NCBI RefSeq assembly: GCF_013167455.1
Contig: NZ_CP038328.1
Reading direction: 5' to 3' (one strand)
Length of the DNA stretch: 64,000 bases
From: Escherichia coli O157:H7
GTDB lineage: Bacteria; Pseudomonadota; Gammaproteobacteria; Enterobacterales; Enterobacteriaceae
Shown: in pieces, positions 1 through 64,000 of the stretch
How positions within the stretch are numbered: the first letter of the stretch is position 1
Layout: each line of letters opens with the position of its first letter
Notes under the pieces: model-generated
What the model was told of the DNA's origin: nothing
Seen by the model: the letters and a program-made list of their open reading frames with translations, nothing else
The model's database searches: none
Made by a program: the position numbers and the translations under genes

Positions 1-687
1 ACCGCGCTTGATGCGGCCAATGCCGATAACGCCAACATAGCTGTTGTAATCGAGCTGAGAAATCTGCATCTGGAACGGACCGTCAAGGTCAACGTCCGGC
101 GCAGGAACGTGGTCAACAATCGCCTGGTACAGCGGGGTCATGTCTTCCGCCATATCTTCGTGGTCCAGACCCGCGATACCGTTCAGCGCAGAAGCGTAAA
201 CGATCGGGAAGTCCAGCTGCTCGTCGGTCGCGTCGAGGTTAACGAACAGATCGAATACCTGATCCACAACCCAATCAGGACGCGCGCCAGGGCGGTCAAC
301 TTTGTTGATAACAACAATCGGCTTCAGGCCGTAAGCAAACGCTTTTTTGGTTACGAAGCGCGTTTGCGGCATCGGGCCGTCAAATGCGTCAACCACCAGC
401 AGCACTGAGTCTACCATGGACATTACACGTTCAACTTCACCACCGAAGTCGGCGTGCCCCGGGGTATCAACGATGTTGATACGGTAATCATTCCATTTGA
501 TAGCGGTGTTTTTCGCGAGGATGGTAATCCCACGCTCTTTCTCCAAATCGTTGGAGTCCATCACGCGCTCTTGGGTTTCGGCACGAGAGTCGAACGTACC
601 GGATTGTTGGAGCAGCTTGTCTACCAGGGTGGTTTTACCATGGTCTACGTGCGCGATGATGGCGATATTACGCAATTTTTCGATCAC
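1..687 (-). CDS. typA: GTP-binding translational regulator TypA/BipA, N-terminal part; gene continues beyond window start
   Basis: Minus-strand translation from GTG at 687 reads [26 protein letters not shown]... through ...[20 protein letters not shown] at position 1; divergent from glnA as in E. coli. Confidence 0.9.
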
Positions 688-838
688 AACTTTGCCTCAG
701 GCATTAGAAATAGCGCGTTATTGTACACGGATTAATCGCACTACAAAACAGGATCACAAACATCCTCCGCAAACAAGTATTGCAGAGTCCCTTTGTGATC
801 GCTTTCACGGAGCATAAAAAGGGTTATCCAAAGGTCAT

Positions 839-887
839 TGCACCAATATGGTGCTTAATGTTTCCATTGAAGCACTATATTGGTGCA
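839..887 (+). promoter_or_regulatory. Two NtrC (NRI) enhancer sites upstream of glnA
   Basis: tgcaccaatatggtgct (839-855) and gcactatattggtgca (872-887) match the TGCACC-N5-GGTGCA NtrC dyad. Confidence 0.8.
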
Positions 888-960
888 ACATTCACATCAT
901 GGTGCAGCCCTTTTGCACGATGTTAAGCATGATAACGCCTTTTAGGGGCAATTTAAAAGT

Positions 961-976
961 TGGCACAGTTTTCGCT
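961..976 (+). promoter_or_regulatory. sigma54 promoter glnAp2
   Basis: TGGCAC-N5-TCGCT (-24 GG / -12 GC spacing) about 85 bp upstream of glnA start. Confidence 0.8.
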
Positions 977-1059
977 TTATCTTTTTTACGGCGACACGGC
1001 CAAAATAATTGCAGATTTCGTTACCACGACGACAATGACCAATCCAGGAGAGTTAAAGT

Positions 1060-2469
1060 ATGTCCGCTGAACACGTACTGACGATGCTGAACGAGCACGA
1101 AGTGAAGTTTGTTGATTTGCGCTTCACCGATACCAAAGGTAAAGAACAGCACGTCACTATCCCTGCTCATCAGGTGAATGCTGAATTCTTCGAAGAAGGC
1201 AAAATGTTTGACGGCTCCTCGATTGGCGGCTGGAAAGGCATTAACGAATCCGACATGGTGCTGATGCCAGACGCATCCACCGCAGTGATTGACCCGTTCT
1301 TCGCCGACTCCACCCTGATTATCCGTTGCGACATCCTTGAACCTGGCACCCTGCAAGGCTATGACCGTGACCCGCGCTCTATTGCGAAGCGCGCCGAAGA
1401 TTACCTGCGTTCCACTGGCATTGCCGACACCGTACTGTTCGGGCCAGAACCTGAATTCTTCCTGTTCGATGACATCCGTTTCGGATCATCTATCTCCGGT
1501 TCCCACGTTGCTATCGACGATATCGAAGGCGCATGGAACTCCTCCACCCAATACGAAGGTGGTAACAAAGGTCACCGTCCGGCAGTGAAAGGCGGTTACT
1601 TCCCGGTTCCGCCGGTAGACTCTGCTCAGGATATTCGTTCTGAAATGTGTCTGGTGATGGAACAGATGGGTCTGGTGGTTGAAGCCCATCACCACGAAGT
1701 AGCGACTGCTGGTCAGAACGAAGTGGCTACCCGCTTCAATACCATGACCAAAAAAGCTGACGAAATTCAGATCTACAAATATGTTGTGCACAACGTAGCG
1801 CACCGCTTCGGTAAAACCGCGACCTTTATGCCAAAACCGATGTTCGGTGATAACGGCTCCGGTATGCACTGCCACATGTCGCTGTCTAAAAACGGCGTTA
1901 ACCTGTTCGCAGGCGACAAATACGCAGGTCTGTCTGAGCAGGCGCTGTACTACATTGGCGGCGTAATCAAACACGCTAAAGCGATTAACGCCCTGGCAAA
2001 CCCGACCACCAACTCTTATAAGCGTCTGGTCCCGGGCTACGAAGCTCCGGTAATGCTGGCTTACTCTGCACGCAACCGTTCTGCGTCTATCCGTATTCCG
2101 GTGGTTTCTTCTCCGAAAGCACGTCGTATCGAAGTACGTTTCCCGGATCCGGCGGCTAACCCGTACCTGTGCTTTGCTGCCCTGCTGATGGCCGGTCTTG
2201 ATGGCATCAAGAACAAGATCCATCCGGGCGAAGCCATGGACAAAAACCTGTATGACCTGCCGCCGGAAGAAGCGAAAGAGATCCCACAGGTTGCAGGCTC
2301 TCTGGAAGAAGCACTGAACGAGCTGGATCTGGACCGCGAGTTCCTGAAAGCCGGTGGCGTGTTCACGGATGAAGCGATCGATGCGTACATCGCTCTGCGT
2401 CGCGAAGAAGATGACCGCGTGCGTATGACTCCGCATCCGGTAGAGTTTGAGCTGTACTACAGCGTCTAA
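1060..2469 (+). CDS. glnA: Glutamine synthetase
   Basis: 469-aa [35 protein letters not shown]... recognised as GlnA. Confidence 0.97.
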
Positions 2470-2530
2470 TAGTTGAAGTTGTACTACCCGGCGCAACAAC
2501 GCCGGGATTTAGTTGCCGTGGAAACTTTCA

Positions 2531-2556
2531 GCCCATCTCTGCATGGGCTTTTTTCT
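2531..2556 (+). terminator. Rho-independent terminator after glnA
   Basis: gcccat-ctctgc-atgggc stem-loop followed by TTTTTT. Confidence 0.7.
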
Positions 2557-2599
2557 CCGTCAATTCTCTGATGCTTCGCGCTTTTTATCCGTAAAAAGC

Positions 2600-2621
2600 T
2601 ATAATGCACTAAAATGGTGCA
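2600..2621 (+). promoter_or_regulatory. glnL promoter -10 (TATAAT 2600-2605) overlapped by NtrC operator
   Basis: tataatgcactaaaatggtgca: TATAAT hexamer overlapping a TGCAC-N7-GGTGCA dyad immediately upstream of glnL. Confidence 0.7.
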
Positions 2622-2642
2622 ACCTGTTCAGGAGACTGCTTT

Positions 2643-3692
2643 ATGGCAACAGGCACGCAGCCCGATGCTGGGCAGATCCTCAACTCGCTGATTAACAGTA
2701 TTTTGTTAATCGATGACAACCTGGCGATCCATTACGCCAACCCCGCCGCGCAACAACTGCTCGCCCAAAGCTCCCGCAAATTGTTTGGTACGCCGTTACC
2801 GGAACTGTTGAGCTACTTCTCATTAAATATTGAGCTGATGCAAGAAAGTCTGGAGGCGGGGCAAGGTTTTACCGATAACGAAGTGACGCTGGTCATCGAC
2901 GGTCGCTCGCATATCCTTTCTGTGACGGCCCAGCGTATGCCGGACGGCATGATCCTGCTGGAGATGGCGCCGATGGATAACCAGCGCCGCTTAAGCCAGG
3001 AACAGCTACAACATGCTCAACAAGTTGCTGCCCGTGATTTAGTGCGTGGCCTGGCACATGAGATTAAAAATCCGCTTGGCGGTTTACGTGGCGCGGCGCA
3101 GCTACTCAGCAAAGCATTACCTGACCCGTCACTGCTGGAATATACCAAAGTGATTATCGAACAGGCGGACCGGCTGCGAAATCTGGTCGACCGTCTGTTG
3201 GGGCCGCAGCTGCCCGGTACGCGCGTTACCGAAAGTATTCACAAAGTAGCTGAACGCGTGGTAACGCTGGTGTCGATGGAACTGCCGGACAACGTGCGGT
3301 TGATTCGTGATTACGATCCCAGCCTGCCGGAACTGGCGCACGACCCGGATCAAATTGAACAGGTCTTGCTGAATATTGTGCGCAATGCGCTACAGGCGCT
3401 GGGGCCGGAAGGCGGTGAAATCATTCTGCGTACCCGCACCGCGTTTCAACTGACCTTACACGGCGAACGCTATCGGCTGGCGGCGCGGATTGATGTGGAA
3501 GATAACGGGCCAGGCATTCCGCCTCATTTGCAGGATACGCTGTTTTACCCGATGGTCAGCGGCCGCGAAGGTGGCACCGGGCTTGGCTTATCCATCGCTC
3601 GTAATTTGATTGATCAGCATTCAGGCAAAATTGAATTTACCAGTTGGCCAGGGCATACCGAGTTCTCGGTTTACCTGCCTATCAGGAAATAA
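2643..3692 (+). CDS. glnL: Nitrogen regulation sensor histidine kinase NtrB (NRII)
   Basis: 349-aa ORF with H-box ([11 protein letters not shown]) and ATP-binding G-box motifs. Confidence 0.96.
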
Positions 3693-3703
3693 AGGTGACG
3701 TTT

Positions 3704-5113
3704 ATGCAACGAGGGATAGTCTGGGTAGTCGATGACGATAGTTCCATCCGTTGGGTGCTTGAACGTGCGCTCGCTGGAGCGGGTTTAACCTGTACAACAT
3801 TTGAGAACGGCGCGGAGGTACTGGAGGCGCTGGCGAGCAAAACGCCGGATGTGCTGCTTTCAGATATCCGTATGCCGGGAATGGACGGGCTGGCACTGCT
3901 CAAGCAGATTAAACAGCGCCATCCGATGCTTCCGGTCATCATTATGACCGCACATTCCGATCTGGATGCTGCCGTCAGCGCCTATCAACAAGGGGCGTTT
4001 GATTATCTGCCCAAACCGTTTGATATCGACGAAGCCGTGGCGCTGGTTGAGCGCGCCATCAGTCATTACCAGGAACAGCAGCAGCCGCGTAATGTTCAGC
4101 TTAACGGCCCAACGACCGATATCATCGGCGAAGCGCCAGCCATGCAGGACGTGTTCCGTATTATCGGTCGGCTTTCGCGTTCTTCTATTAGCGTGCTGAT
4201 TAACGGCGAATCCGGCACCGGTAAAGAACTGGTCGCTCATGCCCTGCATCGCCACAGTCCGCGAGCCAAAGCGCCATTTATCGCTCTGAATATGGCGGCT
4301 ATCCCGAAGGATTTGATCGAATCAGAACTGTTTGGTCACGAGAAAGGCGCGTTTACCGGCGCGAATACCATTCGTCAGGGGCGTTTTGAACAGGCTGATG
4401 GCGGTACATTATTTCTCGATGAAATTGGCGATATGCCGCTGGATGTGCAGACGCGTTTGCTGCGCGTGCTGGCAGACGGTCAGTTTTACCGCGTTGGCGG
4501 CTATGCGCCGGTGAAAGTGGATGTGCGGATTATCGCTGCCACTCACCAGAATCTCGAACAGCGGGTGCAGGAAGGTAAGTTCCGTGAGGATCTGTTCCAC
4601 CGCCTGAACGTTATCCGCGTTCATCTGCCGCCGCTGCGTGAGCGTCGGGAAGATATTCCCCGCCTGGCGCGCCATTTTTTACAGGTTGCCGCGCGAGAAC
4701 TGGGCGTAGAAGCGAAGTTGCTGCATCCGGAAACCGAAGCCGCGTTGACGCGTCTGGCGTGGCCAGGCAACGTGCGCCAGCTGGAAAACACCTGCCGCTG
4801 GCTAACGGTAATGGCTGCCGGACAGGAAGTGTTGATTCAGGATTTGCCTGGCGAACTGTTTGAATCAACGGTTGCGGAGAGTACTTCGCAAATGCAACCG
4901 GACAGTTGGGCGACGCTTCTTGCGCAGTGGGCAGACAGAGCGCTACGTTCCGGTCATCAAAATCTGCTTTCCGAAGCGCAGCCAGAGCTGGAGCGGACGT
5001 TACTGACGACCGCGTTGCGACATACGCAGGGGCATAAACAGGAGGCGGCGCGGCTACTCGGCTGGGGCCGCAACACCCTGACGCGTAAGTTAAAAGAGCT
5101 GGGGATGGAGTGA
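3704..5113 (+). CDS. glnG: Nitrogen regulation response regulator NtrC (NRI), sigma54 activator
   Basis: Start placed at internal ATG ([23 protein letters not shown]...) giving 469 aa; receiver domain, AAA+ GESGTGKE motif, C-terminal HTH. Confidence 0.95.
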
Positions 5114-5224
5114 TTCACGGCTTGTGTGTAAAGATTGATTATTGAGCGCAAATTGCTGGTATTTTGCGCTTTACTGTTCCGATAAGTTCAGTATGATCTT
5201 GCCCGGAAAACGGGGAGAGTCATT

Positions 5225-5335
5225 ATGCTGGAATCAATAATTAATCTGGTATCGAGTGGCGCAGTTGACAGCCACACACCGCAAACTGCTGTTGCTGCCG
5301 TGCTGTGTGCCGCGATGATTGGGCTGTTTAGTTGA
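5225..5335 (+). CDS. yshB: Small protein YshB (36 aa)
   Basis: ggagag SD then ATG; MLESIINLVSSGAVDSHTPQTAVAAVLCAAMIGLFS, matches my recollection of the small protein between glnG and hemN. Confidence 0.6.
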   Translation: MLESIINLVSSGAVDSHTPQTAVAAVLCAAMIGLFS

Positions 5336-5369
5336 GTTTCAGATTGCTGATGAAGTGCTCTTTGTTCAT

Positions 5370-5457
5370 GCCAGATGCTGCGTGAACGCCTTATCCGGCC
5401 TACAAAAGCAATATTTTCAACAGGTTTTGTAGGCCTGATAAGCGTAGCGCATCAGGC
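5370..5457. repeat. REP/BIME palindromic elements
   Basis: gccagatgctgcgtgaacgccttatccggcctac and gtaggcctgataagcgtagcgcatcaggc, classic REP consensus. Confidence 0.75.
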
Positions 5458-5524
5458 AATCTTGTTCTCAGCACATTGATGGCGCTTTCGTTTTCTACTT
5501 TGTAAACGAAGCGCCATTCACTAT

Positions 5525-6898
5525 TTAAATCACCCGAGAGAACTGCTGCATCCGCGCTTTCTGGCGCAGATAGGTATCAAAGCACATGCAAATGTTGCGG
5601 ATCAGCAAGCGACCTTTCGCCGTCACCTGTATTCCCTTCTCATCCACATCCACCAGCCCATCTTTTGCTAACGGGGCGAGCAGCTTGAGATCTTCCGCAA
5701 AGTAATCAGCGAAGTGCAAATCCCACTGTTTCTCAATAGGGGCGTAATCCAGACGGAAGTTGCAGATGAGCGACTTAATCACATCGCGGCGAATACAGTC
5801 ATCACGCGTTAGCGCAATACCACGCCACAGCGCATTGCCTTGTTCATCCACTTGCTGATAGTACTGCTTCAACTCTTTCTGGTTCTGCGCGTAGCAGTCG
5901 CCAATCATGCTGATGGCGGAAACGCCCATCCCCAGCAGATCGGTATCGCCCTGAGTGGTGTAGCCCTGGAAATTACGATGCAGCACGCCTTCACGCTGGG
6001 CCACCGCCAGCTCGTCATCCGGACGGGCAAAGTGATCCATACCGATAAACTGATAGCCCGATTGCGTCAGGAAGGCGATGGTTTCCTGCAGGATATCGAG
6101 TTTTTGCTGCGGACTCGGCAGGTCAGCATCTTTGATTTTGCGCTGAGCAGCAAAAATGGTCGGCAGATGCGCATAGTTAAAGACGCTCAGACGGTCAGGG
6201 TTTAGCTCCGCCACGCGTTTCAGGGTAAAGGCGAAACTTTCCGGCGTCTGTTTCGGCAGGCCGTAAATCAGGTCGATGTTGGTGGAGGTAAAGCCAATCT
6301 CACGCGCATGGTTAAGCAGCGCAAAGATAAACTCTTCATCCTGCTCGCGGTTAACCAGACGTTGCACTTCTTTGTTGAAGTCCTGCACGCCCATACTCAG
6401 GCGATTAAAGCCCTCGGCGCGTAAATGATCGAGTACATCCAGTTCGATTTCCCGCGGATCGACTTCGATCGAAATCTCCGCATCGGCATTGAACTGGAAG
6501 TTTTCGCGCAGCAGCTTCATCAGGCGGCTGATTTGCGCTTTATTAAGATACGTCGGCGTTCCGCCGCCCCAGTGCAGCTGGCTGACGTGACGCCCGGCGA
6601 ACAGCGGTGCACGATGGACGATTTCTTGCTCCAGCGCGTCCAGATACTGATCGGCCTTGTGCTGCTGGCGAGTAACAATCTTATTGCAGCCGCAGAAGTA
6701 ACAAAGCTTATGGCAGAACGGGATATGTACGTAGAGAGATAATGGACGCTCAGGATAGCGCGCCACGGCTTGTAAAAACGCCTGTTCGCCGAAGTCTTCT
6801 GAAAACTCCAGCGCGGTCGGGTACGAGGTGTATCGTGGCCCGGAATAGTTATATTTCTGGATCAGGGCCAGATCCCAGTCGATTTGCTGTACAGACAT
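5525..6898 (-). CDS. hemN: Oxygen-independent coproporphyrinogen III oxidase (radical SAM)
   Basis: ORF MSVQQIDWDLALIQKYNYSGPRYTSYPTALEF... with CxxxCxxC radical-SAM motif (CHKLCYFCGC); 457 aa from the ATG at 6898. Confidence 0.95.
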   Translation of the reverse strand: MSVQQIDWDLALIQKYNYSGPRYTSYPTALEFSEDFGEQAFLQAVARYPERPLSLYVHIPFCHKLCYFCGCNKIVTRQQHKADQYLDALEQEIVHRAPLFAGRHVSQLHWGGGTPTYLNKAQISRLMKLLRENFQFNADAEISIEVDPREIELDVLDHLRAEGFNRLSMGVQDFNKEVQRLVNREQDEEFIFALLNHAREIGFTSTNIDLIYGLPKQTPESFAFTLKRVAELNPDRLSVFNYAHLPTIFAAQRKIKDADLPSPQQKLDILQETIAFLTQSGYQFIGMDHFARPDDELAVAQREGVLHRNFQGYTTQGDTDLLGMGVSAISMIGDCYAQNQKELKQYYQQVDEQGNALWRGIALTRDDCIRRDVIKSLICNFRLDYAPIEKQWDLHFADYFAEDLKLLAPLAKDGLVDVDEKGIQVTAKGRLLIRNICMCFDTYLRQKARMQQFSRVI

Positions 6899-7086
6899 GC
6901 TCACTCCTTCCGATGGCGTCTCTGGCGGCTACGGCGTACCGGCGGATGCCCGTTTCGGGTCATCAGCCGGTTGCGCAGCCACTTTTGTCGCCGCGACAAC
7001 CGCTGTAGTTTAACGAATAACCACACCAGATAACATATAACCGGAAGGGTTATCAGCAGAACGGGAAGGCCCACGGCGGCAATCCG

Positions 7087-7593
7087 TTAGTTGCCCCGCA
7101 GCAGACGCATCATGTCTTCTTGCTTCTCGTCTTCTTCCTCTTCTTCGTCATCGTCATAAGAGAGGCCGAGTTTCTGCATCAACTCATCAATACGATCCAG
7201 TTTAGCATCCACCCAGGATTGCTCTTCGGCACTCAGGGTTTCGCCTGCTTCCAGACGTTCCAGCAGCGCATCCAGACGCTCATCCGTTTCTAGTAATTCC
7301 AACTCCGCCTGCGGTGAAAGCATAGGTTTCTCACTCTTCGGTTTGTGCTGTTTGGTGACTTTTTCAGTCACGCCCAATGGAATAGGGGTTTTACTGCCAA
7401 TACGTGGATCTTTCGGTGCGTTCTGGCCTTTGCTGCCTGACGTGTTGTTTCCGCCCGCTGCGCGGCTGCCCGGCGCATGACCACGACGTTTTTTCTGACG
7501 CTTGCGGTCACGAGCTTCCTGATTCAGCTCTTCGCGCGTTTTGCGACGCGCTTTTGCATGACCTTTGCTGCGTGATGGTGAAGATGGTTTCAT
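7087..7593 (-). CDS. yihI: Der GTPase-activating protein YihI
   Basis: [32 protein letters not shown]... basic N-terminus, acidic C-terminal tail. Confidence 0.9.
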
Positions 7594-7660
7594 AATGGTT
7601 CGTCTTTTAGCCGTTTTATTCAGTATAGATTTGCGGCGGAATCTAACAGAAAGCAAGCAA

Positions 7661-7904
7661 AGAAAAAAGGCGACAGATTACTCTGTCGCCTTTTTTCCTG
7701 ACTCATAACCCTTAACGGGTCTTACAATCCTTGCAGGCCGCCAACACACCCTGTTTTTCCATTAGCCGGAACAATCCGTGTTGATTCCATTTCCGTTTAA
7801 TTACGTCTCCGGACGTTTGTCTTCCTGACAATCCTCTGTCTTCGCCTCCTGGCGCTCCTGACCCTCATCCTGAGTCATTGTTCCTGTTAGCGTCCTCGCT
7901 CTAT
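7661..7904 (-). ncRNA. csrC: CsrC small RNA (CsrA-sequestering)
   Basis: Minus-strand sequence atagagcgaggacgctaacaggaacaatgactcaggatgagggtcaggagcg... with many GGA motifs, ending in ggcgacag/ctgtcgcc hairpin plus T-run; lies between yihI and engB. Confidence 0.85.
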
Positions 7905-8174
7905 GGGTGCTACTTTACGCCTTTGCTTTAAACAAACAATCAACCGCCATCAGTATTTGCACATTTTCAGAGTTTTATATAAAAGCAATTAACTGATTTA
8001 TATAGCTTATTTGACATGCATCGCAGAATTTTCTCTGCTATTTCGCATAAAGACTATCGGCAATGTCTCACAAAGCGTATGGCTTTTACTTACAACGCTC
8101 ACGCCGAAAAATCCGCCTTTTATTATGGTTCAGGTATAATCGCCGCAAAGCTTTGACTGACGGAGACGACCGCT

Positions 8175-8807
8175 TTGACTAATTTGAATTATCAACAGAC
8201 GCATTTTGTGATGAGTGCGCCTGATATTCGCCACCTACCTTCCGATACCGGAATTGAAGTGGCTTTTGCAGGCCGTTCCAACGCAGGTAAATCCAGCGCG
8301 CTGAACACGCTGACTAACCAGAAAAGCCTGGCTCGTACCTCAAAAACCCCTGGACGCACCCAGCTTATCAACCTGTTTGAAGTGGCTGACGGCAAGCGTC
8401 TGGTTGACTTGCCTGGGTACGGTTATGCGGAAGTCCCGGAAGAGATGAAGCGCAAATGGCAGCGCGCGCTCGGCGAGTACCTCGAAAAACGTCAGAGCCT
8501 ACAAGGTCTGGTAGTGCTAATGGATATTCGCCATCCGCTGAAAGATTTGGATCAGCAGATGATTGAGTGGGCGGTAGACAGCAATATCGCCGTGCTGGTA
8601 CTGCTGACCAAAGCGGACAAACTGGCAAGCGGCGCACGTAAAGCGCAATTGAATATGGTGCGTGAAGCGGTGCTGGCGTTTAACGGTGATGTGCAGGTTG
8701 AAACGTTTTCTTCGCTGAAGAAACAAGGCGTGGACAAGCTGCGGCAGAAACTGGATACCTGGTTTAACGAGATGCAGCCTGTAGAAGAAACGCAGGACGG
8801 CGAATAA
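8175..8807 (+). CDS. engB: Ribosome biogenesis GTPase EngB/YihA
   Basis: 210-aa [25 protein letters not shown]...[13 protein letters not shown]1 motif; apparent TTG start. Confidence 0.92.
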
Positions 8808-8825
8808 TTTTCTTACCTTAATGCT

Positions 8826-8910
8826 TATGCCGGATGTGGCGTATCCGGCCCATAAATTCAATAGATTACAATTCTACCGTTGGCCTGATAAACATGGTGC
8901 ATCAGGCATT
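8826..8910. repeat. REP-like palindromic elements
   Basis: gccggatgtggcgtatccggcc and ggcctgataaacatggtgcatcaggca imperfect REP units. Confidence 0.5.
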
Positions 8911-8932
8911 ACGGATCTTTCCTTTCGCCCAA

Positions 8933-9041
8933 TAAAAAACGCCCCAGTCATTACTGACTGGGGCGGCTAAAATATTCAGCCAAATCCGATTACGTGAAGT
9001 AAAAGGTCTGAAAGATAGAACATCTTACCTCTGTACCCTAC
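8933..9041 (-). ncRNA. spf: Spot 42 small RNA
   Basis: Minus strand reads GTAGGGTACAGAGGTAAGATGTTCTATCTTTCAGACCTTTTACTTCACGTAATCGGATTTGGCTGAATATTTTAGCCGCCCCAGTCAGTAATGACTGGGGCGTTTTTTA. Confidence 0.9.
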
Positions 9042-9188
9042 GCGACTAACTTTACTCTTTTTTGTTCAGTTCAGAAAGCACTTTTTGTAATTTTTTTTCA
9101 GTTGTTGCATAGGAATTTCTAATAGCCATCACAAAACGTGACAGCTTATGTTGCTTACTTACGAAAAAAGGGCATGTTCAGGCGAATC

Positions 9189-11975
9189 TTAGTGCGCCTG
9201 ATCCCAGTTTTCGCCACTCCCCACTTCCACCAGCAACGGCACATCCAGACGGGTACAGTTTTCCATCAGTTGATGAATCTGCTTCGCAACGGCATCGACA
9301 TCATCTCTATGAACTTCAAATACCAGTTCATCGTGTACCTGCATGATCATACGTACACGCGGTTGCTCAGCCTGTAACCACGCATCAACGGCAATCATCG
9401 CCCGTTTGATAATGTCGGCGGCGGTTCCCTGCATTGGCGCGTTAATGGCTGCACGTTCAGCCGCTGCACGACGAGCACCATTGCTGGATTTGATATCCGG
9501 CAGATACAGACGGCGTCCGTCCAGCGTTTCAACGTAGCCCTGCTCTTTCGCCTGAGCACGGGTGCGTTCCATATACTCCAGCACGCCAGGGTAGCGTTCG
9601 AAGTAAAGGTCCATGTACTTCTGCGCTTCTTTACGTGGAATGTTCAATTGCCGCGCCAGACCGAAAGCACTCATGCCATAAATCAGACCAAAGTTGATCG
9701 CTTTCGCGCTACGGCGTTGCTCGCTGGTGACGGTTTCCAGTGGCAAACCAAACACTTCTGCCGCCGTTGCCCGGTGGATATCTTTTCCTTCCGCGAATGC
9801 GGTCAGCAAGCCTTTGTCACGCGAGAGATGCGCCATAATGCGCAGTTCAATCTGCGAGTAGTCCGCTGAGACAATCACATAATCCTCTGGCGCAATAAAC
9901 GCCTGGCGGATACGACGACCTTCTTCGTTACGCACCGGAATGTTTTGCAGGTTAGGATCGGTTGACGATAAACGTCCCGTTGCAGTTACAGCCTGGTGAT
10001 AAGAGGTATGCACACGCCCGGTTTTCGGGTTGATCATCAGCGGCAGCTTGTCGGTGTAAGTCGATTTCAGCTTCGCCAGACCACGATACTCCAGAATCAC
10101 TTTTGGCAACGGATAGTCCAGCGCCAGTTCTTCCAGTACCTCTTCCGACGTTGACGGCGCGCCACCCGGCGTTTTCTTCAGCGGTTTAATGCCCTGTTTT
10201 TCAAACAGAATGGTTTGTAACTGCTTGGTGGAAGAAAGGTTAAATTCCTCACCTGCAATTTCATGCGCTTTCTTTTCCAGCTCAGCCAGACGAAGGGTGA
10301 GCTCTTCAGAATGATTGTGCAGCACTTTCGGATCGATCTTCACACCGTTACGTTCAATGCGTGAAAGTACTGGCACCAGCGGCATTTCGATATTCTCGAA
10401 GACGTTCAACGGCCCTTTGTGTTTTTGCAGATCCGGCCACATTTTCAGATGCAACTGCAAGGTGACATCAGCATCTTCGGCGGCGTAACGTCCGGCCTCT
10501 TCGAGGGCAATCTGGTTAAAAGTCAGTTGATTTTTGCCTTTACCCGCAATCTCTTCAAAAGTGATGGTTTTGTGCTTCAACCAACGTTCCGCGAGGCTGT
10601 CCATATCGTGACGCCCGGCAACGCTATTGAGAATGTAGGACTCCAGCATGGTATCAAACGCAATCCCACGCAGCTCAATGCCGTAATTCGCCAGAATACC
10701 GCGATCGTATTTCAGGTTTTGCCCGACCTTCAGCGCCTTTTCATCTTCCAGCAGCGGTTTTAGCAACTCGAGTGCACGCTCGCGAGAGATTTGATCGGGC
10801 GCATCAAGATAATCATGAGCAACCGGAATATATGCCGCTACGCCTGGCTCGATAGCAAAAGAAAGCCCGACCAGGTTAGCTGAGATGTTATCAAGGCTGT
10901 CGGTTTCGGTATCAAATGCAAATACCGGCGCTTTTTCCAGCTTCGCAATCCACGCTTTCAGTGTTTCTTCATCAAGGATGGTGACGTAGTTGTCATAAGA
11001 AATCACCGTTGCCGTCACTTCTGGTGCTTCGTCTGCAACACTGGTTTCCTGTGGCTTCGCGGCTGGTTTTGCCCCTTTGGCCTGTAACCATTTGCCCGCT
11101 TCGACATCAGCAGTCCAGCGTTTGAACTCATACTTTTTGAACAGCCCCAACAACTCTTCCGCTGCCGGTTGCTGCACTTCCAGTTGTTCACAGGTCAGCT
11201 CCAGTTCAACGTCGGTTTTAATCGTCGCCAGCTGGTATGAGAGATAAGCAACTTCTTTGTTTTGCTCGAGCTTCGCTGCCATTGTTTTCGCGCCACGGAA
11301 GCTCAACCCAGCAATTTTTTCTGGCTCGGCATACAGCGTATCCAGCCCGCCAAGACCTTGCAGCAATGCCTGCGCGGTTTTTTCACCGACGCCCGGTACG
11401 CCAGGAATGTTATCAGAGGAGTCACCCATCAGCGCCAGGAAATCGATGATCAGTTCTGGCGGCACGCCGTACTTATTCACCACCTCTTCCGGTCCGAGGA
11501 TGGTATTCGTCATGGTGTTGATAAGCGTAATATTTGGCGTCACCAGCTGCGCCATATCTTTATCGCCAGTGCTGATCAGCACCGGACGCCCGGCTTTTTC
11601 GGCTTCGCGCGCCAGAGTACCGATAACGTCGTCCGCTTCTACGCCAGAAACCGCCAGCAGCGGCAGTCCCATCGCTTTAACCATCGCGTGCAAGGGTTCG
11701 ATTTGTGCTCGCAGATCGTCCGGCATTGGCGGGCGATGTGATTTGTAATGTTCAAACAGTTCATCACGAAAGGTTTTTCCCTTGGCGTCAAAGACCACCG
11801 CTGCATGCGTCGGTTTATATTGCATGATCAGACTGCGCAGCATGTTGAGGACACCATACATCGCACCGGTCGGCTCGCCTGCGCTGTTAGTCAGCGGGGG
11901 AAACGCGTGATATGCGCGATAAAGATAAGATGAACCATCTACAAGGATAAGTGGATTTTGGGGGATCTGAACCAT
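9189..11975 (-). CDS. polA: DNA polymerase I
   Basis: 928-aa [45 protein letters not shown]... Confidence 0.97.
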
Positions 11976-12338
11976 AATGTCCGTGCCTGTTTATCAGATT
12001 ATGGGTAAAGGATGCCACAGACAGGATAAAAACATGAGTTTTTCACCGCTTTTCGTGAAAATCTTTTGTAGATCTTCTGGATCGCTCGCAAATCGTCATG
12101 TGGATAACTTTGTGCATAAATTATTTACATCGCTTTTAATTTATTATCATGCTTTTTACAGCATGATGTTTGTCTTTGTTTTTCATGCAGTTAAAAATAA
12201 ATCCATCCCTAATAATTGAGATAATGGGATTTTTTCTAATGTGGATAGATATGAATTATTTTTCTCCTTAAGGATCATCCGTTATTTGGGTCGTTTTCTG
12301 CTAAAATCTGCGCCTTGCGCTTCTTTAGCGCACTGTCT

Positions 12339-13271
12339 ATGGCTAACCTTTTGAATAAATTCATTATGACGAGAATACTCGCTGCGATAACCCTTTTGCT
12401 GAGTATCGTATTGACCATTTTGGTCACTATTTTTTGTTCCGTCCCGATCATCATTGCCGGGATTGTAAAACTATTGCTACCTGTGCCAGTCATTTGGCGA
12501 AAGGTTTCGCGTTTTTGTGATTTTATGATGTATTGCTGGTGTGAAGGTCTGGCGGTATTACTGCATCTGAACCCACACCTGCAATGGGAAGTTCACGGGC
12601 TGGAAGGGTTAAGTAAGAAGAACTGGTATCTGCTTATTTGTAACCACCGTAGTTGGGCAGATATTGTCGTACTGTGCGTGCTGTTTCGTAAGCACATTCC
12701 GATGAATAAATATTTCCTCAAGCAACAGCTGGCCTGGGTGCCATTTCTTGGCCTGGCGTGCTGGGCGCTGGATATGCCGTTTATGAAGCGTTATTCCCGC
12801 GCTTATTTATTACGTCATCCGGAGCGACGTGGTAAAGATGTTGAAACCACTCGGCGTTCTTGTGAAAAGTTTCGCCTGCATCCCACCACCATTGTCAATT
12901 TCGTTGAAGGCTCCCGTTTCACGCAAGAAAAACATCAGCAAACCCACTCCACTTTCCAAAACTTGTTGCCACCAAAGGCGGCAGGCATTGCGATGGCGCT
13001 AAATGTACTGGGTAAACAATTCGATAAACTGCTTAATGTTACGTTGTGTTATCCGGACAATAACCGTCAGCCGTTCTTCGATATGTTAAGCGGTAAACTG
13101 ACGCGGATTGTCGTACATGTGGATTTACAGCCTATTGCCGATGAGTTACATGGCGACTACATCAATGACAAAAGCTTTAAGCGCCATTTTCAGCAATGGC
13201 TGAACTCATTGTGGCAGGAAAAAGACCGACTTCTGACGTCGTTGATGTCATCACAGCGGCAGGACAAGTAA
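12339..13271 (+). CDS. yihG: Putative acyltransferase YihG (PlsC family)
   Basis: [24 protein letters not shown]... ; HxxxxD-type acyltransferase region ([10 protein letters not shown]). Confidence 0.88.
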
Positions 13272-13276
13272 ATTTT

Positions 13277-13304
13277 GCTCGCCTCTGAATGAGCAGAGGC
13301 GAGT
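13277..13304. terminator. Bidirectional stem-loop between convergent yihG and yihF
   Basis: gctcgcctctg-aatgag-cagaggcgag perfect inverted repeat. Confidence 0.6.
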
Positions 13305-13311
13305 GAGTATT

Positions 13312-14742
13312 TTAATGAACAAAACGTCCGGCACGAGACATAAATTCTTCTTCGCTCATCTCCTGTCCGTTAAAAACAACTTTACCCGGTGTATAACGCA
13401 GCTGCAGCGAGGCGGTATTGTTGTCAATCGTGATTAACTGAAACATCTGACCTAATGTCATCATCCCGCTGATTTGTTTATCAGCCTGCTTTTGCGCTTT
13501 TTCCGCATCCATTCCTTCAGATAAATTAAGCTGTTTTGCGGTTTCTGTGACGACATTAAGCGGTAACTTCACATCAAAATTGAGCGATTTGATATCTTTG
13601 TTTGTGGATGATGAAGATTTGGCTGGGTCGGCAATACTGATATCCAGATTGGCATTTAGTTCGCCGAGTGCGTTCTTCCATCTTACCGGTTGTTTAATGG
13701 TCGGCTCACTTTGTTGTAATAACGGTAAATACTCTTTGAACAATGCAGCATTCACTTCTTGCAGAGCAACTTCATCGTTTGCTAATTCAGGGTGTGCAGC
13801 AAGCTGCTTCTGCATCGCAATGTTATACTGGATGATAAATTGGCGCACCGCTGAGGGATCAATAGATTCAGCAATCAATGACCACTCACCACTACCGAGT
13901 TGCTGATTCCCTTTTGTTAACTTATCAAGTTCGTAGGTCAGATTGACATTGATATAATCTTTGTCTTTAACGCGATCCAGCCTGGTTTTTGCAACGAAAG
14001 CATCGATTTGGGCAACGTCTTCCCCGTGATTGATAATGTTAATCTGATTAAATTTCGACTCGCTTTCACCAACCGGAAATTTCTTTTCTTCTAATCGCGC
14101 CAGAGAATCAATGGTAAAACTTTTTGCCGTTACTTTGTTCATTGGTGATAATTGCAGAACAATATCTTCGACTTTGCCTTCAATATCCAGGTTAGACAAT
14201 GAACTACTATCACCATTAAAAGTAAACTGGCCCTCACCAAAAGAAAACTTTCCATACTCTGCAGGGGCAACATCTAATGTCGTAGAGAATGAGCCACCAA
14301 ACGCGAATCGCAATGTCGCTTCCACGGGCGATTTATTTTTCGCGGCGATAAATAGCGGTTGTGTCAGTTCATTATTCACTAAGTTCACTTTTGCCGCTGC
14401 CAGTGCTGGGATGACATTACCATGCATTAACATTGTGATGGGCAACGGACCGTGCTCAACATCCACATCAAATACAACTTTCTGGCCTGGCTTGATATTG
14501 AGATCGGGTGCACCGTTATCGAATGTCATTTGCATTTGAAAACGGGAATTAAAAAAGCCTTTGTCAAAATTTTGATAACTTAACGTCATATCGTAGGCAT
14601 GTTCACCTTTCTTTTTAGCATCGTTAAAATCTTTAATAAATTTTTCGACACCAGGCTGAATTTGCGTACCTGTGTACCATGTGCCACCACCCCAGATTAC
14701 GGCTAACGCAACAATAACACCTGTAGCTGACTTACGTATCAT
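13312..14742 (-). CDS. yihF: DUF945-type protein YihF
   Basis: MIRKSATGVIVALAVIWGGGTWYTG... N-terminal signal anchor; 476 aa from internal ATG. Confidence 0.85.
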   Translation of the reverse strand: MIRKSATGVIVALAVIWGGGTWYTGTQIQPGVEKFIKDFNDAKKKGEHAYDMTLSYQNFDKGFFNSRFQMQMTFDNGAPDLNIKPGQKVVFDVDVEHGPLPITMLMHGNVIPALAAAKVNLVNNELTQPLFIAAKNKSPVEATLRFAFGGSFSTTLDVAPAEYGKFSFGEGQFTFNGDSSSLSNLDIEGKVEDIVLQLSPMNKVTAKSFTIDSLARLEEKKFPVGESESKFNQINIINHGEDVAQIDAFVAKTRLDRVKDKDYINVNLTYELDKLTKGNQQLGSGEWSLIAESIDPSAVRQFIIQYNIAMQKQLAAHPELANDEVALQEVNAALFKEYLPLLQQSEPTIKQPVRWKNALGELNANLDISIADPAKSSSSTNKDIKSLNFDVKLPLNVVTETAKQLNLSEGMDAEKAQKQADKQISGMMTLGQMFQLITIDNNTASLQLRYTPGKVVFNGQEMSEEEFMSRAGRFVH

Positions 14743-14855
14743 ATAAATATTCCCTGATAAAACAGCAAAACTTTGAATATCCACTTATGCTGAAATAATG
14801 TCCAGCGGCAGGATGCATTATCAGAATGTATTTATATTTATTAAATAATAAAAAA

Positions 14856-14878
14856 AGCCCGTGAATATTCACGGGCTT
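14856..14878 (-). terminator. Rho-independent terminator downstream of dsbA
   Basis: gcccgtgaa-tat-tcacgggc hairpin flanked by A/T runs. Confidence 0.7.
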
Positions 14879-14896
14879 TATGTAATTTACATTGAA

Positions 14897-15523
14897 TTAT
14901 TTTTTCTCGGACAGATATTTCACTGTATCAGCATACTGCTGAACAAAAACATCCATATTGCTGGTATCCATACCCTGCGGATTCAGCTGATATTTACCGT
15001 TAACAAACATCGCCGGAACACCACGCAATTGCACGTCAGCTGCAGCTTTTTCCTGCTGAGCGACCAGAGATTTCACCACGAAGCTGTTCCACGCCGCGTC
15101 GTACTCTTCACCTTTAATACCTGCGTTGATAAATACATCGCGGATATCAGATGCTGAACGAATGGTCTGGGTTTTCTGTACGCCTTCAAACAGCGGAACA
15201 GTCACTTTGTCTTCCACGCCCAGCGCCATCGCCACAGCCCATGCCTGAGTCAGATCTTTGCCCAGGTCACCACCCATGAAGTTGACGTGGTATTTAGTCA
15301 TCTTCACGCCTTCCGGCAGTTTTTTCTTCACATTATCAGAAATATGCAGAACTTCTTCAAACTGATAGCAGTGCGGGCAGAAGAAAGAGAAAAACTCCAG
15401 CACTTGCGGCGCGCCAGCTACCGGTTTTTCCAGGGTAGTGTACTGTTTACCATCTTCATACTGCGCCGCCGATGCGCTAAACGCTAAAACTAAACCAGCC
15501 AGCGCCAGCCAAATCTTTTTCAT
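14897..15523 (-). CDS. dsbA: Periplasmic thiol:disulfide oxidoreductase DsbA
   Basis: 208 aa, signal peptide, CPHC active site ([16 protein letters not shown]). Confidence 0.97.
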
Positions 15524-15539
15524 GATCTACTCTCTCCGA

Positions 15540-16526
15540 TTAATACATAGGTGTTAATTGCAAAGGGGGTTCTTGTAGAACTTTTGCCTGTTCTATAAAA
15601 GTCGCCGTCTGTCGTAGCCAGTAATCTTCCCCGGTTAACCACGGGAAATTTTTCGGGAACGCGGGATCAGCCCAACGCCGCATTAGCCAGGCAAGATAAT
15701 AAACCAAACGCATGGCGCGTAAAGGTTCAATCAGTCCGATTTCAGCGGTGTCGAACTCGCTAAATTCTTCATAAGCTTCAATAATAGTTTCCAGTTGCAT
15801 CCGCTGCTCGGCTTTATCGCCATTGAGCAACATCCACAAATCCTGAATAGCTGGACCATTACGTGCATCATCCAGATCAACAAACATTGGACCATCGCGC
15901 CAGAGAATATTCCCGGCGTGGCAGTCTCCATGTAGCCGCAGAACGGTGAAATCTTCCCGCCAGTGTGCTGTAACGGCGGCGATCAGCTCATCTGTCGCTT
16001 TCAGGAATGCCGCTTTCAACCCGGAAGGTATCAGTGTAGCGTCCTCAAACAGCTTGCGTGGCTCAATGAGATATTCATTCAGACCGATGGTCGGGCGATG
16101 GATAAAAAGCTGTTTGCGCCCCGTCTGGTGCATACGCCCTAAATAACGCCCAACCGCTTCCATCTGATCGATATTATCAGCTTCGAACTGGCGACCACCG
16201 ACGCTTGGAAAAACAGCGAAATAAAATCCCTGATGATTCAATAAAGTCTGACCGTTAAAAGCCACAGGTGCTGCAACCGGAACTTCATCATTTACCAGCT
16301 GCAACGCAAATTGATGTTCTTCGAGGATTTGATCGGCTGTCCAACGTTCAGGACGATAAAATTTGACGACAAAACGTCGACGATCTTCGTCCTGAAATTG
16401 ATAGACACGGTTTTCATAGCTGTTAAGCGGGGTAAGACCGGAATCCACCCGGATCCCTTGCTCAAACAGAGCGTCCATGATGGTATCCGGGTGTAGTGTC
16501 TGGAAAGTAAAAGCGCTGTTGTTCAT
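15540..16526 (-). CDS. srkA: Stress response kinase A (YihE)
   Basis: 328-aa ORF MNNSAFTFQTLHPDTIMDALFEQGIRVDSG... Confidence 0.92.
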   Translation of the reverse strand: MNNSAFTFQTLHPDTIMDALFEQGIRVDSGLTPLNSYENRVYQFQDEDRRRFVVKFYRPERWTADQILEEHQFALQLVNDEVPVAAPVAFNGQTLLNHQGFYFAVFPSVGGRQFEADNIDQMEAVGRYLGRMHQTGRKQLFIHRPTIGLNEYLIEPRKLFEDATLIPSGLKAAFLKATDELIAAVTAHWREDFTVLRLHGDCHAGNILWRDGPMFVDLDDARNGPAIQDLWMLLNGDKAEQRMQLETIIEAYEEFSEFDTAEIGLIEPLRAMRLVYYLAWLMRRWADPAFPKNFPWLTGEDYWLRQTATFIEQAKVLQEPPLQLTPMY

Positions 16527-16602
16527 CCCATCATCCGGAAAACATTACGAATGATGAAGGATATCATTTCACGATGATTTTGGTGGCGCCGCTTACAAGC
16601 TT

Positions 16603-16872
16603 TTACTCTTTAATTACGCCGCGAGCGCGTAACAGCGCCGTTTTGAAGTCTTCTTCATAATCTTTCTGCAAACCCGGGATCACCGCATCTTTCGCGGAAT
16701 CACGCATTTTCAGGTGATAGATCAGAATGTCATCCGTCAAATCCGCCAGTTCGCCGTCAAAACCTGACTCTTTCGCCAGTTTCTGCAAAAATTGCAACAG
16801 GTTAAGGTCTGGCTCTTTTTGCCAGGCTGGCTGGAGGAGTTCAATAACTTCATTCAGACGTTTACATTTCAT
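16603..16872 (-). CDS. yihD: DUF1040 protein YihD
   Basis: [33 protein letters not shown]..., 89 aa. Confidence 0.85.
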
Positions 16873-16941
16873 AGTAATGCTCCTTACTCTTGAGACAGAC
16901 ACGTTAGCAGGGTCAATCCCACAATAAAAGAGGCGATATCG

Positions 16942-17526
16942 GTGAATCTGATGACGACGATAACAGGCGTTGTGCTGGCAGGCGGTAAAGCCAGACGAAT
17001 GGGCGGCGTAGATAAAGGATTGCTGGACTTAAATGGCAAACCGCTGTGGCAACATGTCGCTGACGCGCTTATGACGCAGCTCTCTCACGTCGTGGTTAAT
17101 GCTAATCGTCATCAGGAAATCTATCAGGCAGGCGGTCTGAAAGTGATTGAAGATTCACTGGCGGATTACCCAGGCCCTCTGGCAGGGATGCTTTCAGTAA
17201 TGCAGCAGGAAGCTGGTGAGTGGTTTTTGTTTTGTCCGTGCGATACGCCTTACATTCCCCATGATTTAGCCGCCCGGCTTAATCATCAGCGCAAAGATGC
17301 GCCTGTCGTGTGGGTCCATGACGGTGAACGCGATCACCCGACTATTGCTATGGTAAACCGCGCTATTGAGCCTTTATTACTAGAATATCTGCAAGCAGGA
17401 GAACGCCGGGTAATGGCATTTATGCGTCTGGCTGGCGGTCATGCGGTTGATTTCAGCGATCATAAAGATGCATTTGTTAACGTGAATACGCCAGAGGAGC
17501 TTGCCCGATGGCAGGAAAAACGATGA
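16942..17526 (+). CDS. mobA: Molybdenum cofactor guanylyltransferase
   Basis: 194 aa [22 protein letters not shown]..., LAGGxxxRMG motif. Confidence 0.93.
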
Positions 17527-18035
17527 TACCGTTACTCGCCTTTGCCGCGTGGAGTGGTACCGGAAAAACTACGCTTTTGAAAAAACTGATCCCGGCATTA
17601 TGCGCCAGAGGGATCCGTCCAGGGCTGATTAAGCATACGCACCATGATATGGATGTTGATAAGCCAGGCAAAGATAGCTATGAGCTGCGCAAGGCTGGCG
17701 CGGCACAAACCATCGTTGCCAGCCAGCAACGATGGGCCTTGATGACGGAAACACCAGACGAAGAAGAGCTGGATCTACAGTTTCTCGCAAGTCGAATGGA
17801 TACCTCAAAGCTGGATTTGATTCTGGTCGAAGGGTTTAAGCATGAAGAGATCGCAAAGATTGTGCTGTTTCGCGATGGAGCCGGACATCGACCTGAAGAA
17901 TTAGTGATAGACAGGCATGTTATTGCTGTAGCCAGTGATGTGCCGCTTAATCTTGATGTCGCATTACTGGATATTAATGATGTTGAGGGGCTGGCTGATT
18001 TTGTGGTGGAGTGGATGCAAAATCAGGACGGATAA
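17508..18035 (+). CDS. mobB: Molybdopterin-guanine dinucleotide biosynthesis adapter MobB
   Basis: 175 aa with Walker A GTGKTT; overlaps mobA 3' end by 19 nt. Confidence 0.92.
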
Positions 18036-18095
18036 GCAAGAGTAGGCTGGAGCAGACGCGCCAGCGTCGCATCCGGCATTTTTTTGCACCAACGC

Positions 18096-18123
18096 AAAAA
18101 GGCCATCCGTCAGGATGGCCTTT
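18096..18123 (-). terminator. rrn operon terminator (T1-type)
   Basis: ggccatcc-gtca-ggatggcc hairpin followed by T-run on minus strand, just 3' of 5S rRNA. Confidence 0.75.
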
Positions 18124-18134
18124 CGCTTTATTTG

Positions 18135-18254
18135 ATGCCTGGCAGTTCCCTACTCTCGCATGGGGAGACCCCACACTACCATCGGCGCTACGGCGTTTCA
18201 CTTCTGAGTTCGGCATGGGGTCAGGTGGGACCACCGCGCTAAGGCCGCCAGGCA
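18135..18254 (-). rRNA. rrfA: 5S ribosomal RNA
   Basis: 120-nt match to E. coli 5S (TGCCTGGCGGC...GGAACTGCCAGGCAT) on minus strand. Confidence 0.95.
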
Positions 18255-18346
18255 AATTCTGTTTTATCAGACCGCTTCTGCGTTCTGATTTAATCTGTAT
18301 CAGGCCGAAAATCTTCTCTCATCCGCCAAAACACCTTCGGCGTTGT

Positions 18347-21251
<2,905 letters not shown>

Positions 21252-21434
21252 TCACAACCCGAAGATGTTTCTTTCGATTCATCATCGTGTTGCGAAAATT
21301 TGAGAGACTCACGAACAACTCTCGTTGTTCAGTGTTTCAATTTTCAGCTTGATCCAGATTTTTAAAGAGCAAAACTTCGCAGTGAACCTTTGCAGGTACA
21401 CTCTGAAGTATTTTTTATTTAATCACTACAGAGA

Positions 21435-21510
21435 TGGTGGAGCTATGCGGGATCGAACCGCAGACCTCCTGCGTGCAAAGCAGGCGCTCTCCCAGCTGAG
21501 CTATAGCCCC
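21435..21510 (-). tRNA. alaT: tRNA-Ala (UGC)
   Basis: Reverse complement equals GGGGCTATAGCTCAGCTGGGAGAGCGCCTGCTTTGCACGCAGGAGGTCTGCGGTTCGATCCCGCATAGCTCCACCA. Confidence 0.97.
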
Positions 21511-21552
21511 ATAACATGTAGTTAAAACCTCTTCAAATTTGCCGTGCAAATT

Positions 21553-21629
<77 letters not shown>

Positions 21630-21697
21630 GTAGAGGTTTTACTGCTCATTTTCATCAGACAATCTGTGTGAGCACTGCAAAGTACAGTTCTTTAAGG

Positions 21698-23239
<1,542 letters not shown>

Positions 23240-23362
23240 AAAAGTTTGATGCTCAAAGAATTAAACTTCGTAATGAATTACGTGTTCACTCTTGAGACTT
23301 GGTATTCATTTTTCGTCTTGCGACGTTAAGAATCCGTATCTTCGAGTGCCCACACAGATTGT

Positions 23363-23382
23363 CTGATAAATTGTTAAAGAGC
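23363..23382 (-). promoter_or_regulatory. rrn leader boxA antitermination element
   Basis: Minus strand TGCTCTTTAACAATTTATCA. Confidence 0.8.
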
Positions 23383-23423
23383 AGTTGCGACGCGGCTTTC
23401 AGCTCACTGTCGCGAGGTGGCGT

Positions 23424-23452
23424 ATATTACGCTTTCCCACTACAGAGTCAAG
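23424..23452 (-). promoter_or_regulatory. rrn P2 promoter
   Basis: Minus strand TTGACT-N17-TAATAT. Confidence 0.75.
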
Positions 23453-23543
23453 CATTTATTTTTGCTTTCTCTGCCGGAATTCTCAGGAGAATCCCGCTGA
23501 CCCGGCGGCGTGTTTGCCGTTGTTCCGTGTCAGTGGTGGCGCA

Positions 23544-23570
23544 TTATAGGGAGTTATTCCGGCCTGACAA
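23544..23570 (-). promoter_or_regulatory. rrn P1 promoter
   Basis: Minus strand TTGTCA-N16-TATAAT followed by GC-rich discriminator; AT-rich UP-element-like stretch immediately upstream. Confidence 0.8.
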
Positions 23571-23619
23571 GGGGAAATTTAAAATAATTTTCTGACCGCG
23601 CATTTTTTATTCTTTATGC

Positions 23620-24165
23620 TTATTTCAGCGTCGGTTTGTCGGTTAAATGGGCGATTTCTCGGGCGAAATTCGCCACCTGCTCCCAATCGGTATAGACAAC
23701 TTCTTTGCGCGTATCCGTTTCACCGCCTGACATCTTCATAATCAGCTTGATCATAAAACGGTCGTACCAGCGATAACGTGGGTAACGCAGCGCCCCGGCA
23801 ATGACCGCGCAGCGATCGGGACGCCATTGCGAGTTCATCAGAAACTTCCGCGCGTAGCTGTTGGTCTGTGGAGTGCGCTTCTCCGGTTTACGCGCCACCA
23901 GGTTTACGGAGTAAAACGCGCTCGGCATCGAATTCAGCCGCGTCGCATGCTTTTTGACAAATTCCTGGAACGCAGAGTGGTAGTGACCATAGCGAATAGA
24001 AGCACCAATGACCACACGGTCGTAGTTTTCCCACTGTGGTTCTTCAATGCGGTGCACATTGGCGACATCCGCCTGGATCCCCAGTTCTTTCAGTTCCGAA
24101 GCCAAGTAGGAGGCAATCTCGCGCGTTTGTCCGTCCCTTGTTGAGAAAAGAATTAATGTTTTCAC
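23620..24165 (-). CDS. hemG: Protoporphyrinogen IX dehydrogenase (flavodoxin-like)
   Basis: 181 aa [25 protein letters not shown]... Confidence 0.95.
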
Positions 24166-24176
24166 GTATTACTCCA

Positions 24177-25628
24177 TCATTCACGCCAGAAAGTCGGGGT
24201 AAAGAGCACCAGCAATGTAAAGACCTCGAGACGACCAAACAGCATGTTGGCAATCAGGATCCATTTAGCCACCGGGTTCATACTGGTAAAGTTATCAGCA
24301 ACCACGCCAAGCCCTGGCCCCAGGTTATTCAATGTCGCAACAACCGAGGCAAAGGCAGAAAAGTCATCCACGCCCGTGGCGATAATCGCCAGCATACTGA
24401 CAATAAACACCAATGCATAGGCGGAGAAAAATCCCCAAACGGCTTCGAGGATACGTTCCGGCAGTGCGCGATTCCCCAGCTTAATGCTATAGACGGCGTT
24501 CGGATGCACCAGTCGTTTCAGTTCACGGTTCCCCTGCTTAAACAGCAGCAGGATGCGGATCACTTTCAGGCCACCGCCCGTTGACCCGGCACAACCGCCG
24601 ATAAAAGCTGAACATAAAAGCAGTACCGGCAAAAAGAGCGGCCAGCGGGCAATGCTGTCAGTCGTAAACCCGGCGGTTGTCGCCATCGACACCACCTGGA
24701 AAAACGCCTGGTTAATTGTCATCAGCGCCGAACTGTAGACATTATGAAACCACAGTACGAGGGTACAAATAACCACCAGCGTAAACTGTACGCCGATAAA
24801 CATGCGAAATTCCGGATCGCGCCAATAAACCTTCAGACTACGCCCACTTAACAGTGAAAAGTGCAGACCGTAGTTACAGCCGGAGATCAGCAGGAAGATA
24901 GCAATGATAGTGTTAATAGTCGGGCTATCGAAATAACCGATACTGGCATCATGTGTCGAGAAGCCGCCAATAGCGATAGTCGCAAAGCTATGGCCGATGG
25001 CATCAAAGGCATCCATTCCGGCAAACCACAACGCCAGCGCACAGGCGACGGTCAGCAAGACATAAATCAACCACAGGGTTTTCGCCGTTTCCGCAATTCG
25101 CGGGCGCATTTTGTTATCTTTCAGCGGGCCGGGCATTTCTGCGCGATAGAGCTGCATCCCACCCACGCCGAGGATAGGCAGTATCGCAACCGCTAACACG
25201 ATGATCCCCATCCCGCCAAACCATTGCAGCATCTGGCGATAAAAGAGGATGGCATGAGGGAGCGAATCCAGCCCCACCAGCGTAGTGGCCCCGGTGGTGG
25301 TCAGGCCAGAGAAAGATTCAAAAAACGCATCGGTAATCGTGAGGTTCGGGCTTTCCGAGAAGATAAAAGGGAGCGCACCGACACTACCCAGCACGGTCCA
25401 GAACAGCACCACTATCAGAAACCCCTCACGGGATTTCAGTTCGCCCTTCTCTTTGCGGTTCGGCCACCACAGCATAGAGCCAATGGCGAGGGCGACAAAA
25501 AAGGTCTGGGTAAAAGCGCGGCCCGCTCCATCCCGGTAGATGAGTGCTACCAGCCCAGGGATAATCATGGTCCCTGAAAATAAGATGACCAGTAGTCCAA
25601 CGATTCGGGTAATGGCGCGAAAATGCAT
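24177..25628 (-). CDS. trkH: Trk system potassium uptake protein
   Basis: 483 aa polytopic membrane protein MHFRAITRIVGLLVILFSG... Confidence 0.95.
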   Translation of the reverse strand: MHFRAITRIVGLLVILFSGTMIIPGLVALIYRDGAGRAFTQTFFVALAIGSMLWWPNRKEKGELKSREGFLIVVLFWTVLGSVGALPFIFSESPNLTITDAFFESFSGLTTTGATTLVGLDSLPHAILFYRQMLQWFGGMGIIVLAVAILPILGVGGMQLYRAEMPGPLKDNKMRPRIAETAKTLWLIYVLLTVACALALWFAGMDAFDAIGHSFATIAIGGFSTHDASIGYFDSPTINTIIAIFLLISGCNYGLHFSLLSGRSLKVYWRDPEFRMFIGVQFTLVVICTLVLWFHNVYSSALMTINQAFFQVVSMATTAGFTTDSIARWPLFLPVLLLCSAFIGGCAGSTGGGLKVIRILLLFKQGNRELKRLVHPNAVYSIKLGNRALPERILEAVWGFFSAYALVFIVSMLAIIATGVDDFSAFASVVATLNNLGPGLGVVADNFTSMNPVAKWILIANMLFGRLEVFTLLVLFTPTFWRE

Positions 25629-25666
25629 CTCTGCCGCTTCCTTAGTTCTGCAAAACGAAGTGGGGA

Positions 25667-26281
25667 TTATTCTTCAATCGCTAACAATTGCAATGAACCA
25701 CGGCTAAAATCCGCCAGCTTCGCGGAAAATTCAGCCACTTTCGCCGCCGGAAGCGCCACCCGCAGCAGAACGAATGCCTGATAATCACTGTTGATAATTT
25801 TGCCGTCACACTGCCCCAGCAACGCTTCAATGCCGGTTAACTGACTATATTCACATTGCAAAGTATATTCGGTTAATGGCGTCTTGCGTTGGGTCGTTAG
25901 CTGGCGCAGCGCCTGATTCACGCCGCCGCCATACGCTTTCACTAACCCACCGGTGCCAAGCAATATGCCGCCGTAGTAGCGCACCACCACAGCGGTAATT
26001 TCCCCAACGCCGCTGCCCATTAGCTGGGCGAGCATCGGTTTACCTGCCGTTCCCGCCGGCTCCCCGTCGTCAGAGAAACCCAGCTGTTGAGAATCATCCG
26101 GCGCACCCGCCACCCACGCCACGCAATGGTGGCGGGCATCGGGGTGTTCTGCCCGCACCGATTCAACAAACGCTTTCGCCGCCTCAACGCCATCGGTATG
26201 CGCCAACAGCGTAATGAAGCGGCTTTTTTTGATCTCTTCAACGACCGTGACCGGTGCCGCAGGAATTAACCAGCTTTCCAT
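25667..26281 (-). CDS. yigZ: IMPACT-family protein YigZ
   Basis: [31 protein letters not shown]...; start ATG overlaps pepQ stop (ATGATG context). Confidence 0.88.
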   Translation of the reverse strand: MESWLIPAAPVTVVEEIKKSRFITLLAHTDGVEAAKAFVESVRAEHPDARHHCVAWVAGAPDDSQQLGFSDDGEPAGTAGKPMLAQLMGSGVGEITAVVVRYYGGILLGTGGLVKAYGGGVNQALRQLTTQRKTPLTEYTLQCEYSQLTGIEALLGQCDGKIINSDYQAFVLLRVALPAAKVAEFSAKLADFSRGSLQLLAIEE

Positions 26282-27612
26282 CACGCCAGTTTCAGATCCC
26301 GGGTCATGTTTTCCACGTTATTTTCGTGGATCACCACGTTGTCTTCGATACGAATGCCGCCGAACGGTTTCAGTGCTTCAATTTTCTGCCAGTTGAAGTG
26401 CTTGCTGAACTGCCCTTCACGCCACGGTGCCAGCAGCGATTCAATGAAGTAGATACCCGGTTCGATGGTTAACACCATGCCCGGCTGGAGAATACGGGTG
26501 CAGCGCAGGTACGGATATTTTGCCGGTGCCGCGAGGTGCGTACCGCTATCATCCTGCATAAAACCGGCGACGTCATGCACCTGCAGGCCCAGCGGATGGC
26601 CGATACCATGCGGCATAAACGGCCCGGTAAGATCGTTTTCGACCATCGCCTCTTCACTCATATCGGTGATGATTTGATGTTTACGCAGCAATTTGGCGAT
26701 GCGCTGATGGAACTGGATGTGGTAATCCACATAGCTAACGCCAGCTTTCATGGTCGCGATCAGCGCCAGTTGTTCATCATTTACGTCTTTCACCAGCTGT
26801 GCGTAATCGTTGTCACTTTTTGCCGACCAGGTACGGGTCAGGTCAGCGGCATAGCCGTTATATTCGGCCCCGGCATCCAGCAGGAAGCTGCGCATCTCTT
26901 CCGACGCCTGATGATCCAGTTTGGTGTAATGCAGCACCGCAGCGTGTTCGTTGAGTGCCACAATGTTGCTGTAAGGTACGTCGGTATCACGATGACCGGT
27001 CGCAGTCAGATAGGCAATATTGATATCGAACTCGCTCATGCCAGAACGGAACGCTTCTTCTGCCGCGCGATGACCGTTGACCGCCATTTTCTGCGCTTCA
27101 CGCATACAGGCCAGCTCGTACTCGGTTTTGAAGGAGCGGTAGTAATGCAGGTAGTCGATAACCCCTTTCGGGTTGATATTGCTGGCCTCAATACCCAGTT
27201 GCAGCGCACGTTCCGGCACCGGACCGATATAACCGATATTGCCGCGCGCAGCAGGCAACAGACTACCAATGCCATCGGCTTTCGGCAGCGCGATCACTTC
27301 TACATCTTCAGTCCAGAAGGAGGTCGGCAGCGGTTCGACGTTGTGCCAGTAATCAACCGGCAGATAGAACCACAGTTTCGGCTTATTCACGCCATCCACC
27401 AGCAGCCAGCAGTTTGGCACCTGAGTTACCGGCACCCACGCTTTGAATTGCGGGTTCACTTTAAACGGATAGGGATGATCGTCGAGAAAAACGTTGAACA
27501 GTTCGCCGGAGTGAATAAGTAACGCATCCAGCTTGAAGCGCGTCAGCGCATCGCGAGTTCGTTCCTGCAATGTAGCTATATGATTTTTATAGAGCGAGGC
27601 CAGTGATTCCAT
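26281..27612 (-). CDS. pepQ: Xaa-Pro dipeptidase (prolidase)
   Basis: 443 aa [37 protein letters not shown]... Confidence 0.95.
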
Positions 27613-27759
27613 TTTTTACCCTTCTGTTTTTTTGACCTTAAGTCTCCGCATCTTAGCACATCGTTCATCCAGAGCGTGATTTCTGCCGAGCGTGATCAGA
27701 TCGGCATTTCTTTAATCTTTTATTTGCATATTTTTAACACAAAATACACACTTCGATGC

Positions 27760-27776
27760 ATCTGGTACGACCAGAT
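27760..27776 (+). promoter_or_regulatory. FadR operator of fadBA
   Basis: ATCTGGTACGACCAGAT palindrome about 25 bp upstream of the fadB start. Confidence 0.8.
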
Positions 27777-27801
27777 CACCTTGCGGATTCAGGAGACTGA
27801 C

Positions 27802-29991
27802 ATGCTTTACAAAGGCGACACCCTGTACCTTGACTGGCTGGAAGATGGCATTGCCGAACTGGTATTTGATGCCCCAGGTTCAGTTAATAAACTCGACACT
27901 GCGACCGTCGCCAGCCTCGGCGAGGCCATCGGCGTGCTGGAACAGCAATCAGATCTAAAAGGGCTGCTGCTGCGTTCGAACAAAGCAGCCTTTATCGTCG
28001 GTGCTGATATCACCGAATTTTTGTCCCTGTTCCTCGTTCCTGAAGAACAGTTAAGTCAGTGGCTGCACTTTGCCAATAGCGTGTTTAATCGCCTGGAAGA
28101 TCTGCCGGTGCCGACCATTGCTGCCGTCAATGGCTATGCGCTGGGCGGTGGCTGCGAATGCGTGCTGGCGACCGATTACCGTCTGGCGACGCCGGATCTG
28201 CGCATCGGTCTGCCGGAAACCAAACTGGGCATCATGCCGGGCTTTGGCGGTTCTGTACGTATGCCACGTATGCTGGGCGCTGACAGTGCGCTGGAAATCA
28301 TTGCCGCCGGTAAAGATGTCGGCGCGGATCAGGCGCTGAAAATCGGTCTGGTGGATGGCGTAGTCAAAGCAGAAAAACTGATTGAAGGGGCGATGGCGAT
28401 TTTACGCCAGGCCATTAACGGCGACCTCGACTGGAAAGCGAAACGTCAGCCGAAGCTGGAACCGCTAAAACTGAGCAAGATTGAAGCCACCATGAGCTTC
28501 ACCATCGCTAAAGGGATGGTCGCACAAACGGCAGGAAAACATTACCCGGCCCCCATCACCGCAGTAAAAACCATTGAAGCTGCGGCTCGTTTTGGTCGTG
28601 AAGAAGCCTTAAACCTAGAAAACAAAAGCTTTGTCCCGCTGGCGCATACCAACGAAGCTCGCGCACTGGTCGGCATTTTCCTTAACGATCAATATGTAAA
28701 AGGCAAAGCGAAGAAACTCACCAAAGACGTTGAAACCCCGAAACAGGCCGCCGTGCTGGGCGCAGGCATTATGGGTGGCGGCATCGCTTACCAGTCTGCG
28801 TGGAAAGGCGTGCCGGTGATTATGAAAGATATTAACGACAAGTCGTTAGCCCTCGGCATGACTGAAGCCGCGAAACTACTGAACAAGCAGCTTGAGCGCG
28901 GCAAGATCGATGGTCTGAAACTGGCTGGCGTGATCTCCACGATCCACCCAACGCTCGACTACGCCGGATTTGAGCGCGTGGATGTTGTGGTAGAAGCGAT
29001 TGTTGAAAACCCGAAAGTGAAAAAAGCCGTGCTGGCAGAAACCGAGCAGAAAGTACGCCCGGATACCGTGCTGGCGTCTAACACTTCAACCATTCCTATC
29101 AGCGAACTGGCCAACGCGCTGGAACGTCCGGAAAACTTCTGCGGGATGCACTTCTTTAACCCGGTCCACCGAATGCCGTTGGTGGAAATTATTCGCGGCG
29201 AGAAAAGCTCCGACGAAACTATTGCGAAAGTCGTCGCCTGGGCGAGCAAGATGGGTAAAACGCCGATTGTGGTTAACGATTGCCCCGGCTTCTTCGTCAA
29301 CCGCGTGCTGTTCCCGTATTTCGCCGGTTTCAGCCAGTTGCTGCGCGACGGCGCGGATTTCCGCAAGATCGACAAAGTGATGGAAAAACAGTTTGGCTGG
29401 CCTATGGGTCCGGCATATCTGCTGGACGTTGTGGGCATTGACACCGCGCATCACGCCCAGGCAGTCATGGCAGCGGGCTTCCCACAGCGGATGCAGAAAG
29501 ATTATCGCGATGCCATCGACGCGCTGTTTGATGCCAACCGCTTTGGTCAGAAGAACGGCCTCGGTTTCTGGCATTATAAAGAAGACAGCAAAGGTAAGCC
29601 GAAGAAAGAAGAAGACGCCGCTGTTGACGACCTGCTGGCAGAAGTGAGCCAGCCGAAGCGCGATTTCAGCGAAGAAGAGATTATCGCCCGCATGATGATC
29701 CCGATGGTCAACGAAGTGGTGCGCTGTCTGGAAGAAGGCATTATCGCCACTCCGGCAGAAGCGGATATGGCGCTGGTCTACGGCCTGGGCTTCCCTCCGT
29801 TCCACGGCGGCGCGTTCCGCTGGCTGGACACCCTCGGCAGCGCAAAATACCTCGATATGGCACAGCAATATCAGCACCTCGGCCCGCTGTACGAAGTGCC
29901 GGAAGGTCTGCGTAATAAAGCGCGTCATAACGAACCGTACTATCCCCCGGTTGAGCCAGCCCGTCCGGTTGGCGACCTGAAAACGGCTTAA
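27802..29991 (+). CDS. fadB: Fatty acid oxidation complex alpha subunit (enoyl-CoA hydratase / 3-hydroxyacyl-CoA dehydrogenase)
   Basis: [32 protein letters not shown]..., 729 aa from the annotated-type ATG. Confidence 0.96.
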
Positions 29992-31164
<1,173 letters not shown>

Positions 31165-31165
31165 C

Positions 31166-31290
31166 CACTTGCCGGATGCGGCGTGAACGCCTTATCCGGT
31201 CTACCGATCCGGCACCAATGTAGGCCTGATAAGACGCGCCAGCGTCGCATCAGGCATCGTGTGCCGAATGCCGGATGCGACATAGATCTA
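31166..31290. repeat. REP/BIME cluster
   Basis: gccggatgcggcgtgaacgccttatccggtctac, gtaggcctgataagacgcgccagcgtcgcatcaggc, gccggatgcgac repeats. Confidence 0.8.
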
Positions 31291-31324
31291 AATGCCACTG
31301 AATAAAGTTTTAGTTGCCGTTCTT

Positions 31325-31350
31325 CCCGCCTGTCAGGGGCGGGTTTTTTT
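31325..31350 (+). terminator. Rho-independent terminator of fadBA
   Basis: cccgcc-tgtcagg-ggcggg hairpin plus TTTTTTT. Confidence 0.75.
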
Positions 31351-31355
31351 ATATC

Positions 31356-32057
31356 TCAGATAAATGCAAACGCATCGCCAAACAGGCGATCTTCCCGCGC
31401 ATTACGCTCACTGCAAAACAGGTCACGGGCAATTTTCGCCATCTCAAAACGTCCGGCAATATAGATATCATGCTCTGCCAGCGTACCGTGATCCTGCAAT
31501 ACCGCCGTTAACACGGTGCCAGTACGCCCACGCCAGCCCGCTTCCGGTTGTTCAACCACCGGCACCACTTGCAGACCAGGATGCTTCAACGAAAGCGCCT
31601 CAAGCTCGCAGAGATCATACAGATGCTGCTCTTCACGCCCGCCCCAGTAAATGGTGATATCACGGTTTGGGTTACGCGCCAACGCTGTCAGCAAAATCGA
31701 GCGGGCATAAGAGAACCCGGTGCCGCCCGCAATCAAAATCATCGGACGCTCTTCATCATCGCGCAGCCACGCTTCTCCGTGGGGAATATCGACCACGATT
31801 TGATGATCTTTGAGGATGCGGTCCATGACTGCTTTCGCGTAAAGGTTGATTTCAGAAGCGCCAATATGCAGCTCGATAAACCCTTTTTCATCCGGCGTCG
31901 AGGCCATTGAGAACGGACGTTTGTCGCGCTCATCCATCACTACCATCAAATACTGACCAGCACGAAAAGAAAAGGCCGCGTCTGGCACGATGCGGACACG
32001 ATATACGGTATCCGTGATAGCTTCTACCGAGGTCACTTTACAGCTTAAGGTTGTCAT
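31356..32057 (-). CDS. fre: NAD(P)H-flavin reductase
   Basis: [40 protein letters not shown]..., 233 aa. Confidence 0.93.
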
Positions 32058-32102
32058 GCGCTTTCTCTGTCGGATCGATAAATAGGGCAAAACAAACGCG
32101 CA

Positions 32103-33596
32103 TCAGGCGCTTTTACCGTTGTTAAAAATAGCCAGTTCATCCCAGATGGCGTCAATATGTGCGACAACATCTGGATCTTTTTTGATGGGACGTCCCCATT
32201 CACGCTGGGTTTCCCCCGGCCATTTATTCGTGGCATCCAGCCCCATTTTTGAACCCAGCCCGGAGACAGGCGAGGCAAAATCCAGATAATCAATAGGCGT
32301 ATTTTCTACCAGAACAGTATCCCGCGCTGGGTCCATACGGGTGGTAATCGCCCAAATCACATCGTTCCAGTCGCGTGCGTTAACGTCATCATCGCAAACG
32401 ATCACAAATTTAGTGTACATAAACTGGCGTAAGAACGACCAGACGCCCATCATGACGCGCTTCGCGTGTCCGGCGTACTGTTTTTTGATTGTCACTACCG
32501 CCAGGCGATAAGAGCAGCCTTCCGGCGGCAGGTAAAAATCGACAATTTCCGGGAACTGCTTTTGCAGAATGGGAACAAATACTTCGTTCAACGCCACTCC
32601 CAGTACCGCGGGTTCATCTGGCGGACGCCCGGTATAGGTGGAATGGTAAATCGCATCTTCACGCTGGGTAATATGCGTCACGGTAAATACCGGGAAACTA
32701 TCGACTTCGTTATAGTAACCAGTGTGGTCACCATACGGTCCTTCTGGCGCCATTTCGCCTTGTTCGATATACCCTTCCAGCACAATCTCCGCACTGGCGG
32801 GCACTTCGAGATCATTGGAAATACACTTCACTACTTCGGTTTTGGTGCCACGTAGCAATCCGGCAAAGGCGTATTCCGACAAAGTATCTGGTACTGGTGT
32901 GACTGCACCGAGAATGGTTGCCGGATCAGCGCCCAACGCCACAGAGATCGGGAAACGTTCACCTGGATGCGCCGCACACCACTCCTGATAATCCAGCGCG
33001 CCGCCGCGATGCGACAGCCAACGCATAATCAGCTTGTTTTTACCAATCAGTTGCTGGCGATAAATGCCCAGATTCTGTCGCTCTTTATGAGGGCCACGTG
33101 TAACGGTTAGCCCCCATGTAATCAGCGGCGCGGCATCTTCCGGCCAACAGGTCATAATGGGAATACGGTTGAGATCGACGTCATCGCCAGAGACGATTTT
33201 TTGTTGGCAGGGTGCACCGCGCAGTCGCTTTGTCGGCATGTTTAACACCTGCTTAAACTGCGGCAGCTTATCAAACAGATCGCGAAAACCTTTTGGCGGC
33301 TCTGGTTCTTTCAGAAATGCTAATAATTTACCGACTTCACGCAGTGCTGAAACATCTTCCTGGCCCATACCCATCGCTACGCGCTTTGGCGTACCGAACA
33401 AGTTGCACAGCACCGGCATTGAGTACCCTTTAGGGTTTTCAAACAACAGCGCAGGCCCACCAGCACGCAGCGTGCGGTCAGCAATTTCAGTGATTTCCAG
33501 ATGCGGGTCCACCGGGAGCGTGATACGTTTTAGCTCACCCTGCTGTTCAAGCAACGTCAAGAAGTCGCGTAAATCGTTATATTTCATGGCGTCCAT
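32103..33596 (-). CDS. ubiD: 3-octaprenyl-4-hydroxybenzoate decarboxylase
   Basis: 497 aa [31 protein letters not shown]... Confidence 0.95.
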
Positions 33597-33717
33597 TGTA
33601 GCCTCTTAATCTGCGCCCATTATACGGCGTTCATCTTTGCGATGCTGTAAATTTGTTAAATTAGCGTGAACTCTGACGGTATAACGCAAACCGGGGAATA
33701 TAATTAACTTAGCGTAA

Positions 33718-35030
<1,313 letters not shown>

Positions 35031-35071
35031 CCTGTACTCCATATGACAACCGCCCTGACGGGCGGTTGAAT

Positions 35072-35848
35072 TTATTCTTCAGTTTTTTCGCTTTCTGCTT
35101 CAGCGTCGTTTTCCTCTTCCCGATTTCGCCCTTTACCAACGTAAAAGCGTGAGAAGAAGACACCGATTTCAAACAGACAGTACATCGGGATCGCCAACAG
35201 CGTTTGCGAGAAGACATCCGGCGGCGTCAGCAACATCCCGACAACGAATGCACCAACCAGCACATACGGGCGTTTTTTGCGTAAGTCTTCTGGCGAGGTA
35301 ATCCCCATCCAGCACAGCAGCACAATTGCCACCGGCACTTCAAAGGAGACACCAAACGCCATAAACAGCGCCATAACGAAGCTTAAATAGCTGGCGATGT
35401 CGGTGGATACCTGCACCCCTTCCGGCGCGGTATTGGCAAGGAAGCCAAATGCCAGCGGAAAGACCACAAAGTAGGCGAACGCCATGCCGATATAAAATAG
35501 CAGAGAGCTGGAAACCAGCAGCGGCACCACCAGGCGACGTTCATGCTTATACAGCGCTGGGGCGATAAATGCCCACACCTGATAGAGAATCACCGGCGCT
35601 GACAGAATCAGCGACACCATAAAGGTCAGCTTGATCGGCGTAAAGAACGGCGAGGCCACGTCGGTGGCGATCATCGTTGAACCTTGCGGCAACTGCTTGA
35701 TCAATGGCGCGGATACCAGGTGATAGATGTCATTGGCGAAATAGACCAGACACAGGAATATCACGATCACCGCGATAATGCAGTTCAGCAGACGCTTACG
35801 CAGCTCAATCAGATGCGTGATAAGCGGTTGAGTATCTTCTACAGACAT
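35072..35848 (-). CDS. tatC: Twin-arginine translocase subunit TatC
   Basis: 258 aa [29 protein letters not shown]... Confidence 0.96.
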
Positions 35849-35850
35849 GT

Positions 35851-36366
35851 TTACGGTTTATCACTCGACGAAGGGGAAGGTGCAGCGGTTTTCGGTTCAG
35901 CGTCCGCAGCAGGTTTTACCACCGGCTCTGGCGTGGTTTCTGGCTTCTGTTCCGGCGAACTGGCCTGCGTTTGTGCAGCGGCAGGCGTTACACCCTCATG
36001 CGCAGCTTCATTATCTTTCACCACCGGGTTATGGATGGTGTGCGCTTCATCGCTCGCCTTTTCAGGATCGTTTGCAACGTAGGAACGCTTCATCGACTCC
36101 GCGGCCTGGCGTAGTTCATCCATCGACGCTTTCAGTTCGGGCGTCAGGTTAGTGAGGCTCGCCTTTTCAACCTTTTTCAGACTGTCCTGAAACTCCTGGA
36201 GTTTTAACTCCTGGGTCAGTTCGTTCTGCACCGTTGTCGCCAGTGAACGCAACGCGCGAATCCAGCCCGCTACCGTTTTTACCGCCACAGGCAGTCGTTG
36301 CGGCCCCAGAACGACGAGGCCGATGATGAACACCAATAGCAGTTCGCTAAAACCGATATCAAACAC
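35851..36366 (-). CDS. tatB: Twin-arginine translocase subunit TatB
   Basis: 171 aa [26 protein letters not shown]... Confidence 0.95.
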
Positions 36367-36369
36367 GGA

Positions 36370-36639
36370 TTACACCTGCTCTTTATCGTGGCGCTTCGCG
36401 TCTTCTGTTTTAGCCTGTTCCTGATTCGTATCCGCCTGCTTATCGGCGATAGTTTTCGCAGTAAAATCAGCATCCTGACTGGTTTTATCCTGCTTTGGTT
36501 CATCATCGCTCATTGCTTTTTTAAAGCCTTTGATCGACGCACCAAGATCGGAACCGATGGAGCCGAGCTTTTTGGTGCCAAAAAGCAGTACAACGATGAC
36601 GGCAATAATCAATAACTGCCAAATACTGATACCACCCAT
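36370..36639 (-). CDS. tatA: Twin-arginine translocase subunit TatA
   Basis: [33 protein letters not shown]..., 89 aa from internal ATG. Confidence 0.94.
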
Positions 36640-36717
36640 ACATGTTCCTCTGTGGTAGATGATGATTAAACAAAGCCGCATTATACGTTACACGGCCCGC
36701 CTTGAGCGATGAAAAAA

Positions 36718-38960
<2,243 letters not shown>

Positions 38961-38973
38961 TTCCGGTCTCCTG

Positions 38974-39729
38974 TCAGAACTTATAACCACGATGCAGCGC
39001 CACAACCCCTGCCGTCAGATTGTAGTAGTCGACACTTTCGAATCCGGCATCCTGCATCATGGCTTTCAGGGTATCCTGATCGGGATGCATACGGATGGAT
39101 TCTGCCAGATAACGGTAGCTGTCGGCGTCGTTCGCGACCAGTGAGCCAATACGCGGCAGCACATGGAAGGAGTATGCATCATAGGCTTTGCTCAGCGGCT
39201 CGATAATTGGCTTCGAGAACTCAAGCACCAGCAGGCGGCCGCCGGGTTTCAGCACGCGATACATTGAACGCAGTGCTTTATCTTTGTCGGTGACGTTACG
39301 CAGACCAAACGAAATGGTGATGCAATCAAAGGTGTTATCCGGGAACGGCAGCGCCTCAGCGTTCGCCTGAACATACTCAACGTTGCCAATCACACCGATA
39401 TTACGCAGCTTCTCGCGGCCCATTTTGAGCATGGATTCATTGATATCAGCAAGGACCACTTTGCCAGTTTCTCCGACCAGGCGGGAGAATTTCGCTGTCA
39501 GGTCGCCGGTGCCACCAGCCAGATCCAGCACGGTCTGCCCACGGCGTACGCCGCTGCAATCAATCGTGAATCGCTTCCACAAACGATGAATACCAAATGA
39601 CATCAAATCATTCATGACATCGTATTTTGATGCCACGGAATGGAAAACGTGGGCGACCATATCCGCTTTTTGTTCCTTCGCGACGGTCTGAAAACCAAAG
39701 TGCGTCGTTTCTTGTGACTTATCCACCAT
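38974..39729 (-). CDS. ubiE: Ubiquinone/menaquinone C-methyltransferase
   Basis: 251 aa [37 protein letters not shown]...; SAM-binding LDLAGGTGD. Confidence 0.96.
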
Positions 39730-39823
39730 CTCAATGCCTGCTCATCAAAAAATTGTTCCAGAAGTGTAACAGATTGGGCGTCGATGCCCTAGATTTCTAC
39801 CCGGCTTAACTACTCCCAATGGG

Positions 39824-41251
39824 CTAGCGCGACTGCTGATTATATTCATCATCGCGTTGATAAGCTTCATCATTCGGCTGCTCCGGAACCGACCGAAGTC
39901 GATACTCTTCATCCTGGCTCACCGCCTGTTCAGCCAAATCCGGATTAATCTCGCGTTTAATTTCTACTCCTAAACCGCGAAACGCTTCTGCCTGCGCCAG
40001 CACATTTCCGCGCCCTGAAGAGAGTTTTTTCATTGCCTGCCGATAGTTATCCTGCGCTTTGTCGAGACTTTGACCAATCGCGGACATGTCATCGATGAAC
40101 AAACGCATCTTGTCGTACAGCTTGCTGGCACGATCGGCGATTTGCTGGGCGTTGCGGCTTTGATGCTCATAACGCCACAGGTTGGCGATAGTGCGCAGCG
40201 CCACCAGCAGCGTAGTCGGGCTAACCAGCATGATATTGTTTTTCAACGCTTCGGTGATCAGCTCCGGCTGGCGGTCAAGCGCCAGTAAAAAAGCGGGTTC
40301 AACGGGAATAAACATCAGCACGTAATCCAGAGTTCGCAGCCCCGGCAGCTGTTGATAATCTTTGCGTCCCAGCAAACGGATATGGTTACGCACCGACGCG
40401 ATATGTTCCTGTAGCGCGCTTTCGCGGGTGTAGTCGTCTTCGGCGTTAAAATAGCGTTCATAGGCGACCAGCGTCATTTTGGCGTCGATCACCACATCTT
40501 TTCCCTGCGGCAGCCGCACGATGACATCCGGCTGCATCCGCGAGCGGGCGTCATTTTCGATGCTGACCTGGGTTTCATATTCATACCCTTCACGCAGACC
40601 GGAAGCCTCCAGCACCCGCGTCAATACTACCTCGCCCCAGTTGCCCTGGGTTTTATTGTCGCCTTTCAGCGCGCGCGTCAGGTTGATCGCTTCCTGGGCC
40701 ATTTGCGCGTTGAGTTGCTGGAGATTGCGAATTTCGTGGGTCAGGGTATGGCGTTCTTGTGCTTCTTTACCGAAGCTGTCCTGAACCTGACGGCGGAAAC
40801 CGTCCAGTTGTTCACGTAGCGGCGACAACAGGCTGTTCAGACTCTGACGGTTTTGCTCATCAACCCGGCGATTGCTGTGCTCAAAAATACGGTTGGCGAG
40901 GTTTTCAAACTGCTCACTGAGGCGCTGCTCGCTGTTAATCATCTGGCGAATTTTATCGTCAGCATGTTGCTGTGCGGCTTCCATCCGCGTGGTTACTTCA
41001 CGCAGATCGGCCTCCAGAGAGGTGTTAATACTTTGCAGGCTGCGCACTTCGTTATTGAGTAACTCGCACTCTGCACGCCAGTGCTCGCTTTGGGTAATTT
41101 GTTGTTTTACCGCGCTTAACTCCGCGACCATCTCTTCACGTTCAGCTAATTGCTCGGCTTTTTGCTGCGCATGTTGATAACTGGCAAACAGCCAGCCAAT
41201 TGCCACACCCACCAACGCAATAACTGCGTAAACCATGATTGAGAAATCCAC
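39824..41251 (-). CDS. rmuC: DNA recombination protein RmuC
   Basis: 475 aa MDFSIMVYAVIALVGVAIGWLFASYQHAQQKAEQ... Confidence 0.93.
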   Translation of the reverse strand: MDFSIMVYAVIALVGVAIGWLFASYQHAQQKAEQLAEREEMVAELSAVKQQITQSEHWRAECELLNNEVRSLQSINTSLEADLREVTTRMEAAQQHADDKIRQMINSEQRLSEQFENLANRIFEHSNRRVDEQNRQSLNSLLSPLREQLDGFRRQVQDSFGKEAQERHTLTHEIRNLQQLNAQMAQEAINLTRALKGDNKTQGNWGEVVLTRVLEASGLREGYEYETQVSIENDARSRMQPDVIVRLPQGKDVVIDAKMTLVAYERYFNAEDDYTRESALQEHIASVRNHIRLLGRKDYQQLPGLRTLDYVLMFIPVEPAFLLALDRQPELITEALKNNIMLVSPTTLLVALRTIANLWRYEHQSRNAQQIADRASKLYDKMRLFIDDMSAIGQSLDKAQDNYRQAMKKLSSGRGNVLAQAEAFRGLGVEIKREINPDLAEQAVSQDEEYRLRSVPEQPNDEAYQRDDEYNQQSR

Positions 41252-41353
41252 AACGCCTCCTGACGCAACAACTTACCCGCACAAAATAGAATTGTGCTGT
41301 ACAAACGTCCAGTTGGAAAGGCATTTCCTGCGAGGCGCTACGCAAAAATACAA

Positions 41354-41374
41354 AAGGCCGAACGCGTCGGCCTT
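41354..41374 (-). terminator. Rho-independent terminator of udp
   Basis: aaggccgacgcgttcggcctt hairpin followed by T-run on minus strand. Confidence 0.7.
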
Positions 41375-41391
41375 CAGACAGGAGAAGAGAA

Positions 41392-42153
41392 TTACAGCAG
41401 ACGACGCGCCGCTTCCACCACGATTTTCACCGCTTGGCTTTCAGTTTGTTTCATCGTCTCAGCATTCGGGATCTCTTGCTGGGTGCGGTTAACGATAACA
41501 CCCGCTACCATACCGGCACGCAGGCCCTGACTTGCACACATGGTCAGCAGGGTTGCAGATTCCATTTCATAGTTCATTACGCCCATCGCCTGCCACTCTT
41601 CCATAGAACCTTTAAAGTGACGAACTACGCGACCAGAGTAAGTATCGTAACGTTCCTGACCTGGGTAGAAGGTATCAGAAGAAGCTGTCACGCCAACGTG
41701 AGTTGTCGCGCCAATGGATTTCGCAGCTTCAACCAGCGCAGTCGTACATTCGAAATCAGCGACAGCCGGGAATTCCAGCGGTGCGAAGTGCAGGCTCGCG
41801 CCATCCAGACGGACAGACGCCGTGGTAACCAGGACATCACCCACATTAATATGCGGCTGAATAGCGCCCGTTGTACCGATACGCAGGAAGGTGCGAATGC
41901 CCAGCTGTGCCAGCTCTTCAACAGCAATAGAGGTAGACGGGCCGCCGATACCGGTAGAGCAGACGATAACAGGTTTACCATCCAGCTCTGCACGCCAGGT
42001 AGTGAATTCGCGGTGAGATGCCAGCTTAACCGGCTTATCCATCAGCGCGGCGATCTTTTCCACACGATCCGGGTCGCCAGGGACGATGGCAAGCGTAGCC
42101 CCTTGTAAATCGTTTTTAGTGAGGCCGAGATGAAAAACATCAGACTTGGACAT
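41392..42153 (-). CDS. udp: Uridine phosphorylase
   Basis: [35 protein letters not shown]..., 253 aa. Confidence 0.96.
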
Positions 42154-42226
42154 ATACAACTCCTCTGTGAATCGGTTTAGTCAGAAGAAGCAAAAAGACA
42201 CTTTACCGAAGGGTTTAACATTTTTT

Positions 42227-42294
42227 CGTGATACTCATCACCATGACGCAAATGCGTTGCATAAATTTACCCACCAAAGGTGATGCAAATCACA
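42227..42294 (-). promoter_or_regulatory. udp promoter: tandem CRP sites about 52 bp apart (CytR/CRP architecture)
   Basis: GTGATACTCATCAC (42228-42241) and GTGATGCAAATCAC (42280-42293), both GTGA-N6-TCAC. Confidence 0.7.
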
Positions 42295-42414
42295 TAAATC
42301 ACTCTTCATTCTGCAGGACTGCATAAAAGATGAGCCGATTCAGGCAATGTGATTTGTTGCATGCTGACTATAGTTAACATTGCGCAACATTTTTATAAGG
42401 GTACGGAGAATACC

Positions 42415-43230
42415 ATGGCAACAACACAACAATCTGGATTTGCACCTGCTGCATCGCCTCTCGCTTCGACCATCGTTCAGACCCCGGACGACGCGATTGT
42501 GGCGGGCTTCACCTCTATCCCTTCACAAGGGGATAACATGCCTGCTTACCATGCCAGACCAAAGCAAAGCGATGGCCCACTGCCAGTGGTCATTGTAGTG
42601 CAGGAAATTTTTGGCGTGCATGAACATATCCGCGACATTTGTCGCCGTCTGGCGCTGGAGGGGTATCTGGCTATCGCACCTGAACTTTACTTCCGCGAAG
42701 GCGATCCGAATGATTTTGCCGATATCCCCACGTTGCTTAGCGGTCTGGTAGCAAAAGTGCCTGACTCGCAGGTGCTGGCCGATCTCGATCATGTCGCCAG
42801 TTGGGCTTCCCGCAACGGCGGCGATGTTCATCGTTTAATGATCACCGGATTCTGCTGGGGTGGACGTATCACTTGGCTGTATGCCGCGCATAATCCACAG
42901 CTAAAAGCCGCAGTGGCGTGGTACGGCAAACTGACGGGCGATAAGTCGCTGAATTCACCGAAACAACCTGTTGATATCGCAACCGATCTTAACGCGCCGG
43001 TTCTCGGCTTATATGGCGGTCTGGATAACAGTATTCCGCAGGAGAGCGTTGAAACCATGCGCCAGGCGCTGCGGGCTGCTAATGCGAAAGCAGAGATTAT
43101 CGTGTACCCGGACGCCGGGCATGCATTCAACGCTGATTATCGCCCGAGCTATCATGCCGCATCTGCAGAAGATGGCTGGCAGCGTATGCTGGAATGGTTT
43201 AAGCAGTATGGTGGGAAGAAGTCGCTGTAA
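42415..43230 (+). CDS. ysgA: Putative dienelactone hydrolase / carboxymethylenebutenolidase
   Basis: [32 protein letters not shown]...; 271 aa from internal ATG. Confidence 0.85.
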
Positions 43231-43235
43231 TGAGA

Positions 43236-43265
43236 AAAGACCGGGTGGTATTACCACCCGGTTTG
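43236..43265. terminator. Bidirectional terminator between convergent ysgA and metE
   Basis: ccgggtggt-att-accacccgg hairpin flanked by A-run and T-run. Confidence 0.7.
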
Positions 43266-43269
43266 GATT

Positions 43270-45531
43270 TTACCCCCGACGCAAGTTCTGCGCCGCCTGC
43301 ACCATGTTCGCCAGTGCCGCGCGGGTTTCTGGCCAGCCGCGCGTTTTCAGGCCACAGTCCGGGTTGACCCACAGGCGCTCTGCCGGAATGCGTTTTGCCG
43401 CTTTCTTCAGCAAGGCTTCAATCCATTCCACGCTCGGTACGTTTGGCGAGTGAATGTCATAGACGCCTGGACCGATTTCATTCGGATAATCAAACTCTTC
43501 GAACGACTCCAGCAACTCCATGTCAGAACGCGAGGTTTCGATGGTGATGACGTCTGCGTCCAGTGCCGCAATCGAATCCATGATGTCGTTGAACTCGCAA
43601 TAACACATGTGAGTGTGGATTTGTGTGTCATCTTTCGCCACGGCGGCGTTGATACGGAAGGCCTCCACGCCCCACTGGAGATATGCATCCCAGTCGCTAC
43701 GACGCAGCGGTAAACCTTCGCGCAGCGCCGGTTCATCAATCTGGATGATGCCAATTCCTGCGGCTTCCAGGTCCGCCACTTCATCACGCAGCGCCAGCGC
43801 AATTTGTTTGGCGATGGTTTCACGGCTGACATCTTCACGCGGGAACGACCAGCAGAGAATGGTCACCGGGCCAGTCAGCATCCCTTTCACCGGTTTATCA
43901 GTCATAGATTGCGCATACTTCGCCCACTCCACGGTAATCGGTGCCGGGCGACTAACGTCACCAATAACAATCGGTGGCTTCACGCAGCGGGAACCGTAGC
44001 TCTGTACCCAACCGTTTTGCGTAAAGACAAACCCGTCGAGGTGCTCGCCAAAGTATTCCACCATGTCATTACGCTCGGCCTCGCCATGTACCAGCACATC
44101 CAGTCCCAAACGTTCCTGTTCAACAATGGCCTGCCTGATATGTTCCGCAATGCCCGTGCGGTAGTTATTGGCGTCGAGATTGCCCTTTTTGAAATCCAGA
44201 CGCAGGGTACGAATTTCCGTGGTTTGCGGGAAGGAACCAATCGTGGTGGTCGGCCACGCTGGCAGTTTAAAACGCGCACGCTGGGCTTCAGCACGCACTT
44301 CATAGACATTCGCACGCTGGCTGTCCTGGGCGGTGATCGCCGCCAGACGCTTTTCTACCGCCGGATTATGTACACGAGTAGAGTGACGACGCGCCTGAAT
44401 TGGGGCGCTCCACTCTGCCAGAGCTGCCGTGTCACCACTGTTCAGCGCATCGCGCAGCAGTGCCAGTTCATGGCATTTTTGTAGGGCGAAGGCAAACCAG
44501 CTTTTCACTTCTGCATCAAGACGCGTTTCCACGCTCAGGTCGATGGGGCTGTGCAGCAACGAGCAGGAAGATGCCACCCACAAATCACGTTTGCCGACAA
44601 TGTCCTTAATTTGCACATATTTCTCAGTAAGATCGGCGCGCCAGACGTTACGACCATTGATCAGACCCGCAGACAGCAGCCAGTCAGAAGGCAGGCGCTT
44701 GTGCAGTTCAACAACGTCATCTTTACCATGTACAAGGTCCACATGCAGCCCCTGAACAGGCAGCGCAGTAATCGTGTCGAGATTTGGCGTTACGCCTTCA
44801 AAATAGGTGGTCAGCAGCAGTTTCACCTGTCCCTGGAGCGCGTCGTAAGCGGGTTTGTATGCGTCCAGCCACGCCTGTGGTAGTTCCAGTACCAGCGCGG
44901 GTTCATCAATCTGTACCCACTCGATGCCACGTTTCGCCAGTTCTGCCAGCACTTGCTGATAAACCGGCAGAATGTCGTTCAGCAGGCTCAGGCGGTCAAA
45001 CTGTTCACCTTTCACTTTCCCCAGCCACAGCCAGGTAATCGGCCCCAGCAGCACAGGTTTCACCTTGTGGCCCAGCGCCAGCGCCTCGTCCACTTCGTCC
45101 AGCAGCTGCGTCCAGGTCAGTTTGAACTGTTGGCCTTTAACGAACTCCGGCACCATGTAGTGATAGTTGGTGTTAAACCATTTGGTCATTTCCGCTGCCG
45201 CCGCAGGTTCGCCAGTCGGCGCACGTCCACGACCAATACGGAACAGGGTGTCGATATCTACCGAACCATCTTTGTTCTGATGACGCGCCGGAACGTTACC
45301 CAGCAGCAGACTGGTGGTCAGTACATGATCGTACCAGGCAAAATCGCCCACCGGCAGCAGGTCGATACCCGCTTGCTTTTGTTGATCCCAGTGACGAGCA
45401 CGCAATTCACGCCCTACCGCCAGCAGTTCTTCACGCGTGGAGTTCCCCGCCCAATAACTCTCTTGCGCTTTTTTCAGCTCGCGACGCAGGCCAACGCGAG
45501 GGAAACCGAGGGTGTGATTCAATATTGTCAT
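43270..45531 (-). CDS. metE: Cobalamin-independent methionine synthase
   Basis: 753 aa [37 protein letters not shown]... Confidence 0.97.
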
Positions 45532-45665
45532 TTTTCTTCCTCTAATTATATGTAAATCCTATGGATTTTGAATTTAGGGAAGGCGGCAAGTTTATTCATC
45601 CCCGGGAGCTTACTGAAGTAAGTGACCGGGGTGGAGAAACGCAGCCAACGCACCATAAATTTAAA

Positions 45666-45705
45666 AGACGAAGGATTTTAGCCGTCCAGATGTTTACACA
45701 TCCAT
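45666..45705. promoter_or_regulatory. Putative tandem MetJ met-box array in metE-metR divergent control region
   Basis: agacgaag gattttag ccgtccag atgtttac acatccat: degenerate 8-bp repeats resembling AGACGTCT; weak match. Confidence 0.35.
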
Positions 45706-45766
45706 AATTGGCGGTTACTGTATATTCCTCAAGCGCAAATTATTCATGCCGAAGTGAAGGACTTTC

Positions 45767-46720
45767 ATGATCGAAGTAAAACACCTGAAAACGCTACAAG
45801 CGTTGCGGAACTGCGGCTCTCTCGCAGCCGCTGCGGCGACGTTGCATCAAACGCAATCCGCCCTGTCTCACCAGTTTAGCGATCTGGAACAACGCCTTGG
45901 CTTCCGGCTATTTGTGCGTAAGAGCCAGCCGCTACGCTTTACTCCACAGGGGGAAATCCTGTTGCAACTGGCAAACCAGGTGCTGCCGCAAATTAGCCAG
46001 GCGCTGCAAGCCTGCAATGAACCGCAACAGACGCGCCTGCGCATTGCCATTGAGTGCCATAGCTGTATTCAGTGGCTGACGCCCGCATTAGAAAATTTCC
46101 ATAAGAACTGGCCGCAGGTGGAGATGGATTTTAAATCGGGCGTAACGTTTGACCCGCAGCCTGCGTTGCAGCAGGGCGAGCTGGATCTGGTGATGACCTC
46201 CGATATTCTGCCGCGTAGTGGCCTGCATTATTCGCCGATGTTCGACTATGAAGTGCGTCTGGTGTTAGCACCTGACCATCCACTGGCGGCGAAAACGCGA
46301 ATCACGCCGGAAGATCTCGCCAGCGAAACGCTGTTGATTTATCCGGTGCAGCGTAGCCGACTGGATGTCTGGCGGCATTTTCTCCAGCCCGCAGGCGTTA
46401 GCCCGTCGCTGAAAAGCGTCGATAACACCTTATTGTTGATTCAGATGGTTGCCGCGCGGATGGGTATTGCCGCGCTACCACATTGGGTAGTAGAGAGTTT
46501 TGAGCGCCAGGGTCTGGTGGTGACCAAAACCCTGGGCGAAGGCTTGTGGAGCCGACTGTACGCCGCCGTGCGCGATGGCGAGCAGCGTCAGCCAGTTACG
46601 GAAGCGTTTATTCGCTCAGCGCGCAATCACGCCTGCGATCATCTGCCGTTTGTGAAGAGCGCGGAGCGACCCACTTACGATGCACCCACAGTGAGGCCAG
46701 GATCACCAGCGCGCCTGTAA
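45767..46720 (+). CDS. metR: LysR-family regulator MetR
   Basis: 317 aa [45 protein letters not shown]... Confidence 0.95.
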
Positions 46721-47507
46721 TAAACGTTGGCCAGTGCGGCTGTTGGTGCCAGATAGCCAGGTTAACCAGCAGCCCTGCCGGAACGTGCATATTATTCATA
46801 ATGCCCAGCGTTCCGGCGTCTACTTGGGTTGCGCCGTAGTTCCACATAAAGTAGCCAATCCCGGAAGCCACCACGCCAAGAAACACCAGAATGCCCCATT
46901 GCAACGTGGTTTGCGGCATTTTCTGCGCATTTCCCAGCAAGAACCATGCAATTACCGCCACCAGGAACGCGCCAAGATAGAACCACGCAAAGGCGTTATG
47001 CTGCGGCATCGGGCGAGTTTCCATCAGGCGTTTGTAACCCACCATGCCGATGGCAAAAGTGATATTGGAGAGTTGCACCAGCAACAAGCCAGTCCAGAAA
47101 TGGTCGGTGACCTGATCATAGCGAATAATCCCGGCACCAATCACCGCCAACAAGGCACTAAAAGCATATCCCCAGCGCAGACGGCGCTTACTCATGATGT
47201 CATAAATCAGCGTGATGTAGAGCGGCGTCAGTACGGTGAACAGCAGCAGTTCGGAAACCGTCAGGTAGAGATAAGCGCGGAAACTCAGCATATACATCAC
47301 GCCGAGCTGCATCGCGCCCACCAGCATATACAGGCCGACTGTTTTCAGGCTATTGCCACGGGTACGCAGAAACGGCAGAAAAACGAGTGCCGCCAGGCCA
47401 ACGCGCACCAGCACCGCAAAATAGCTATCGACGTGCCCCGCAAGGTACTCGCCATAAAAGCTAAAGGAGAAGGCCCACAGAATCGTGGTGATGATAAGTA
47501 GCGCCAC
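46608..47507 (-). CDS. yigM: EamA-family transporter YigM (biotin transporter BioP)
   Basis: 299 aa polytopic membrane protein [24 protein letters not shown]...; 3' end overlaps metR 3' end by 113 nt. Confidence 0.85.
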
Positions 47508-47582
47508 AATGGAAAACTCTTTGATTAACGAGTATCCATTGTAGCGAAGTATCAGGTTGACAACTGACCAAATAAAGAACGA

Positions 47583-48383
47583 TTACGATAAATAGAGTTT
47601 ACGCAGATAATGCGGCACCGCGTCGTCGGCATTAGTACCAATCACTTCCAGCTCGGGATGAAGGTCTTTCAGACGCTGGTGCGCACTGCCCATAATGCAG
47701 CCTTTCCCCGCCATCGACAGCATTTCGGCATCGTTCATCCCGTCACCAAACGCAATACAATCCTTCAGGCTGTAGCCCAGTTTCTTCGCCACCGCTTCCA
47801 GCGCATGGCCTTTTGAAACGCCGCCCGCCATCACTTCCAGACAGGTTAAGGTAGAGAAACTGACGTTGACGCGATCGCCCCAACGAGCGTTAATCGCCTG
47901 CTCCAGCGGCAGCAGTTGTTCATGGGAATCGCAGGTGAAGAACACTTTGCTGACGCCTTCCGGCTCCAGTAATCCAGGCTCATACAGCGCATATTTGAAC
48001 ACCGCTTCTTTAAAAAAGCGCATCTCTTCCGGGCGATGGCGATTCATAAACCATTCGTCGTCGCGATAAACGTTAGTAATGATGTCCGGATTGTCGTTGA
48101 CTACGCCAAACAGATCGCTGGCAATGTCGCGATCCAGGTTATGAGCAAAAATCAGATTACCATCCAGATCGTGAACGCGCGCACCATTGGAGGTAATCAT
48201 GTAAGACTTAATCTCCAGATTATCGCGAATTTGCCCCACATCAACGTGGTGACGACCGGTCGCAAACACAAAGTTGATGCCGCGCGCGGTGAGCAGCTTC
48301 AGGGGTTCTTTGGCGTAAGGGGATAATGTATGGTCGGGAGAAAGTAACGTGCCATCTAAATCAGACGCAACAACCTGGTACAT
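47583..48383 (-). CDS. yigL: HAD-family sugar phosphatase YigL (Cof-like)
   Basis: MYQVVASDLDGTLLSPDHTLSPYAKEPL..., 266 aa from internal ATG. Confidence 0.9.
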   Translation of the reverse strand: MYQVVASDLDGTLLSPDHTLSPYAKEPLKLLTARGINFVFATGRHHVDVGQIRDNLEIKSYMITSNGARVHDLDGNLIFAHNLDRDIASDLFGVVNDNPDIITNVYRDDEWFMNRHRPEEMRFFKEAVFKYALYEPGLLEPEGVSKVFFTCDSHEQLLPLEQAINARWGDRVNVSFSTLTCLEVMAGGVSKGHALEAVAKKLGYSLKDCIAFGDGMNDAEMLSMAGKGCIMGSAHQRLKDLHPELEVIGTNADDAVPHYLRKLYLS

Positions 48384-48390
48384 AAGAAAT

Positions 48391-49413
48391 TTAAACCTCT
48401 GTAGAGCGGTTTCCGCTGGGTGAGTTATGCCTGTTGAAAAAATCAACGATGGCGTGGAGCGCAACTGAGCGCATTGCGTCCTTTTCAAAAAGGATCTCAT
48501 GGTACGCACCTTTAATTACCAGCGGTCGTCCCCCTTCGACAGGATGGCCCGCGGCGGTGCGGAGTTCACAAAAACGGTCATGAATGCGGTTATCCACCAC
48601 GCGTTCCTCTTCAGCCTGCAAGAGAAGCGTTGGCGTGGCGTCATCACCCGCACCGGCTAACACCTGTTCGCCAGCCAGAATACTTTCGCGTACCCAATGG
48701 TAGGTCGGCCCACCGACGCGAATCGTTGGGTCATCAGCATAGAAGCGTAAGTTACGTCGATATCGCTGTCTGCTGTGGGTCAGTACGTTGATAGCAAACG
48801 GCAACGCGCGCCAGCGCCCGGTGCCTATTGCATAGCCATCACGGAAACGTGGATGCGCTTCGGCCCAGTTGAGGATCTGCCGTGCCATAAATGACGGCAT
48901 ACGAATCACGATCCCAAACATTGGCGCAGTTAGCGCAATGGCGTCACATACACCTGGATGGCGTTGCAGAAATAATGTGGAGATCGCACCGCCCATCGAA
49001 TGTGCCAGTATATAGCGTTTACGCCACGGACCGGGCTGGACCTCCTGTTGCCAGAATGCCGCCAGATCATCAACATAATCATTAAAGCGATTAACATGCC
49101 CGAGATGCGGATCGGCTAACAGGCGACCGGAACGTCCCTGCCCGCGATGGTCGATGATTAAGACATCAAACCCCAAATGGAACAAATCGTAGGCCAGTTC
49201 CGCATATTTTACGTAACTCTCAATACGCCCCGGGCAGATGACTACCACCCGGTCATGGTGCTGTGCGCGAAAACGGACAAAGCGCACCGGAATGTCATCC
49301 ACACCAGTAAACTCTGCTTCATCACGCTGACGCCAGAAATCAGTCAGCGGTCCCATGGTAAAAGCAGCAAACGCGTTTTCTCTTGTTTCCCAGTCTTTTT
49401 GCTGCTGAAACAT
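48391..49413 (-). CDS. pldB: Lysophospholipase L2
   Basis: 340 aa MFQQQKDWETRENAFAAFTMGPLTDFWRQRDEAEF...; GHSMGG lipase motif. Confidence 0.94.
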   Translation of the reverse strand: MFQQQKDWETRENAFAAFTMGPLTDFWRQRDEAEFTGVDDIPVRFVRFRAQHHDRVVVICPGRIESYVKYAELAYDLFHLGFDVLIIDHRGQGRSGRLLADPHLGHVNRFNDYVDDLAAFWQQEVQPGPWRKRYILAHSMGGAISTLFLQRHPGVCDAIALTAPMFGIVIRMPSFMARQILNWAEAHPRFRDGYAIGTGRWRALPFAINVLTHSRQRYRRNLRFYADDPTIRVGGPTYHWVRESILAGEQVLAGAGDDATPTLLLQAEEERVVDNRIHDRFCELRTAAGHPVEGGRPLVIKGAYHEILFEKDAMRSVALHAIVDFFNRHNSPSGNRSTEV

Positions 49414-49523
49414 CGGGTAATCTGCCTCTTAAACCACGTAAAATCGTTTTTTTTAGCGTGCCTGACACAACGCTGCGACAGTAGCGTATTGTGGCACAAA
49501 AATAGACACACCGGGAGTTCATC

Positions 49524-50144
49524 ATGACCTTAGAATGGTGGTTTGCCTACCTACTGACATCAATCATTTTAAGCCTGTCGCCAGGCTCTGGTGCAATCAA
49601 CACTATGACCACCTCGCTCAACCACGGTTATCGCGGCGCGGTGGCGTCTATTGCCGGGCTTCAGACCGGACTGGCGATTCATATTGTGCTGGTTGGCGTG
49701 GGGTTGGGGACGCTATTTTCCCGCTCAGTGATTGCGTTTGAAGTGTTGAAGTGGGCAGGCGCGGCTTACTTGATTTGGCTGGGAATACAGCAATGGCGCG
49801 CCGCTGGCGCAATTGATCTTAAATCGCTGGCCTCTACTCAATCGCGTCGACATTTGTTCCAGCGCGCAGTTTTTGTGAATCTCACCAATCCCAAAAGTAT
49901 TGTGTTTCTGGCGGCGCTATTTCCGCAATTCATCATGCCGCAACAGCCGCAACTGATGCAGTATATCGTGCTCGGTGTCACCACTATTGTGGTCGATATT
50001 ATTGTGATGATCGGTTACGCCACCCTTGCTCAACGGATTGCTCTATGGATTAAAGGACCAAAGCAGATGAAGGCGCTGAATAAGATTTTCGGCTCGTTGT
50101 TTATGCTGGTGGGAGCGCTGTTAGCATCGGCGAGGCATGCGTGA
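49524..50144 (+). CDS. rhtB: LysE-family homoserine/homoserine-lactone exporter
   Basis: 206 aa [32 protein letters not shown]...; position next to pldB. Confidence 0.9.
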
Positions 50145-50149
50145 AAAAT

Positions 50150-50200
50150 AATGTCGGATGCGGCGTAAACGCCTTATCCGACTTACTCTGAAGACGCGTC
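50150..50200. repeat. REP element
   Basis: gtcggatgcggcgtaaacgccttatccgac. Confidence 0.7.
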
Positions 50201-50205
50201 TGGCA

Positions 50206-50826
50206 TTACCGCGAAATAATCAAATGAATGCCAAATCCGGCAAATAACGCCCCGGCAAAACCATCAATCCACTTCGCCAGACGTTGATAACCACGGCGCA
50301 TTTGCGGCAGGGCAAACAGGCTGGCCACCACAGTAAACCACGCCAGCGTTTCGACAATAATCAACGCGAAAATGCCCCAGCGCGCGGTAGTGCCAACGTT
50401 ATCACCGACAAACAATGAGAACACCGAGCCAAAGTAGATAATCGCTTTCGGATTAGCGAGATTGGTCAGTAAACCTTTCAGGAAACTGCGCCCACTTTTC
50501 GCCAGCTCGACCTGTGGCGCAGGTGCAGAAACCGCCTCTTTTTTCAGCGCGCCGCGCAGCATCTGGTAACCCATCCAGCAGAGATACAGGCCACCGCCAA
50601 CCATAATCAGCGTATGCAGCCAGGCCATTTTTTCGATAATCAAATGCAGGCCAAGCAACGCAATCCCTGCCCAAACCATAACGCCGCAGGTAATACCCAG
50701 CACGCCCATCATCGCTTCTTTACGGGAACGACTGACAGCGGTCTGAGAGACAAAAAAGAAATCGGGACCGGGACTCATAAGCGCCACAATGTGCACCATG
50801 GCGACGGTGAGAAATAACATCAACAT
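50206..50826 (-). CDS. rhtC: LysE-family threonine exporter
   Basis: 206 aa MLMLFLTVAMVHIVALMSPGPDFFFVSQTAVSRSRKE...; position next to recQ. Confidence 0.9.
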   Translation of the reverse strand: MLMLFLTVAMVHIVALMSPGPDFFFVSQTAVSRSRKEAMMGVLGITCGVMVWAGIALLGLHLIIEKMAWLHTLIMVGGGLYLCWMGYQMLRGALKKEAVSAPAPQVELAKSGRSFLKGLLTNLANPKAIIYFGSVFSLFVGDNVGTTARWGIFALIIVETLAWFTVVASLFALPQMRRGYQRLAKWIDGFAGALFAGFGIHLIISR

Positions 50827-50889
50827 ACATTTGACTCGCGGGGGAAACGTTTACGGAGTCTTCATCCTGGCACTTTTTTATGCTGCTGA

Positions 50890-52719
50890 CTACTCTTCGT
50901 CGTCGCCATCGACATGCGCACGAATCAGCGCCATAAACGGTTTACCAAAGCGTTCCAGCTTGCGCATCCCAACGCCGTTAACGCTGAGCATTTCGCTGGC
51001 GGTGATCGGCATCTGTTCAGCCATCTCAATCAAGGTTGCGTCGTTAAACACCACGTACGGCGGGACATTACTTTCATCGGCAATCGATTTACGCAGTTTG
51101 CGTAATTTGGCGAACAGTTTGCGATCATAGTTGCCGCCGAACGATTTCTGCATCGCTTTCGGTTTGAGCGCCACGATACGCGGCACGGCAAGTTGTAAAG
51201 AGGATTCGCCGCGCAGCACCGGGCGCGCGGCCTCTGTCAGTTGTAGGGCAGAATGCTGGGCAATATTTTGCGTCACCAGGCCGAGGTGAATCAGCTGGCG
51301 GATCACGCTCACCCAATGTTCATGGCTTTTATCACGGCCCATGCCATAGACTTTCAGTTTGTCATGACCATAGTCGCGGATACGCTGGTTATTAGCACCA
51401 CGAATCACTTCCACCACATAACCCATCCCAAACCGCTGATTCACACGACCAATGGTGGAAAGGGCAATCTGAGCATCGGTTGAACCGTCGTACTGTTTCG
51501 GCGGATCGAGGCAGATATCGCAGTTCCCGCACGGCTCCTGACGCCCTTCGCCAAAATAGTTCAGCAATACCAGACGACGGCAAGTTTGCGCTTCGGCAAA
51601 CGCGCCCATCGCATTGAGTTTGTGGCGCTCGATATCCTGCAACTGCCCCTGCGGCTTCTCTTCCAGACAACGGCGCAGCCACGCCATATCAGCTGGATCG
51701 TAAAACAACATCGCTTCCGCAGGCAGGCCATCACGCCCGGCGCGACCGGTTTCCTGATAATAGGATTCGATATTGCGCGGAATATCAAAGTGGACCACGA
51801 AGCGAACGTTTGGTTTATTGATGCCCATGCCGAACGCCACCGTCGCCACCACAATTTGCAGGTCATCGCGCTGGAATTTCTCCTGCACGTCGGCGCGGAC
51901 ATTATTTTCCAGCCCGGCATGATAGGCCGCCGCGCTAATACCCTTGCTTTGCAGGCGCGCAGCGGTGTCTTCTACTTTCGCCCGGCTGTTGCAGTAGATA
52001 ATGCCGGACTTACCGCGCTGTTCCTGCACGTAGCGCATCAACTGATCGAGCGGTTTGAATTTCTCCATCAGCATGTAGCGAATATTCGGACGGTCAAAAC
52101 TGCTGATTTGAATCAGCGGATCGTTCAGCCCCAGCAGGCGCACGATATCCTGGCGCGTGGTGTCGTCGGCTGTGGCGGTCAGCGCCATAAACGGCAGCGT
52201 CGGGAACCGCTGGCGCAACTGACCGAGCGCGGCATATTCCGGGCGGAAATCGTGGCCCCATTGGGAGATACAGTGCGCTTCATCAACGGCTAATAACACC
52301 GGATTCCAGTGCGCCAGATGCTCAAGAAAGTTATCCAGCATCAGGCGTTCCGGGGCGATATAAAGCAGACGAATTTGCCCGGTGCGGCAGCCTGTCATCA
52401 CTTCAAGTTGCTGTTCGCGGGTTTGCGTCGAGTTAAGGCACGCCGCCGCCACGCCGTTGGCTTGCAGTTGATCCACCTGATCTTTCATCAACGAAATCAG
52501 CGGTGAAACAACCACGGTAAGGCCGTTTAGCAATAAGGCAGGAATTTGATAGCAAAGGGATTTTCCGCCACCGGTGGGCATGACGACCAGGCAATCGCGA
52601 CCGGAAAGCACAGTGTCGATAATTTCTTCCTGGCCGGGGCGAAACTGTTGGTAGCCAAAGGTTTCTTGTAAAACCTGTTTAGCTCCGGACTCCAGATTCA
52701 ACACTTCCGCCTGCGCCAC
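50890..52719 (-). CDS. recQ: ATP-dependent DNA helicase RecQ
   Basis: (M)[33 protein letters not shown]... DEAH box, RQC zinc motif, HRDC tail; GTG start assumed (alternative GTG 6 nt upstream). Confidence 0.95.
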
Positions 52720-52741
52720 ATTCACCCCGATTGCCTGAAAT

Positions 52742-52768
52742 AAAAACAGGCGCTATTTTCAGCGCCTG
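52742..52768 (-). terminator. Rho-independent terminator of pldA
   Basis: caggcgct-gaaaata-agcgcctg hairpin followed by TTTTT on minus strand. Confidence 0.7.
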
Positions 52769-52851
52769 CGCGAGAAACTGCAATGCTTTTAGTCTCTGAG
52801 AGGGTAATCCTGGATGCTGGATTCCAGATTTGCCAACCACTCAACCGTTCA

Positions 52852-53721
52852 TCAAAACAAATCGTTTAGCATAACCCCCACACCGACACGGGTCTGGTTG
52901 AAGTTATAGTCGATGAGCGATTCGCCATAGCCGCTGTAAACCTGAGTATAAAGGCGCACATGTTTGGTGATCGGGTAACTTAAGCCTAACTCCGCGCCGC
53001 CGTAGCCGGTGTTCCAGTTGTACTGTCCTTTCGCACTGAGCACCGCATCACCGAGGTGATAGCCGATTTTAAGCTGGTAGTAACCCATATATTTGGTGAT
53101 ATCCGGGTTATCGTCAGTATTACCCACCACATACCACGGCTTCACTTCTACCAGCCAGTTACCGTTTTCTGCCATCAGGCGAGTATAAAGGCGGTTCCAG
53201 CTGCGGGAGGTCGGGTCTGAACGCCCGTTAGAGTCGTGGTTATACCCCATCTCCACATCGCGCAGCGTCCAACCTGCAAAACGGTAATCGGTGGCAAAAC
53301 CGAGGAACAATTGCGGTTCGTAGTTGGTTTCACGAAACGGTGAAGACTCTTCGCTATTGGACAGTTGCCACCAGGATTTTTGCGTATAAGACGCACCCAA
53401 CACCGAGTTCGGGCCTAAAATCCCACGCCACAGCGGAAATGCCAGGCTCAACTGAAACTTTACTTCATCCTTACGCGCATTTTCCGCCCAGTCGTAACTG
53501 GCAATCGCTTCTTTGTTCAGATCGCTGGTTTGGGTGTAGATGAGGTAGTTGGTGTCATAAGGATAGAGCGTGAACGGATTGTCATGCTCCTGCAGCATAT
53601 TGGCGATAATACTGCCACGCACCGCTGGCGCGTCATGCACCTCTTTCACCGTTGCCTCTTGTGCATATACTGCCATAGGCAACATAAACACCGGCAACAA
53701 CCAGCCCTGCAGAGTCCGCAT
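52852..53721 (-). CDS. pldA: Outer membrane phospholipase A
   Basis: 289 aa MRTLQGWLLPVFMLPMAVYAQEATVKEVHDAP... with signal peptide. Confidence 0.96.
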   Translation of the reverse strand: MRTLQGWLLPVFMLPMAVYAQEATVKEVHDAPAVRGSIIANMLQEHDNPFTLYPYDTNYLIYTQTSDLNKEAIASYDWAENARKDEVKFQLSLAFPLWRGILGPNSVLGASYTQKSWWQLSNSEESSPFRETNYEPQLFLGFATDYRFAGWTLRDVEMGYNHDSNGRSDPTSRSWNRLYTRLMAENGNWLVEVKPWYVVGNTDDNPDITKYMGYYQLKIGYHLGDAVLSAKGQYNWNTGYGGAELGLSYPITKHVRLYTQVYSGYGESLIDYNFNQTRVGVGVMLNDLF

Positions 53722-53885
53722 CGGTCGTGTTCTCCGTAACGAATTATTGATAAGGTGAATGTTTTTCTGCGGGGTATTTTACATACTTAACTCCATTGCC
53801 GTTAGTTATCCCTTCCTAAAGTAGAAACCAACAACAAAGAATCATAAAATCAACATTTCATTAACCAATGAAGTGTAAGGATGAT

Positions 53886-54353
53886 ATGTCTGCCGTACTG
53901 ACCGCTGAACAAGCCCTGAAATTAGTGGGTGAGATGTTTGTTTATCACATGCCATTTAACCGCGCATTGGGGATGGAACTGGAGCGTTACGAAAAAGAGT
54001 TCGCACAGCTGGCCTTTAAAAATCAGCCAATGATGGTGGGCAACTGGGCGCAAAGCATTTTGCACGGCGGGGTCATTGCGTCGGCGCTGGATGTCGCCGC
54101 CGGTCTGGTGTGCGTAGGAAGTACCTTAACCCGCCACGAAACCATCAGTGAAGATGAACTACGCCAGCGGCTATCGCGGATGGGGACCATTGATCTTCGC
54201 GTCGATTATCTGCGCCCAGGCAGAGGCGAGCGTTTTACTGCTACCAGTAGCCTGTTGCGTGCAGGCAATAAAGTCGCCGTCGCCCGCGTTGAATTACACA
54301 ATGAAGAACAGCTTTATATTGCCAGTGCCACCGCCACCTATATGGTAGGTTGA
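53886..54353 (+). CDS. yigI: Hotdog-fold thioesterase YigI
   Basis: [38 protein letters not shown]..., 155 aa. Confidence 0.9.
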
Positions 54354-54404
54354 AGACATAAAAGCAGGTAAACTGCTGTTACCAATTAAAAATGAGTATT
54401 CCCG

Positions 54405-55292
54405 ATGGATGCAAAACAAACGCGGCAGGGCGTATTACTCGCTCTTGCCGCTTATTTTATTTGGGGTATAGCCCCAGCGTACTTCAAGTTGATTTACTAC
54501 GTGCCCGCCGATGAGATCCTGACGCATCGCGTGATCTGGTCGTTTTTCTTTATGGTGGTGCTGATGAGCATTTGCCGCCAGTGGTCCTATTTAAAAACGC
54601 TGATTCAGACGCCACAGAAAATTTTTATGCTGGCAGTCTCTGCCGTGCTGATTGGTGGCAACTGGCTACTGTTTATCTGGGCGGTGAACAATCACCATAT
54701 GCTGGAAGCGAGCCTTGGTTACTTTATTAACCCGCTGGTGAACATTGTGCTGGGGATGATTTTCCTCGGCGAGCGATTCCGCCGGATGCAATGGCTGGCG
54801 GTGATTCTGGCGATATGTGGCGTGTTAGTCCAGCTGTGGACTTTTGGTTCGCTACCTATTATCGCGCTGGGGCTGGCATTTAGTTTTGCCTTCTACGGCC
54901 TGGTGCGCAAGAAGATTGCGGTAGAAGCACAAACCGGCATGTTAATTGAAACCATGTGGCTGCTGCCCGTGGCGGCGATTTACCTGTTTGCTATTGCCGA
55001 CAGCTCAACCAGCCATATGGGGCAAAACCCGATGTCGCTGAATTTACTGCTGATCGCCGCCGGTATTGTCACTACCGTACCGCTGTTGTGTTTTACCGCC
55101 GCTGCCACGCGCCTTCGTCTCTCAACGTTAGGCTTTTTCCAGTACATTGGCCCGACGCTGATGTTCCTGCTGGCTGTGACGTTTTATGGTGAAAAACCGG
55201 GTGCCGATAAGATGGTGACTTTCACCTTTATTTGGGTGGCGCTGGCAATTTTTGTGATGGATGCGATTTATACGCAGCGTAGAAAAAGTTAA
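54405..55292 (+). CDS. rarD: EamA/DMT-family transporter RarD
   Basis: 295 aa MDAKQTRQGVLLALAAYFIWGIAPAYFKLIYYVPADEILTHRV... Confidence 0.95.
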   Translation: MDAKQTRQGVLLALAAYFIWGIAPAYFKLIYYVPADEILTHRVIWSFFFMVVLMSICRQWSYLKTLIQTPQKIFMLAVSAVLIGGNWLLFIWAVNNHHMLEASLGYFINPLVNIVLGMIFLGERFRRMQWLAVILAICGVLVQLWTFGSLPIIALGLAFSFAFYGLVRKKIAVEAQTGMLIETMWLLPVAAIYLFAIADSSTSHMGQNPMSLNLLLIAAGIVTTVPLLCFTAAATRLRLSTLGFFQYIGPTLMFLLAVTFYGEKPGADKMVTFTFIWVALAIFVMDAIYTQRRKS

Positions 55293-55338
55293 GAATTAAC
55301 ATGGGTAGGCCGTTTAAAGAGCCTACCCACTGACTTAT

Positions 55339-55653
55339 TTATCTTTTTTTGAAAAAAATTAAGATAAGAAAAAGAACAATATTTGTTACAGGAAATCCCC
55401 CCAAAACTCCCCAGTACTTACTCCATCCTAGAGACATCGTATATCTACCAAGGATTTGACAAAACCCAAAACTTAACCCTATACCTATACTTCTTAAATT
55501 TAATGTCGTAGTCAGGCTTAAAATAAATAGAACAAGGATGGTAATAGCCCACCACAATAACCATGCCTTAACAAAATCAGATTTTTTGCTGTAAGGTTCT
55601 TTACCCAAGAACAACTGCCAAAAGTTACCATTTCCCATATAGAATCCATTCAC
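55339..55653 (-). CDS. Hypothetical small membrane protein (104 aa, about 3 predicted TM helices)
   Basis: Open frame in very AT-rich DNA where stops are frequent by chance; hydrophobic segments AWLLWWAITILVLFILSL, IGIGLSFGFCQILG, VTNIVLFLILIFF; no family assigned. Confidence 0.55.
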   Translation of the reverse strand: MNGFYMGNGNFWQLFLGKEPYSKKSDFVKAWLLWWAITILVLFILSLTTTLNLRSIGIGLSFGFCQILGRYTMSLGWSKYWGVLGGFPVTNIVLFLILIFFKKR

Positions 55654-55776
55654 CCAAGATATTGTTTATAGAATAAAAATACATTCCAATTATATTTAAT
55701 TAAAATATACCCCATCAATAAAAACTTACACACTCTAAATTACTACTGTATAGTTATCAATGCAAAGACTGCTATA

Positions 55777-55794
55777 TTGCATATATATATGCAA
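55777..55794. promoter_or_regulatory. Perfect 18-bp palindrome in divergent promoter region
   Basis: TTGCATATATATATGCAA is its own reverse complement; lies between the divergent 104-aa and 128-aa ORFs. Confidence 0.4.
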
Positions 55795-55853
55795 ACCACA
55801 TAATTCAGGTAATATATATTCAAAACAATTATATATATAAAACAATGTAAAAA

Positions 55854-56240
55854 ATGTTCAAATCATCCATCAGAAATATATTCTACCCATCCAAGCTTGA
55901 GCGTTTATCACGCTTTCAGTTCATAATCTATACATTAACATCATGGTCAATATTAATAACTTTGAATGATATCAACCTGGCTTTGAGTTTTATTCTGGTT
56001 ATTAATAATACCTATGTAAATATCAATATTGGAGCAAAAAGAATAAGAGATACTGGATGTAAGGCAATCTACTTTGTATTGATTTCATTGGGTTTGACAC
56101 TTTTTTCTATTATCTCTGCAGCAATTGAAGGGGTGAGATGTGAGTCATTAAGCGTCCAACTCAACGTGGCATGGATATTATTCACAACAATTATGTTATC
56201 TGCGATTCCCTCTGCTAAAATGTCGCTGTCAGCACACTAA
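55854..56240 (+). CDS. Hypothetical inner-membrane protein, DUF805(YhaH)-like (128 aa)
   Basis: ORF in AT-rich DNA; motifs LERLSRFQF and KRIRDTGCKA resemble the DUF805 signature (GRxxRKEYW ... RRLHDxxxSG) from memory; several TM segments. Confidence 0.6.
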   Translation: MFKSSIRNIFYPSKLERLSRFQFIIYTLTSWSILITLNDINLALSFILVINNTYVNINIGAKRIRDTGCKAIYFVLISLGLTLFSIISAAIEGVRCESLSVQLNVAWILFTTIMLSAIPSAKMSLSAH

Positions 56241-56264
56241 CTTACTCACAGCGACATCGTATAG

Positions 56265-56409
56265 TTACAGCCAGTTCTTGCGCTTAAAGTACAGATACGG
56301 TGCCAGGCCCGCGAGGATCATAAAGATAATCGCGCCTGGGTAGCCGAAACTCCACTTCAGTTCTGGCATAAACTCAAAGTTCATGCCATAGCTGGAGGCA
56401 ATCGGCGTA
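56265..56409 (-). repeat. Duplicated 3' end of corA (gene fragment; direct repeat of 57976-58120)
   Basis: About 145 bp nearly identical to the genuine corA 3' end; encodes ...[44 protein letters not shown] in frame; identity decays toward the inner edge. Confidence 0.9.
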
Positions 56410-56597
56410 GGAAAAAGTTTCCTAATCGGTAAATTCAATATTTTGTTATTAACAATGAGCAAGACCAATCATTAACGACGTTCTCTTCAGAGATGTAATG
56501 AAAAAATGTGAAGTGTACTTCTTTTTTAAATATTTTTTTACCCTAGCATTTGTTCTCAAATTGATATTGAGCTTAAATATAACCAAGGAAAATGTAA

Positions 56598-57446
56598 ATG
56601 AATAACACATTACTTCCATCAATTAATATTCCCTGTACACTTTTCGAAACTATTAGTTTATTTGATAATTATTCTGCTGATGATATGCAATATGGTGATA
56701 TGGTAGAACAAGATTTTCTCTCACTCGGCCTAAGCGATATCTCAGCAAAAGTTGATCCTTACAGACTTATTAAATACCATTTCCCTGGCCCAGGTTCTAT
56801 TAATGTTGCTTTTAGTGCCTCAAGTTCCGGAACAAAAATATCACAACGTGAATGCACTGATATTTTATTTGCAGAAATGAAAGAACTAGCAAAAATGTTT
56901 TCCTTTTTTGGACAATATAAAACACTTATCGAAGATCTGATTGAACATTTTAGATATGGAAATGGCAGCAATTTTCATAGCCAACAATTAAATTTATCTT
57001 TTCATGAAAAAATAAATAAATATGGTTATAATAGTCCAATACGAATAATCAAAGAATGTATCGAAAATGGCATTAATTCAACTCCCTCGACAGGATACCA
57101 ACCTCTTATCCTGCAAAGCATTAAAACCAAATTACTTTCATCAAGACTAAATAAATTTAATGACTTCGAGGACAGTTTTAATGGCTTAGGAATCAGTGTT
57201 CATGATATTTCAGCTCAAAAAATATCTCTTTTAAGTTTTCAAAAATACGCTATAGGATGGAGTGCAACAATTCATTTTGTAGCACAGGACCACTTCGGTC
57301 TTGATGTAACTGATATCAAAAACAAGACTTACAGCAAATATAGATTTTTTCGCATATGGTTCTTTTTACAACGGCATAAAGACTTTGCTTTCAAACCTTT
57401 TTTCACCAATTTTAACACTATCGAAAGAATCGAAAATTATCTATGA
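56598..57446 (+). CDS. Hypothetical protein, 282 aa, no signal peptide, no recognised family
   Basis: 849-nt ORF in about 30% GC DNA (estimated by eye), which is improbable by chance; AAGGA SD 9 nt upstream of ATG; stop overlaps next ORF start (ATGA). Confidence 0.8.
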   Translation: MNNTLLPSINIPCTLFETISLFDNYSADDMQYGDMVEQDFLSLGLSDISAKVDPYRLIKYHFPGPGSINVAFSASSSGTKISQRECTDILFAEMKELAKMFSFFGQYKTLIEDLIEHFRYGNGSNFHSQQLNLSFHEKINKYGYNSPIRIIKECIENGINSTPSTGYQPLILQSIKTKLLSSRLNKFNDFEDSFNGLGISVHDISAQKISLLSFQKYAIGWSATIHFVAQDHFGLDVTDIKNKTYSKYRFFRIWFFLQRHKDFAFKPFFTNFNTIERIENYL

Positions 57447-57934
57447 AAAGCAAACTCCAAAAAATTATATTATGTTTATTTCTTCTATGCTGCATCTATA
57501 ATTTATGGACATTGCGTCCTGTACAGATTTTGTATACATACTCTGATGCTGGCAATTCAGTCTTTCTGGTCGTTGATCATCTGCCATGGACTGACAGCGA
57601 TAAAATAAATTGGTATCTGAAGCATCAGAATGAAATTAAAAATCAACATCCCCTACCAGAAGGTAGTTGGCATACCTGGTATGTCATTGATATCGGTAAT
57701 GGCTTCACTGACTATAAAAAATATATCGAAGGGCCGTATGAAGATCTCTACTGTTTCCCGACAATTAAGAGCAATGATAATTGCATCACGAAAAATTACT
57801 TAATGGTTATTAATGAATACCCTTATCGTAACACTCATATTGGTATTAACGATTTTACTGAGTATCAATTAACACAAGAAAATAAAATAGAGCAAGTTTT
57901 CAATCCGCATAACTTTAAAAAAGACAATTTTTAG
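57443..57934 (+). CDS. Hypothetical membrane-anchored or secreted protein, 163 aa
   Basis: N-terminal K-rich then hydrophobic stretch (MKSKLQKIILCLFLLCCIYNLWTL) typical of signal peptide/anchor; translationally coupled to upstream ORF; ends 41 nt before convergent corA stop. Confidence 0.75.
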   Translation: MKSKLQKIILCLFLLCCIYNLWTLRPVQILYTYSDAGNSVFLVVDHLPWTDSDKINWYLKHQNEIKNQHPLPEGSWHTWYVIDIGNGFTDYKKYIEGPYEDLYCFPTIKSNDNCITKNYLMVINEYPYRNTHIGINDFTEYQLTQENKIEQVFNPHNFKKDNF

Positions 57935-57975
57935 AAATAAGCCGGATAAAAAAATAGCTTTATCCGGCACTCATA

Positions 57976-58926
57976 TTACAACCAGTTCTTCCGCTTAAAG
58001 TACAGATACGGTGCCAGGCCCGCGAGGATCATAAAGATAATCGCGCCTGGGTAGCCGAAACTCCACTTCAGTTCTGGCATAAACTCAAAGTTCATCCCGT
58101 AGCTGGAAGCAACCAGCGTTGGCGGCAGGAACACGACGGATACCACCGAGAAAATTTTGATGATGCGGTTCTGCTCGATGTTGATAAAACCCATTGCCGC
58201 CTGCATCAGGAAGTTCACCTTCTGGAACAGGGATTCGTTATGCGGCAGCAGGGATTCGATATCTCGCAGGATTTCACGCGCCTGCTCCAGTTGCCCACCC
58301 GGTAAGCGTGCTTTACGTACCAGGAAGTTGAGCGCGCGCTGGGTATCCATCAGACACAGGCGCACTTTCCAGCCGATATCTTCCAGTTCCGCCAGAGTGG
58401 AGAGCGCCTCGTCGTACTCATCGCCCTGATGCCCTTCCATAATCACCCGGCTCAATTGCTCCAGGTCGCTATAGATATTTTCAATTTCATCTGCCAACTG
58501 TTCGATTTTGGTTTCGAACAGATCCAGCAGCAACTCGTAGGCGTTACCGTCTACCATCGACTGGCTACGGGCACGCATACGATACAGACGAAAAGCGGGC
58601 AGTTCACGCTCACGCAGAGTAAACAGACGACCATCACGGATGGTAAATGCCACAGTGGAGTTACCGGCGTGATCTTCCGCATCTTCAAAGAAGAAGAAGG
58701 AGTGAATATGCAGGCCGTCATCGTCTTCAAAGAAACGTGCCGATGCTTCGATGTCTTCCAGTTCCGGGCGGGTTGCCAGGCTCTGGCCAAGTTCAGATTG
58801 TACGCGCAGTCGCTCGTCGTCGTCCGGTTCGACAAGATCAATCCATACTGCATTTACAAGGGGTTGTGACTCTTCGACTTCCAGCCGGGTCAGTCGGTTA
58901 TTTTCCAGTTGAAATGCGCTCAGCAT
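57976..58926 (-). CDS. corA: Magnesium/cobalt transporter CorA
   Basis: [43 protein letters not shown]... with [10 protein letters not shown] signature near C-terminus; 316 aa. Confidence 0.96.
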
Positions 58927-59295
58927 GACCGGGACTCCCAATGCTTAAAATATCGGACAGTTCGGTGGGCACACAGAAACAAATTGGGTTTCAGACCATT
59001 AAACAGCCTGACTCAGCGCGACGGGAAAAATTGAGGTCGCTGACAACCGCTAAGGCTATCAGCAAAAAGGGATAGCCTTAGGAGTTGATCCTGGATGACA
59101 GGATAGTGAGCCAGTATCTACTGGGTGTGTCCAAGGCGAATGTCCTCTTAGAGTGATCGTGCGCGCATGTTACGCCAGCAAAATTTTGCCGTCAACACGC
59201 AACAGAACACCACAGAACAATAGTTGAACTTCGCGCTTTTTGGTACTCGTCAAGGTCGCTAACAGGATAAAAAAATCCCACATCCAGGACCTATA

Positions 59296-60060
59296 ATGGC
59301 GCATCGGCTACTCATTGGTAAAGGAATGATCACCTTGAATCTCAAACGGATTTTTCTCGCCCTCACCTTACTTCCCTTGTTTGCTGTTGCCGCTGATGAT
59401 TGCGCACTCTCAGATCCAACGCTGACCGTACAGGCGTATACCGTTAATCCTCAAACAGAGCGGGTGAAAATGTACTGGCAAAAAGCCAATGGCGAAGCGT
59501 GGGGAACTTTACATGCTCTGCTGGCGGATATGAATAGTCAGGGTCAGGTGCAGATGGCGATGAACGGCGGCATCTATGATGAAAGCTATGCGCCGCTCGG
59601 TTTGTACATCGAAAACGGTCAGCAGAAGGTGGCGTTAAATCTCGCTTCAGGTGAAGGGAATTTCTTTATCCGTCCTGGCGGCGTGTTTTATGTCGCGGGA
59701 GATAAAGTCGGCATCGTTCGTCTGGATGCCTTCAAAACCAGTAAAGAGATTCAGTTTGCGGTGCAGTCAGGGCCAATGTTGATGGAAAACAGTGTAATTA
59801 ATCCGCGTATTCATCCCAACGTCGCCTCACGTAAAATTCGTAACGGTGTTGGAATTAATAAACATGGGAATGCCGTGTTTTTGTTGAGCCAGCAGGCGAC
59901 AAATTTTTATGATTTTGCCTGTTATGCCAAAGCGAAACTGAACGTTGAGCAGCTGCTTTATCTTGATGGCACGATTTCACATATGTATATGAAAGGCGGG
60001 GCAATCCCGTGGCAACGCTATCCTTTTGTCACCATGATTTCCGTCGAGCGGAAAGGTTAA
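59296..60060 (+). CDS. yigE: DUF2233-type periplasmic protein YigE
   Basis: 254 aa MAHRLLIGKGMITLNLKRIFLALTLLPLFAVAADDCALSDP... with signal peptide. Confidence 0.85.
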   Translation: MAHRLLIGKGMITLNLKRIFLALTLLPLFAVAADDCALSDPTLTVQAYTVNPQTERVKMYWQKANGEAWGTLHALLADMNSQGQVQMAMNGGIYDESYAPLGLYIENGQQKVALNLASGEGNFFIRPGGVFYVAGDKVGIVRLDAFKTSKEIQFAVQSGPMLMENSVINPRIHPNVASRKIRNGVGINKHGNAVFLLSQQATNFYDFACYAKAKLNVEQLLYLDGTISHMYMKGGAIPWQRYPFVTMISVERKG

Positions 60061-60142
60061 GCATTGTACACTCGAGGAGGCCAGACAAACTGGGGCTGGC
60101 TACACAGCTGGAAAATCATCAGATAAATGAAGGGAAACAAAA

Positions 60143-61045
60143 ATGAAAAAAACGCTCGCAACGTTATTTTTATTAACGTGTCTGGGATCATCATCCGCTT
60201 ATGCGGATAACGCTTTGATTTTACAAACTGATTTTAGCCTGAAAGATGGTGCCGTCTCGGCGATGAAAGGGGTCGCATTCGGTGTTGACCATAATCTTAA
60301 AATATTTGATTTAACACACGAAATTCCACCGTATAACATCTGGGAAGGCGCTTACCGCCTGTATCAGACCGCCAGTTACTGGCCGCAAGGTTCGGTATTT
60401 GTCAGTGTGGTCGATCCGGGCGTAGGCACTGACCGTAAATCGATAGTGCTGAAAACCAAAAACGGTCAATACTTCGTTTCACCGGATAACGGTACGCTCA
60501 CTTTGGTGGCGGAATCGCTGGGTATTGAGAGCGTCCGGGAAATCGACGAAAAAGCTAACCGCCTGAAAGGTTCTGAAAAGTCATATACCTTCCACGGTCG
60601 TGACGTGTATGCCTACACCGGTGCACGTCTGGCTTCCGGGGCGATCACGTTCGAGCAGGTGGGGCCTGAGCTTCCTGCAAAGGTTGTCGAACTTTCTTAT
60701 CAGAAAGCAAAAGCAACAAAAGGTGAAGTGAAGGGCAATATCCCGATTCTCGATATTCAGTACGGCAACGTCTGGAGCAATATCAGCGACGAGTTGCTGA
60801 ATCAGGCGGGGATCAAACTCAACGACACGTTGTGTGTGACCATTTCCGAAGGTTCCCGGCAAAAATACGCAGGGAAAATGCCGTATGTCGCAAGCTTCGG
60901 CGATGTGCCGGAAGGACAGCCGATGGTGTATCTGAACAGCTTATTGAATGTTTCCGTGGCGCTGAATATGGATAATTTCGCGCAGAAACATCAGGTTGCG
61001 TCTGGTGCTGACTGGAATATTGATGTGAAGAAATGTGATAAGTAA
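60143..61045 (+). CDS. SAM hydroxide adenosyltransferase-like (DUF62 / chlorinase-fluorinase fold) protein with N-terminal signal peptide
   Basis: 300 aa; signal peptide MKKTLATLFLLTCLGSSSAYA then family motifs QTDFSLKDGAVSAMKGV, VVDPGVGTDRKS, FVSPDNGTLTLV, YGNVWSNISDELLNQAGI (recalled from fluorinase/SalL-type enzymes). Confidence 0.75.
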   Translation: MKKTLATLFLLTCLGSSSAYADNALILQTDFSLKDGAVSAMKGVAFGVDHNLKIFDLTHEIPPYNIWEGAYRLYQTASYWPQGSVFVSVVDPGVGTDRKSIVLKTKNGQYFVSPDNGTLTLVAESLGIESVREIDEKANRLKGSEKSYTFHGRDVYAYTGARLASGAITFEQVGPELPAKVVELSYQKAKATKGEVKGNIPILDIQYGNVWSNISDELLNQAGIKLNDTLCVTISEGSRQKYAGKMPYVASFGDVPEGQPMVYLNSLLNVSVALNMDNFAQKHQVASGADWNIDVKKCDK

Positions 61046-61057
61046 GGTGCTGATGCC

Positions 61058-61082
61058 GGATGCGGTGTGGCGCACCGCATCC
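61058..61082. terminator. Stem-loop between convergent DUF62-like gene and uvrD
   Basis: ggatgcggtg-tggcg-caccgcatcc perfect 10-bp inverted repeat; no clear T-run, may be REP-like. Confidence 0.5.
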
Positions 61083-61089
61083 CGCAACG

Positions 61090-63252
61090 TTATACCGTCT
61101 CCAGCCGGGCGTATGCCGCCACCAGCCATTTAATACCCTGGCCCTGGAATGCCACCTGCAAACGGCTATGCTCGCCGCTGCCTTCCATATTGACGATAGT
61201 GCCTTCACCAAACTTAGCGTGGCGTACACGCTGGCCGAGCTTGTAGCCGCTGTCGTTCTCGACCATCGGCGTACCCATACGCTGATGGCTGACCGGGCGG
61301 CTTACCGTGGCGCGCAGGCGCACCTCTTCCACACACTCTTCCGGCAACTCACCGATAAAGCGCGACGGGCGATGGTAAACCTCTTTGCCATACAGACGGC
61401 GAGTTTCCGCGTAGGTCAGCGTCAGTTTCTGCATCGCGCGGGTTACACCAACGTAGGCCAGACGGCGTTCTTCTTCCAGACGTCCGCCTTCATCCAGCGA
61501 CATCTGGCTTGGGAACATGCCCTCTTCCATACCGACGATAAACACCTGCGGGAACTCCAGGCCTTTCGCCGAGTGCAGCGTCATCAACTGCACTGCATCC
61601 TGCCAGGTATCCGCCTGCCCCTCGCCCGCTTCCAGCGCCGCATGGGAGAGGAACGCCTGCAGCGGCATTAAATCTTCGTCTTCTTCGTTGTAGCTGAATT
61701 GGCGCGTTGCCGTCACTAGTTCCTCTAAGTTTTCGATACGCGTCTGACCTTTTTCGCCCTTCTCCTGCTCGTACATGGTACGCAGGCCGGAGTCTTTAAT
61801 TACCCGGTCAGTCTGTACATGCAGCGGCATATCGGCAGTTTCCTGCGCTAAGGCGTCGATCAGTTCCATAAACCGCTGTAAGGCGCTGGCAGCACGTCCG
61901 GCGAGGGCTTTTTCCTGCAACAGTTCACGACATGCCTGCCAGAGTGTTAACTGGCGATCGCGCGATGTCTGACGTACCACGTCCAGCGTCCGGTCACCAA
62001 TACCCCGCGTTGGCGTATTCACCACACGCTCAAAGGCCGCGTCGTCGTTGCGGTTGGCAATCAGGCGCAGATACGAGAGCGCATCTTTGATTTCCTGGCG
62101 TTCGAAGAAGCGCATCCCGCCGTAAATACGGTACGGCATACTGGCCTGCAATAACGCCTCTTCGAGCACCCGCGACTGGGCGTTGCTGCGGTAGAGAATG
62201 GCGCACTCGGCGAGCGCCCCACCGTTGTCCTGCCAGGTTTTGATGCGGTTAACGACAAAACGCGCTTCATCGAGTTCGTTAAAAGCGCAATAGAGGGAAA
62301 TAGGCTCACCGTCCGCGCCATCGGTCCACAGTTTTTTACCCAGACGCCCGTTGTTGTTTTCAATCAGGGCGTTCGCGGCGCTCAGAATGTTACTGGTAGA
62401 ACGATAGTTCTGCTCCAGACGGATAGTTTCGGCACCGGGGAAATCATTGAGGAAACGCTGAATATTCTCCACCTGCGCCCCGCGCCAGCCGTAGATTGAC
62501 TGGTCGTCATCACCGACGATCATCACTTTGCCGGTGTCGCCCGCCAGCAGGCGGATCCACGCGTACTGAATGTTGTTGGTATCCTGGAATTCGTCCACCA
62601 GGATGTTGGTAAAACGTTCGCGGTAGTGTTGCAGGATATGCGGCTTGTTAAGCCACAACTCGTGAGCGCGCAGCAGCAGCTCGGCGAAGTCCACCAGGCC
62701 TGCACGATCGCACGCTTCCTGATACGCCTGATACACCTTCTGCCAGGTCTGCTCCACCGGATTACCGTAGCTTTGAATATGATGCGGACGCAGGCCTTCA
62801 TCTTTCTGGCTGTTGATGTACCACATTGCCTGGCGCGGCGGCCACTGCTTCTCGTCGAGGTTCATGGCTTTGATCAGACGCTTAAGCAGGCGTAGCTGGT
62901 CTTCGCTATCGAGGATCTGGAAATCCTGCGGCAGATTGGCGTCCATATGGTGCGCACGCAGCAAACGGTGCGCCAGCCCGTGGAAGGTGCCGACCCACAT
63001 GCCGCCCTGGCTGGTGCCCATCAGTTGCCCGATACGATGACGCATCTCCGCCGCCGCTTTGTTGGTAAACGTCACAGCCATAATCGAGTATGGCGAGCAG
63101 TTTTCCACGCTCATCAGCCAGGCGATACGATGCACCAGTACGCGCGTCTTACCACTGCCCGCGCCCGCCAGCACCAGAAGGTTGCTGCGCGGCGCGGCCA
63201 CCGCTTCGCGCTGTTTGTCATTAAGGCTGTCGAGCAGGTAAGAAACGTCCAT
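61090..63252 (-). CDS. uvrD: DNA helicase II
   Basis: MDVSYLLDSLNDKQREAVAAPRSNLLVLAGAGSGKTRVLVHRIAWL..., 720 aa from internal ATG. Confidence 0.97.
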   Translation of the reverse strand: MDVSYLLDSLNDKQREAVAAPRSNLLVLAGAGSGKTRVLVHRIAWLMSVENCSPYSIMAVTFTNKAAAEMRHRIGQLMGTSQGGMWVGTFHGLAHRLLRAHHMDANLPQDFQILDSEDQLRLLKRLIKAMNLDEKQWPPRQAMWYINSQKDEGLRPHHIQSYGNPVEQTWQKVYQAYQEACDRAGLVDFAELLLRAHELWLNKPHILQHYRERFTNILVDEFQDTNNIQYAWIRLLAGDTGKVMIVGDDDQSIYGWRGAQVENIQRFLNDFPGAETIRLEQNYRSTSNILSAANALIENNNGRLGKKLWTDGADGEPISLYCAFNELDEARFVVNRIKTWQDNGGALAECAILYRSNAQSRVLEEALLQASMPYRIYGGMRFFERQEIKDALSYLRLIANRNDDAAFERVVNTPTRGIGDRTLDVVRQTSRDRQLTLWQACRELLQEKALAGRAASALQRFMELIDALAQETADMPLHVQTDRVIKDSGLRTMYEQEKGEKGQTRIENLEELVTATRQFSYNEEDEDLMPLQAFLSHAALEAGEGQADTWQDAVQLMTLHSAKGLEFPQVFIVGMEEGMFPSQMSLDEGGRLEEERRLAYVGVTRAMQKLTLTYAETRRLYGKEVYHRPSRFIGELPEECVEEVRLRATVSRPVSHQRMGTPMVENDSGYKLGQRVRHAKFGEGTIVNMEGSGEHSRLQVAFQGQGIKWLVAAYARLETV

Positions 63253-63308
63253 TGGCACCGCCGCGTAAAAATAGGTTGGGCGGAGAAGCGCAACGCCCTC
63301 CGCCAAAA

Positions 63309-63328
63309 AGCTGGGTATATATACAGAT
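63309..63328 (-). promoter_or_regulatory. LexA (SOS) box of uvrD
   Basis: Minus strand ATCTGTATATATACCCAGCT, CTG-N10-CAG, 57 bp upstream of uvrD start. Confidence 0.85.
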
Positions 63329-63335
63329 TTGCTGA

Positions 63336-64000
63336 TTATATCAGCGAGGTCAGAGATGCCAACCGGGAAATTTCCAGATGCGGGAGTAAACGGCTATCCC
63401 AGGTTTGCATCAGATCGCCATTTTCCGGTCTGATCCAACAGGCCTGCATTCCGCTGCGAATTGCCCCACCCACGTCAGTGGTGAGATCGTCACCTACATG
63501 TAAGATCTCGCCGATCGGCACGTTGAGTTTTTCCGCCGCCAGGAAGTACATATCGCTGAACGGTTTCGAGCGCCCGTGCGGGCCAGCGCGCAGCACAAAC
63601 TCAAAATAATCCCCCAAACCAAACAGTTCCGGCTGAGCGTTACCGTTGGTGATCGCCACCAGCGGCCATTTCTTCGCCAGCTGTTTTAAGGTGTCGTGGG
63701 TTTGCTGCGGGACGTCGATCCTGCTGCGCCATTTAGCAAAGTTGATCATTGCCGCGTGTGCGCCTGCACTGGCTTCTTCCGCGCTCAATCCGGCGTCAAG
63801 CATCGCTTGTTCTATTGAGCGAAAACGCCAGCGCGTCACGTCGTGATAAATCTCGGGTTCCGCTTCCCGTACCGCCTGGCGCAGGCGTTGCAGATCTTCA
63901 TTCTGGAAGCTGCGCAGCGCCGGATGGTAATTTTGCACAAAGGTAAGCGCCTCCTGCTCGGTGCGCAAAATCACCGGACGGTTATCGTAAAGGGTATCAT
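63336..64000 (-). CDS. yigB: HAD-family phosphatase YigB (C-terminal part; start lies beyond window end)
   Basis: In-frame translation ...[34 protein letters not shown]...; open to the window edge. Confidence 0.85.

What the first reader, a model, noticed from the sequence alone, without database searches (positions are those of the whole stretch)
2470..2560. glnA 3' UTR with strong terminator, candidate 3'UTR-derived sRNA
The roughly 90-nt segment between the glnA stop and the terminator hairpin (2531-2556) is the region from which a 3'UTR-derived sRNA (GlnZ, as I recall it) has been reported in enterobacteria; the structure here is compatible with that.
Basis: established knowledge. Interest (0 to 1): 0.25.

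Follow-up and report, generated by a model that had tools for sequence, protein, structure and literature searches.

The report
Known GlnZ/EsrF small RNA of glnA
The 85 bases after the glutamine synthetase gene are the already published small regulatory RNA GlnZ (called EsrF in E. coli O157:H7), which lowers carbon-metabolism and glutamine-transport genes when nitrogen is scarce; this is a correct but ordinary call.

Summary
glnA ends at 2469. The next 85 nt (2470-2554) are identical at every base to the E. coli O157:H7 EDL933 interval mapped by 5'/3' RACE as the sRNA EsrF. Two 2022 studies describe the same RNA as the short "O157-type / Class I" form of GlnZ. Its layout is a 5' tail, a GC hairpin (2487-2506), the linker AUUUAG, the conserved seed UUGCCGUGGAAA (2513-2524), and a terminator stem-loop (2530-2549) with a U tract.

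New checks made here:
- **Conservation:** in a sample anchored only on the glnA stop codon, the seed is present in 94 of 99 Enterobacterales loci and in 0 of 19 loci from other gammaproteobacteria. It is more conserved (94% pairwise identity) than glnA codon positions 1+2 (89%).
- **Family test:** a covariance model built without Escherichia hits 2507-2554 at 66 bits.
- **Targets:** the seed pairs with sites at sucA, glnP and aceE that are identical in at least 5,400 of 5,426 E. coli genomes.
- **Frequency:** the short form is the majority E. coli allele (2,857 genomes; K-12 type 1,571; O111 type 993).

The rival EsrF account (own promoter, flhB activation) gets no support from the sequence. 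The feature is already known and of low interest. One by-product: Rfam's Ysr49 is the Yersinia GlnZ orthologue.

The parts
961..976 (+). sigma-54 type promoter-like site TGGCACAGTTTTCGCT, at the position expected for glnAp2. This is the NtrC-activated promoter that the literature says drives glnA and therefore GlnZ.
   Evidence: Pattern search, one mismatch to TGGCAC-N5-TTGCW. The number of such matches in the window is no higher than chance. The assignment rests on its position 84 nt upstream of the glnA ATG and on established knowledge of glnAp2.
1060..2469 (+). glnA coding sequence (glutamine synthetase, 469 aa), the parental mRNA.
   Evidence: ORF list. RefSeq annotation of identical DNA gives WP_001271717.1, glutamate--ammonia ligase.
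2444..2448 (+). RNase E-like motif AG|UUU (consensus RN|WUU) inside the end of the glnA CDS. It is a candidate for the upstream cleavage site and would give a 109-nt precursor.
   Evidence: Motif scan. Miyakoshi et al. report an RNase E site just upstream of the glnA stop that is conserved with Salmonella. Equating that site with this motif is my inference.
2470..2554 (+). Full-length 85-nt GlnZ (O157 type / Class I), also published as EsrF. It is the whole glnA 3'UTR.
   Evidence: 85/85 identity to the RACE-mapped EDL933 interval. The length matches the published 85-nt O157-type 3'UTR.
2487..2506 (+). Hairpin 1: CCCGGCG-CAACAA-CGCCGGG, seven G-C pairs. It is specific to this variant and is shared with Enterobacter species. 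The O111-type insertion interrupts the sequence at its 3' edge.
   Evidence: Terminator scan and folds, pairing probability about 1.0. A similar hairpin lies at the same place in L015, L042 and L093. Alignment with the K-12 and O111 types.
2504..2512 (+). GGGAUUUAG, the motif Jia et al. proposed for pairing with the flhB 5'UTR. Its first three bases form part of the 3' arm of hairpin 1.
   Evidence: Motif position, published motif. Opening energy is 9.3 kcal/mol, against 3.8 for the seed.
2505..2510 (+). RNase E-like motifs GG|AUU and GA|UUU directly after hairpin 1. Cleavage here would release a 47-48-nt RNA that is exactly the conserved core.
   Evidence: Motif scan. That cleavage occurs here is inferred. 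'Processed species' of O157 GlnZ are reported without sizes in the text I could read.
2507..2554 (+). Conserved GlnZ core: U-rich leader, seed, spacer, terminator and U tract.
   Evidence: Covariance model R1, built from 55 distinct non-Escherichia sequences, scores 66.1 bits, E about 3e-18, full length 1-48. It is the only strong hit in 64 kb.
2513..2524 (+). Seed UUGCCGUGGAAA, which base-pairs with the sucA, glnP and aceE leaders.
   Evidence: Exact match to the published seed. Present with at most 1 mismatch in 94/99 Enterobacterales glnA 3'UTRs. Predicted duplexes centre on it.
2530..2549 (+). Rho-independent terminator stem-loop AGCCCAU-CUCUGC-AUGGGCU.
   Evidence: Terminator scan and folds. 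The stem is paired in 99.3% of cells across 55 sequences, and 4 of 8 pairs never vary.
2550..2555 (+). U tract, the 3' end of the RNA (RACE end at 2554). It is the expected binding site for the proximal face of Hfq.
   Evidence: Read from the sequence; 3' RACE end; invariant T run in the alignment. Hfq binding is taken from the literature and was not tested here.

Best explanation
[quoted passage not shown] This window carries the 85-nt O157-type / Class I allele, which was also published as EsrF. The proposed mechanism runs as follows.

Under nitrogen limitation, NtrC activates the sigma-54 promoter glnAp2 and transcription ends at the terminator at 2530-2554 (literature). RNase E, with Hfq, releases the 3'UTR from the mRNA (literature, shown for K-12 and Salmonella). 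For this allele, cleavage near the stop codon gives the 85-nt form. I infer a further cut after hairpin 1 that gives a core of about 48 nt.

The largely single-stranded seed UUGCCGUGGAAA (2513-2524) then pairs with three leaders. These are the sucA leader (about -44 to -33), the glnP ribosome-binding region (about -22 to -11) and the pdhR-aceE intergenic leader (about -105 to -91). Pairing represses 2-oxoglutarate dehydrogenase, the glutamine ABC transporter and pyruvate dehydrogenase E1, so that 2-oxoglutarate is kept for nitrogen assimilation.

Pairing geometry was computed here. Repression by this very allele, with compensatory mutants, comes from the literature. The same hairpin also serves as the glnA terminator ahead of glnLG.
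For: **Identity.** Window 2470-2554 matches 85/85 bases of the RACE-mapped EDL933 RNA. Window 1-25000 is 100% identical to O157:H7 EDL933 and Sakai.

**Published experiments on this allele.**
- O157 GlnZ was detected by northern blot and was induced on glutamine or low nitrogen (PMC9731577; Walling et al.).
- EsrF overexpression represses glnP, sucA and aceE, with seed mutants and a glnP compensatory mutant.
- The RNA is absent in an hfq deletion and is covered by Hfq cross-link reads.

**Conservation tested here, without using the seed as bait.** The scan was anchored on the GlnA C-terminus.
- 94/99 Enterobacterales loci carry the seed with at most 1 mismatch within 420 nt of the stop, against 0/19 outgroup loci. 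The chance expectation is about 0.001 per locus.
- Seed-to-U-tract length is fixed at 40-43 nt, while stop-to-seed distance varies from 8 to 320 nt.
- Pairwise identity of the seed block is 0.936. For glnA it is 0.58 at codon position 3 and 0.89 at positions 1+2.
- Model R1 scores 66.1 bits at 2507-2554.

**Pairing.** The linker-plus-seed segment forms duplexes of 10-13 bp (-18 to -21 kcal/mol) with the three leaders. Only 2-13 of 300 shuffled sequences did as well. The three sites are 100% identical in at least 5,400 of 5,426 E. coli genomes, including an O157:H7 strain with this allele.

**Accessibility.** Opening the seed costs 3.8 kcal/mol, and the centroid structure leaves it unpaired.
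Against: - Those steps rest on the papers.
- The MFE structure pairs the first bases of the seed (UUG) with the 5' tail, and minimum P(unpaired) in the seed is 0.06. The full 85-nt form may therefore be less active than a processed core.
- No perfect RN|WUU motif lies at the RACE-mapped 5' end 2469/2470. RNase E dependence was shown for K-12 and Salmonella constructs, not for this allele.
- Jia et al. (PMC8092317) report TEX resistance, independence from the glnA promoter and higher levels in high ammonium. These results contradict the processing and low-nitrogen model and have not been reconciled experimentally.
- The duplex statistics are only modestly significant for sucA and glnP (9 and 13 of 300 shuffles).
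Confidence: 0.93

Rival explanations
1. The EsrF model (Jia et al. 2021). The 85-nt RNA is transcribed independently from its own promoter inside the end of glnA. NtrC represses it, so it accumulates in high ammonium. It uses GGGAUUUAG (2504-2512) to pair with the flhB 5'UTR, relieving Rho termination and raising motility and virulence in EHEC.
For: PMC8092317 reports the following:
- RACE ends identical to 2470 and 2554.
- Gel shifts with flhB RNA are lost when the motif is mutated.
- The deletion mutant shows motility and colonisation phenotypes.

The motif is present in the window at 2504-2512.
Against: - No sigma-70-like promoter was found in 2200-2900. The best hexamer pair that could start transcription near 2470 matches only 7 of 12 positions.
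- Three of the nine motif bases are locked in the seven-G-C-pair hairpin 1. Opening costs 9.3 kcal/mol for the motif and 13.5 for the full 18-nt interaction region, against 3.8 for the seed.
- The motif is missing from the K-12 and O111 alleles and is not part of the core conserved across the order.
- Two independent groups found this RNA induced by low nitrogen in EDL933 and O157, opposite to the EsrF claim.
- An additional allele-specific flhB interaction is not formally excluded.
Confidence: 0.1
2. The segment is only the glnA terminator and mRNA-stabilising 3'UTR. It sets read-through into glnLG, and the RNA fragment has no trans-acting role.
For: A strong intrinsic terminator is present. 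Deleting the terminator lowers GlnA slightly in K-12. RefSeq annotates no RNA gene here in O157 genomes.
Against: A terminator alone does not explain an unpaired 12-mer upstream of it that is conserved above the level of glnA codon positions 1+2 across an entire order. That 12-mer also sits at a fixed distance from the hairpin while the rest of the UTR is freely replaced. Published seed and compensatory mutants show trans regulation. The terminator role is real, but it adds to the sRNA role rather than replacing it.
Confidence: 0.03

Closest known systems
GlnZ of E. coli K-12 (b4836, 194-197 nt; Walling et al. 2022; Miyakoshi et al. 2022)
   Same: Same locus (glnA 3'UTR), identical seed, identical terminator hairpin and downstream DNA, and the same validated targets sucA, glnP and aceE.
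   Different: In K-12 the seed lies 10 nt after the stop codon, and a REP-derived long stem-loop of more than 100 nt separates it from the terminator (Class III). Here the seed lies 43 nt after the stop and 5 nt before the terminator, preceded by a short GC hairpin (Class I). K-12 GlnZ is partly an RNase III substrate because of the REP stem. This allele has no such stem.
EsrF of EHEC O157:H7 EDL933 (Jia et al. 2021)
   Same: It is the same molecule: 85/85 identity and the same ends.
   Different: Only the interpretation differs. EsrF was described as independently transcribed, induced by high ammonium and an activator of flhB. The GlnZ papers describe it as processed from glnA mRNA, induced by low nitrogen and a repressor of sucA, glnP and aceE.
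Salmonella enterica GlnZ (185-nt 3'UTR, Class II)
   Same: The seed lies directly upstream of the conserved terminator. It is released by RNase E with Hfq and represses sucA and glnP.
   Different: There is a much longer unrelated segment between the stop and the seed. An extra G next to the seed removes aceE regulation and adds deoD.
Rfam RF02766 Ysr49 (Yersinia sRNA 49)
   Same: In Yersinia similis, Ysr49 covers exactly the glnA 3'UTR. It starts at the first base after the stop and ends at the U tract, and it contains the same seed and terminator. It is therefore the Yersinia orthologue of GlnZ.
   Different: The window scores 34.1 bits against a gathering score of 95. Only the 3' core aligns, because the 5' 80 nt of the Yersinia UTR are unrelated. 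Other Yersinia species with short UTRs (L048, L075) also fall below threshold.
Other Hfq-dependent 3'UTR-derived sRNAs released by RNase E (CpxQ, SdhX, NarS, SroC)
   Same: The same design: the parental mRNA's terminator doubles as the Hfq-binding module, a conserved seed lies upstream of it, and the RNA regulates the same pathway as the encoded protein.
   Different: Different loci, seeds and regulons. There is no sequence relationship.

Membership tests
GlnZ (glnA 3'UTR-derived sRNA of Enterobacterales) | Lies directly downstream of the glnA stop codon on the same strand and ends at the glnA terminator | tested here: met
   glnA stops at 2469 and the RNA spans 2470-2554 (+). glnL follows at 2643.
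GlnZ (glnA 3'UTR-derived sRNA of Enterobacterales) | Conserved seed 5'-UUGCCGUGGAAA-3' | tested here: met
   Exact match at 2513-2524. The published seed is quoted.
GlnZ (glnA 3'UTR-derived sRNA of Enterobacterales) | Conserved Rho-independent terminator (GCCCAU...AUGGGC plus U tract) at a fixed distance from the seed in Class I/II forms | tested here: met
   Stem 2530-2549 and U tract 2550-2554. The seed-to-U-tract length of 42 nt falls in the family range of 40-43. Model R1 scores 66.1 bits.
GlnZ (glnA 3'UTR-derived sRNA of Enterobacterales) | Seed complementary to the sucA, glnP and (in E. coli) aceE leaders | tested here: met
   Contiguous duplexes of 10-13 bp centred on the seed. The target sites are identical in an O157:H7 genome and in at least 5,400 E. 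coli genomes.
GlnZ (glnA 3'UTR-derived sRNA of Enterobacterales) | Stable RNA species induced by nitrogen limitation, dependent on Hfq and released by RNase E | not testable with these tools
   Taken from the literature only. Northern blots of O157 and EDL933, loss in an hfq deletion, and RNase E dependence shown for the K-12 and Salmonella constructs.
EsrF as defined by Jia et al. 2021 | Sequence and ends of the 85-nt RNA of EDL933 | tested here: met
   85/85 identity to 4939965-4940049 of NZ_CP008957.1.
EsrF as defined by Jia et al. 2021 | Own promoter at -35 to -10 upstream of position 2470 | tested here: not met
   No promoter-like site in the scan. The best match is 7/12. A sequence scan cannot exclude a weak or non-canonical promoter.
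EsrF as defined by Jia et al. 2021 | Accessible GGGAUUUAG motif for pairing with flhB | tested here: inconclusive
   The motif is present at 2504-2512, but its GGG sits in the hairpin 1 stem and opening costs 9.3 kcal/mol. The flhB leader itself was not examined.
Rfam RF02766 Ysr49 | Score at or above the curated gathering threshold (95 bits) | tested here: not met
   34.1 bits, E = 1e-4. The Y. similis orthologue scores 151.4 bits. The window is homologous in the 3' core but is not a member by Rfam's threshold.

The most novel reading that the evidence does not exclude
The three E. coli alleles share one core but have different 5' or internal domains, and they may not be functionally equivalent. 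The O157-type 5' domain (tail plus hairpin 1, 2470-2512) partly masks the seed in the full-length RNA. It carries the proposed flhB-pairing motif. It is followed by an RNase E-like site that would free the 48-nt core. This domain could therefore give this allele extra targets such as flhB and motility, or a processing-gated activity that the K-12 allele lacks. That would reconcile the EsrF and GlnZ reports.
Probability: 0.12. Interest if true: 0.4.

Novelty: already known. Interest (0 to 1): 0.1.

Why it matters
GlnZ links nitrogen status to carbon flux. When glutamine synthetase is induced, its own mRNA sheds a regulator that lowers 2-oxoglutarate dehydrogenase, pyruvate dehydrogenase and glutamine import. 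For this window the value is mostly in annotation. RefSeq records of O157:H7 carry no RNA gene here, although the RNA has been mapped and tested in exactly this strain background.

First, the short allele is the majority form in E. coli (53% of complete genomes). Second, the 48-nt core is conserved across Enterobacterales more tightly than the glnA coding sequence. Third, Rfam's Ysr49 is the Yersinia orthologue, so a single GlnZ family model could replace it. None of this changes current understanding.

Tried and rejected
- **Rfam, permissive search of 2200-2900.** There is no GlnZ family. The best hit, Ysr49, was below threshold. It turned out to be a real but partial homologue. The other hits (anti-hemB, mmgR, Trp leader and so on) only match the generic terminator and were dismissed.
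- **Rfam at gathering threshold on six other genera.** Ysr49 was not detected in Y. artesiana, Y. nurmii, Serratia, Pectobacterium, Pantoea or Enterobacter, so the model is too narrow to serve as a GlnZ family.
- **Full-length RNAduplex of GlnZ against the target leaders.** This was not informative: 14-93 of 300 shuffles did as well, because intramolecular structure is ignored. Only the single-stranded linker-plus-seed analysis was used.
- **Covariation in the terminator stem.** Only 2 cells show double changes and 4 of 8 pairs never vary. The stem is supported by 99.3% pairing, not by covariation.
- **Mechanical ORFs over the region** (2513-2695 +, 60 aa; 2484-2609 -, 41 aa). Both span the terminator and the glnL promoter. 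I did not pursue them as coding, given the identification as a known sRNA.
- **Sigma-54 pattern count in the window.** It is not above chance, so the glnAp2 assignment rests on position and prior knowledge.
- **Second R1 hit at 31308-31350.** It lies in the fadA 3'UTR and I consider it probably chance.

Full report
**What is at the coordinates**

The window carries the glnALG operon on the + strand. glnA is 1060-2469, glnL is 2643-3692 and glnG follows. The glnA stop codon is TAA at 2467-2469.

In the 173-nt gap before glnL, the terminator scan finds two hairpins:
- CCCGGCG-CAACAA-CGCCGGG at 2487-2506, with seven G-C pairs.
- AGCCCAU-CUCUGC-AUGGGCU at 2530-2549, followed by UUUUU(U)C.

Folding 2470-2555 gives -28.3 kcal/mol with z = -2.3. 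Folding 2440-2560 gives z = -2.9. Both hairpins appear in the MFE and in the centroid structure.

The terminator stem is 2530-2549 and its U tail runs to 2554/5. The distance from the stop to the hairpin is 60 nt. The 85-90 nt figure is the whole 3'UTR.

**Identity**

Window 2400-2700 is 100% identical to many E. coli genomes, including O157:H7. Window 1-25000 is 100% identical to O157:H7 EDL933, Sakai and relatives.

In EDL933 (NZ_CP008957.1) glnA occupies 4940050-4941459 on the minus strand. Jia et al. mapped the sRNA EsrF by 5' and 3' RACE to T4939965 and T4940049. They reported it as "exactly 85 nt", beginning at the nucleotide next to the glnA stop (PMC8092317). The reverse complement of that interval equals window 2470-2554 at 85 of 85 positions.

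Miyakoshi et al. describe "the 85 nt 3'UTR (O157 type)" as one of three E. coli glnA 3'UTR types. They detected the corresponding GlnZ RNAs in O157 by northern blot (PMC9731577). Walling et al. classify EsrF as the "Class I" GlnZ (bioRxiv 10.1101/2022.04.01.486790). MG1655 annotates glnZ (b4836) at the homologous place. The O157 RefSeq records annotate nothing there.

**Anatomy**

| Window coordinates | Element |
|---|---|
| 2470-2486 | 5' tail |
| 2487-2506 | hairpin 1 |
| 2507-2512 | linker AUUUAG |
| 2513-2524 | seed UUGCCGUGGAAA, an exact match to the published seed |
| 2525-2529 | spacer CUUUC |
| 2530-2549 | terminator stem-loop |
| 2550-2554 | U tail |

Alignment with a K-12 and an O111-type genome shows identical glnA ends, identical terminators and identical DNA down to glnL. 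In K-12 the seed sits 10 nt after the stop and a REP-like segment separates it from the terminator. The O111 type has 145 extra nt inserted just after hairpin 1.

**Is the UTR conserved beyond the terminator?**

To avoid circularity I sampled glnA 3' ends with a degenerate pattern for the GlnA C-terminus ([11 protein letters not shown]-stop). Results:
- Of 99 Enterobacterales or unlabelled loci with enough downstream sequence, 82 have the exact 12-mer and 12 more have one mismatch within 420 nt of the stop.
- None of 19 loci from Cellvibrio, Idiomarina, Marinomonas, Agarivorans and similar genera comes closer than 2 mismatches.
- The chance expectation is about 0.001 per locus.
- The stop-to-seed distance ranges from 8 to 320 nt, while the seed-to-U-tract length stays at 40-43 nt.
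- Mean pairwise identity is 0.936 for the 16-nt seed block and 0.856 for the terminator block. Over the preceding 150 nt of coding sequence it is 0.58 at glnA third codon positions and 0.89 at positions 1+2.

The 55 distinct non-Escherichia cores align with 90% mean column identity. Their stem is paired in 99.3% of cells, although half of its pairs never vary, so covariation support is thin. A covariance model built from them finds window 2507-2554 at 66.1 bits (E about 3e-18, full length). The next hit scores 19.9 bits. The refutation condition is clearly not met.

**Mechanism**

Published work shows that GlnZ is induced under nitrogen limitation through NtrC. It depends on Hfq, is released from glnA mRNA by RNase E, and represses sucA, glnP and (in E. 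coli) aceE through the seed, with compensatory mutants. For this allele specifically:
- EsrF and O157 GlnZ are induced by nitrogen deprivation or growth on glutamine in EDL933 and O157.
- Plasmid-borne EsrF represses glnP-mCherry, SucA-SPA and the aceE leader. Seed mutants do not, and for glnP the compensatory mutant restores repression.

What I computed:
- With only the segment outside the two hairpins (2507-2529), the best duplexes are centred on the seed:

| Target | Paired bases | Position relative to the start codon | Energy (kcal/mol) |
|---|---|---|---|
| sucA | 10 | about -44 to -33 | -20.4 |
| glnP | 10 | -22 to -11, over the ribosome-binding region | -18.4 |
| aceE (pdhR-aceE leader) | 13 | -105 to -91 | -20.8 |

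  These were matched or beaten by 9, 13 and 2 of 300 shuffles respectively.
- The three 41-42-nt target windows are 100% identical in 5,400-5,402 of 5,426 complete E. coli genomes. These include O157:H7 PV15-279, which has this exact 3'UTR.
- Opening the seed costs 3.8 kcal/mol.
- A sigma-54-type site, TGGCACAGTTTTCGCT, lies at 961-976 where glnAp2 is expected. The count of such sites in the window is not above chance.
- RNase E-like RN|WUU motifs occur at 2444-2448, inside the CDS, which would give a 109-nt product. They also occur at 2505-2510, right after hairpin 1, which would give a 47-48-nt product equal to the conserved core. That these motifs are used is my inference.

**The conflicting EsrF account**

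Jia et al. concluded that the RNA has its own promoter, is repressed by NtrC, rises in high ammonium, and activates flhB through GGGAUUUAG. The sequence does not help this view:
- No sigma-70-like promoter passes the scan, and the best candidate near 2470 matches 7 of 12 positions.
- The motif (2504-2512) has its GGG inside the seven-G-C-pair stem. It costs 9.3 kcal/mol to open, or 13.5 for the 18-nt interaction.
- The motif is absent from the K-12 and O111 alleles and from the conserved core.
- Both later studies explicitly disagree with the expression claim.

I give the EsrF account about 10% as the main function. I leave open an additional allele-specific interaction, which I rate at 12% in the novel case.

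**Population picture**

| Allele | Query | Genomes (of 5,426) | Share |
|---|---|---|---|
| O157 type (this window) | 60-nt probe contiguous only in the short allele | 2,857 | 53% |
| K-12 type | 197-nt 3'UTR | 1,571 | 29% |
| O111 type | 230-nt 3'UTR | 993 | 18% |

Together these account for 5,421 genomes. The window's allele is therefore the commonest form. Hairpin 1 and its spacing recur in Enterobacter (L015, L042, L093). This agrees with Walling's proposal that the short class is ancestral.

**Comparison and verdict**

The feature is GlnZ. All sequence-level defining features were tested and met. Expression, Hfq binding and RNase E dependence rest on published experiments done in the same strain background.

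It is not a member of Rfam Ysr49 by threshold (34 bits against 95). Ysr49 is nevertheless the Yersinia orthologue. In Y. similis it spans 5303-5426 and begins one base after the glnA stop at 5302. No paper in the searchable library links the two names.

Novelty: already known. Interest: low. The reader's call was accurate and its self-assigned interest of 0.25 was, if anything, generous.

Noticed in passing
L095 5303-5426 (Yersinia similis); window 2450-2554: Rfam RF02766 'Ysr49' covers exactly the glnA 3'UTR in Yersinia similis (151 bits; the glnA stop ends at 5302). It contains the GlnZ seed and terminator, so it is the Yersinia GlnZ orthologue under another name. Rfam has no GlnZ family. 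The Ysr49 model misses short-UTR Yersinia species and all other genera tested. No paper in the library links the two names.
   Followed up: yes
window 31308-31350 (+): The GlnZ-core model gives a weak second hit (19.9 bits, E about 4e-4) in the fadA 3'UTR (fadA = window 30001-31164). The layout is a REP element, then UUUUAGUUGCCGU, then a GC hairpin and a U tract. It shares 13 nt with the 5' end of K-12 GlnZ, including the first 7 nt of the seed. This is probably chance, but it has the layout of a 3'UTR sRNA.
   Followed up: partly
window 2600-2621 (+): The glnL promoter region has a perfect TATAAT at 2600-2605, overlapped by an NtrC-type palindrome TGCACTAAAATGGTGCA at 2605-2621. This fits the known NtrC autorepression of glnLp. 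The promoter scan did not call it, which shows how strict that scan is.
   Followed up: no
window 769-876 (-): Rfam ES222 sRNA (133 bits) lies on the opposite strand between typA and glnA, just upstream of the glnA regulatory region.
   Followed up: no
window 7651-7904 (-), 8933-9051 (-), 18137-23239 (-), 38355-38606 (-): Other Rfam matches at gathering threshold: CsrC, Spot 42, a complete rrn operon (5S, 23S, two tRNAs, 16S, plus StyR-44 in the spacer) and the 'Erse' small RNA.
   Followed up: no
window 2470-2554 versus RefSeq records NZ_CP008957.1, NC_002695.2, NZ_AP018488.1: None of the O157:H7 RefSeq annotations carries an ncRNA feature for GlnZ/EsrF. MG1655 has glnZ (b4836). This is an annotation gap for the allele present in 53% of complete E. 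coli genomes.
   Followed up: yes
window 2530-2549 versus alignment A2: The terminator stem sequence GCCCAUC/GAUGGGC is almost invariant across Enterobacterales, usually with a UUCG or UCCG loop. E. coli alone has the loop CUCUGC with a 6-nt loop geometry. This level of sequence conservation (not just conserved pairing) is more than termination alone requires.
   Followed up: partly

What the first reader, a model, noticed from the sequence alone, without database searches (positions are those of the whole stretch)
5225..5335. 36-aa small protein gene (yshB) hidden in the glnG-hemN intergenic region
The ORF is too short for the six-frame track but has a convincing SD and a hydrophobic C-terminal half (AVAAVLCAAMIGLF), consistent with a small membrane protein. 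It is followed by REP elements.
Basis: partly seen in the sequence, partly recalled or inferred. Interest (0 to 1): 0.25.

Follow-up and report, generated by a model that had tools for sequence, protein, structure and literature searches.

The report
Known small membrane protein gene yshB
The 36-codon reading frame between glnG and hemN is real and under clear purifying selection, but it is the already annotated and experimentally studied E. coli small membrane protein gene yshB, so the finding is correct but not new.

Summary
Window 5225-5335 (+) is an ATG-started 36-aa ORF with a GGGGAGAG Shine-Dalgarno sequence 6 nt upstream, a hydrophobic C-terminal 15 residues, and two REP elements downstream. 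The window matches E. coli O157:H7 at 100% identity, and RefSeq annotates this ORF as yshB. It scores 72.1 bits against the NCBIfam YshB equivalog model, whose cutoff is 34. It is single-copy in 5425 of 5426 complete E. coli genomes.

In 46 species-level loci, from Escherichia out to Erwinia and Brenneria, the ATG, the SD and the stop position are kept. Codon-position differences are 0.14/0.04/0.42 and pN/pS is 0.18, or 0.26 without the motif used to find the loci. Synteny between glnG and convergent hemN is kept. A sigma70-like promoter (TTTACT-16-TATGAT, 5170-5197) is nearly invariant.

Published work reports native detection by top-down mass spectrometry, cleavage by the intramembrane protease RseP, and a Salmonella virulence phenotype. 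The molecular function is still unknown. Novelty: already known. Interest is low.

The parts
5225..5335 (+). yshB coding sequence (36 aa plus TGA stop)
   Evidence: ORF list. RefSeq CDS yshB WP_000893994.1 at the corresponding position. NCBIfam NF033841 at 72.1 bits against a cutoff of 34. Intact in 45 full-length loci from other species, pN/pS 0.18.
5212..5219 (+). Shine-Dalgarno sequence GGGGAGAG
   Evidence: Read directly from the sequence. A G-rich SD is kept at the same distance in all 45 loci that hold upstream sequence.
5170..5197 (+). yshB's own sigma70-like promoter: -35 TTTACT (5170-5175), 16-nt spacer, -10 TATGAT (5192-5197). The inferred transcription start is near 5204, giving a leader of about 20 nt.
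   Evidence: Consensus scan. CTTTAC is invariant, and in GTATGAT only the second G varies, at fixed spacing in 41 aligned loci out to Erwinia and Izhakiella, while the spacer drifts. [quoted passage not shown] The start-site position is inferred, not measured.
5144..5171 (+). Conserved hairpin GAGCGCAAA-N10-UUUGCGCUU after the glnG stop, followed by UUUACUGUU. It is a possible glnALG terminator that overlaps the yshB -35.
   Evidence: Fold of -11.2 kcal/mol, z -1.7. 95% of cells are paired across 41 sequences but with no covariation. The terminator scan did not call it. The assignment is tentative.
5370..5399 (-). REP element 1
   Evidence: A second copy lies in the window at 31171-31200. Weak naRNA4 (REP-derived RNA) Rfam hit at 5364-5400. 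Multi-copy in E. coli genomes.
5433..5457 (+). REP element 2, inverted relative to REP 1 (a BIME-like pair)
   Evidence: The pair folds into a long hairpin; the region 5330-5530 gives z -8.6.
5478..5518 (.). Strong hairpin just before the hemN stop codon, a candidate bidirectional terminator for the convergent genes yshB and hemN
   Evidence: Fold. All 15 sequences examined (the window and 14 other loci) have a strong hairpin in the yshB-hemN gap. Function is inferred.

Best explanation
This is yshB, a conserved single-copy enterobacterial gene for a 36-aa small inner-membrane protein.

Shown here:
- The frame is under purifying selection.
- It has its own conserved sigma70-type promoter and SD, with an inferred leader of about 20 nt.
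- It sits between glnG and convergent hemN.
- Its 3' end is followed by REP elements and a hairpin.

Shown by others:
- The native protein accumulates in E. coli.
- It is cleaved by the site-2 intramembrane protease RseP in vivo and in vitro.
- The Salmonella homologue promotes intracellular replication and virulence.

Inferred mechanism: the peptide is too short for co-translational targeting, so it is inserted after translation. It anchors through its C-terminal hydrophobic helix (residues 21-35). The orientation is probably N-in/C-out, as RseP substrates generally have. The N-terminal amphipathic helix stays on the cytoplasmic side or at the membrane interface. The invariant hinge and face (H17-T-P-Q-T-A22, A25, C28) is the likely contact surface through which it modulates a larger membrane protein, as other small membrane proteins do. 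RseP would then set its turnover. The partner protein is not known.
For: - Identity: 100% DNA identity to an E. coli O157:H7 chromosome, where the ORF is annotated yshB. NCBIfam equivalog at 72.1 bits against a cutoff of 34, covering the full length. Single-copy in 5425 of 5426 E. coli genomes at 95% identity or more.
- Coding signature: 46 loci found. All 45 full-length ones keep the ATG, a 36- or 40-aa frame and the stop position, while the stop codon itself varies among TGA, TAA and TAG.
- Selection: differences per codon position are 0.141/0.039/0.415. pN/pS is 0.18 in frame. Four of the five other frames give 1.4-5.5. The fifth, an antisense frame whose third positions coincide with those of yshB, gives 0.22 but carries stop codons in 30 of 42 sequences. 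pN/pS is 0.26 after removing the motif used for ascertainment.
- Synteny: glnG lies 96-113 nt upstream in all but two loci, and hemN is convergent in 45 of 46.
- Promoter: the -35 and -10 are nearly invariant, in agreement with PMC9731577.
- Protein features: hydrophobic residues 21-35, no Lys or Arg. AlphaFold gives helix 2-15, a break, then helix 17-35, at pLDDT 75.8. Invariant residues are M1, H17, T18, P19, Q20, T21, A22, A25, C28 and A29.
- Literature: top-down MS detection (PMC12529367). RseP cleavage was positive in all four assays (PMC10470546). The Salmonella virulence role is cited there and in PMC9731577. The abundance estimate from ribosome profiling is relayed.
Against: - The loci were found through the HTPQTA motif, so conservation of the core is partly by construction. 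This was controlled.
- The hydrophobic segment is only about 15 residues and has no flanking positive charge, which makes it an atypical membrane span.
- The RseP assays used N-terminally tagged fusions, and the authors say cleavage of the authentic form remains to be established.
- I could not read the primary papers on discovery, localization or the Salmonella phenotype (Hemm 2008 and 2010, Fontaine 2011, Bomjan 2019); these are known to me only through citing papers.
- The partner protein and the E. coli phenotype are unknown. The interaction mechanism is inference by analogy.
Confidence: 0.97

Rival explanations
1. It is a chance ORF in a non-coding intergenic spacer, and the annotation is a propagated prediction.
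For: The ORF is very short, many similar-length ORFs occur by chance in this window, and there is no Pfam family.
Against: The frame, start and stop position are kept in all 45 full-length loci, across three families of Enterobacterales. pN/pS is 0.18, with third-position differences ten times those at second positions. The other two + strand frames carry stop codons in 30 and 38 of 42 sequences, and the three reverse frames in 30 to 41 of 42. The native peptide was detected by top-down MS.
Confidence: 0.01
2. The transcript works mainly as a regulatory RNA, an analogue of the Pseudomonas sRNA NrsZ found downstream of ntrBC, and the ORF is secondary or the RNA has two functions.
For: The position downstream of glnLG (ntrBC) matches that of NrsZ, as noted in PMC9731577. 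The transcript is short and has its own promoter. A 14-nt complement to codons 4-8 lies upstream at 5132-5145.
Against: Synonymous sites vary freely (pS 0.49), so there is little constraint at the RNA level. The mRNA body folds no better than shuffled sequence (z +0.70). No Rfam family matches the ORF. The long-range pairing shows no covariation above controls. yshB is reported not to be induced by nitrogen limitation.
Confidence: 0.02
3. It is a type I toxin-like small hydrophobic peptide (Hok, Ibs or Ldr type) that damages the membrane when it is made.
For: It is a small hydrophobic peptide, and RseP also cleaves HokB and HokE.
Against: It is a single-copy core gene with fixed synteny. The scan found no promoter-like site on the antisense strand. 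The leader is short and the mRNA unstructured, unlike the long folded leaders of such toxins. It has no cationic residues. It is reported to be abundant in normal cells. There is no PADLOC hit.
Confidence: 0.01

Closest known systems
YshB of E. coli K-12 and Salmonella Typhimurium (NCBIfam NF033841, small_YshB)
   Same: It is the same gene. It has the same protein as RefSeq WP_000893994.1, the same position between glnG and hemN, and a full-length match to the equivalog model.
   Different: Nothing of substance. The window comes from an O157:H7-like chromosome rather than K-12. The Salmonella diarizonae orthologue found here differs at 2 of 36 residues (M31L, I32V).
Other single-helix enterobacterial small membrane proteins that modulate larger membrane proteins (MgrB with PhoQ, Blr with the divisome, CydX with cytochrome bd), as summarised in PMC10470546
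   Same: Size below 50 aa, one hydrophobic helix, own promoter, RseP substrate class. This is the basis of the inferred mode of action.
   Different: There is no sequence relationship. YshB has no known partner. Its hydrophobic segment is shorter (about 15 aa), lies at the extreme C-terminus, and has no Lys or Arg.
REP/BIME extragenic palindromes of E. coli
   Same: The 5370-5457 block is a pair of inverted imperfect palindromes between convergent genes, and it is present at about 21 places per genome.
   Different: It is not part of the gene. It is absent from the same gap in the Salmonella, Trabulsiella, Kosakonia and Erwinia loci examined, which have a single hairpin instead.

Membership tests
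YshB family small membrane protein (NCBIfam NF033841, equivalog) | Whole-protein score above the curated cutoff, with full-length coverage of the model | tested here: met
   72.1 bits against a cutoff of 34, E 2.4e-20; residues 1-36 on profile positions 1-40 of 40
YshB family small membrane protein (NCBIfam NF033841, equivalog) | Conserved core H-T-P-Q-T-A ... A ... C, and a length of 36-40 aa | tested here: met
   H17, T18, P19, Q20, T21, A22, A25, C28 and A29 are invariant in 29 distinct family sequences. Lengths are 36 or 40 aa in 45 loci. The motif was used to find the loci, so its invariance is partly by construction.
YshB family small membrane protein (NCBIfam NF033841, equivalog) | Orthologous position: downstream of glnG, convergent with hemN | tested here: met
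   RefSeq context. glnG is upstream in 44 of the 44 loci that reach that far, and hemN is convergent in 45 of 46.
YshB family small membrane protein (NCBIfam NF033841, equivalog) | The frame is under purifying selection, so it is a real coding sequence | tested here: met
   pN/pS is 0.18, or 0.26 without the ascertainment motif. Codon-position differences are 0.141/0.039/0.415.
YshB family small membrane protein (NCBIfam NF033841, equivalog) | The protein is actually made | not testable with these tools
   Literature only: top-down MS detection in E. coli (PMC12529367), and a ribosome-profiling-based copy estimate relayed by PMC7549839. The Ribo-seq supplementary tables are not held.
YshB family small membrane protein (NCBIfam NF033841, equivalog) | Integral membrane localization through a single transmembrane helix | tested here: inconclusive
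   Hydropathy shows one hydrophobic segment of only about 15 residues (21-35) and no flanking positive charge. AlphaFold gives a helix over 17-35. Cleavage by the intramembrane protease RseP supports insertion. The localization paper (Fontaine 2011) is not held.
REP/BIME repetitive extragenic palindromes (the 'followed by REP elements' claim) | Imperfect palindrome, many dispersed copies per genome, extragenic position | tested here: met
   Inverted arms are 94% complementary. The median is 21 places per genome. The block lies between the yshB and hemN stop codons. Another copy is in the window at 31171-31200.
Type I toxin small hydrophobic peptides (considered and rejected) | An antisense or overlapping sRNA gene, a long structured leader, and usually several copies per genome | tested here: not met
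   No promoter-like site on the - strand. The mRNA is unstructured, z +0.70. The gene is single-copy in 5425 genomes.

The most novel reading that the evidence does not exclude
Transcripts that read through from glnALG could silence yshB. The segment 5132-5145, just after the glnG stop codon, is complementary to yshB codons 4-8 (5234-5247; 13 Watson-Crick pairs and one G.U). It lies upstream of yshB's own promoter, so the pairing can form only on a readthrough glnALG RNA. That would keep yshB translation insulated from nitrogen-limitation induction. A conserved hairpin that overlaps the yshB -35 (5144-5171) would serve both as the glnALG terminator and as part of the promoter. The evidence does not exclude this, but it does not support it either: the pairing is kept in Escherichia, Salmonella and Citrobacter but shows no covariation above controls.
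Probability: 0.05. Interest if true: 0.3.

Novelty: already known. Interest (0 to 1): 0.06.

Why it matters
As a discovery it does not matter, because yshB has been annotated since the comparative-genomics small-protein work cited as Hemm et al. 2008 and is in RefSeq. It is useful as a calibration point. A reader without tools found a genuine 36-codon gene from the SD and hydrophobicity alone, and the conservation test confirms it cleanly. The open question lies in the biology, not the annotation. YshB's molecular partner and its function in E. coli are unknown, even though it is reportedly abundant, it is an RseP substrate, and Salmonella needs it for virulence. The invariant H-T-P-Q-T-A / A25 / C28 face mapped here is an obvious target for mutagenesis.

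Tried and rejected
I used the exhaustive representative search instead. It gave only 15 hits at E<=1e-3, several of them frameshifted or over-extended metagenome gene calls.
- No hits in Pfam, PADLOC or PDB sequences.
- Rfam over the intergenic region gave only a sub-threshold naRNA4 hit on the REP element.
- The long-range pairing 5132-5145 / 5234-5247 looked compensatory by eye. It failed the formal test: covariation score 0.104 against 0.098 in shuffles, with 99 of 500 shuffles as high, and the key pair unpaired in 27 of 41 sequences. I rejected it as a supported RNA helix.
- The hairpin 5144-5171 is 95% paired but has no covariation and a weak fold. It is left as tentative.
- The one antisense frame with a low pN/pS (0.22) shares its third codon positions with yshB and carries stop codons in 30 of 42 sequences. 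I rejected it as a gene.
- Papers not held: Hemm 2008 and 2010, Fontaine 2011, Bomjan 2019, Li 2014, the EcoSal review, and Yadavalli 2022. A guessed id for the published version of the Weaver Ribo-seq paper was also not held.
- Ribo-seq supplementary tables are not held, so I could not read an initiation-site peak for yshB directly.

Full report
**Observation.** Window 5225-5335 (+) holds an ORF of 36 codons, from ATG to TGA, encoding MLESIINLVSSGAVDSHTPQTAVAAVLCAAMIGLFS. This ATG is the first possible start after the preceding in-frame stop. GGGGAGAG lies at 5212-5219, with its GGAG core 7 nt from the ATG. The flanking genes are glnG (ending at 5113, + strand) and hemN (5525-6898, - strand, convergent), as RefSeq annotates the identical sequence.

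**Identity.** The intergenic region is 100% identical to E. coli O157:H7 chromosomes. The feature under the match is 'yshB: YshB family small membrane protein' in every sampled row that covers the ORF. The ORF with its SD is single-copy in 5425 of 5426 complete E. coli genomes at 95% identity or more. The protein scores 72.1 bits against the NCBIfam equivalog model NF033841 (curated cutoff 34) over its full length. It has no Pfam family, no PADLOC hit and no relative of solved structure. An exhaustive HMMER search of 1.84 billion representative proteins found only 15 relatives at E<=1e-3. All share the HTPQTA...LC core, and several are evidently frameshifted or over-extended metagenome gene calls. 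The family is therefore narrow.

- A motif-seeded scan of one genome per species returned 46 loci. They come from Escherichia, Salmonella, Citrobacter, Enterobacter, Kosakonia, Trabulsiella, Phytobacter, Pluralibacter, Pseudenterobacter, Leclercia, Mangrovibacter, Izhakiella, Erwinia and Brenneria.
- All 45 loci that hold the whole gene keep an ATG at the same position, a G-rich SD, and an intact frame of 36 aa (40 aa in Mangrovibacter and Brenneria). The stop stays in the same place even though the stop codon changes among TGA, TAA and TAG.
- Among 42 distinct 36-codon sequences, the mean pairwise difference is 0.141, 0.039 and 0.415 at codon positions 1, 2 and 3. pN/pS is 0.18 in the annotated frame and 1.4-5.5 in four of the five other frames.
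- The one antisense frame with a low ratio (0.22) is the one whose third positions coincide with those of yshB, and it is interrupted by stop codons in 30 of 42 sequences.
- Because the loci were found through the HTPQTA motif, I recomputed without codons 16-25. pN/pS is then 0.26, with 0.32 for the N-terminal third and 0.15 for the hydrophobic C-terminus.
- The frame is under purifying selection, so the refutation criterion is not met.

**Context and expression signals.**
- glnG lies 96-113 nt upstream in all but two loci, and hemN is convergent downstream in 45 of 46.
- A sigma70-like promoter, TTTACT-16 nt-TATGAT, lies at 5170-5197. In an alignment of 41 loci, CTTTAC is invariant, and in GTATGAT only the second G varies. 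The spacing is fixed out to Erwinia and Izhakiella, while the spacer and the leader drift.
[quoted passage not shown] The transcription start (about 5204) and the 20-nt leader are inferred.
- The mRNA body folds no better than shuffled sequence (z +0.70) and synonymous sites vary freely (pS 0.49). I therefore see no evidence of a structured-RNA function.

**Downstream region.**
- The 189-nt gap to hemN holds two REP elements in inverted orientation, at 5370-5399 (-) and 5433-5457 (+). They fold into a long hairpin; the region gives z -8.6.
- The block matches a median of 21 places per E. coli genome.
- A separate strong hairpin lies at 5478-5518, next to the hemN stop codon.
- The gap ranges from 28 to 607 nt across species. 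All 15 sequences examined have a strong hairpin there. The Salmonella, Trabulsiella, Kosakonia and Erwinia loci examined carry a single hairpin instead of the REP pair seen in the window, so the pair is an Escherichia-lineage addition rather than part of the gene.

**The protein.**
- It has no Lys or Arg, two acidic residues and one His. The only strongly hydrophobic segment is residues 21-35 (mean Kyte-Doolittle 2.37), which runs to the C-terminus.
- Fifteen residues is short for a membrane span, and there is no positive-inside signal. Sequence alone therefore leaves membrane insertion plausible but not proven.
- AlphaFold, run with the family alignment, gives helix 2-15, a break at residue 16, then helix 17-35, at moderate confidence (pLDDT 75.8).
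- The invariant residues are M1, H17, T18, P19, Q20, T21, A22, A25, C28 and A29. They form the hinge and one face of the hydrophobic helix.

**Published evidence.**
- PMC12529367 detected native YshB by top-down proteomics and notes that it lacks tryptic sites, which matches the composition computed here.
- PMC10470546 found YshB positive in all four RseP cleavage assays: two in vivo tag formats with plasmid-borne RseP, chromosomally encoded RseP, and purified enzyme. It placed YshB in its class I substrates, while cautioning that cleavage of the authentic untagged form remains to be shown.
- That paper and PMC9731577 cite Bomjan et al. 2019 for a role of Salmonella YshB in intracellular replication and virulence, and Hemm et al. 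2008 for the discovery.
- PMC7549839 and PMC10502375 relay an estimate of more than 11,000 copies per cell, which PMC7549839 cites to Li et al. 2014, a ribosome-profiling-based study. PMC7549839 also reports that a C-terminally His-tagged YshB could not be detected.
- I could not read the primary papers by Hemm, Fontaine, Bomjan or Li, or the Ribo-seq supplements. Those points are second-hand.

**Mechanism.**
- Shown: yshB is a conserved, separately promoted, translated small gene whose product is an RseP substrate.
- Inferred: the peptide inserts after translation by its C-terminal helix, probably N-in/C-out as RseP substrates generally are. It binds a larger membrane protein through the invariant HTPQTA/A25/C28 surface, and RseP limits its level.
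- The partner is unknown. This step rests on analogy with MgrB, Blr and CydX, which appear in the same RseP screen.

**Rivals.**
- A chance ORF is excluded by the codon-position pattern.
- An RNA-only or dual-function role, by analogy with Pseudomonas NrsZ downstream of ntrBC, has no support from structure or synonymous-site constraint.
- A type I toxin is unlikely given the single-copy core status, the absence of any antisense promoter-like site, the unstructured short leader and the reported high abundance.

**A lead followed and not supported.**
- A 14-nt inverted repeat joins 5132-5145 (after the glnG stop, upstream of the yshB promoter) to codons 4-8.
- It is kept in Escherichia, Salmonella and Citrobacter, with one apparently compensatory change.
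- On the 41-sequence alignment, however, covariation does not exceed the shuffles: 0.104 against 0.098, with 99 of 500 shuffles as high. The key pair is unpaired in 27 of 41 sequences.
- I record it only as the most novel reading not excluded.

**Verdict.** The gene is already known and annotated, so interest is low.

Noticed in passing
window 5132-5145 and 5234-5247: A 14-nt inverted repeat (13 Watson-Crick pairs plus one G.U if it is RNA) links the segment just after the glnG stop codon to yshB codons 4-8. It is kept in Escherichia, Salmonella and Citrobacter but shows no covariation above controls across 41 species.
   Followed up: yes
window 5144-5171: A conserved hairpin, GAGCGCAAA-N10-UUUGCGCUU, is followed by UUUACUGUU, which is also the yshB -35. 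It may be a glnALG terminator overlapping the yshB promoter. The fold is weak (-11.2 kcal/mol, z -1.7), 95% of cells are paired but without covariation, and the terminator scan did not call it.
   Followed up: partly
window 5126-5136: The block TGTAAAGATT, about 70-80 nt upstream of the inferred yshB transcription start, is nearly invariant across Enterobacteriaceae but not in Erwinia or Izhakiella. It could be a regulator binding site.
   Followed up: no
L003:2612-3218 (Escherichia sp. MOD1-EC7003): The yshB-hemN gap is 607 nt instead of 189. It contains several REP copies and what looks like a duplicated copy of the hemN 3' end and its hairpin, suggesting a REP-associated duplication.
   Followed up: partly
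window 7651-7904 (- strand): The CsrC sRNA (Rfam RF00084, 277.9 bits) lies between yihI and yihA. RefSeq's 'hypothetical protein, frameshifted; internal stop' pseudogene in the O157:H7 record (L001 5599-5765, about window 7712-7878) falls inside it, so it is probably a spurious protein-coding call on an sRNA gene.
   Followed up: partly
window 769-876 (- strand): An Rfam hit above the gathering score to the ES222 sRNA (RF02755, 133 bits), upstream of the glnA region.
   Followed up: no
Genome-contig scan: No Klebsiella, Raoultella, Cronobacter, Serratia or Yersinia locus was returned, although Erwinia, Izhakiella and Brenneria were. Either the family is patchy in Enterobacterales, or those genera carry a variant without the exact HTPQTA motif that the scan required.
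   Followed up: no
window 31171-31200 (- strand): Another REP copy, with 3 mismatches to the one at 5370-5399.
   Followed up: no
L028:2501-2623, and L045-L047:2501-2623: YshB of Brenneria and Mangrovibacter is 40 aa, with a 4-residue insertion in the linker just before the invariant SHTPQTA motif. In Brenneria, hemN is not downstream, and glnG ends 266 nt upstream rather than about 110 nt.
   Followed up: partly

Follow-up and report, generated by a model that had tools for sequence, protein, structure and literature searches.

The minus strand of the window, by which is meant the whole 64-kb stretch of DNA analysed here, carries the small-RNA gene csrC between yihI and engB/yihA (Table 1). 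The element is already known: it is CsrC, differing from the Escherichia coli K-12 reference by one base. The reading that we consider very probable is that csrC ends in an intrinsic terminator of its own which serves this one gene and which, while able on paper to act in both directions, is evolving as a one-way element. A preliminary description of the region had assigned CsrC to the yihI-engB intergenic region, which the gene order bears out, and had credited it with a 'shared bidirectional terminator'. The latter is unsupported: csrC lies in tandem with yihI and is divergent from engB, so that nothing converges on the hairpin, and a shared terminator needs a convergent partner.

Table 1. 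Positions of csrC, its parts and its neighbours in the window
Feature	Position	Strand	Remarks
glnA-glnL-glnG-yshB	about 1060-5300	+	
hemN	5525-6898	-	
yihI	7087-7593	-	ATG at 7593-7591
Conserved spacer, outside csrC	7622-7650	-	TATACT at 7627-7622, putative yihI promoter
csrC (CsrC sRNA, about 246 nt)	7659-7904	-	between yihI and engB/yihA; start taken as 7904; 3' end within the U-tract 7659-7668
csrC terminator U-tract (UUUUUUCUUU)	7659-7668	-	U6CUUU
Intrinsic terminator hairpin	7669-7690	-	sense RNA GGCGACAGA / GUAA / UCUGUCGCC; 9 bp, 4-nt loop; palindromic except for the loop
A-tract on csrC sense strand (plus-strand T6)	7691-7696	-	overlaps the last GGA (7696-7698)
14th GGA	start 7698	-	at the foot of the terminator
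Internal CsrC 3' end	7703	-	K-12 4051237(+); only end near csrC in the accessible part of the Adams 2021 Term-seq supplement (PMC7815308)
GGA-rich body	7730-7897	-	GGA starts 7895, 7884, 7870, 7858, 7849, 7834, 7825, 7810, 7794, 7788, 7777, 7760, 7730
csrC core promoter, putative	7912-7939	-	TTGTTT (7939-7934), 16-nt spacer, TAAAGT (7917-7912), start 7904; read from the sequence
engB/yihA	8175-8807	+	
spf	8933-9051	-	
polA	9189-11975	-	

Identity, extent and context of csrC

A scan of the whole window at Rfam gathering thresholds, the check that had been proposed for this locus, returned CsrC (RF00084) on the minus strand at 7651-7904, with 277.9 bits against a gathering score of 61, an E-value of about 1e-87, and a match that spans model positions 1-255 of 255. 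The interval 7659-7904(-) aligns without gaps to K-12 csrC (b4457; NC_000913.3, 4051036-4051281) and is identical to it at 245 of 246 positions. CsrC had been recognised at 7661-7904 in the preliminary description, and these two results confirm it; the 5' end given there is exact and the 3' end lies no more than 2 nt from the annotation. The locus is also that of K-12 CsrC in its place between yihA/engB and yihI, in its strand relations, in the length of the RNA and in its terminator. The sole difference is an A-to-T change at RNA position 144 (window 7761; A in K-12, T in the window), within a segment that varies between species. T is found at this position in other Escherichia representatives as well (L011, L027 and L040), so that it may be K-12 that carries the derived base.

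The window is E. coli chromosome of the O157:H7 type. Several O157 genomes match its region 7000-8900 at 100% identity, and 5,425 of 5,426 complete E. coli genomes contain that region. The significance of the identification is small beyond correct annotation. In the RefSeq/PGAP record of O157:H7 strain PV15-279 the csrC non-coding RNA is omitted. Inside the gene, at 7712-7878 (-), there is instead a pseudo-CDS, probably an artefact of the annotation, labelled 'hypothetical protein; frameshifted; internal stop'.

Transcription of csrC would start at 7904 and proceed along the minus strand to give an RNA of about 246 nt. The putative core promoter agrees with the consensus at only 8 of 12 positions, which is why a promoter scan did not pick it up; mean conservation upstream of 7904 is only about 0.67 in the alignment of 46 sequences described below.

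For comparison with relatives, a DNA search pattern was derived from the conserved 5' portion of CsrC, at some distance from the terminator. Run against contigs representing one genome per species, it recovered 46 loci from 12 genera (Escherichia, Salmonella, Citrobacter, Enterobacter, Klebsiella, Raoultella, Leclercia, Lelliottia, Pseudocitrobacter, Pseudescherichia, Superficieibacter and Huaxiibacter). As in the window, where engB(+) is divergent from csrC(-) and csrC(-), yihI(-) and hemN(-) stand in tandem, yihI follows csrC in the same orientation in every one of the 45 loci whose sequence reaches it, hemN comes next in the 38 of 38 that cover it, and engB is divergent in 42 of 42. The same '<- -> ->' gene order is given by Kulkarni et al. 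2006 (PMC1488887). Both the full-length RF00084 match above the gathering score and this yihA/engB-yihI context place the RNA in the CsrC family, and on all criteria that sequence can supply it is CsrC.

GGA motifs and the fold of the RNA

The GGA motifs of Csr small RNAs bind and sequester dimers of CsrA, and CsrC is a textbook antagonist of that protein; for the near-identical K-12 CsrC, published work has established that it binds multiple CsrA dimers and counteracts CsrA. The csrC interval contains 14 GGA motifs in the sense direction, nine of them as AGGA, against two in the antisense direction, so that the GGA-rich repeats remarked on earlier are borne out, and all 14 are common to the window and to K-12 csrC. 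Nowhere else in the 64-kb window, on either strand, does a 244-nt stretch reach this density of GGA (median 2-3, 99.9th percentile 13). Dinucleotide shuffles of the CsrC RNA already give 8.9 +/- 2.0 GGA, and the excess is therefore due in part to a composition rich in G+A.

The proposal that GGA motifs be counted in predicted loops was also followed up. When the Rfam consensus structure was threaded on the sequence, six of the motifs fell in hairpin loops, five in single-stranded linkers, and three in partly or fully paired positions, one of these last being at the foot of the terminator; 11 of 14 thus lie in loops or linkers. The minimum-energy fold of the single sequence has -87.7 kcal/mol (z = -7.0 against shuffles) and leaves seven of the 14 fully unpaired. 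Conservation of the GGA columns is strong among the 46 sequences (12 genera), and compensatory changes occur in three small hairpins that present GGA. The RNA would be drawn as a row of short hairpins presenting GGA in loops and linkers, where these motifs would bind and sequester CsrA dimers in the manner known for the Csr system. For CsrC of the window itself, both the binding of CsrA and its sequestration through the GGA sites are inferred from the 245/246 identity to the K-12 RNA that has been studied.

Of the features by which Kulkarni et al. 2006 (PMC1488887) recognise CsrA-sequestering small RNAs, the following are present: a high density of GGA/AGGA on one strand, an intergenic position, GGA in loops or unpaired regions, and a Rho-independent terminator at the 3' end. 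A further feature on their list is a conserved upstream site of the UvrY/SirA type, which would fall in the stretch before 7904 with its mean conservation of only about 0.67. The closest comparison is with CsrB, which belongs to the same Rfam clan (CL00106) and likewise sequesters CsrA, has repeated GGA hairpins, ends in a strong intrinsic terminator, and is closely followed by a co-directional protein gene (yqcC), as csrC is by yihI. CsrB is longer (369 nt, with about 22 GGA sites), and its terminator has no A-tract beside the stem (…GAACC-GGGAGCGCUGUG…), so that, unlike that of CsrC, it is not palindromic together with its U-tract.

The terminator hairpin and the spacer to yihI

The hairpin at 7669-7690 had been described as flanked by an A-run on one side and a T-run on the other, and this proved correct, the runs being A6 and T6; the hairpin has a 9-bp stem and a 4-nt loop. 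Read along the plus strand, the element consists of A6 (7663-7668), GGCGACAGA (7669-7677), TTAC (7678-7681), TCTGTCGCC (7682-7690) and T6 (7691-7696), with 7669-7677 pairing with 7682-7690 around the loop at 7678-7681. The core hairpin is predicted at -15.9 kcal/mol in the sense RNA, where it is followed by UUUUUUCUUU, and at -15.0 kcal/mol in plus-strand RNA, where it is followed by UUUUUUCC; there are six U after the hairpin on each strand, its z-score is about -7, and the tail scores in the window are 5.17 in reverse and 5.72 forward. Transcription of csrC would stop at this 9-bp GC-rich stem, followed by U6CUUU. It is the start codon of yihI, and not its end, that lies 65 nt past the csrC 3' end, and a terminator so placed would separate csrC transcription from that of yihI-hemN. 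The A6 on the 5' side of the stem makes the whole a near-palindrome, whose opposite strand would also form a hairpin followed by six U. When the full RNA is folded to minimum energy, pairing between A-tract and U-tract lengthens the terminal helix to 15-18 bp; the mature RNA would most likely show the same pairing of A-tract and U-tail, its 3' end closed in a long helix.

A consensus terminator scan lists the minus-strand site only, and the absence of a plus-strand call is a limit of the scan rule and not of the sequence, because extension of the stem through A:T pairs consumes the plus-strand T-run. A separate scan of the whole window missed the csrC terminator, having extended the stem through A:T pairs and one G:C pair; by that scan, two of nine other terminator-like hairpins in the window have at least five A in the 8 nt upstream, a proportion that is only a rough guide. 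Rfam matches at the hairpin to Thr_leader, STnc40, sraA and miRNA models, on both strands, were all under their gathering scores and were set aside as generic terminator look-alikes.

The loop of the hairpin differs between genera in an orderly fashion. AGTAAT (Escherichia, Superficieibacter, Raoultella and Klebsiella) is the reverse complement of ATTACT (the Citrobacter freundii group, Salmonella and Pseudocitrobacter), and AGCAAT (C. amalonaticus and C. sedlakii) that of ATTGCT (Enterobacter, Leclercia, Lelliottia and Huaxiibacter), which looks like repeated inversion of the centre of the palindrome. These two exact pairs, as the signature of repeated inversion, would fit a proposal in which the symmetry of the element has been kept by template switching from arm to arm rather than by selection for termination in both directions, while the T-rich run does a second job in the DNA, acting as an UP-like element for a yihI promoter that would have TATACT (7627-7622) as its -10. 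On this view it is the second job that would account for the strict conservation of hairpin and T-tract. Column identity in the spacer beyond csrC is 0.96-0.99 at 7620-7629 and at 7640-7649 among the 46 sequences, above most of the CsrC body, and outside the positions dictated by the search pattern no part of the locus is better conserved than 7620-7649 and 7660-7669, at 0.96-1.0. If the putative -10 of yihI is indeed the TATACT, the T-tract of the terminator would stand at about -40 to -55. The -35 region, however, is weak (at most three of six positions), the site was passed over by the promoter scan, and no transcription start for yihI was found in the portions of the Cappable-seq and SMRT-Cappable-seq supplements that were available. 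The terminator alone can, moreover, explain the conservation of the stem and the U-tract, and an UP-like role would add to the reading of the element as the csrC terminator without replacing it. We consider this second job unlikely, and return to the csrC terminator as a one-gene, one-way element.

Direction of termination and neighbouring features

The claim that the hairpin can terminate transcription from either direction is a fair prediction as far as the two folding energies and the six U on each strand go, and reverse termination in vitro is plausible on the letters alone; conservation, however, favours the csrC-sense direction. The sense U-tract UUUUUUCUUU, with its invariant TTTTTTCTTT, is identical in all 46 sequences that extend to it, the window included. 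The A-tract, in contrast, is A6 in 38, A5 in four and A4 in four, the four A beside the stem being invariant and the outer two variable; its shortening to A4-A5 in these eight lowers the reverse tail score to 4.15-4.9, while the sense tail stays at 5.7-5.85 throughout. The arms of the stem do not vary in 42 of the 46, and the other four (two Salmonella subspecies and two Citrobacter) share an A-to-G change. With the resulting stem, GGCGGCAG, the sense RNA still pairs, as G·U (-14.4 kcal/mol), but the antisense RNA is left with A·C, a mismatch (-10.8). A fixed U-tract, an eroding A-tract and a G·U pair tolerated in the sense strand only are, taken as a sequence pattern, what is seen in a one-way element, and this asymmetry between strands (G·U against A·C, and erosion of the tracts) offers a simple way to tell one-way from two-way terminators.

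Bidirectional terminators lie between convergent transcription units and give 3' ends on both strands, as exemplified by SraL/soxR (PMC2190706) and by a class known from SEnd-seq data and cited in a preprint (bioRxiv 10.1101/2022.10.23.513370). The csrC hairpin resembles those of convergent genes in being GC-rich, in its flanking A- and T-tracts, and in having a stable hairpin with a U-tract on both strands, but its neighbours are tandem (yihI) and divergent (engB). Two convergent units both ending at the hairpin were found neither in the window nor at related loci, where no convergent partner was present in any of the 40 with both flanking genes in the sequence; nor are both tracts and both-strand pairing conserved among the 46 sequences. 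With a palindromic terminator, the orientation of the neighbours should be checked before it is called 'shared'. True convergent junctions do exist nearby, at engB(+)/spf(-) (8808-8965) and at yshB/glnG(+)/hemN(-) (5300-5525). The Spot 42 terminator at the former (8940-8965) has no A-tract, and the plus-strand 3' end at about 5518 has a hairpin upstream of it without a clear U-run.

On a rival reading the element is a functional two-way terminator, which would, besides ending csrC, stop antisense or pervasive plus-strand transcription arriving from yihI-hemN before it reached the csrC promoter and engB. Pervasive antisense transcription is possible without a consensus promoter. Several observations do tell against the one-way reading and for this one. 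The reverse element in the window is nearly equal to the forward one; the reverse strand scores 42.9 bits against that portion of the Rfam CsrC model which covers the terminator; and the antisense hairpin of E. coli, with its loop ATTACT, is exactly the sense terminator hairpin of Citrobacter and Salmonella. Retention of A6 in 38 of 46 points to some constraint on the A-tract, and the literature counts upstream A-rich tracts among the characteristics of bidirectional terminators (PMC12207403). The same source, however, raises a stem-stabilising reading of such tracts beside the bidirectional one, and pairing with the U-tail, together with overlap with the last GGA, are sufficient candidates to explain why A6 has been kept. 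No locus examined has a convergent gene, no sigma-70-like promoter is predicted on the plus strand between about 5200 and 7700, and the nearest plus-strand genes to the left (glnALG and yshB) end near 5518, where the accessible Term-seq tables give a strong 3' end (K-12 4053422, minus strand). These points, with the shortened A-tract in eight species, the sense-only G·U in four and the unchanging sense U-tract, make termination in both directions in the cell very unlikely, and a one-way csrC terminator is the reading retained. Also most improbable is a combination in which the hairpin insulates against antisense transcription from yihI-hemN, the T-tract serves as an upstream element of yihI, and the symmetry is maintained by inversion or template switching.

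Published 3'-end data were consulted with the conversion K-12 = 4058940 - window. The portion of the Adams 2021 Term-seq 3'-end tables (PMC7815308) that could be consulted lists no opposite-strand 3' end at the hairpin (K-12 4051244-4051249); this silence is weak evidence against two-way termination, because the expected 3' end of the sense terminator is likewise unlisted there, possibly as a fully base-paired 3' end ligates poorly. The internal end at 7703 lies in the unpaired linker UAUGA|GUCAGG just 5' of the terminator. For CsrB, an RNase E 'necessary cleavage site' has been described immediately upstream of the terminator (PMC5027483), and since the linker position matches it, the 7703 end is probably, by analogy, a product of processing or decay, perhaps by RNase E or an exonuclease, and not a site of termination. 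No entries fall within the csrC/yihI coordinate range in those parts of the Cappable-seq and SMRT-Cappable-seq supplements that were accessible, and a literature search found no paper with the phrase 'csrC terminator'. From what is established for the Csr system, turnover of CsrC would run through RNase E, PNPase and CsrD.

Two open reading frames near the hairpin were considered. The plus-strand ORF 7565-7708 (47 aa), which crosses it, begins with TTG, runs antisense to the 5' end of yihI and was dismissed as having no support. X067 (174 bp) has been reported from EHEC EDL933 as a 'novel gene', listed beside yihI, translated according to ribosome profiling and co-transcribed with yihI (PMC4765031). 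It was entertained as an antisense ORF running towards the csrC terminator and rejected, its 174 bp and its co-transcription with yihI appearing to fit a minus-strand ORF of 57 aa at 6901-7074; this lies between yihI and hemN, overlaps the start region of hemN, corresponds to X067 in size and context, and is annotated neither in K-12 nor in the O157 RefSeq record.

Elsewhere in the window, Rfam matches at the gathering threshold were obtained for the Erse sRNA at 38355-38606 (-), with 316 bits, where the matched sequence closes with …AAAUGA and possibly overlaps coding sequence, and for the ES222 sRNA and StyR-44 at 769-876 (-) and 21259-21367 (-), respectively. The last of these lies within an rRNA operon that comprises 16S (21698-23239), two tRNAs, 23S (18347-21251) and 5S (18137-18252).

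Follow-up and report, generated by a model that had tools for sequence, protein, structure and literature searches.

Non-ATG initiation codons of engB, typA and recQ in a 64-kb segment of an Escherichia coli O157:H7-type chromosome

Where does translation of a conserved bacterial gene begin when the candidate start codon is not ATG? The question arises at three E. coli housekeeping genes of the stretch of DNA analysed here (64,000 nucleotides in all, hereafter the window), for which an earlier note, made from the letters alone, had placed the start of engB at TTG 8175, that of typA at GTG 685-687 and that of recQ at GTG 52717-52719 or 52723-52725. We find that all three very probably use ordinary Shine-Dalgarno (SD)-led initiation at UUG (engB) or GUG (typA and recQ), with true starts at 8175, 687 and 52719. 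The calls themselves are already known: they match the current K-12 annotation and, in the case of engB, also a published re-annotation. What is added here is that recQ is settled at 52719, on the comparative grounds given below, and that the weak start codons are themselves conserved.

The window spans the typA-glnALG-hemN-yihI-csrC-engB-spf-polA ... rrnA ... recQ-pldA ... uvrD region, in an orientation inverted with respect to K-12. Positions 1910014-1974013 of NZ_CP022689.1 differ from it by only 4 mismatches over 64,000 nt, which identifies it as a segment of an O157:H7-type chromosome and allows the PGAP annotation of that record to be transferred base for base, with starts at 8175 (engB), 687 (minus strand, typA) and 52719 (minus strand, recQ). 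Of 5,426 complete E. coli genomes, 5,425 carry a match to a 2.2-kb probe around the finding, and in O157:H7 strains the identity is 100%. The corresponding genes of K-12 MG1655 (NC_000913.3), yihA/engB (b3865), bipA/typA (b3871) and recQ (b3822), start at TTG, GTG and GTG, and the curated K-12 products have the same lengths as those of the window (EngB 210, TypA 607, and RecQ 609 aa). Over 60 nt on either side of each of the three starts, K-12 and the window are identical save for a single difference at -30 of engB; experiments made in K-12 thus transfer to the window. Two features elsewhere in this DNA deserve mention in their own right. Between rarD and corA (55339-57934), four O157-type features (a hypothetical gene, a 3'-terminal piece of a second corA-family gene, a pseudogene at 56265-56411, a DUF3289 gene, and a DUF943 gene) replace K-12 yigF and yigG and form a small strain-specific island. 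A strong Rfam hit to the small RNA Erse/EsrE (316 bits; 38355-38606, minus strand), annotated as esrE in K-12, lies within the 3' end of ubiJ.

Three kinds of check had been named for these boundaries in the earlier note, namely SD spacing, start mapping by Ribo-seq or N-terminal data, and alignment to reference proteins, and each of them favours the called starts, the second for engB only. SD pairing was scored as the energy of the anti-SD duplex in kcal/mol, a measure by which about 7% of random 20-mers of the window reach -6. The best duplexes are found at the called starts of engB, typA and recQ (-6.6, -5.6, and -6.3 kcal/mol, respectively), 3-9 nt upstream of the codon, against +0.4 to -2.8 for the alternatives; each chosen start has the only good SD match among the candidates tested, and three-nucleotide periodicity begins directly after it. 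A start-type codon occupies the orthologous site in 80/80 (engB), 51/51 (typA), and 9/9 (recQ) of the taxa compared. The TypA and RecQ equivalogs align from residue 1 and the EngB profile from residue 10, upstream of Met13, and the PDB chains in E. coli numbering (1PUI, 5A9V, and 1OYW) begin at the called start residues. As for direct mapping, both an initiating-ribosome footprint and an N-terminal peptide are published for engB. The TRAINSPOTTER N-terminomics supplements, searched by gene name, UniProt accession and peptide, gave no hit that maps the start of typA or recQ, nor did the supplements of Giess 2017 or of INRI-seq contain matches to these two genes; the text of the Ribo-RET preprint mentions none of engB, typA, and recQ. 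Both typA and recQ are absent from the alternative-start tables of tetracycline ribosome profiling (TetRP; PMC4909307), which means only that no rival site within 60 nt is at least 10-fold stronger; this is weakly consistent with GTG 687 in typA, and it is uninformative for recQ if that gene is too weakly expressed. A Verified Set of Edman-sequenced starts is described in EcoGene 3.0.

The start of recQ, left between two codons in the earlier note, demands the closest weighing. The features concerned are the following.

50890..52719, minus strand: recQ coding sequence, 609 aa (PGAP, PDB 1OYW, NF008279)
52717..52719, minus strand: recQ initiation codon GTG, 609-aa product (PGAP and K-12 annotation, conservation, NF008279)
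52723..52725, minus strand: upstream GTG, a rejected alternative recQ start with a 611-aa product (codon not conserved; duplex -2.8 kcal/mol)
52724..52728, minus strand: SD-like GGGGU (GGRGU across genera), 4 nt before GTG 52719 (duplex -6.3 kcal/mol)
52746..52769, minus strand: pldA intrinsic-terminator hairpin, a ten-pair stem followed by the T-run TTTTATTT, kept in 8/9 genera

The minus strand opens recQ with two in-frame GTG codons, 52725..52723 and 52719..52717 (GTG AAT GTG GCG CAG...). In public databases, the predicted length of enterobacterial RecQ varies between 603 and 630 aa, some predictions extending back through the pldA terminator, which makes the hesitation of the earlier note reasonable; together with the fact that the representative of the E. 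coli RecQ cluster (10,300 members) is the 611-aa form, this spread indicates that automated callers disagree. Enterobacterial RecQ N-termini are in this respect a case of systematic start-calling inconsistency in databases. A recQ start at the upstream codon (611 aa, M-N-V-A-Q), or the use of both GTGs, would find favour in that cluster representative, in a number of further automatic predictions (several or many), and in the length of the ORF, the longest that recQ offers; we nonetheless consider it improbable. When nine genera were compared (the window and the DNA of eight further genera), the codon homologous to 52719 was invariably GTG (9/9), whereas the one homologous to 52725 was GTG in five genera and GTT (two), GAG (one), or GTC (one) in the remaining 4/9. 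The 1990 paper on RecQ purification is reported to contain N-terminal sequencing that supports Ala-Gln-Ala-Glu. Geometry agrees with the comparison across genera, as the GGRGU motif overlaps the upstream GTG, leaving zero spacing, and GGGGU cannot therefore serve that codon, for which the best duplex reaches -2.8 kcal/mol. PGAP and the K-12 curators place the start at 52719, and so does the equivalog profile of the bacterial RecQ DNA helicase: against NF008279 the protein scores 1312 bits (cut-off 1015), with residues 1-608 on profile positions 1-608 of 608. The catalytic-core structure PDB 1OYW covers RecQ residues 1-523, starting at residue 1 of the 52719 form. On comparative grounds, then, the recQ start is resolved to 52717-52719, not 52725, which is the former of the two codons proposed in the earlier note.

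A recQ start farther downstream, at GTG 52704..52702 (codon 6 of the 609-aa form, with products of 603-604 aa), is highly unlikely: 13 of 120 database RecQ homologues are called from this position and an SD-like GGCGGAAG lies 5' of the codon, the adjacent segment scoring -5.8 kcal/mol, but the codon is GTA, GTT, or ATG in 5/9 genera, GTA and GTT not being start codons, and the AQAEV residues upstream of it are conserved at the protein level. We also rejected a role for the out-of-frame ATG at 52718-52720 (minus strand), which would encode only MWRRRKC before a stop, is present in 4/9 genera, and looks incidental. The SD of recQ is weak. A G·U pair is needed for the -6.3 kcal/mol duplex, and the spacing is short; in a published survey recQ has no Watson-Crick SD of at least 4 nt, and RecQ abundance is given as 0.594 ppm (PMC9841429). 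About 20 nt separate the pldA terminator from the beginning of the ribosome-binding site, an arrangement kept in 8/9 genera. A consensus sigma-70 scan before recQ returned no two-hexamer promoter, and no promoter-like site was seen between the pldA hairpin and the recQ ribosome-binding site; recQ would thus owe its expression to read-through of the terminator or to a promoter 5' of the hairpin.

For engB, the codon proposed in the earlier note rests on published experiment as well as on comparison. The relevant features are these.

8135..8140, plus strand: likely engB -10 element TATAAT, read from the sequence
8162..8165, plus strand: engB Shine-Dalgarno GGAG, 9 nt before TTG (anti-SD duplex -6.6 kcal/mol)
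8175..8177, plus strand: engB/yihA initiation codon TTG (PGAP and K-12 annotation, published TetRP, conservation)
8175..8807, plus strand: engB/yihA coding sequence, 210 aa (ORF, PGAP annotation, PDB 1PUI, TIGR03598)
8211..8213, plus strand: ATG of Met13, a rejected alternative engB start from the 2006 K-12 annotation (no SD, almost no TetRP reads)

TTG 8175-8177 is the first ATG, GTG, or TTG past the in-frame TGA 8154-8156, and a 210-codon ORF follows it. In K-12 yihA, TetRP placed 181/190/153 reads at this TTG in three replicates, as against 0/0.36/0 at the ATG of the 2006 annotation (PMC4909307 Table S2, row 57); the same table lists a TTG at -36 relative to that annotation as a new initiation site, and its N'-peptide column reads "new annotation", the site agreeing with the 2014 re-annotation (PMC4909307 Tables S2 and S3). 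These data bear directly on the reading in which engB begins at the internal ATG 8211 (Met13), yielding a 198-aa protein and leaving the upstream TTG region as 5' UTR. ATG is the commonest start codon, and Met13 was the official K-12 start until 2014 (4048156-4048752 in 2006 vs 4048156-4048788; PMC4909307 Table S3), yet we regard this reading as scarcely tenable in view of the nearly empty TetRP signal at ATG 8211 and of several independent lines of comparison. The in-frame alternatives 8184, 8208, and 8211 each give an anti-SD duplex of +0.4 kcal/mol and have no SD, whereas the position of GGAG is kept across the species of an 80-species Enterobacterales alignment. In these 80 species, recovered with 10-kb flanks, the start codon is TTG in 72, GTG in 8 (the Enterobacter/Lelliottia/Silvania group), and ATG in none. 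Most of the 80 species, and most genera, have Thr, Leu, or Ile in place of Met13 of E. coli EngB, and the downstream ATG is therefore absent there. Variability at codon positions 1/2/3 just past the TTG is 0.035/0.091/0.222, as opposed to a flat level of about 0.42 upstream, and the third-position variation of codons 2-12 bespeaks constraint on the protein. EngB scores 252 bits (cut-off 124) against TIGR03598, the broad profile of the YihA/YsxC ribosome-biogenesis GTPases, residues 10-193 falling on profile positions 2-185 of 186, and distant solved homologues align from residues 6-9, so that profile and structures alike reach 5' of Met13. PDB 1PUI equals EngB over 210 aa with one residue different.

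Upstream of the engB TTG, at a distance of about 30-40 nt, most of the 80 species carry a TATAAT or TATACT hexamer. A consensus sigma-70 two-hexamer scan before engB found no full promoter, and it is for this reason that the -10 assignment is one we infer. The sequence GCTTTGACT(G/A)A forms a direct repeat at 8150-8160 and 8172-8182 (plus strand), 22 nt apart, with the engB TTG inside copy 2; a special role for it was considered and rejected, as copy 1 is not kept beyond Escherichia, Salmonella, and some Citrobacter, and the repeat is probably due to chance. In the neighbouring csrC, the small RNA CsrC (Rfam RF00084, 278 bits; 7651-7904, minus strand) encloses a frameshifted "hypothetical protein" pseudogene of the PGAP annotation (7712-7878, minus strand), almost certainly a piece of non-coding RNA miscalled as a CDS.

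The third gene, typA/bipA, runs out of the window, and its start is tightly bracketed by the reading frame.

1..687, minus strand: typA/bipA coding sequence, N-terminal 229 codons, the rest lying beyond the window end (PGAP names the full gene typA)
685..687, minus strand: typA/bipA initiation codon GTG (PGAP and K-12 annotation, conservation, NF007583)
695..698, minus strand: typA Shine-Dalgarno GAGG, 7 nt before GTG (duplex -5.6 kcal/mol; nearly invariant in 51 species)

The typA start is confined to a few codons by an in-frame TGA (699..697), four codons upstream of it, and by the G1 motif, which begins at residue 12. From that TGA onward and ahead of G1, the start-type codons are GTG 687 and a TTG at codon 5; the latter was rejected, having a duplex of -0.4 kcal/mol and no SD, and being CTG in most species. 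The GTG proposed in the earlier note is, by comparison, GTG in 51/51 species, and the 40-nt leader before it is nearly invariant among them. Against NF007583, the equivalog for the translational GTPase TypA/BipA, residues 1-229 fall on profile positions 1-229 of 607 with E = 1e-161, only these N-terminal 229 residues being scorable; since the gene is cut by the window end, the whole-protein cut-off of NF007583 is unreachable. Untagged BipA structures, such as PDB 5A9V, begin at the same residue as the GTG 687 product.

The surroundings of this start show further features of note. The GTG sits in a UUGUGA context (686-691, minus strand), an overlapping TTG-TGA start-stop that looks incidental; a special role for it was rejected, as the whole leader is conserved and conservation of the overlap is hence non-specific. 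The 100 nt 5' of the GTG (688-787, minus strand) are near-invariant in 52 Enterobacterales species, beyond many coding third positions, and a TACAAT resembling a -10 element lies at about -38 of typA. Just upstream of the leader, on the same strand, an Rfam match to the ES222 sRNA (769-876, minus strand) overlaps the NtrC-enhancer palindromes of glnA.

Are these three genes exceptional in their surroundings? Among the 54 annotated CDS that start in the window, 45 begin with ATG, 7 with GTG, and 2 with TTG (83/13/4%), to be compared with shares of 83/14/3% in E. coli genes and 81.8/13.8/4.35% in well-annotated bacterial genomes (bioRxiv 10.1101/063800). The nine non-ATG starts are those of typA, engB, mobA, hemG, tatB, rmuC, bioP, recQ, and ysgD, and in the eight compared with K-12 (all except ysgD) the codon is identical there. 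Non-ATG use in the window is thus the genome background, with no enrichment. That nine such starts inside a single 64-kb window form an unusual local concentration marking the region as special is very hard to credit, as 9/54 (16.7%) matches the 17-18% background of E. coli and other well-annotated genomes and the nine genes are dispersed and functionally unrelated. The warning of the earlier note that six-frame ORFs over-extend N-termini is borne out, with 20 of the 54 CDS having at least one in-frame ATG, GTG, or TTG upstream of the annotated start. In counting such boundaries as the least certain part of its annotation, it framed the matter aptly as one of annotation uncertainty, but for engB, typA, and recQ that uncertainty proves smaller than feared.

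How would initiation proceed at these sites? The 30S subunit would be positioned by SD/anti-SD pairing a few nucleotides upstream, through GGAG in engB, GAGG in typA, and GGGGU in recQ, and the fMet-tRNA would read the near-cognate NUG codon as methionine. Reported efficiencies of initiation with AUG, GUG, and UUG span 10-100% of that with AUG (10.1101/063800). Being less efficient than AUG, GUG and UUG probably help to hold the expression of these genes modest, a tuning role that we infer. In recQ, the effect of GUG would add to that of the weak SD and of the place directly behind the pldA terminator; weak SD, GUG, and terminator-adjacent position together fit the very low abundance of RecQ.

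Purifying selection on start codons has already been described. In the genes studied here, codon identity itself looks constrained. At the first base of the engB start the major allele reaches a frequency of 0.90, higher than at 98% of the engB four-fold degenerate sites (mean 0.57), and the G of the typA start is invariant, as are only 8% of the typA four-fold sites. Within E. coli, the first base was followed in 55-mers in which each 28-nt seed was forced to include it: the T of engB is matched in 5424/5426 genomes, with A and G variants matching none, and the G of typA and the G of recQ are each matched in 5425/5426, with no match to an A variant of either. ATG never occurs at the three sites, whether in 80 (engB), 51 (typA), and 9 (recQ) Enterobacterales species or in the approximately 5,425 E. 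coli genomes, these conservation counts ignoring kinship and a single TTG-to-GTG switch being visible on the tree for engB. It is thus conceivable, and we put it forward tentatively, as somewhat short of an even chance, that weak start codons are held by selection as expression-setting devices and do not reflect mutational chance, a suggestion drawn from the comparison of sequences. If selection does act on codon identity, excess initiation of EngB, TypA, and RecQ would be harmful. The three start calls as such bring no new biology. Their value lies in annotation quality, as correct N-termini serve cloning, proteomics databases, and structure work; a reason based on conservation is now given for the 609-aa RecQ, and the TTG of engB is grounded in published start mapping.

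Set beside known systems, the three starts are familiar ones. Between the O157:H7-type window and K-12 there is no start-relevant difference. The yihA TTG mapped by Nakahigashi et al. 2016 (PMC4909307), 36 nt 5' of the old ATG, has its orthologous site in the window. The catalogue of AUGUG/GUGUG initiation sites in PMC9841429 includes recQ as an "atGTG" gene, that is, one whose annotated GUG overlaps an AUG one nucleotide upstream, and the window shares the AATGTGG context; no ambiguity was predicted there for recQ. A further parallel is offered by the AUU start of infC, a regulatory non-canonical start, to which engB, typA, and recQ are alike in that a non-AUG codon lowers or sets the efficiency of initiation. 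Unlike AUU, GUG and UUG are standard starts, with which about 17% of E. coli genes begin, and no autoregulation is implied for engB, typA, or recQ.

What the first reader, a model, noticed from the sequence alone, without database searches (positions are those of the whole stretch)
8933..9041. Spot 42 sRNA (spf) immediately downstream of polA
Near-exact match to the 109-nt Spot 42 RNA on the minus strand, with its intrinsic terminator. It contains a short internal ATG-initiated frame, noteworthy only because dual-function behaviour has been discussed for this RNA.
Basis: established knowledge. Interest (0 to 1): 0.15.

Follow-up and report, generated by a model that had tools for sequence, protein, structure and literature searches.

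The report
Spot 42 sRNA gene (spf/spfP)
This is the ordinary, textbook Spot 42 small regulatory RNA gene of E. coli, base-for-base identical to the reference strain, including its already characterised 15-amino-acid SpfP reading frame; nothing here is new.

Summary
Window 8933..9041 (minus strand) is the spf gene for Spot 42 RNA. Rfam RF00021 scores 122.8 bits against a gathering score of 80. The 109 nt are identical (not just "near-exact") to E. coli K-12 spf, and the 601-nt stretch tested around them (8700..9300) is 100% identical to E. coli O157:H7. The RNA folds into the expected three hairpins, the last being an intrinsic terminator. It sits 147 nt downstream of polA on the same strand, convergent with engB/yihA. 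That gene order is kept in 107 of 120 Enterobacterales loci. The published CRP site and a conserved -10 element lie upstream. The internal frame (9023..8976) encodes MFYLSDLLLHVIGFG. In 117 orthologues nt 1-59 are invariant, against 63% pairwise identity in the promoter. Hairpin 2 and the terminator show compensatory changes. Verdict: already known, real, low interest.

The parts
8933..9041 (-). spf gene: 109-nt Spot 42 RNA (+1 = G at 9041). K-12 annotates 111 nt, which would be 8931..9041.
   Evidence: Rfam RF00021 at 122.8 bits against a gathering score of 80. Identical to K-12 b3864 at 109 of 109 bases. Single copy in 5424 of 5426 E. coli genomes.
8976..9023 (-). spfP: 15-codon ORF plus a UGA stop, encoding MFYLSDLLLHVIGFG. 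The His10 codon CAC is at 8994..8996.
   Evidence: Translation. Same coordinates relative to spf as K-12 spfP b4837. Experimental basis in PMC8916003.
9028..9031 (-). Shine-Dalgarno GAGG (RNA nt 11-14), 4 nt before the AUG. It is sequestered in hairpin 1.
   Evidence: Sequence and coordinates. Pairing in the MFE and Rfam consensus structures. Described in PMC8916003.
8994..9041 (-). Hairpin 1 (RNA nt 1-48). It contains the SD, the AUG and most of the ORF.
   Evidence: MFE fold, identical to the Rfam consensus structure. Invariant in 61 distinct orthologue sequences, so there is no covariation information here.
8982..8993 (-). Single-stranded linker GUAAUCGGAUUU (RNA nt 49-60). It includes the GGA reported as the CsrA site.
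   Evidence: Unpaired. Coordinates. CsrA/GGA statement from PMC12612679.
8965..8981 (-). Hairpin 2 (RNA nt 61-77). It holds codon 15 and the UGA stop.
   Evidence: The closing pair changes from G-C to A-U in 14 distinct sequences (compensatory).
8933..8965 (-). Intrinsic terminator: 11-bp G+C-rich stem (8965..8940), a 4-nt loop, then a U tail.
   Evidence: Terminator scan and inverted repeat I1. Six stem pairs show compensatory changes across orthologues.
9049..9054 (-). Probable sigma-70 -10 hexamer TAAAGT (-13..-8). The -35 region is poor (TTTCTG at -36..-31), with A-tracts upstream.
   Evidence: Positions T-13, A-12, A-10, G-9 and T-8 are kept in >=95% of 115 distinct upstream sequences. 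The simple consensus scan did not call a promoter. Identical to K-12.
9115..9136 (-). CRP binding site TTTTGTGATGGCTATTAGAAAT, centred at -84.5.
   Evidence: The sequence is present verbatim and equals the E. coli spf CRP site quoted in PMC3295665 from Polayes et al. 1988. A site with <=3 mismatches in the ten core-consensus positions (TGTGA-N6-TCACA) sits at the same position in 65 of 115 distinct orthologue upstream regions.
9189..11975 (-). polA (DNA polymerase I, 928 aa), the upstream neighbour on the same strand (context).
   Evidence: ORF list, annotation in O157:H7 and K-12, synteny.
8175..8807 (+). engB/yihA (GTPase), the downstream convergent neighbour (context).
   Evidence: ORF list, annotation, synteny.

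Best explanation
This is the chromosomal spf gene of E. coli, here in an O157:H7-type genome. It is transcribed from its own sigma-70 promoter (+1 at 9041) to an intrinsic terminator (3' end about 8933), giving the 109-nt Spot 42 RNA. When glucose is scarce, cAMP-CRP bound at the site centred at -84.5 represses transcription, so the RNA accumulates when glucose is present. The RNA then works in two ways, both established experimentally in K-12. First, as an Hfq-dependent base-pairing sRNA it uses three single-stranded regions to repress mRNAs for uptake and catabolism of non-preferred carbon sources (galK, srlA, gltA, sthA and others). [quoted passage not shown] Its SD and AUG are buried in hairpin 1, and SpfP levels rise at 42-45 C. 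Both arms reinforce a CRP/Spot 42 feed-forward loop of catabolite repression. What is shown here: identity, structure, terminator, ORF, promoter and CRP-site sequence, synteny and conservation. What is inferred by identity to K-12: expression, regulation, targets, and SpfP translation and function.
For: - **Rfam:** RF00021 scores 122.8 bits against a gathering score of 80, full length.
- **Identity:** the 601-nt stretch 8700..9300 is 100% identical to O157:H7 genomes. It is identical to K-12 from 132 nt upstream of +1 through 9 nt past position 109, covering the promoter, the CRP site, spf and spfP (with the K-12 annotation).
- **Structure:** a three-hairpin fold at -40.6 kcal/mol, z = -5.1, and a terminator. 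Compensatory changes occur in hairpin 2 (1 pair) and the terminator (6 pairs) across 61 distinct orthologue sequences.
- **Conservation:** nt 1-59 are invariant in 117 orthologues from many Enterobacterales genera, apart from one synonymous, pair-preserving C48U. The adjacent promoter, by contrast, shows only 63% mean pairwise identity.
- **Synteny:** polA > spf > < engB in 107 of 120 loci.
- **ORF:** translates to MFYLSDLLLHVIGFG with His10.
- **Literature:** PMC8916003, PMC3295665 and PMC12612679.
Against: Nothing in the sequence argues against it. Three caveats apply. The simple sigma-70 scan called no promoter because the -35 element is weak. The comparative data cannot separate protein-level from RNA-level selection on the ORF, because there is almost no variation. 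No expression data for this strain were available.
Confidence: 0.97

Rival explanations
1. Spot 42 here acts only as a non-coding base-pairing sRNA. On this view the 15-codon frame is an incidental by-product of RNA-level constraints and has no physiological role at native expression levels.
For: The SD and AUG are paired inside hairpin 1. Earlier biochemical work concluded that Spot 42 binds ribosomes inefficiently and non-productively and 'is not an mRNA' (Rice et al. 1987, quoted). ORF conservation is uninformative because nt 1-59 are invariant at all three codon positions. The stop codon is lost or displaced in 3 of 117 orthologues, giving 18- and 24-aa frames. The G15S variant is a side effect of a compensatory change in hairpin 2.
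Against: Aoyama et al. 2022 detected chromosomally SPA-tagged SpfP and co-purified SpfP with CRP. They found that a recoded construct expressing only the protein blocks growth on galactose unless a stop codon is introduced. A chromosomal spfSTOP mutant showed faster galK induction at 42 C. The sequence here is identical to the one they studied.
Confidence: 0.1
2. The RNA is produced mainly by read-through and processing of polA transcripts, as a 3'-UTR-type sRNA, rather than from its own promoter.
For: The simple scan finds no canonical terminator between the polA stop (9189) and spf +1 (9041), and it calls no consensus sigma-70 promoter either. Same-strand adjacency to polA is conserved.
Against: A conserved -10 hexamer sits at the right distance from the mapped +1. 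[quoted passage not shown] 5' RACE in Aliivibrio salmonicida maps the same 5' end. Spot 42 is described as a highly abundant RNA, which does not fit read-through from polA as its main source; that polA itself is weakly expressed is general knowledge, not checked here.
Confidence: 0.03

Closest known systems
E. coli K-12 MG1655 spf (b3864), small regulatory RNA Spot 42; Rfam RF00021
   Same: All 109 nt are identical. The promoter, CRP site, terminator, flanking genes and orientation are the same.
   Different: Nothing differs within the gene. Outside it there is a 1-bp C insertion in the polA-spf spacer about 132 nt upstream of +1, plus 7 substitutions in the spf-engB spacer.
SpfP (spfP, b4837), the 15-aa CRP-binding small protein encoded within Spot 42 (Aoyama et al. 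2022, PMC8916003)
   Same: The coding sequence, SD, start, stop and His10 are identical.
   Different: Nothing differs. Translation and function were not tested in this strain.
Other dual-function sRNAs of carbon metabolism: SgrS/SgrT, AzuCR, and Vibrio cholerae VcdRP
   Same: Each is one transcript that acts both by base pairing and through a small protein in the same pathway. VcdRP is also repressed by cAMP-CRP (abstract of PMC8672173).
   Different: These are unrelated in sequence. In Spot 42 the ORF overlaps the base-pairing regions, and the protein targets the RNA's own transcriptional repressor, CRP.

Membership tests
Spot 42 RNA (Rfam RF00021 / spf) | The covariance-model score reaches the curated gathering threshold over the full model. 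| tested here: met
   122.8 bits against 80, model positions 1-115 of 115, minus strand 8933..9051.
Spot 42 RNA (Rfam RF00021 / spf) | Sequence identity to the type gene, E. coli K-12 spf. | tested here: met
   109 of 109 bases identical (with the K-12 annotation).
Spot 42 RNA (Rfam RF00021 / spf) | A three-hairpin secondary structure ending in a Rho-independent terminator. | tested here: met
   The MFE structure equals the Rfam consensus, z = -5.1. Terminator scan. Seven pairs with compensatory changes in hairpin 2 and the terminator; hairpin 1 is invariant and so uninformative.
Spot 42 RNA (Rfam RF00021 / spf) | Conserved genomic context: downstream of polA on the same strand and convergent with engB/yihA. 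| tested here: met
   Window ORFs, annotations, 107 of 120 orthologous loci, and literature.
Spot 42 RNA (Rfam RF00021 / spf) | An own promoter with a cAMP-CRP operator, and transcription repressed by cAMP-CRP. | tested here: inconclusive
   The sequence elements are present: the CRP site is verbatim at 9115..9136 and the conserved -10 is at 9049..9054. Repression itself cannot be tested in silico.
Spot 42 RNA (Rfam RF00021 / spf) | Hfq-dependent base pairing with galK and other carbon-metabolism mRNAs. | not testable with these tools
   Inferred from identity to the K-12 RNA studied experimentally.
SpfP small protein (spfP) | A 15-codon ORF with an SD, an AUG and a UGA stop, encoding MFYLSDLLLHVIGFG including the critical His10. 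| tested here: met
   Translation, coordinates, identity to K-12 b4837. ATG is kept in 117 of 117 orthologues and the 15-aa length in 114 of 117.
SpfP small protein (spfP) | The protein is translated in vivo and binds CRP. | not testable with these tools
   Shown for K-12 in PMC8916003. Not tested for this strain.

The most novel reading that the evidence does not exclude
The simple scan finds no canonical terminator between polA and spf. polA transcripts might therefore read through and end at the spf terminator, carrying a second, CRP-independent copy of the Spot 42/SpfP sequence in their 3' UTR. That could underlie the old, mechanistically unexplained report that Spot 42 levels influence DNA polymerase I activity (Polayes et al. 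1988, quoted). This is speculation. It rests only on the absence of a terminator call and on the conserved same-strand adjacency.
Probability: 0.07. Interest if true: 0.3.

Novelty: already known. Interest (0 to 1): 0.05.

Why it matters
It matters only for annotation. Spot 42 is one of the oldest and best-characterised bacterial sRNAs, and SpfP was described in 2022. The practical point is that the O157:H7 RefSeq record examined (NZ_AP018488.1) annotates neither spf nor spfP at this position. Five of the six E. coli records sampled also list no feature under the match. A gene list taken from such records therefore lacks a functional dual-function regulator of catabolite repression. The comparative result is a tidy illustration of stacked constraints, but it does not open a new question. 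That result is 59 invariant nucleotides across Enterobacterales genera next to a promoter at 63% pairwise identity.

Tried and rejected
- **Promoter scan:** the consensus sigma-70 scan found no promoter around spf. I did not take this as absence. The -35 element is weak, and a conserved -10 at the correct distance was recovered from 115 distinct orthologue upstream sequences.
- **Sub-threshold Rfam hits:** PyrR, VrrA, NsiR1, ncS54 and a plus-strand partial Spot_42 match overlap the region. All score far below their gathering scores and are driven by the generic terminator hairpin, so I rejected them.
- **Selection on SpfP:** I tried to detect protein-level selection from substitution patterns. 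This was uninformative, because the free ORF positions carry only one synonymous change, one structure-driven G15S, one stop loss and one insertion.
- **Genome-collection scan:** No Vibrionales or Aeromonadales sequences were obtained, so covariation in hairpin 1 could not be tested independently of Rfam.
- **Mechanical ORFs:** several ORFs of 25-49 aa on both strands of the intergenic region cross the REP palindromes, the terminator or the promoter region. There is no supporting evidence for any of them, and I treated them as chance.
- **Family scan of SpfP:** at 15 aa it is too short for the protein-family tool (minimum 20 residues), so none was run.

Full report
**Observation**

All of this is in the sequence.

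A scan of the whole window against Rfam 15 gives a full-length hit to RF00021 (Spot_42) at 8933..9051, minus strand. It scores 122.8 bits against a gathering score of 80, with E = 3.6e-24. The alignment shows that the extra 10 nt at the 5' end arise because the Rfam model starts upstream of the mapped transcription start.

**Identity of the locus**

A 601-nt stretch around the feature (8700..9300) is 100% identical to many E. coli O157:H7 chromosomes, and a match is present in 5425 of 5426 complete E. coli genomes. The 109 nt alone occur once per genome in 5424 of 5426 genomes, all at >=99% identity.

K-12 MG1655 annotates this position as spf (b3864, 'small regulatory RNA Spot 42', 111 nt) and, inside it, spfP (b4837, 'dual-function small protein SpfP'). 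A base-by-base alignment of the polA-engB intergenic region shows no difference from K-12 anywhere from 132 nt upstream of +1 to 9 nt past position 109. The match is therefore exact. The only differences are a 1-bp insertion just after polA and seven substitutions in the spf-engB spacer.

**Anatomy**

- **Fold.** The RNA strand folds at -40.6 kcal/mol (z = -5.1; no shuffle out of 200 folds as well) into three hairpins: nt 1-48, 61-77 and 78-101, followed by a U tail. This structure is the same as the Rfam consensus structure.
- **Terminator.** The last hairpin and its T-run are the only terminator-like site in 8600..9400 (inverted repeat I1).
- **ORF.** The frame runs from 9023 to 8976 and translates to MFYLSDLLLHVIGFG*. 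A GAGG Shine-Dalgarno sequence lies 4 nt upstream of the AUG. Both the SD and the AUG are paired within hairpin 1.
- **CRP site.** The 22-bp site TTTTGTGATGGCTATTAGAAAT lies upstream at 9115..9136, centred at -84.5. It is the E. coli spf CRP site quoted in PMC3295665 from Polayes et al. 1988.
- **Promoter.** The consensus promoter scan called nothing. However, TAAAGT at -13..-8 has its key positions kept in >=95% of 115 distinct orthologue upstream sequences. The -35 region is weak and is preceded by A-tracts.
- **Neighbours.** polA is the 928-aa ORF at 9189..11975 on the same strand. engB/yihA is at 8175..8807 on the opposite strand and is convergent.

**Related sequences**

I scanned the species-representative genome collection with a 22-nt pattern from the ORF body. 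The pattern deliberately excluded the start codon, the stop codon and His10.

- **Synteny.** In 107 of 120 loci polA is upstream on the same strand and engB is downstream on the opposite strand. Most of the others are cut by locus ends.
- **Sequence conservation.** In the 117 usable orthologues, nt 1-59 of the RNA are invariant except for one C48U change. That change is synonymous (CAC to CAU, His10) and keeps the G1 pair as G-U. For comparison, the 60 nt immediately upstream have 63% mean pairwise identity, and the next 60 nt have 39%.
- **ORF conservation.** The ATG is present in 117 of 117 orthologues and the 15-aa length in 114 of 117. Of the 117, 98 are identical to SpfP and 16 carry G15S. 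Three have 18- or 24-aa frames after loss or displacement of the stop.
- **Covariation.** A consensus fold of 61 distinct sequences reproduces the three hairpins and finds 7 pairs with compensatory changes: one in hairpin 2 (G-C to A-U in 14 sequences) and six in the terminator. The G15S variant is the coding side effect of the hairpin 2 change. Hairpin 1 never varies, so it says nothing for or against its pairing in this set.

**Mechanism**

By identity to the K-12 gene, the mechanism is the published one.

- **Regulation and base pairing.** cAMP-CRP represses spf, so Spot 42 accumulates in glucose. With Hfq, it base-pairs through three single-stranded regions with mRNAs for non-preferred carbon sources.
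- **SpfP translation and function.** Aoyama et al. 2022 showed that the 15-codon frame is translated, using a chromosomal SPA tag, with more protein at 42-45 C. They also showed that SpfP co-purifies with CRP and that His10 is critical. [quoted passage not shown]
- **Balance of the two activities.** The relative weight of the RNA and protein activities shifts with temperature.
- **CsrA.** It is reported to bind the GGA in the linker and to protect the RNA from RNase E.

None of these activities can be tested in silico here. They are inferred from sequence identity.

**Rivals**

1. *The ORF is incidental.* This is consistent with the older 'not an mRNA' result and with our uninformative comparative data. 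It is contradicted by the 2022 experiments on the identical sequence.
2. *Spot 42 derives from polA read-through.* This rests only on the absence of a called terminator or promoter. It is contradicted by the conserved -10, the CRP operator and 5' end mapping.

**Novelty and verdict**

This is a real feature, correctly identified, and already known in every respect, including the small protein. Interest is low.

The only practical remark concerns annotation. The RefSeq O157:H7 record examined annotates neither spf nor spfP, and five of the six records sampled list no feature under the match.

Noticed in passing
window 7651..7904 (-); L001 3923..4089: Rfam finds CsrC sRNA at 7651..7904 (277.9 bits). 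The O157:H7 RefSeq record annotates a 'hypothetical protein; frameshifted; internal stop' pseudo-CDS that maps to about window 7712..7878, entirely inside csrC. This is probably an annotation artefact.
   Followed up: partly
window 8829..8849 and 8883..8907: Two REP-like palindromes (GCCGGAT...ATCCGGC and GCCTGAT...ATCAGGC) fill the 125-nt spacer between the spf terminator and the engB stop. Similar palindromes occur at 5433, 31224 and 57941. They carry three of the seven substitutions relative to K-12 in this spacer.
   Followed up: partly
window 9042..9188: The simple scan calls no canonical intrinsic terminator between the polA stop and spf +1. There is also a 1-bp C insertion relative to K-12 about 17 nt after the polA stop. 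Whether polA transcripts read through to the spf terminator was not examined.
   Followed up: no
NZ_AP018488.1 (L001) and other RefSeq E. coli records: Neither spf nor spfP is annotated in the O157:H7 record examined. Of six records sampled across the ranking, only one (NZ_AP041814.1) lists spfP under the match.
   Followed up: partly
window 18137..23239 (-), 21259..21367 (-): A complete rRNA operon (16S, two tRNAs in the spacer, 23S, 5S), with a StyR-44 hit just upstream of the 23S.
   Followed up: no
window 38355..38606 (-) and 769..876 (-): Full-length Rfam hits to 'Erse small RNA' (316 bits; the hit ends in ...AAAUGA, so it may overlap the 3' end of a coding gene) and to 'ES222 sRNA' (133 bits). 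Neither was examined.
   Followed up: no
L048 and one identical locus; L076; about 16 loci including L003, L005, L019, L040, L059: SpfP variants occur among the orthologues. Yersinia artesiana (L048) and one further locus lose the UGA (TGA to TGT), giving a 24-aa frame. Photorhabdus tasmaniensis (L076) has a 2-nt insertion giving an 18-aa frame. The listed Providencia, Photorhabdus, Moellerella, Morganella and Proteus loci carry G15S, coupled to a compensatory change in hairpin 2.
   Followed up: partly

What the first reader, a model, noticed from the sequence alone, without database searches (positions are those of the whole stretch)
42227..42294. Tandem CRP sites spaced about 52 bp in the udp promoter
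Two GTGA-N6-TCAC motifs with centre-to-centre spacing of about 52 bp match the CRP-CytR-CRP nucleoprotein architecture of nucleoside-catabolism promoters; CytR would bind between them.
Basis: established knowledge. Interest (0 to 1): 0.2.

Follow-up and report, generated by a model that had tools for sequence, protein, structure and literature searches.

The report
Known CRP–CytR–CRP switch of udp promoter

Summary
Two exact GTGA-N6-TCAC palindromes lie at 42228-42241 and 42280-42293, with centres exactly 52 bp apart. They sit in the 261-bp gap between udp (minus strand, ATG at 42153) and the divergent ysgA.

The window is E. coli, 100% identical to O157:H7. It differs from K-12 MG1655 at 2 of 301 promoter bases, and neither change touches a core element.

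The DNA between the sites is an exact copy of the published natural udp CytR operator: octamers TATGCAAC and TTTGCGTC with a 3-bp spacer, abutting the proximal CRP site.

In 80 species-level Enterobacterales genomes the pair is always present. Spacing is 52 bp in 74 and 53 bp in 6. The pair stays a near-fixed distance from the udp start codon, while its distance to ysgA varies. The GTGA/TCAC cores are nearly invariant and the N6 spacers vary freely. A -10-like hexamer lies exactly 21 nt after the proximal site in 80 of 81 sequences. That puts the proximal site at about -41.5 (class II position) and the distal site at about -93.5.

The mechanism is known from the literature. CRP at the proximal site activates. 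CytR bridges the two CRP dimers and blocks activation. Cytidine releases CytR.

Verdict: interpretation supported, already known, low interest. One side note: the published 5' end lies 4 nt upstream of the expected start, beside a conserved T5 tract.

The parts
42279..42294 (.). Distal CRP site (CRP2). On the udp strand it reads TGTGATTTGCATCACC; centre 42286.5, about -93.5 from the inferred start.
   Evidence: Exact GTGA-N6-TCAC. Present in all 81 sequences compared: core information 1.91 bits per position against 0.65 in the N6 spacer, with 58 distinct spacers. K-12 differs only at flank base 42279, C versus T.
42227..42242 (.). Proximal CRP site (CRP1). On the udp strand it reads GGTGATGAGTATCACG; centre 42234.5, about -41.5, overlapping the -35 region.
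   Evidence: Exact GTGA-N6-TCAC. Core information 1.95 bits per position against 0.36 in the N6 spacer. Its centre lies 78.5-87.5 bp from the udp ATG in 77 of 80 genomes.
42245..42263 (-). CytR operator: left octamer TATGCAAC (42263-42256), spacer GCA (42255-42253), right octamer TTTGCGTC (42252-42245). It abuts the 22-bp CRP1 site.
   Evidence: Identical to the published udp CytO operator and its left half-site ATTTATGCAACGCA. A pair this good occurs in about 1% of random 37-mers. The left pentamer is TGCAA or TGTAA in 65 of 75 aligned sequences, while the right half varies and is polymorphic within E. coli.
42282..42289 (-). CytR-like octamer TTTGCATC (2 mismatches to GTTGCATT) inside the N6 spacer of CRP2. 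It is a candidate site for CytR competing with CRP at CRP2.
   Evidence: Read directly from the sequence. That CytR competes with CRP only at CRP2 of udp is my recollection of Gavigan et al. 1999, a paper cited but not readable here. The motif is E. coli-specific, because N6 spacers vary between species.
42200..42205 (-). -10 hexamer TAAAGT of the udp promoter.
   Evidence: A TA[A/G/C]A[G/A]T hexamer lies exactly 21 nt after the proximal 16-mer in 80 of 81 sequences. No consensus -35/-10 pair is found, as expected for an activator-dependent promoter.
42191..42197 (-). Transcription start region, minus strand CTTTTTG. The canonical +1 is predicted at about 42193; the published 5' end is at 42197.
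   Evidence: SMRT-Cappable-seq start for b3831 at MG1655 4016387, with 76 reads (M9) and 50 reads (rich). Mapped through the MG1655 alignment.
41392..42153 (-). udp coding sequence (uridine phosphorylase, 253 aa).
   Evidence: ORF. RefSeq annotation of identical E. coli records.
41343..41375 (-). Intrinsic terminator of the monocistronic udp transcript.
   Evidence: A 9-bp G+C-rich hairpin followed by a T run. The published 3' end, MG1655 4017234, maps to window 41350.

Best explanation
This is the regulatory region of the E. coli udp promoter, a CRP-dependent promoter under CytR anti-activation.

When glucose is scarce, cAMP-CRP binds the proximal site, which overlaps the -35 region at about -41.5, and recruits RNA polymerase to a promoter that has a usable -10 (TAAAGT) but no -35. 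A second CRP dimer binds 52 bp (five helical turns) upstream, on the same face of the DNA.

The CytR dimer binds weakly to its imperfect inverted octamers between the two CRP dimers, next to the proximal one. Protein-protein contacts with both CRP dimers clamp it there. The CRP-CytR-CRP complex then prevents CRP from activating polymerase. Cytidine bound to CytR weakens the CytR-CRP cooperativity, and udp is expressed.

Shown here: the sites, their spacing, their fixed geometry relative to the -10 and to udp, their deep conservation, and their identity to the published operator. Taken from the literature: protein binding, activation, anti-activation and induction.
For: - Sequence: exact palindromic cores 52 bp apart.
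- Identity: the window is E. coli, and its promoter differs from K-12, in which the experiments were done, at only 2 of 301 bases (42303 and 42279), neither in a core, an octamer or the -10.
- Operator: the inter-site DNA equals the published udp CytR operator and half-site, and octamer pairs this good are rare (about 1%).
- Conservation: in 80 species-representative Enterobacterales loci the pair is always present, at 52 bp in 74 and 53 bp in 6. Cores are nearly invariant and spacers are free.
- Geometry: the -10 sits at a fixed 21-nt offset.
- Anchoring: the pair is tied to udp (78.5-87.5 bp from the ATG in 77 of 80 genomes) and not to ysgA (104.5-378.5 bp).
- Within E. coli: the promoter is present in 5425 of 5426 complete genomes. 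Variants in four divergent strains avoid the cores, the left octamer and the -10.
- Literature: udp is a proven CytR target. Only one CRP site serves activation, and two serve repression. CytR acts by anti-activation, and cytidine relieves it. CRP binding at udp was recovered by genomic SELEX.
Against: Nothing contradicts it; there are four caveats.

1. The only experimental 5' end I could retrieve (window 42197) lies 4 nt upstream of the start expected from the conserved -10. Taken literally, it would put the CRP sites at -37.5 and -89.5.
2. I could not read the primary footprinting papers, so binding data are second-hand.
3. No curated CRP weight matrix was available, so scoring was by consensus mismatches.
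4. The right CytR half-site is weak (5 of 8) and poorly conserved beyond close relatives.
Confidence: 0.95

Rival explanations
1. The two CRP sites mainly control the divergent gene ysgA (putative dienelactone hydrolase) rather than udp.
For: The sites lie in a shared 261-bp divergent intergenic region. The distal site is about 129 bp from the ysgA ATG.
Against: Across 79 genomes the distance from CRP2 to the ysgA start ranges from 104.5 to 378.5 bp (sd 68). The distance to the udp ATG and to the udp -10 is essentially fixed. A separate conserved TATAGT (42369-42374) closer to ysgA is the likelier ysgA -10.
Confidence: 0.03
2. The motifs are a chance occurrence of a short palindrome in AT-rich intergenic DNA and have no function.
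For: Loose CRP-like matches (2 or fewer mismatches) are not enriched in the window, and a loose pair appears in 6% of shuffles.
Against: Exact cores are expected 0.84 times per 64 kb, and an exact pair at this spacing about 5e-5 times. Cores and spacing are conserved in 80 of 80 genomes while the N6 spacers diverge. Published experiments also argue against it.
Confidence: 0.005
3. The tandem CRP sites act only as a synergistic double activator (a class III promoter without CytR), and the inter-site octamers are irrelevant.
For: Tandem CRP sites can co-activate at some promoters. The right CytR half-site is weak and variable.
Against: The literature states that at udp only one CRP site takes part in activation, while both are needed for CytR repression. 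The inter-site DNA is the operator used for specific CytR binding studies. The left half-site TGCAA/TGTAA is conserved in 65 of 75 sequences. V. cholerae CytR represses udp in an E. coli cytR mutant.
Confidence: 0.02

Closest known systems
E. coli K-12 udp promoter (udpP), CRP1-CytO-CRP2 module (Brikun et al. 1996; Gavigan et al. 1999; Sernova & Gelfand 2012)
   Same: It is the same locus. The CRP cores, both CytR octamers and their spacer, the -10, the leader and the 52-bp spacing are all identical.
   Different: There are two single-base differences from MG1655 in 301 bp: 42303 (A versus G, upstream of CRP2) and 42279 (C versus T, the base just 3' of TCAC in CRP2). Neither allele matches the CRP consensus A at that position.
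deoP2 promoter of E. coli (the archetypal CRP-CytR-CRP promoter)
   Same: Two CRP sites about five helical turns apart with CytR sandwiched between them, and anti-activation relieved by cytidine.
   Different: The CytR half-sites have 0-bp spacing at deoP2 and 3-bp spacing at udp. That deoP2 has 53-bp CRP spacing is from my own knowledge and was not checked here.
Other CytR regulon promoters (cdd, nupG, tsx, ppiA, rpoH, cytR)
   Same: CytR depends on adjacent CRP, and the octamer half-sites are weak.
   Different: The number of CRP sites (1-3), the half-site spacing (0-11 bp) and whether both CRP sites activate differ between promoters. At udp only one activates.

Membership tests
CRP-CytR-CRP (CytR regulon) promoter | Two CRP sites matching TGTGA-N6-TCACA | tested here: met
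   9 of 10 and 8 of 10 core matches, both with exact GTGA-N6-TCAC. Conserved in 80 genomes.
CRP-CytR-CRP (CytR regulon) promoter | CRP sites about five helical turns apart (52-53 bp centre to centre; 30-31 bp between 22-bp sites) | tested here: met
   52 bp in the window. 52 bp in 74 and 53 bp in 6 related genomes. This matches the 30-31 bp gap reported.
CRP-CytR-CRP (CytR regulon) promoter | Proximal CRP site at the class II position (about -41.5), replacing the -35 element | tested here: met
   The conserved -10 lies 21 nt after the proximal 16-mer in 80 of 81 sequences, which gives -41.5 for a standard start. No -35 is found. Caveat: the published 5' end would give -37.5.
CRP-CytR-CRP (CytR regulon) promoter | CytR operator of two octamer half-sites (AATGCAAC / GTTGCATT) between the CRP sites, within 5 bp of one of them | tested here: met
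   TATGCAAC-GCA-TTTGCGTC at 42263-42245. It ends at the edge of the 22-bp CRP1 site and is identical to the published operator. The rule is quoted.
CRP-CytR-CRP (CytR regulon) promoter | Demonstrated binding of CRP and CytR, and CytR/cytidine-dependent regulation | not testable with these tools
   Reported for the K-12 sequence in the literature. The window is identical in every element.
CRP-CytR-CRP (CytR regulon) promoter | crp and cytR genes present in the same genome | not tested
   Both lie outside this 64-kb window. The window is 100% identical to E. coli O157:H7 chromosomes. That E. coli carries both genes is established knowledge.

The most novel reading that the evidence does not exclude
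The conserved T tract at the udp start (minus strand GTCTTTTTGC, 42199-42190), together with a published capped 5' end 4 nt upstream of the canonical +1, might mean that udp transcripts begin with transcriptional slippage (reiterative U addition). That would add a UTP-sensitive layer to the control of a pyrimidine-salvage gene, on top of CRP and CytR. The evidence does not exclude this, but a poly-C trimming artefact of the sequencing method explains the offset at least as well.
Probability: 0.08. Interest if true: 0.4.

Novelty: already known. Interest (0 to 1): 0.06.

Why it matters
It matters little as a discovery. The udp promoter is one of the classic model systems for combinatorial control, in which a repressor works only by docking between two activator dimers. 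The value of this check is that the annotation can be made with confidence. It also gives an independent footprint across 80 genomes. That footprint shows that the CRP cores, the 52-bp phasing and the -10 offset are the constrained features, while the CytR half-sites, especially the right one, drift. This agrees with the published view that the CRP dimers dictate the geometry of the complex.

Tried and rejected
- The primary papers could not be read: Brikun 1996, Gavigan 1999 and Pedersen & Valentin-Hansen 1997 are not held.
- Start-site tables: the Kim 2012 supplement is cut before b3831, Conway 2014 has no supplement held, and Cappable-seq 2016 has no hit. Only SMRT-Cappable-seq gave a value.
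- Searching the literature for genome coordinates returned only irrelevant papers. One search failed on syntax.
- A loose CRP consensus scan (2 or fewer mismatches) is uninformative on its own: 15 sites against 25.7 expected. No curated CRP or CytR weight matrix was available, and I did not build one from memory.
- The sigma-70 consensus scan found no promoter in 42100-42460.
- Rfam found nothing in 42050-42500.
- The conserved leader does not fold better than shuffles (z = +0.78), so a structured RNA element in the 5' UTR is rejected.
- No paper links udp to reiterative transcription in a specific way.
- The idea that the CRP pair serves ysgA was rejected from the distance statistics.

Full report
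**Observation.** The stretch 42227-42294 holds two exact GTGA-N6-TCAC palindromes: GTGATACTCATCAC at 42228-42241 and GTGATGCAAATCAC at 42280-42293. Their centres (42234.5 and 42286.5) are exactly 52 bp apart. The whole 64-kb window has four such matches against 0.84 expected from shuffles. At that rate, two of them falling 50-54 bp apart is expected about 5e-5 times per window (my arithmetic). A looser criterion (2 or fewer mismatches to TGTGA-N6-TCACA) is not informative on its own. It gives 15 sites against 25.7 expected, and a pair at this distance in 12 of 200 shuffles. The case therefore rests on the exact cores and on conservation.

**Context.** The window is Escherichia coli. The udp-ysgA segment is 100% identical to several O157:H7 chromosomes and is present in 5425 of 5426 complete E. 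coli genomes. udp (uridine phosphorylase) is on the minus strand, with its ATG at 42153 and its stop at 41392. ysgA diverges on the plus strand from 42415. The lower-coordinate site is therefore the promoter-proximal one. On the udp strand the distal site reads TGTGATTTGCATCACC (9 of 10 core positions) and the proximal site reads GGTGATGAGTATCACG (8 of 10). Against K-12 MG1655, the 301 bp around the promoter differ at two bases. These are 42303 and 42279, the latter being the base just 3' of TCAC in the distal site. Everything else is identical.

**CytR operator.** Between the two 16-mers the udp strand reads TTTGGTGGGTAAATT-TATGCAAC-GCA-TTTGCGTC-AT.
- The left octamer (42263-42256) has one mismatch to AATGCAAC.
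- The right octamer (42252-42245) has three mismatches to GTTGCATT.
- The spacer is 3 bp, and the right octamer ends at the edge of the 22-bp proximal CRP site.

An inverted octamer pair at least this good occurs in about 1% of random 37-mers drawn from the window, and a single octamer with 1 or fewer mismatches in about 2%. [quoted passage not shown] The 14-mer ATTTATGCAACGCA is the half-site used for the CytR DNA-binding-domain structure and for binding studies.

**Comparative footprint.** I fetched the udp locus from 80 species-representative Enterobacterales genomes, from Escherichia to Yersinia, Serratia, Rahnella and Erwinia. The results were as follows.
- Every genome has the pair of CRP-like sites. 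The spacing is 52 bp in 74 and 53 bp in 6.
- Exact GTGA...TCAC is kept in 73 of 81 distal and 76 of 81 proximal sites.
- Information content is 1.91 and 1.95 bits per position in the cores, against 0.65 and 0.36 in the N6 spacers. The spacers show 58 and 61 distinct sequences.
- A -10-like hexamer (TAAAGT in 63, TAGAGT in 11, TACAGT in 5, TAGAAT in 1) lies exactly 21 nt after the proximal 16-mer in 80 of 81 sequences.
- With the hexamer at -12 to -7, the proximal centre is at -41.5 and the distal centre at -93.5. No consensus -35/-10 promoter is detected, as expected for an activator-dependent promoter.
- The proximal centre is 78.5-87.5 bp from the udp ATG in 77 of 80 genomes. The distance from the distal centre to the ysgA start ranges from 104.5 to 378.5 bp. 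The module therefore belongs to udp.
- The left CytR pentamer is TGCAA or TGTAA in 65 of 75 aligned sequences, while the right half is highly variable.
- In four divergent E. coli strains, substitutions fall in the N6 spacers, the CRP2 flank, the right half-site and the spacer. None falls in the CRP cores, the left octamer, the -10 or the start region.

This matches Sernova & Gelfand (2012). They report a conserved 30-31 bp gap between the udp CRP sites, and CytR peaks that are clear only in close relatives of E. coli.

**Mechanism.** The mechanism comes from the literature read here. udp is one of nine experimentally proven CytR targets. CytR alone binds weakly and represses only in complex with CRP. 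The action is anti-activation. At udp only one CRP site takes part in activation and both take part in repression. Cytidine releases CytR. CRP binding at udp was recovered by genomic SELEX. My inference from the geometry is as follows. The proximal CRP acts as a class II activator. The distal CRP, five turns upstream on the same face, supplies the second docking surface. CytR sits asymmetrically, 19.5 bp from the proximal centre and 32.5 bp from the distal centre.

**Transcript ends.** SMRT-Cappable-seq reports a udp transcript from MG1655 4016387 to 4017234, with 76 reads at the start in M9 and 50 in rich medium.
- Mapped to the window, this runs from 42197 to 41350.
- The 3' end sits at the T run of a predicted terminator hairpin at 41375-41353, which supports the mapping.
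- The 5' end lies only 2 nt after the -10 hexamer, 4 nt upstream of the canonical start at 42193 and next to a T5 tract.
- The method trims 5' poly-C and clusters starts within 5 bp, so an artefact at the C of CTTTTT is plausible. Slippage at the T tract is an untested alternative.

**Verdict.** Both the observation and the interpretation are correct, and the feature is a textbook regulatory module. It is already known and of low interest. The only loose ends are side observations: the start-site offset, the conserved unstructured leader, and conserved blocks nearer ysgA.

Noticed in passing
window 42190-42199 (minus strand GTCTTTTTGC): A T5 tract sits at the udp start region, and T3-T5 followed by a purine is conserved in most of 80 genomes. 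The published capped 5' end (MG1655 4016387 = window 42197) lies 4 nt upstream of the start expected from the -10. This could be transcriptional slippage or a poly-C trimming artefact.
   Followed up: partly
window 42153-42197 (minus strand, udp 5' UTR): The first ~20 nt of the leader (CTTTTTGCTTCTTCTGAC) and the region around the Shine-Dalgarno sequence (CACAGAGGAG) are very conserved across genera. The leader has no significant fold (z = +0.78) and no Rfam match, so the reason for the conservation is unknown.
   Followed up: partly
window 42343-42363: A conserved block reads GGCAATGTGATTTGTTGC on the + strand. It holds a TGTGA CRP half-site (42349-42353) next to a CytR-like octamer GTTGCATG (42356-42363, 1 mismatch), about 69 bp upstream of the distal CRP site. 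It is conserved in Escherichia, Salmonella, Citrobacter and Enterobacter. It could be a further CytR/CRP element or part of the ysgA promoter.
   Followed up: partly
window 42369-42374 and 42320-42332: TATAGT on the + strand is nearly invariant among close relatives and is the likely ysgA -10. A second conserved block, ATCTTTT(A/G)TGCA on the udp strand, lies between it and the distal CRP site; its function is unknown.
   Followed up: no
window 42399: There is a minor udp-direction transcription start (MG1655 4016185, 17 reads in M9) next to the ysgA start codon. It would give a 246-nt leader that reads through the whole CRP/CytR region. A possible -10, TATTCT, lies at 42412-42407.
   Followed up: no
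window 795-808: Another exact GTGA-N6-TCAC (TGTGATCGCTTTCACG, 1 core mismatch) lies about 255 bp upstream of a 469-aa ORF (1060-2469, glnA by position), beside an NtrC-like TGCACCAATATGGTGC. It is probably the known CRP site of the glnA control region.
   Followed up: partly
window 17324-17337: The fourth exact GTGA-N6-TCAC lies inside a 194-aa ORF (16942-17526, the size of mobA). It is probably a chance match.
   Followed up: partly
window 42279: This strain has C where K-12 and most sampled E. coli have T, at the base immediately 3' of TCAC in the distal CRP site. Neither base matches the consensus A.
   Followed up: partly

Follow-up and report, generated by a model that had tools for sequence, protein, structure and literature searches.

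In the survey of overlapping prokaryotic genes by Pallejà et al. 2008 (PMC2478687), the convergent, tail-to-tail orientation accounted for 7% of 42,055 overlaps among well-characterised genes and was the only one to yield putatively true long overlaps: of its 178 convergent cases exceeding 60 bp in length, 124 were classed as 3'-extension misannotations and 54 as putatively true. Both genes of a pair needed a KEGG pathway to enter that data set (PMC2478687). At the level of transcription, termination by polymerase collision has been documented for convergent Escherichia coli gene pairs in general, not for metR/bioP (doi 10.1101/2022.10.23.513370).

The closest described case is the locus studied here. 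Côté et al. 2016, mBio (PMC5120140) reported that yigM "overlaps substantially" with metR (b3827/b3828 in the K-12 RefSeq record) and that the Keio metR deletion, because it also disrupts yigM, behaves as a yigM deletion: combined with loss of bioA it is synthetic-lethal, and an inhibitor of BioA finds it sensitive; their own yigM deletion ends just outside the metR stop codon. The function of the yigM product, BioP, in biotin uptake is known from the same study and from another (PMC5120140, PMC4049904). Here we compare the metR-bioP overlap of E. coli O157:H7 with these systems and find it confirmed as real, conserved and previously described.

Layout and identity of the metR and bioP genes

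The window, i.e. the whole stretch of DNA analysed, comprises 64,000 nucleotides of E. coli O157:H7 and carries metR and bioP (yigM) as a convergent pair (Table 1). Both gene names proposed by a previous sequence-only reading were borne out by the RefSeq annotation and by Pfam and NCBIfam matches. MetR contains the Pfam domains HTH_1 (PF00126, residues 5-63) and LysR_substrate (PF03466, residues 86-288) and matches the NCBIfam equivalog NF011950 with 741 bits over residues 1-317 (cutoff 382), thus combining the DNA-binding and substrate-binding domains with a full-length, above-cutoff family match; it is, moreover, identical to PDB entry 5FO5 over residues 1-92. Upstream of metR, metE occupies positions 43270-45531 on the minus strand and is divergently transcribed, a layout present in all related loci that were inspected gene by gene. 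In BioP, Pfam EamA is matched twice, in line with two repeats, and TIGR00950 covers residues 11-273 with 309.9 bits (cutoff 230.2), which places the protein among the DMT transporters.

Table 1. Features of the metR/bioP locus, in window coordinates
Feature	Position	Strand	Description
metR CDS	45767..46720	+	317 aa, ATG start; LysR-type activator of metE/metH; ORF list and RefSeq
bioP (yigM) CDS	46608..47507	-	299 aa, GTG start; ten-helix DMT/EamA biotin transporter; ORF list and RefSeq ("bioP: biotin transporter")
Tail-to-tail overlap of the metR and bioP ORFs	46608..46720	both	113 nt; ORF list, RefSeq, K-12 coordinates
TTTATT	46607..46612	+	MetR F281-I282; on the minus strand, 46610-46608 is the bioP stop TAA
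metR stop TAA and second in-frame TAA	46718..46723	+	opposite YigM F262, I263 and T264
MetR-constrained part	46608..46655		MetR 281-297 (end of the effector domain's last helix and strand); opposite, YigM tail 285-299 and stop
Doubly constrained junction	46656..46673	both	MetR 298-302 (S/N-A-E-R-P) and YigM 279-284 (W-V-A-P-R-S), on opposite strands of the same bases
YigM-constrained part	46674..46720		YigM 263-278 (second half of TM helix 10); opposite, MetR tail 303-317 and stop
Rho-dependent region, peak	~46879	-	K-12 position 4011704 converted to window coordinate

The 113-nt tail-to-tail overlap, the central claim of the sequence-only reading, is likewise found in the ORF list, in the RefSeq/PGAP annotation of E. 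coli O157:H7 PV15-279, where the same two coding sequences have identical ends, and in the same layout in K-12 MG1655 (bioP 4011076-4011975, metR 4011863-4012816). The segment 45700-47600 is 100% identical to the PV15-279 and other E. coli O157:H7 genomes, and 5,423 of 5,426 complete E. coli genomes carry this stretch. On the metR side the overlap takes in two nucleotides of codon 281, codons 282-317 and the stop, and on the bioP side two nucleotides of codon 263, codons 264-299 and the stop. In the resulting phase, the first codon positions of metR and bioP face each other and the second positions of either gene face the third positions of the other, which leaves hardly any site synonymous in both frames.

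Antisense runs that stay open for 37 codons or more in the phase of the overlap are not in themselves rare, as 15-22% of the runs in the window reach that length. The other convergent CDS pairs in the window (about 11-12 in total) are separated by gaps of 39-381 nt or share a 4-nt overlap (tatD/rfaH); the rarity lies in two genuine genes being positioned to exploit an open antisense run. The metR/bioP pair itself presumably lies outside the KEGG-restricted data set cited in the opening paragraph. That long convergent overlaps are uncommon, as the sequence-only reading had stated, agrees with both the window's other pairs and the counts of Pallejà et al. 2008.

Distribution of the overlap across Enterobacterales

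Conservation was assessed in 81 Enterobacteriaceae species, which are mutually related, so that the counts below are not independent. Further Enterobacterales families were reached indirectly, via metR neighbourhoods; the matches listed by the BioP homologue search were taken up by Enterobacteriaceae at 82% identity or more, and every BioP in the comparison comes from within Enterobacterales. The overlap measures 113 nt in 78 of the 81 loci, 116 nt in two and 98 nt in one, and MetR has 317 aa in 78 loci, with two exceptions of 318 aa and a single one of 312 aa. Translation of bioP stops at the same place in all loci but one, in which an earlier stop at codon 285 yields a protein of 284 aa; GTC instead of GTG at MetR V296, ahead of an A-starting codon 297, produces this stop. 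In all overlapping lineages that were examined, the bioP stop falls on one and the same metR nucleotide. Beyond Enterobacteriaceae, an identical 113-nt overlap is present in Yersinia kristensenii, while Rahnella and Pectobacterium have overlaps of 95 nt and Dickeya one of 98 nt, in each case with a shorter MetR and a BioP that is still 299 aa long. The 3' ends of both ORFs are thus kept among orthologues of several species, and a convergent overlap as such extends to Enterobacteriaceae, Pectobacteriaceae and, within Yersiniaceae, two genera.

Other lineages lack it. In Serratia ficaria, MetR (316 aa) and YigM (286 aa, ending in WVAPKQVG) are encoded on either side of a 36-nt spacer that holds a GC-rich hairpin; in an Erwinia sp. 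a 5-nt gap separates the genes for a 313-aa MetR and a 287-aa YigM; in Pantoea (MetR 310 aa, YigM 289 aa) the two genes are not adjacent, another gene lying between them. YigM thus has 286-289 aa in the non-overlapping lineages. Two more distant metE-metR loci, with MetR of 308-311 aa, have no bioP downstream. With the general background on the family tree as its basis, the simplest reading is an ancestral overlap that has disappeared at least twice, in Serratia and in Erwiniaceae. Resolution of the Serratia overlap by duplication of the shared segment is not supported, as the DNA of the Serratia metR tail resembles neither the 3' end of bioP nor the overlap segment of Yersinia to a significant degree (score 17, shuffle mean 16.4).

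These data bear on the proposal of the sequence-only reading that one annotated end is too long, in which case orthologues of one protein might consistently end before the overlap. Taken as an artefact the proposal is not supported: the stops occupy the same positions, and both protein ends are kept, in 78 of the 81 Enterobacteriaceae species and in Yersinia, the shorter YigM of 286-289 aa occurring in lineages without the overlap. Because the 3' ends are set by stop codons, an annotation artefact is not supported as the origin of the overlap; lengths common to more than 80 species, and to 5,423 of 5,426 E. coli genomes, also differ from what defines the 3'-extension misannotations (group iii) of Pallejà et al. 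In an evolutionary sense the proposal is half right, and for both genes, as each frame continues past its core into a fast-evolving tail of 15-18 residues that is predicted to be disordered.

Division of constraint between the two frames

Per-column and per-codon entropies across 78 species show that the two halves of the overlap vary in different registers. In 46608-46655 variation falls on metR codon position 3, and in 46674-46720 (seen likewise in 46680-46720) on bioP codon position 3, with entropies at metR positions 1/2/3 of 0.14/0.00/0.85 in 46632-46655 and of 0.20/0.75/0.00 in 46680-46703. The switch in codon periodicity is clean and lies at about 46656-46673, a stretch of ~18 nt in which synonymous entropy drops to about 0 for either frame and the codons are fixed or nearly so (metR GCG, CGA and CCC; bioP TGG, GTC, GCT and CCG).

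The amino acid entropies follow the same partition. For MetR they are 0.18 in residues 1-280, 0.09 in 281-297, 0.13 in 298-302 and 1.16 in 303-317; for YigM they are 0.34 in residues 1-262, 0.49 in 263-278, 0.20 in 279-284, 0.93 in 285-294 and 0.50 in 295-299. In MetR codons 289-297 and in YigM codons 263-278, synonymous sites vary about as much as they do outside the overlap; this near-normal level opposite the tails indicates that the tail of the partner imposes little constraint there. Purifying selection in both frames is therefore confined to the junction at 46656-46673 and does not extend across the whole shared segment. The conserved cores of the two proteins abut, the 113 nt are essentially two tails, and the overlap, while no annotation error, does not amount to true dual coding either.

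Stop codons and residual conservation

The position of each stop codon can be read from the partner protein. MetR F281-I282, written as TTY ATH, always reads T(A/G)A, i.e. TAA or TGA, on the opposite strand, and positions 46611-46612 provide the last two bases of the final bioP codon, GAA for Glu (46613-46611). At the other end, YigM codon 263 together with the first base (A) of codon 264 faces the stop of metR: ATT or CTT at codon 263 gives TAA in the metR frame and ATC or CTC gives TGA, and 77 of 78 loci have one of these four codons. Where Leu occupies this codon, it is always encoded by the rare codons CTT or CTC, and the metR stop is kept. The conserved hydrophobic residues of each protein thereby fix the stop of the partner gene.

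Beyond what the amino acids demand, all 78 Enterobacteriaceae loci analysed encode MetR F281 as TTT and I282 as ATT; for comparison, the baseline is 5 invariant codons out of 249 that are degenerate. The same TTT ATT is found in Yersinia, Rahnella, Pectobacterium and Dickeya, all of them overlapping, whereas the non-overlapping lineages have TTT ATC (Serratia, Erwinia) or TTT GTG (Pantoea). A change of I282 from ATT to ATC would replace the terminal Glu of BioP by Gly, and the restriction of ATT to overlapping lineages suggests that the final codon of YigM, or the context of its stop, is under selection. As the reason for the invariant TTTATT, a hairpin of 5 bp at the bioP stop was considered and rejected, as its stem positions vary without compensation.

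Furthermore, YigM V268 is GTG in 76 of 78 loci and H276 is CAT in all 78; GTT or GTC at V268 would place a stop at MetR codon 313, and the single GTT is the Citrobacter gillenii allele that cuts MetR to 312 aa. In a simulation with synonymous codons, the frame of the BioP tail was expected to be open in about 91% of cases and is open in 77 of 78 species; for the MetR tail, the expectation of ~0.59 compares with 77 of 78 species observed, a contrast that is inflated by species relatedness and by the fixation of Ser272 as TCN and amounts to weak evidence only. Some synonymous sites opposite the tails are thus conserved beyond what the partner alone would need, so that the tails are not entirely free.

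Structure and length of the protein tails

An alignment-based AlphaFold2 model of MetR has a mean pLDDT of 90 and falls below 50 only at residues 303-317. The BioP model (mean pLDDT 82) consists of ten long helices, the last of them TM helix 10 at residues 259-279, followed by a low-confidence C-terminal helix at 281-292, and the pLDDT is below 50 at residues 282-299. The Pfam and NCBIfam domain models stop at MetR residue 288 and at YigM residues 273-275, and the effector-domain structure of Neisseria MetR (4AB5) aligns up to E. coli MetR residue 296 and no further. In line with these boundaries, more distant MetR cluster representatives of 296-312 aa end 3-12 residues past the LPGI/LPFV motif, and in the three non-overlapping lineages BioP ends 4-9 residues past the R-W-V motif. 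Naturally shortened proteins also occur, namely YigM of 284 aa (cluster P0075, 42 members) and of 285 aa (Salmonella Gaminara, 66 members) and MetR of 312 aa in C. gillenii. The two tails evolve rapidly, with disorder predicted for each, and they are probably floppy.

Transcription and RNA structure

A scan for terminator-like and promoter-like sites found neither an intrinsic terminator nor a promoter within the overlap; the sole terminator-like site of the scan, at 46321-46333 inside metR, is at chance level. RNA folding of 46600-46725 was no better than that of shuffled sequences on either strand (z = 0.25-0.28), and the shared 3' regions hold no hairpin element of the kind that characterises overlapping bidirectional terminators. 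The minus strand of 46500-46625 does fold better than shuffles (z = -3.2), with a hairpin at 46494-46533 inside metR, which we rejected as a structured RNA: there is no covariation in 35 species (term -0.14), and coding conservation explains the fold. Rfam gave no match in the metR or bioP genes. Separately, sub-threshold Rfam matches (Ysr49, V_AS5) were seen in the metE-metR intergenic region.

Since each mRNA has to run to its own stop, a minimum of 113 nt of the metR and bioP transcripts is complementary. For the bioP sense strand, supplementary file 2 of Adams et al. 2021 contains a region of Rho-dependent termination that peaks at K-12 position 4011704, inside yigM (Rho score 5.07, p = 1.3e-12, 800-nt windows). 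Among the searchable Term-seq supplements we found no transcript 3' ends of metR or yigM and no metR entry, the Rho region in yigM being the sole published signal that we found. Because no terminator fits between the two genes, transcriptional interference, the other implication drawn by the sequence-only reading, is possible at metR/bioP; it is not required to explain the persistence of the overlap.

Discussion

We favour, with a probability of roughly 80%, a genuine and ancient tail-to-tail overlap in which each frame runs past its own functional core into the antisense 3' end of its partner. The cores, MetR 1-302 and YigM 1 to about 284, meet in the 18-nt stretch 46656-46673. To the left of this junction the DNA evolves as metR, with the YigM tail 285-299 taking the resulting amino acids, and to the right it evolves as TM helix 10 of bioP, with the MetR tail 303-317 taking those that result there. 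The stops are locked, that of bioP by MetR F281-I282 and that of metR by YigM I/L263 together with the A-starting codon that follows, and termination on the bioP strand would be Rho-dependent, without a terminator between the genes. Such an overlap may be nearly cost-free, because only about 5-6 codons appear to be truly dual-coded; with its stops held by conserved residues of the partner it would hardly drift, would persist by structural inertia and would need no function.

The design of the Keio deletions keeps the last six codons of a gene. The Keio metR deletion, we assume, removes BioP from about residue 270 on, i.e. half of TM helix 10, and a loss of this extent fits the constraint map. 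Conversely, the Keio yigM::kan allele presumably cuts MetR at about residue 287. A bioH yigM::kan strain grew in mineral-salts medium with biotin (PMC4049904), and this growth hints, as weak evidence given that the exact composition of the medium is uncertain, that MetR tolerates a cut near residue 287.

A first alternative holds that the overlap was selected as a regulatory device, in which polymerase collision or antisense pairing reciprocally couples the level of MetR, and with it methionine and SAM, to biotin uptake. Biotin synthesis uses SAM at several steps. The arrangement is old, at exactly 113 nt from Escherichia to Yersinia; there is neither terminator nor spacer between genes whose mRNAs overlap by at least 113 nt, transcription of the bioP strand is Rho-limited without an intrinsic terminator, and collision-driven termination is on record for convergent E. 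coli pairs in general. However, the overlap was lost at least twice, in Serratia and Erwiniaceae, with a GC-rich hairpin spacer in its stead in Serratia, its length varies (95, 98, 113 and 116 nt), its RNA folds no better than shuffles (z = 0.25-0.28), the conserved residues of the partner fully explain the stop positions, and no expression data with reciprocity were found; we consider such a device unlikely. Its more specific form, a selected terminator-free convergent module in which head-on polymerases or a sense-antisense RNA duplex of 113 nt or more would place MetR and the biotin transporter in mutual antagonism, strikes us as distinctly unlikely; if true, it would tie biotin uptake to methionine/SAM status and make the conservation of TTTATT and of E299 part of the device.

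A second alternative ascribes a function to one or both tails, such as a cytoplasmic C-terminal signal in BioP or a modulator of oligomerisation in MetR, with dual coding selected in both frames. It could draw on the residual conservation, namely MetR I282 ATT, which yields YigM E299 (GAA) and the TAA stop and is over-conserved in overlapping lineages only, the lower variability of YigM 295-299 (S-A-L-S/N-E) relative to 285-294 (entropy 0.50 vs 0.93), the conserved V268 GTG and H276 CAT, and frames that are open more often than simulated; in addition, the Serratia MetR tail is of similar length (316 aa) despite the lack of overlap. That same tail is, however, without DNA similarity to the overlap segment, the tails of the non-overlapping lineages are unrelated in sequence, tail residues are 3-6 times more variable than the protein bodies and have a pLDDT below 50, and many isolates carry natural truncated alleles, all of which make functional tails highly unlikely. 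Last, an annotation or frame-extension artefact, in which one protein would end earlier and the excess would stem from a sequencing error, a strain-specific stop loss or a wrong frame, is extremely improbable: although 124 of 178 long convergent overlaps were so classed (PMC2478687), although the domain models end well short of both annotated ends and although YigM is shorter (286-289 aa) in lineages without overlap, the same sequence recurs in 5,423 of 5,426 complete E. coli genomes, Yersinia and 78 of the 81 Enterobacteriaceae species share both ORF lengths, a stop codon leaves the annotator no choice of 3' end, and BioP function is abolished when a metR deletion takes out the shared segment (PMC5120140).

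For practical purposes, the ancient overlap of two tails favoured here means that the final ~110 nt of either gene cannot be altered, whether by deletion, by CRISPR editing or by a transposon, without also hitting the partner, and the locus may serve as a teaching example of how a long convergent overlap can last very long while costing next to nothing. As the overlap was already known, it is an ordinary curiosity that opens no new question.

Among known systems, overlapping bidirectional terminators (Ju et al. 2019; doi 10.1101/2022.10.23.513370) resemble the locus in their convergent genes and in transcripts that overlap at their 3' ends, for which polymerase collision is a plausible means of termination, but they are intergenic, with a hairpin in the overlapping 3' UTRs, whereas the metR/bioP overlap is coding on both strands and gives no hairpin signal. 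The locus shares more with the conserved long convergent overlaps of Rogozin et al. 2002, as these are described in PMC2478687: it is tail-to-tail, longer than 60 bp, found across species and free of start-codon misannotation. Whereas most of the putatively true cases of Pallejà et al. are kept only among very close species, metR/bioP spans several families of Enterobacterales. Finally, the metR/yigM overlap of K-12 described by Côté et al. 2016 (PMC5120140) is the same locus with the same 113 nt and does not differ as an observation; to that description the present analysis adds the frame-wise split of constraint, the fixing of each stop by the partner gene, the disorder predictions for both tails and the distribution of the overlap across Enterobacterales.

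Sequence variation and codon choice at the metR-bioP locus

By nucleotide identity, the locus is fairly polymorphic within E. coli: the O157-type segment spanning positions 45700-47600 is matched at 99% identity or above in 308 of 5,425 E. coli genomes, and at 95-99% in the other 5,117. At the level of codons, MetR Arg297 (46655-46657) and Arg286 (46622-46624) are specified by CGG, a rare codon, in some 61-66 of the 78 Enterobacteriaceae species analysed, whereas E. coli carries AAG and CGC, respectively, at these positions. Read on the opposite strand, CGG at MetR 297 and 286 yields serine at YigM 284 and 295, so that its use may stem from a slight preference within the BioP tail, the fast-evolving YigM C-terminus read off the antisense of the conserved metR end. 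We also observed a metagenomic MetR fragment, P0155, which past the residues LPFVK continues in the +1 frame of the overlap, which corresponds to a 97-aa ORF of the window; the sequence stems either from faulty assembly or from an allele carrying a frameshift.

Features within and around the overlapping genes

The minus-strand RNA 3' of the bioP stop codon folds better than its shuffled counterparts (z = -3.2), a signal due to an imperfect inverted repeat inside metR. Because this repeat displays no covariation across 35 species, its folding signal is probably explained by coding constraint. In the divergent metE-metR promoter region, Rfam searches returned sub-threshold matches only, at E ~0.01, namely to Ysr49 (27.7 bits vs a gathering score of 95) and V_AS5 (26.7 bits vs 96). 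As to yigL, the RefSeq gene is shorter than the mechanically called ORF (801 nt and 266 aa vs 308 aa), so that the longest-ORF start probably sits upstream of the real one. Among the annotated gene pairs in the window, the sole convergent overlap besides metR/bioP is that of tatD and rfaH.

Coordinates of features in and around the metR-bioP locus
Feature	Position	Strand	Description
tatD/rfaH annotated overlap	34248-34251		4 nt, convergent; converted from NZ_AP018488.1 4918234-4918237
Sub-threshold Rfam matches (Ysr49, V_AS5)	45552-45726		within the divergent metE-metR promoter region
Imperfect inverted repeat	46494-46533		16-nt arms; within metR, residues ~243-256
+1-frame ORF	46546-46839		97 aa; entered by P0155
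'Shadow' ORF	46734-47501	+	255 aa; antisense to nearly all of bioP; absent from RefSeq annotation
yigL mechanical ORF	47583-48509	-	308 aa; GTG start

Related loci lacking the overlap

In the metE-metR locus L082 of an AT-rich organism (3001-4776), which encodes a 311-aa MetR of 61% identity, a convergent yigL-like hydrolase gene directly follows metR after a 30-nt gap, and bioP is absent between the two. In Serratia ficaria (L087, 3452-3487), a 36-nt spacer takes the place of the overlap; it contains an inverted repeat rich in GC, GGGCCGCC...GGCGGCCC, that resembles a bidirectional terminator.
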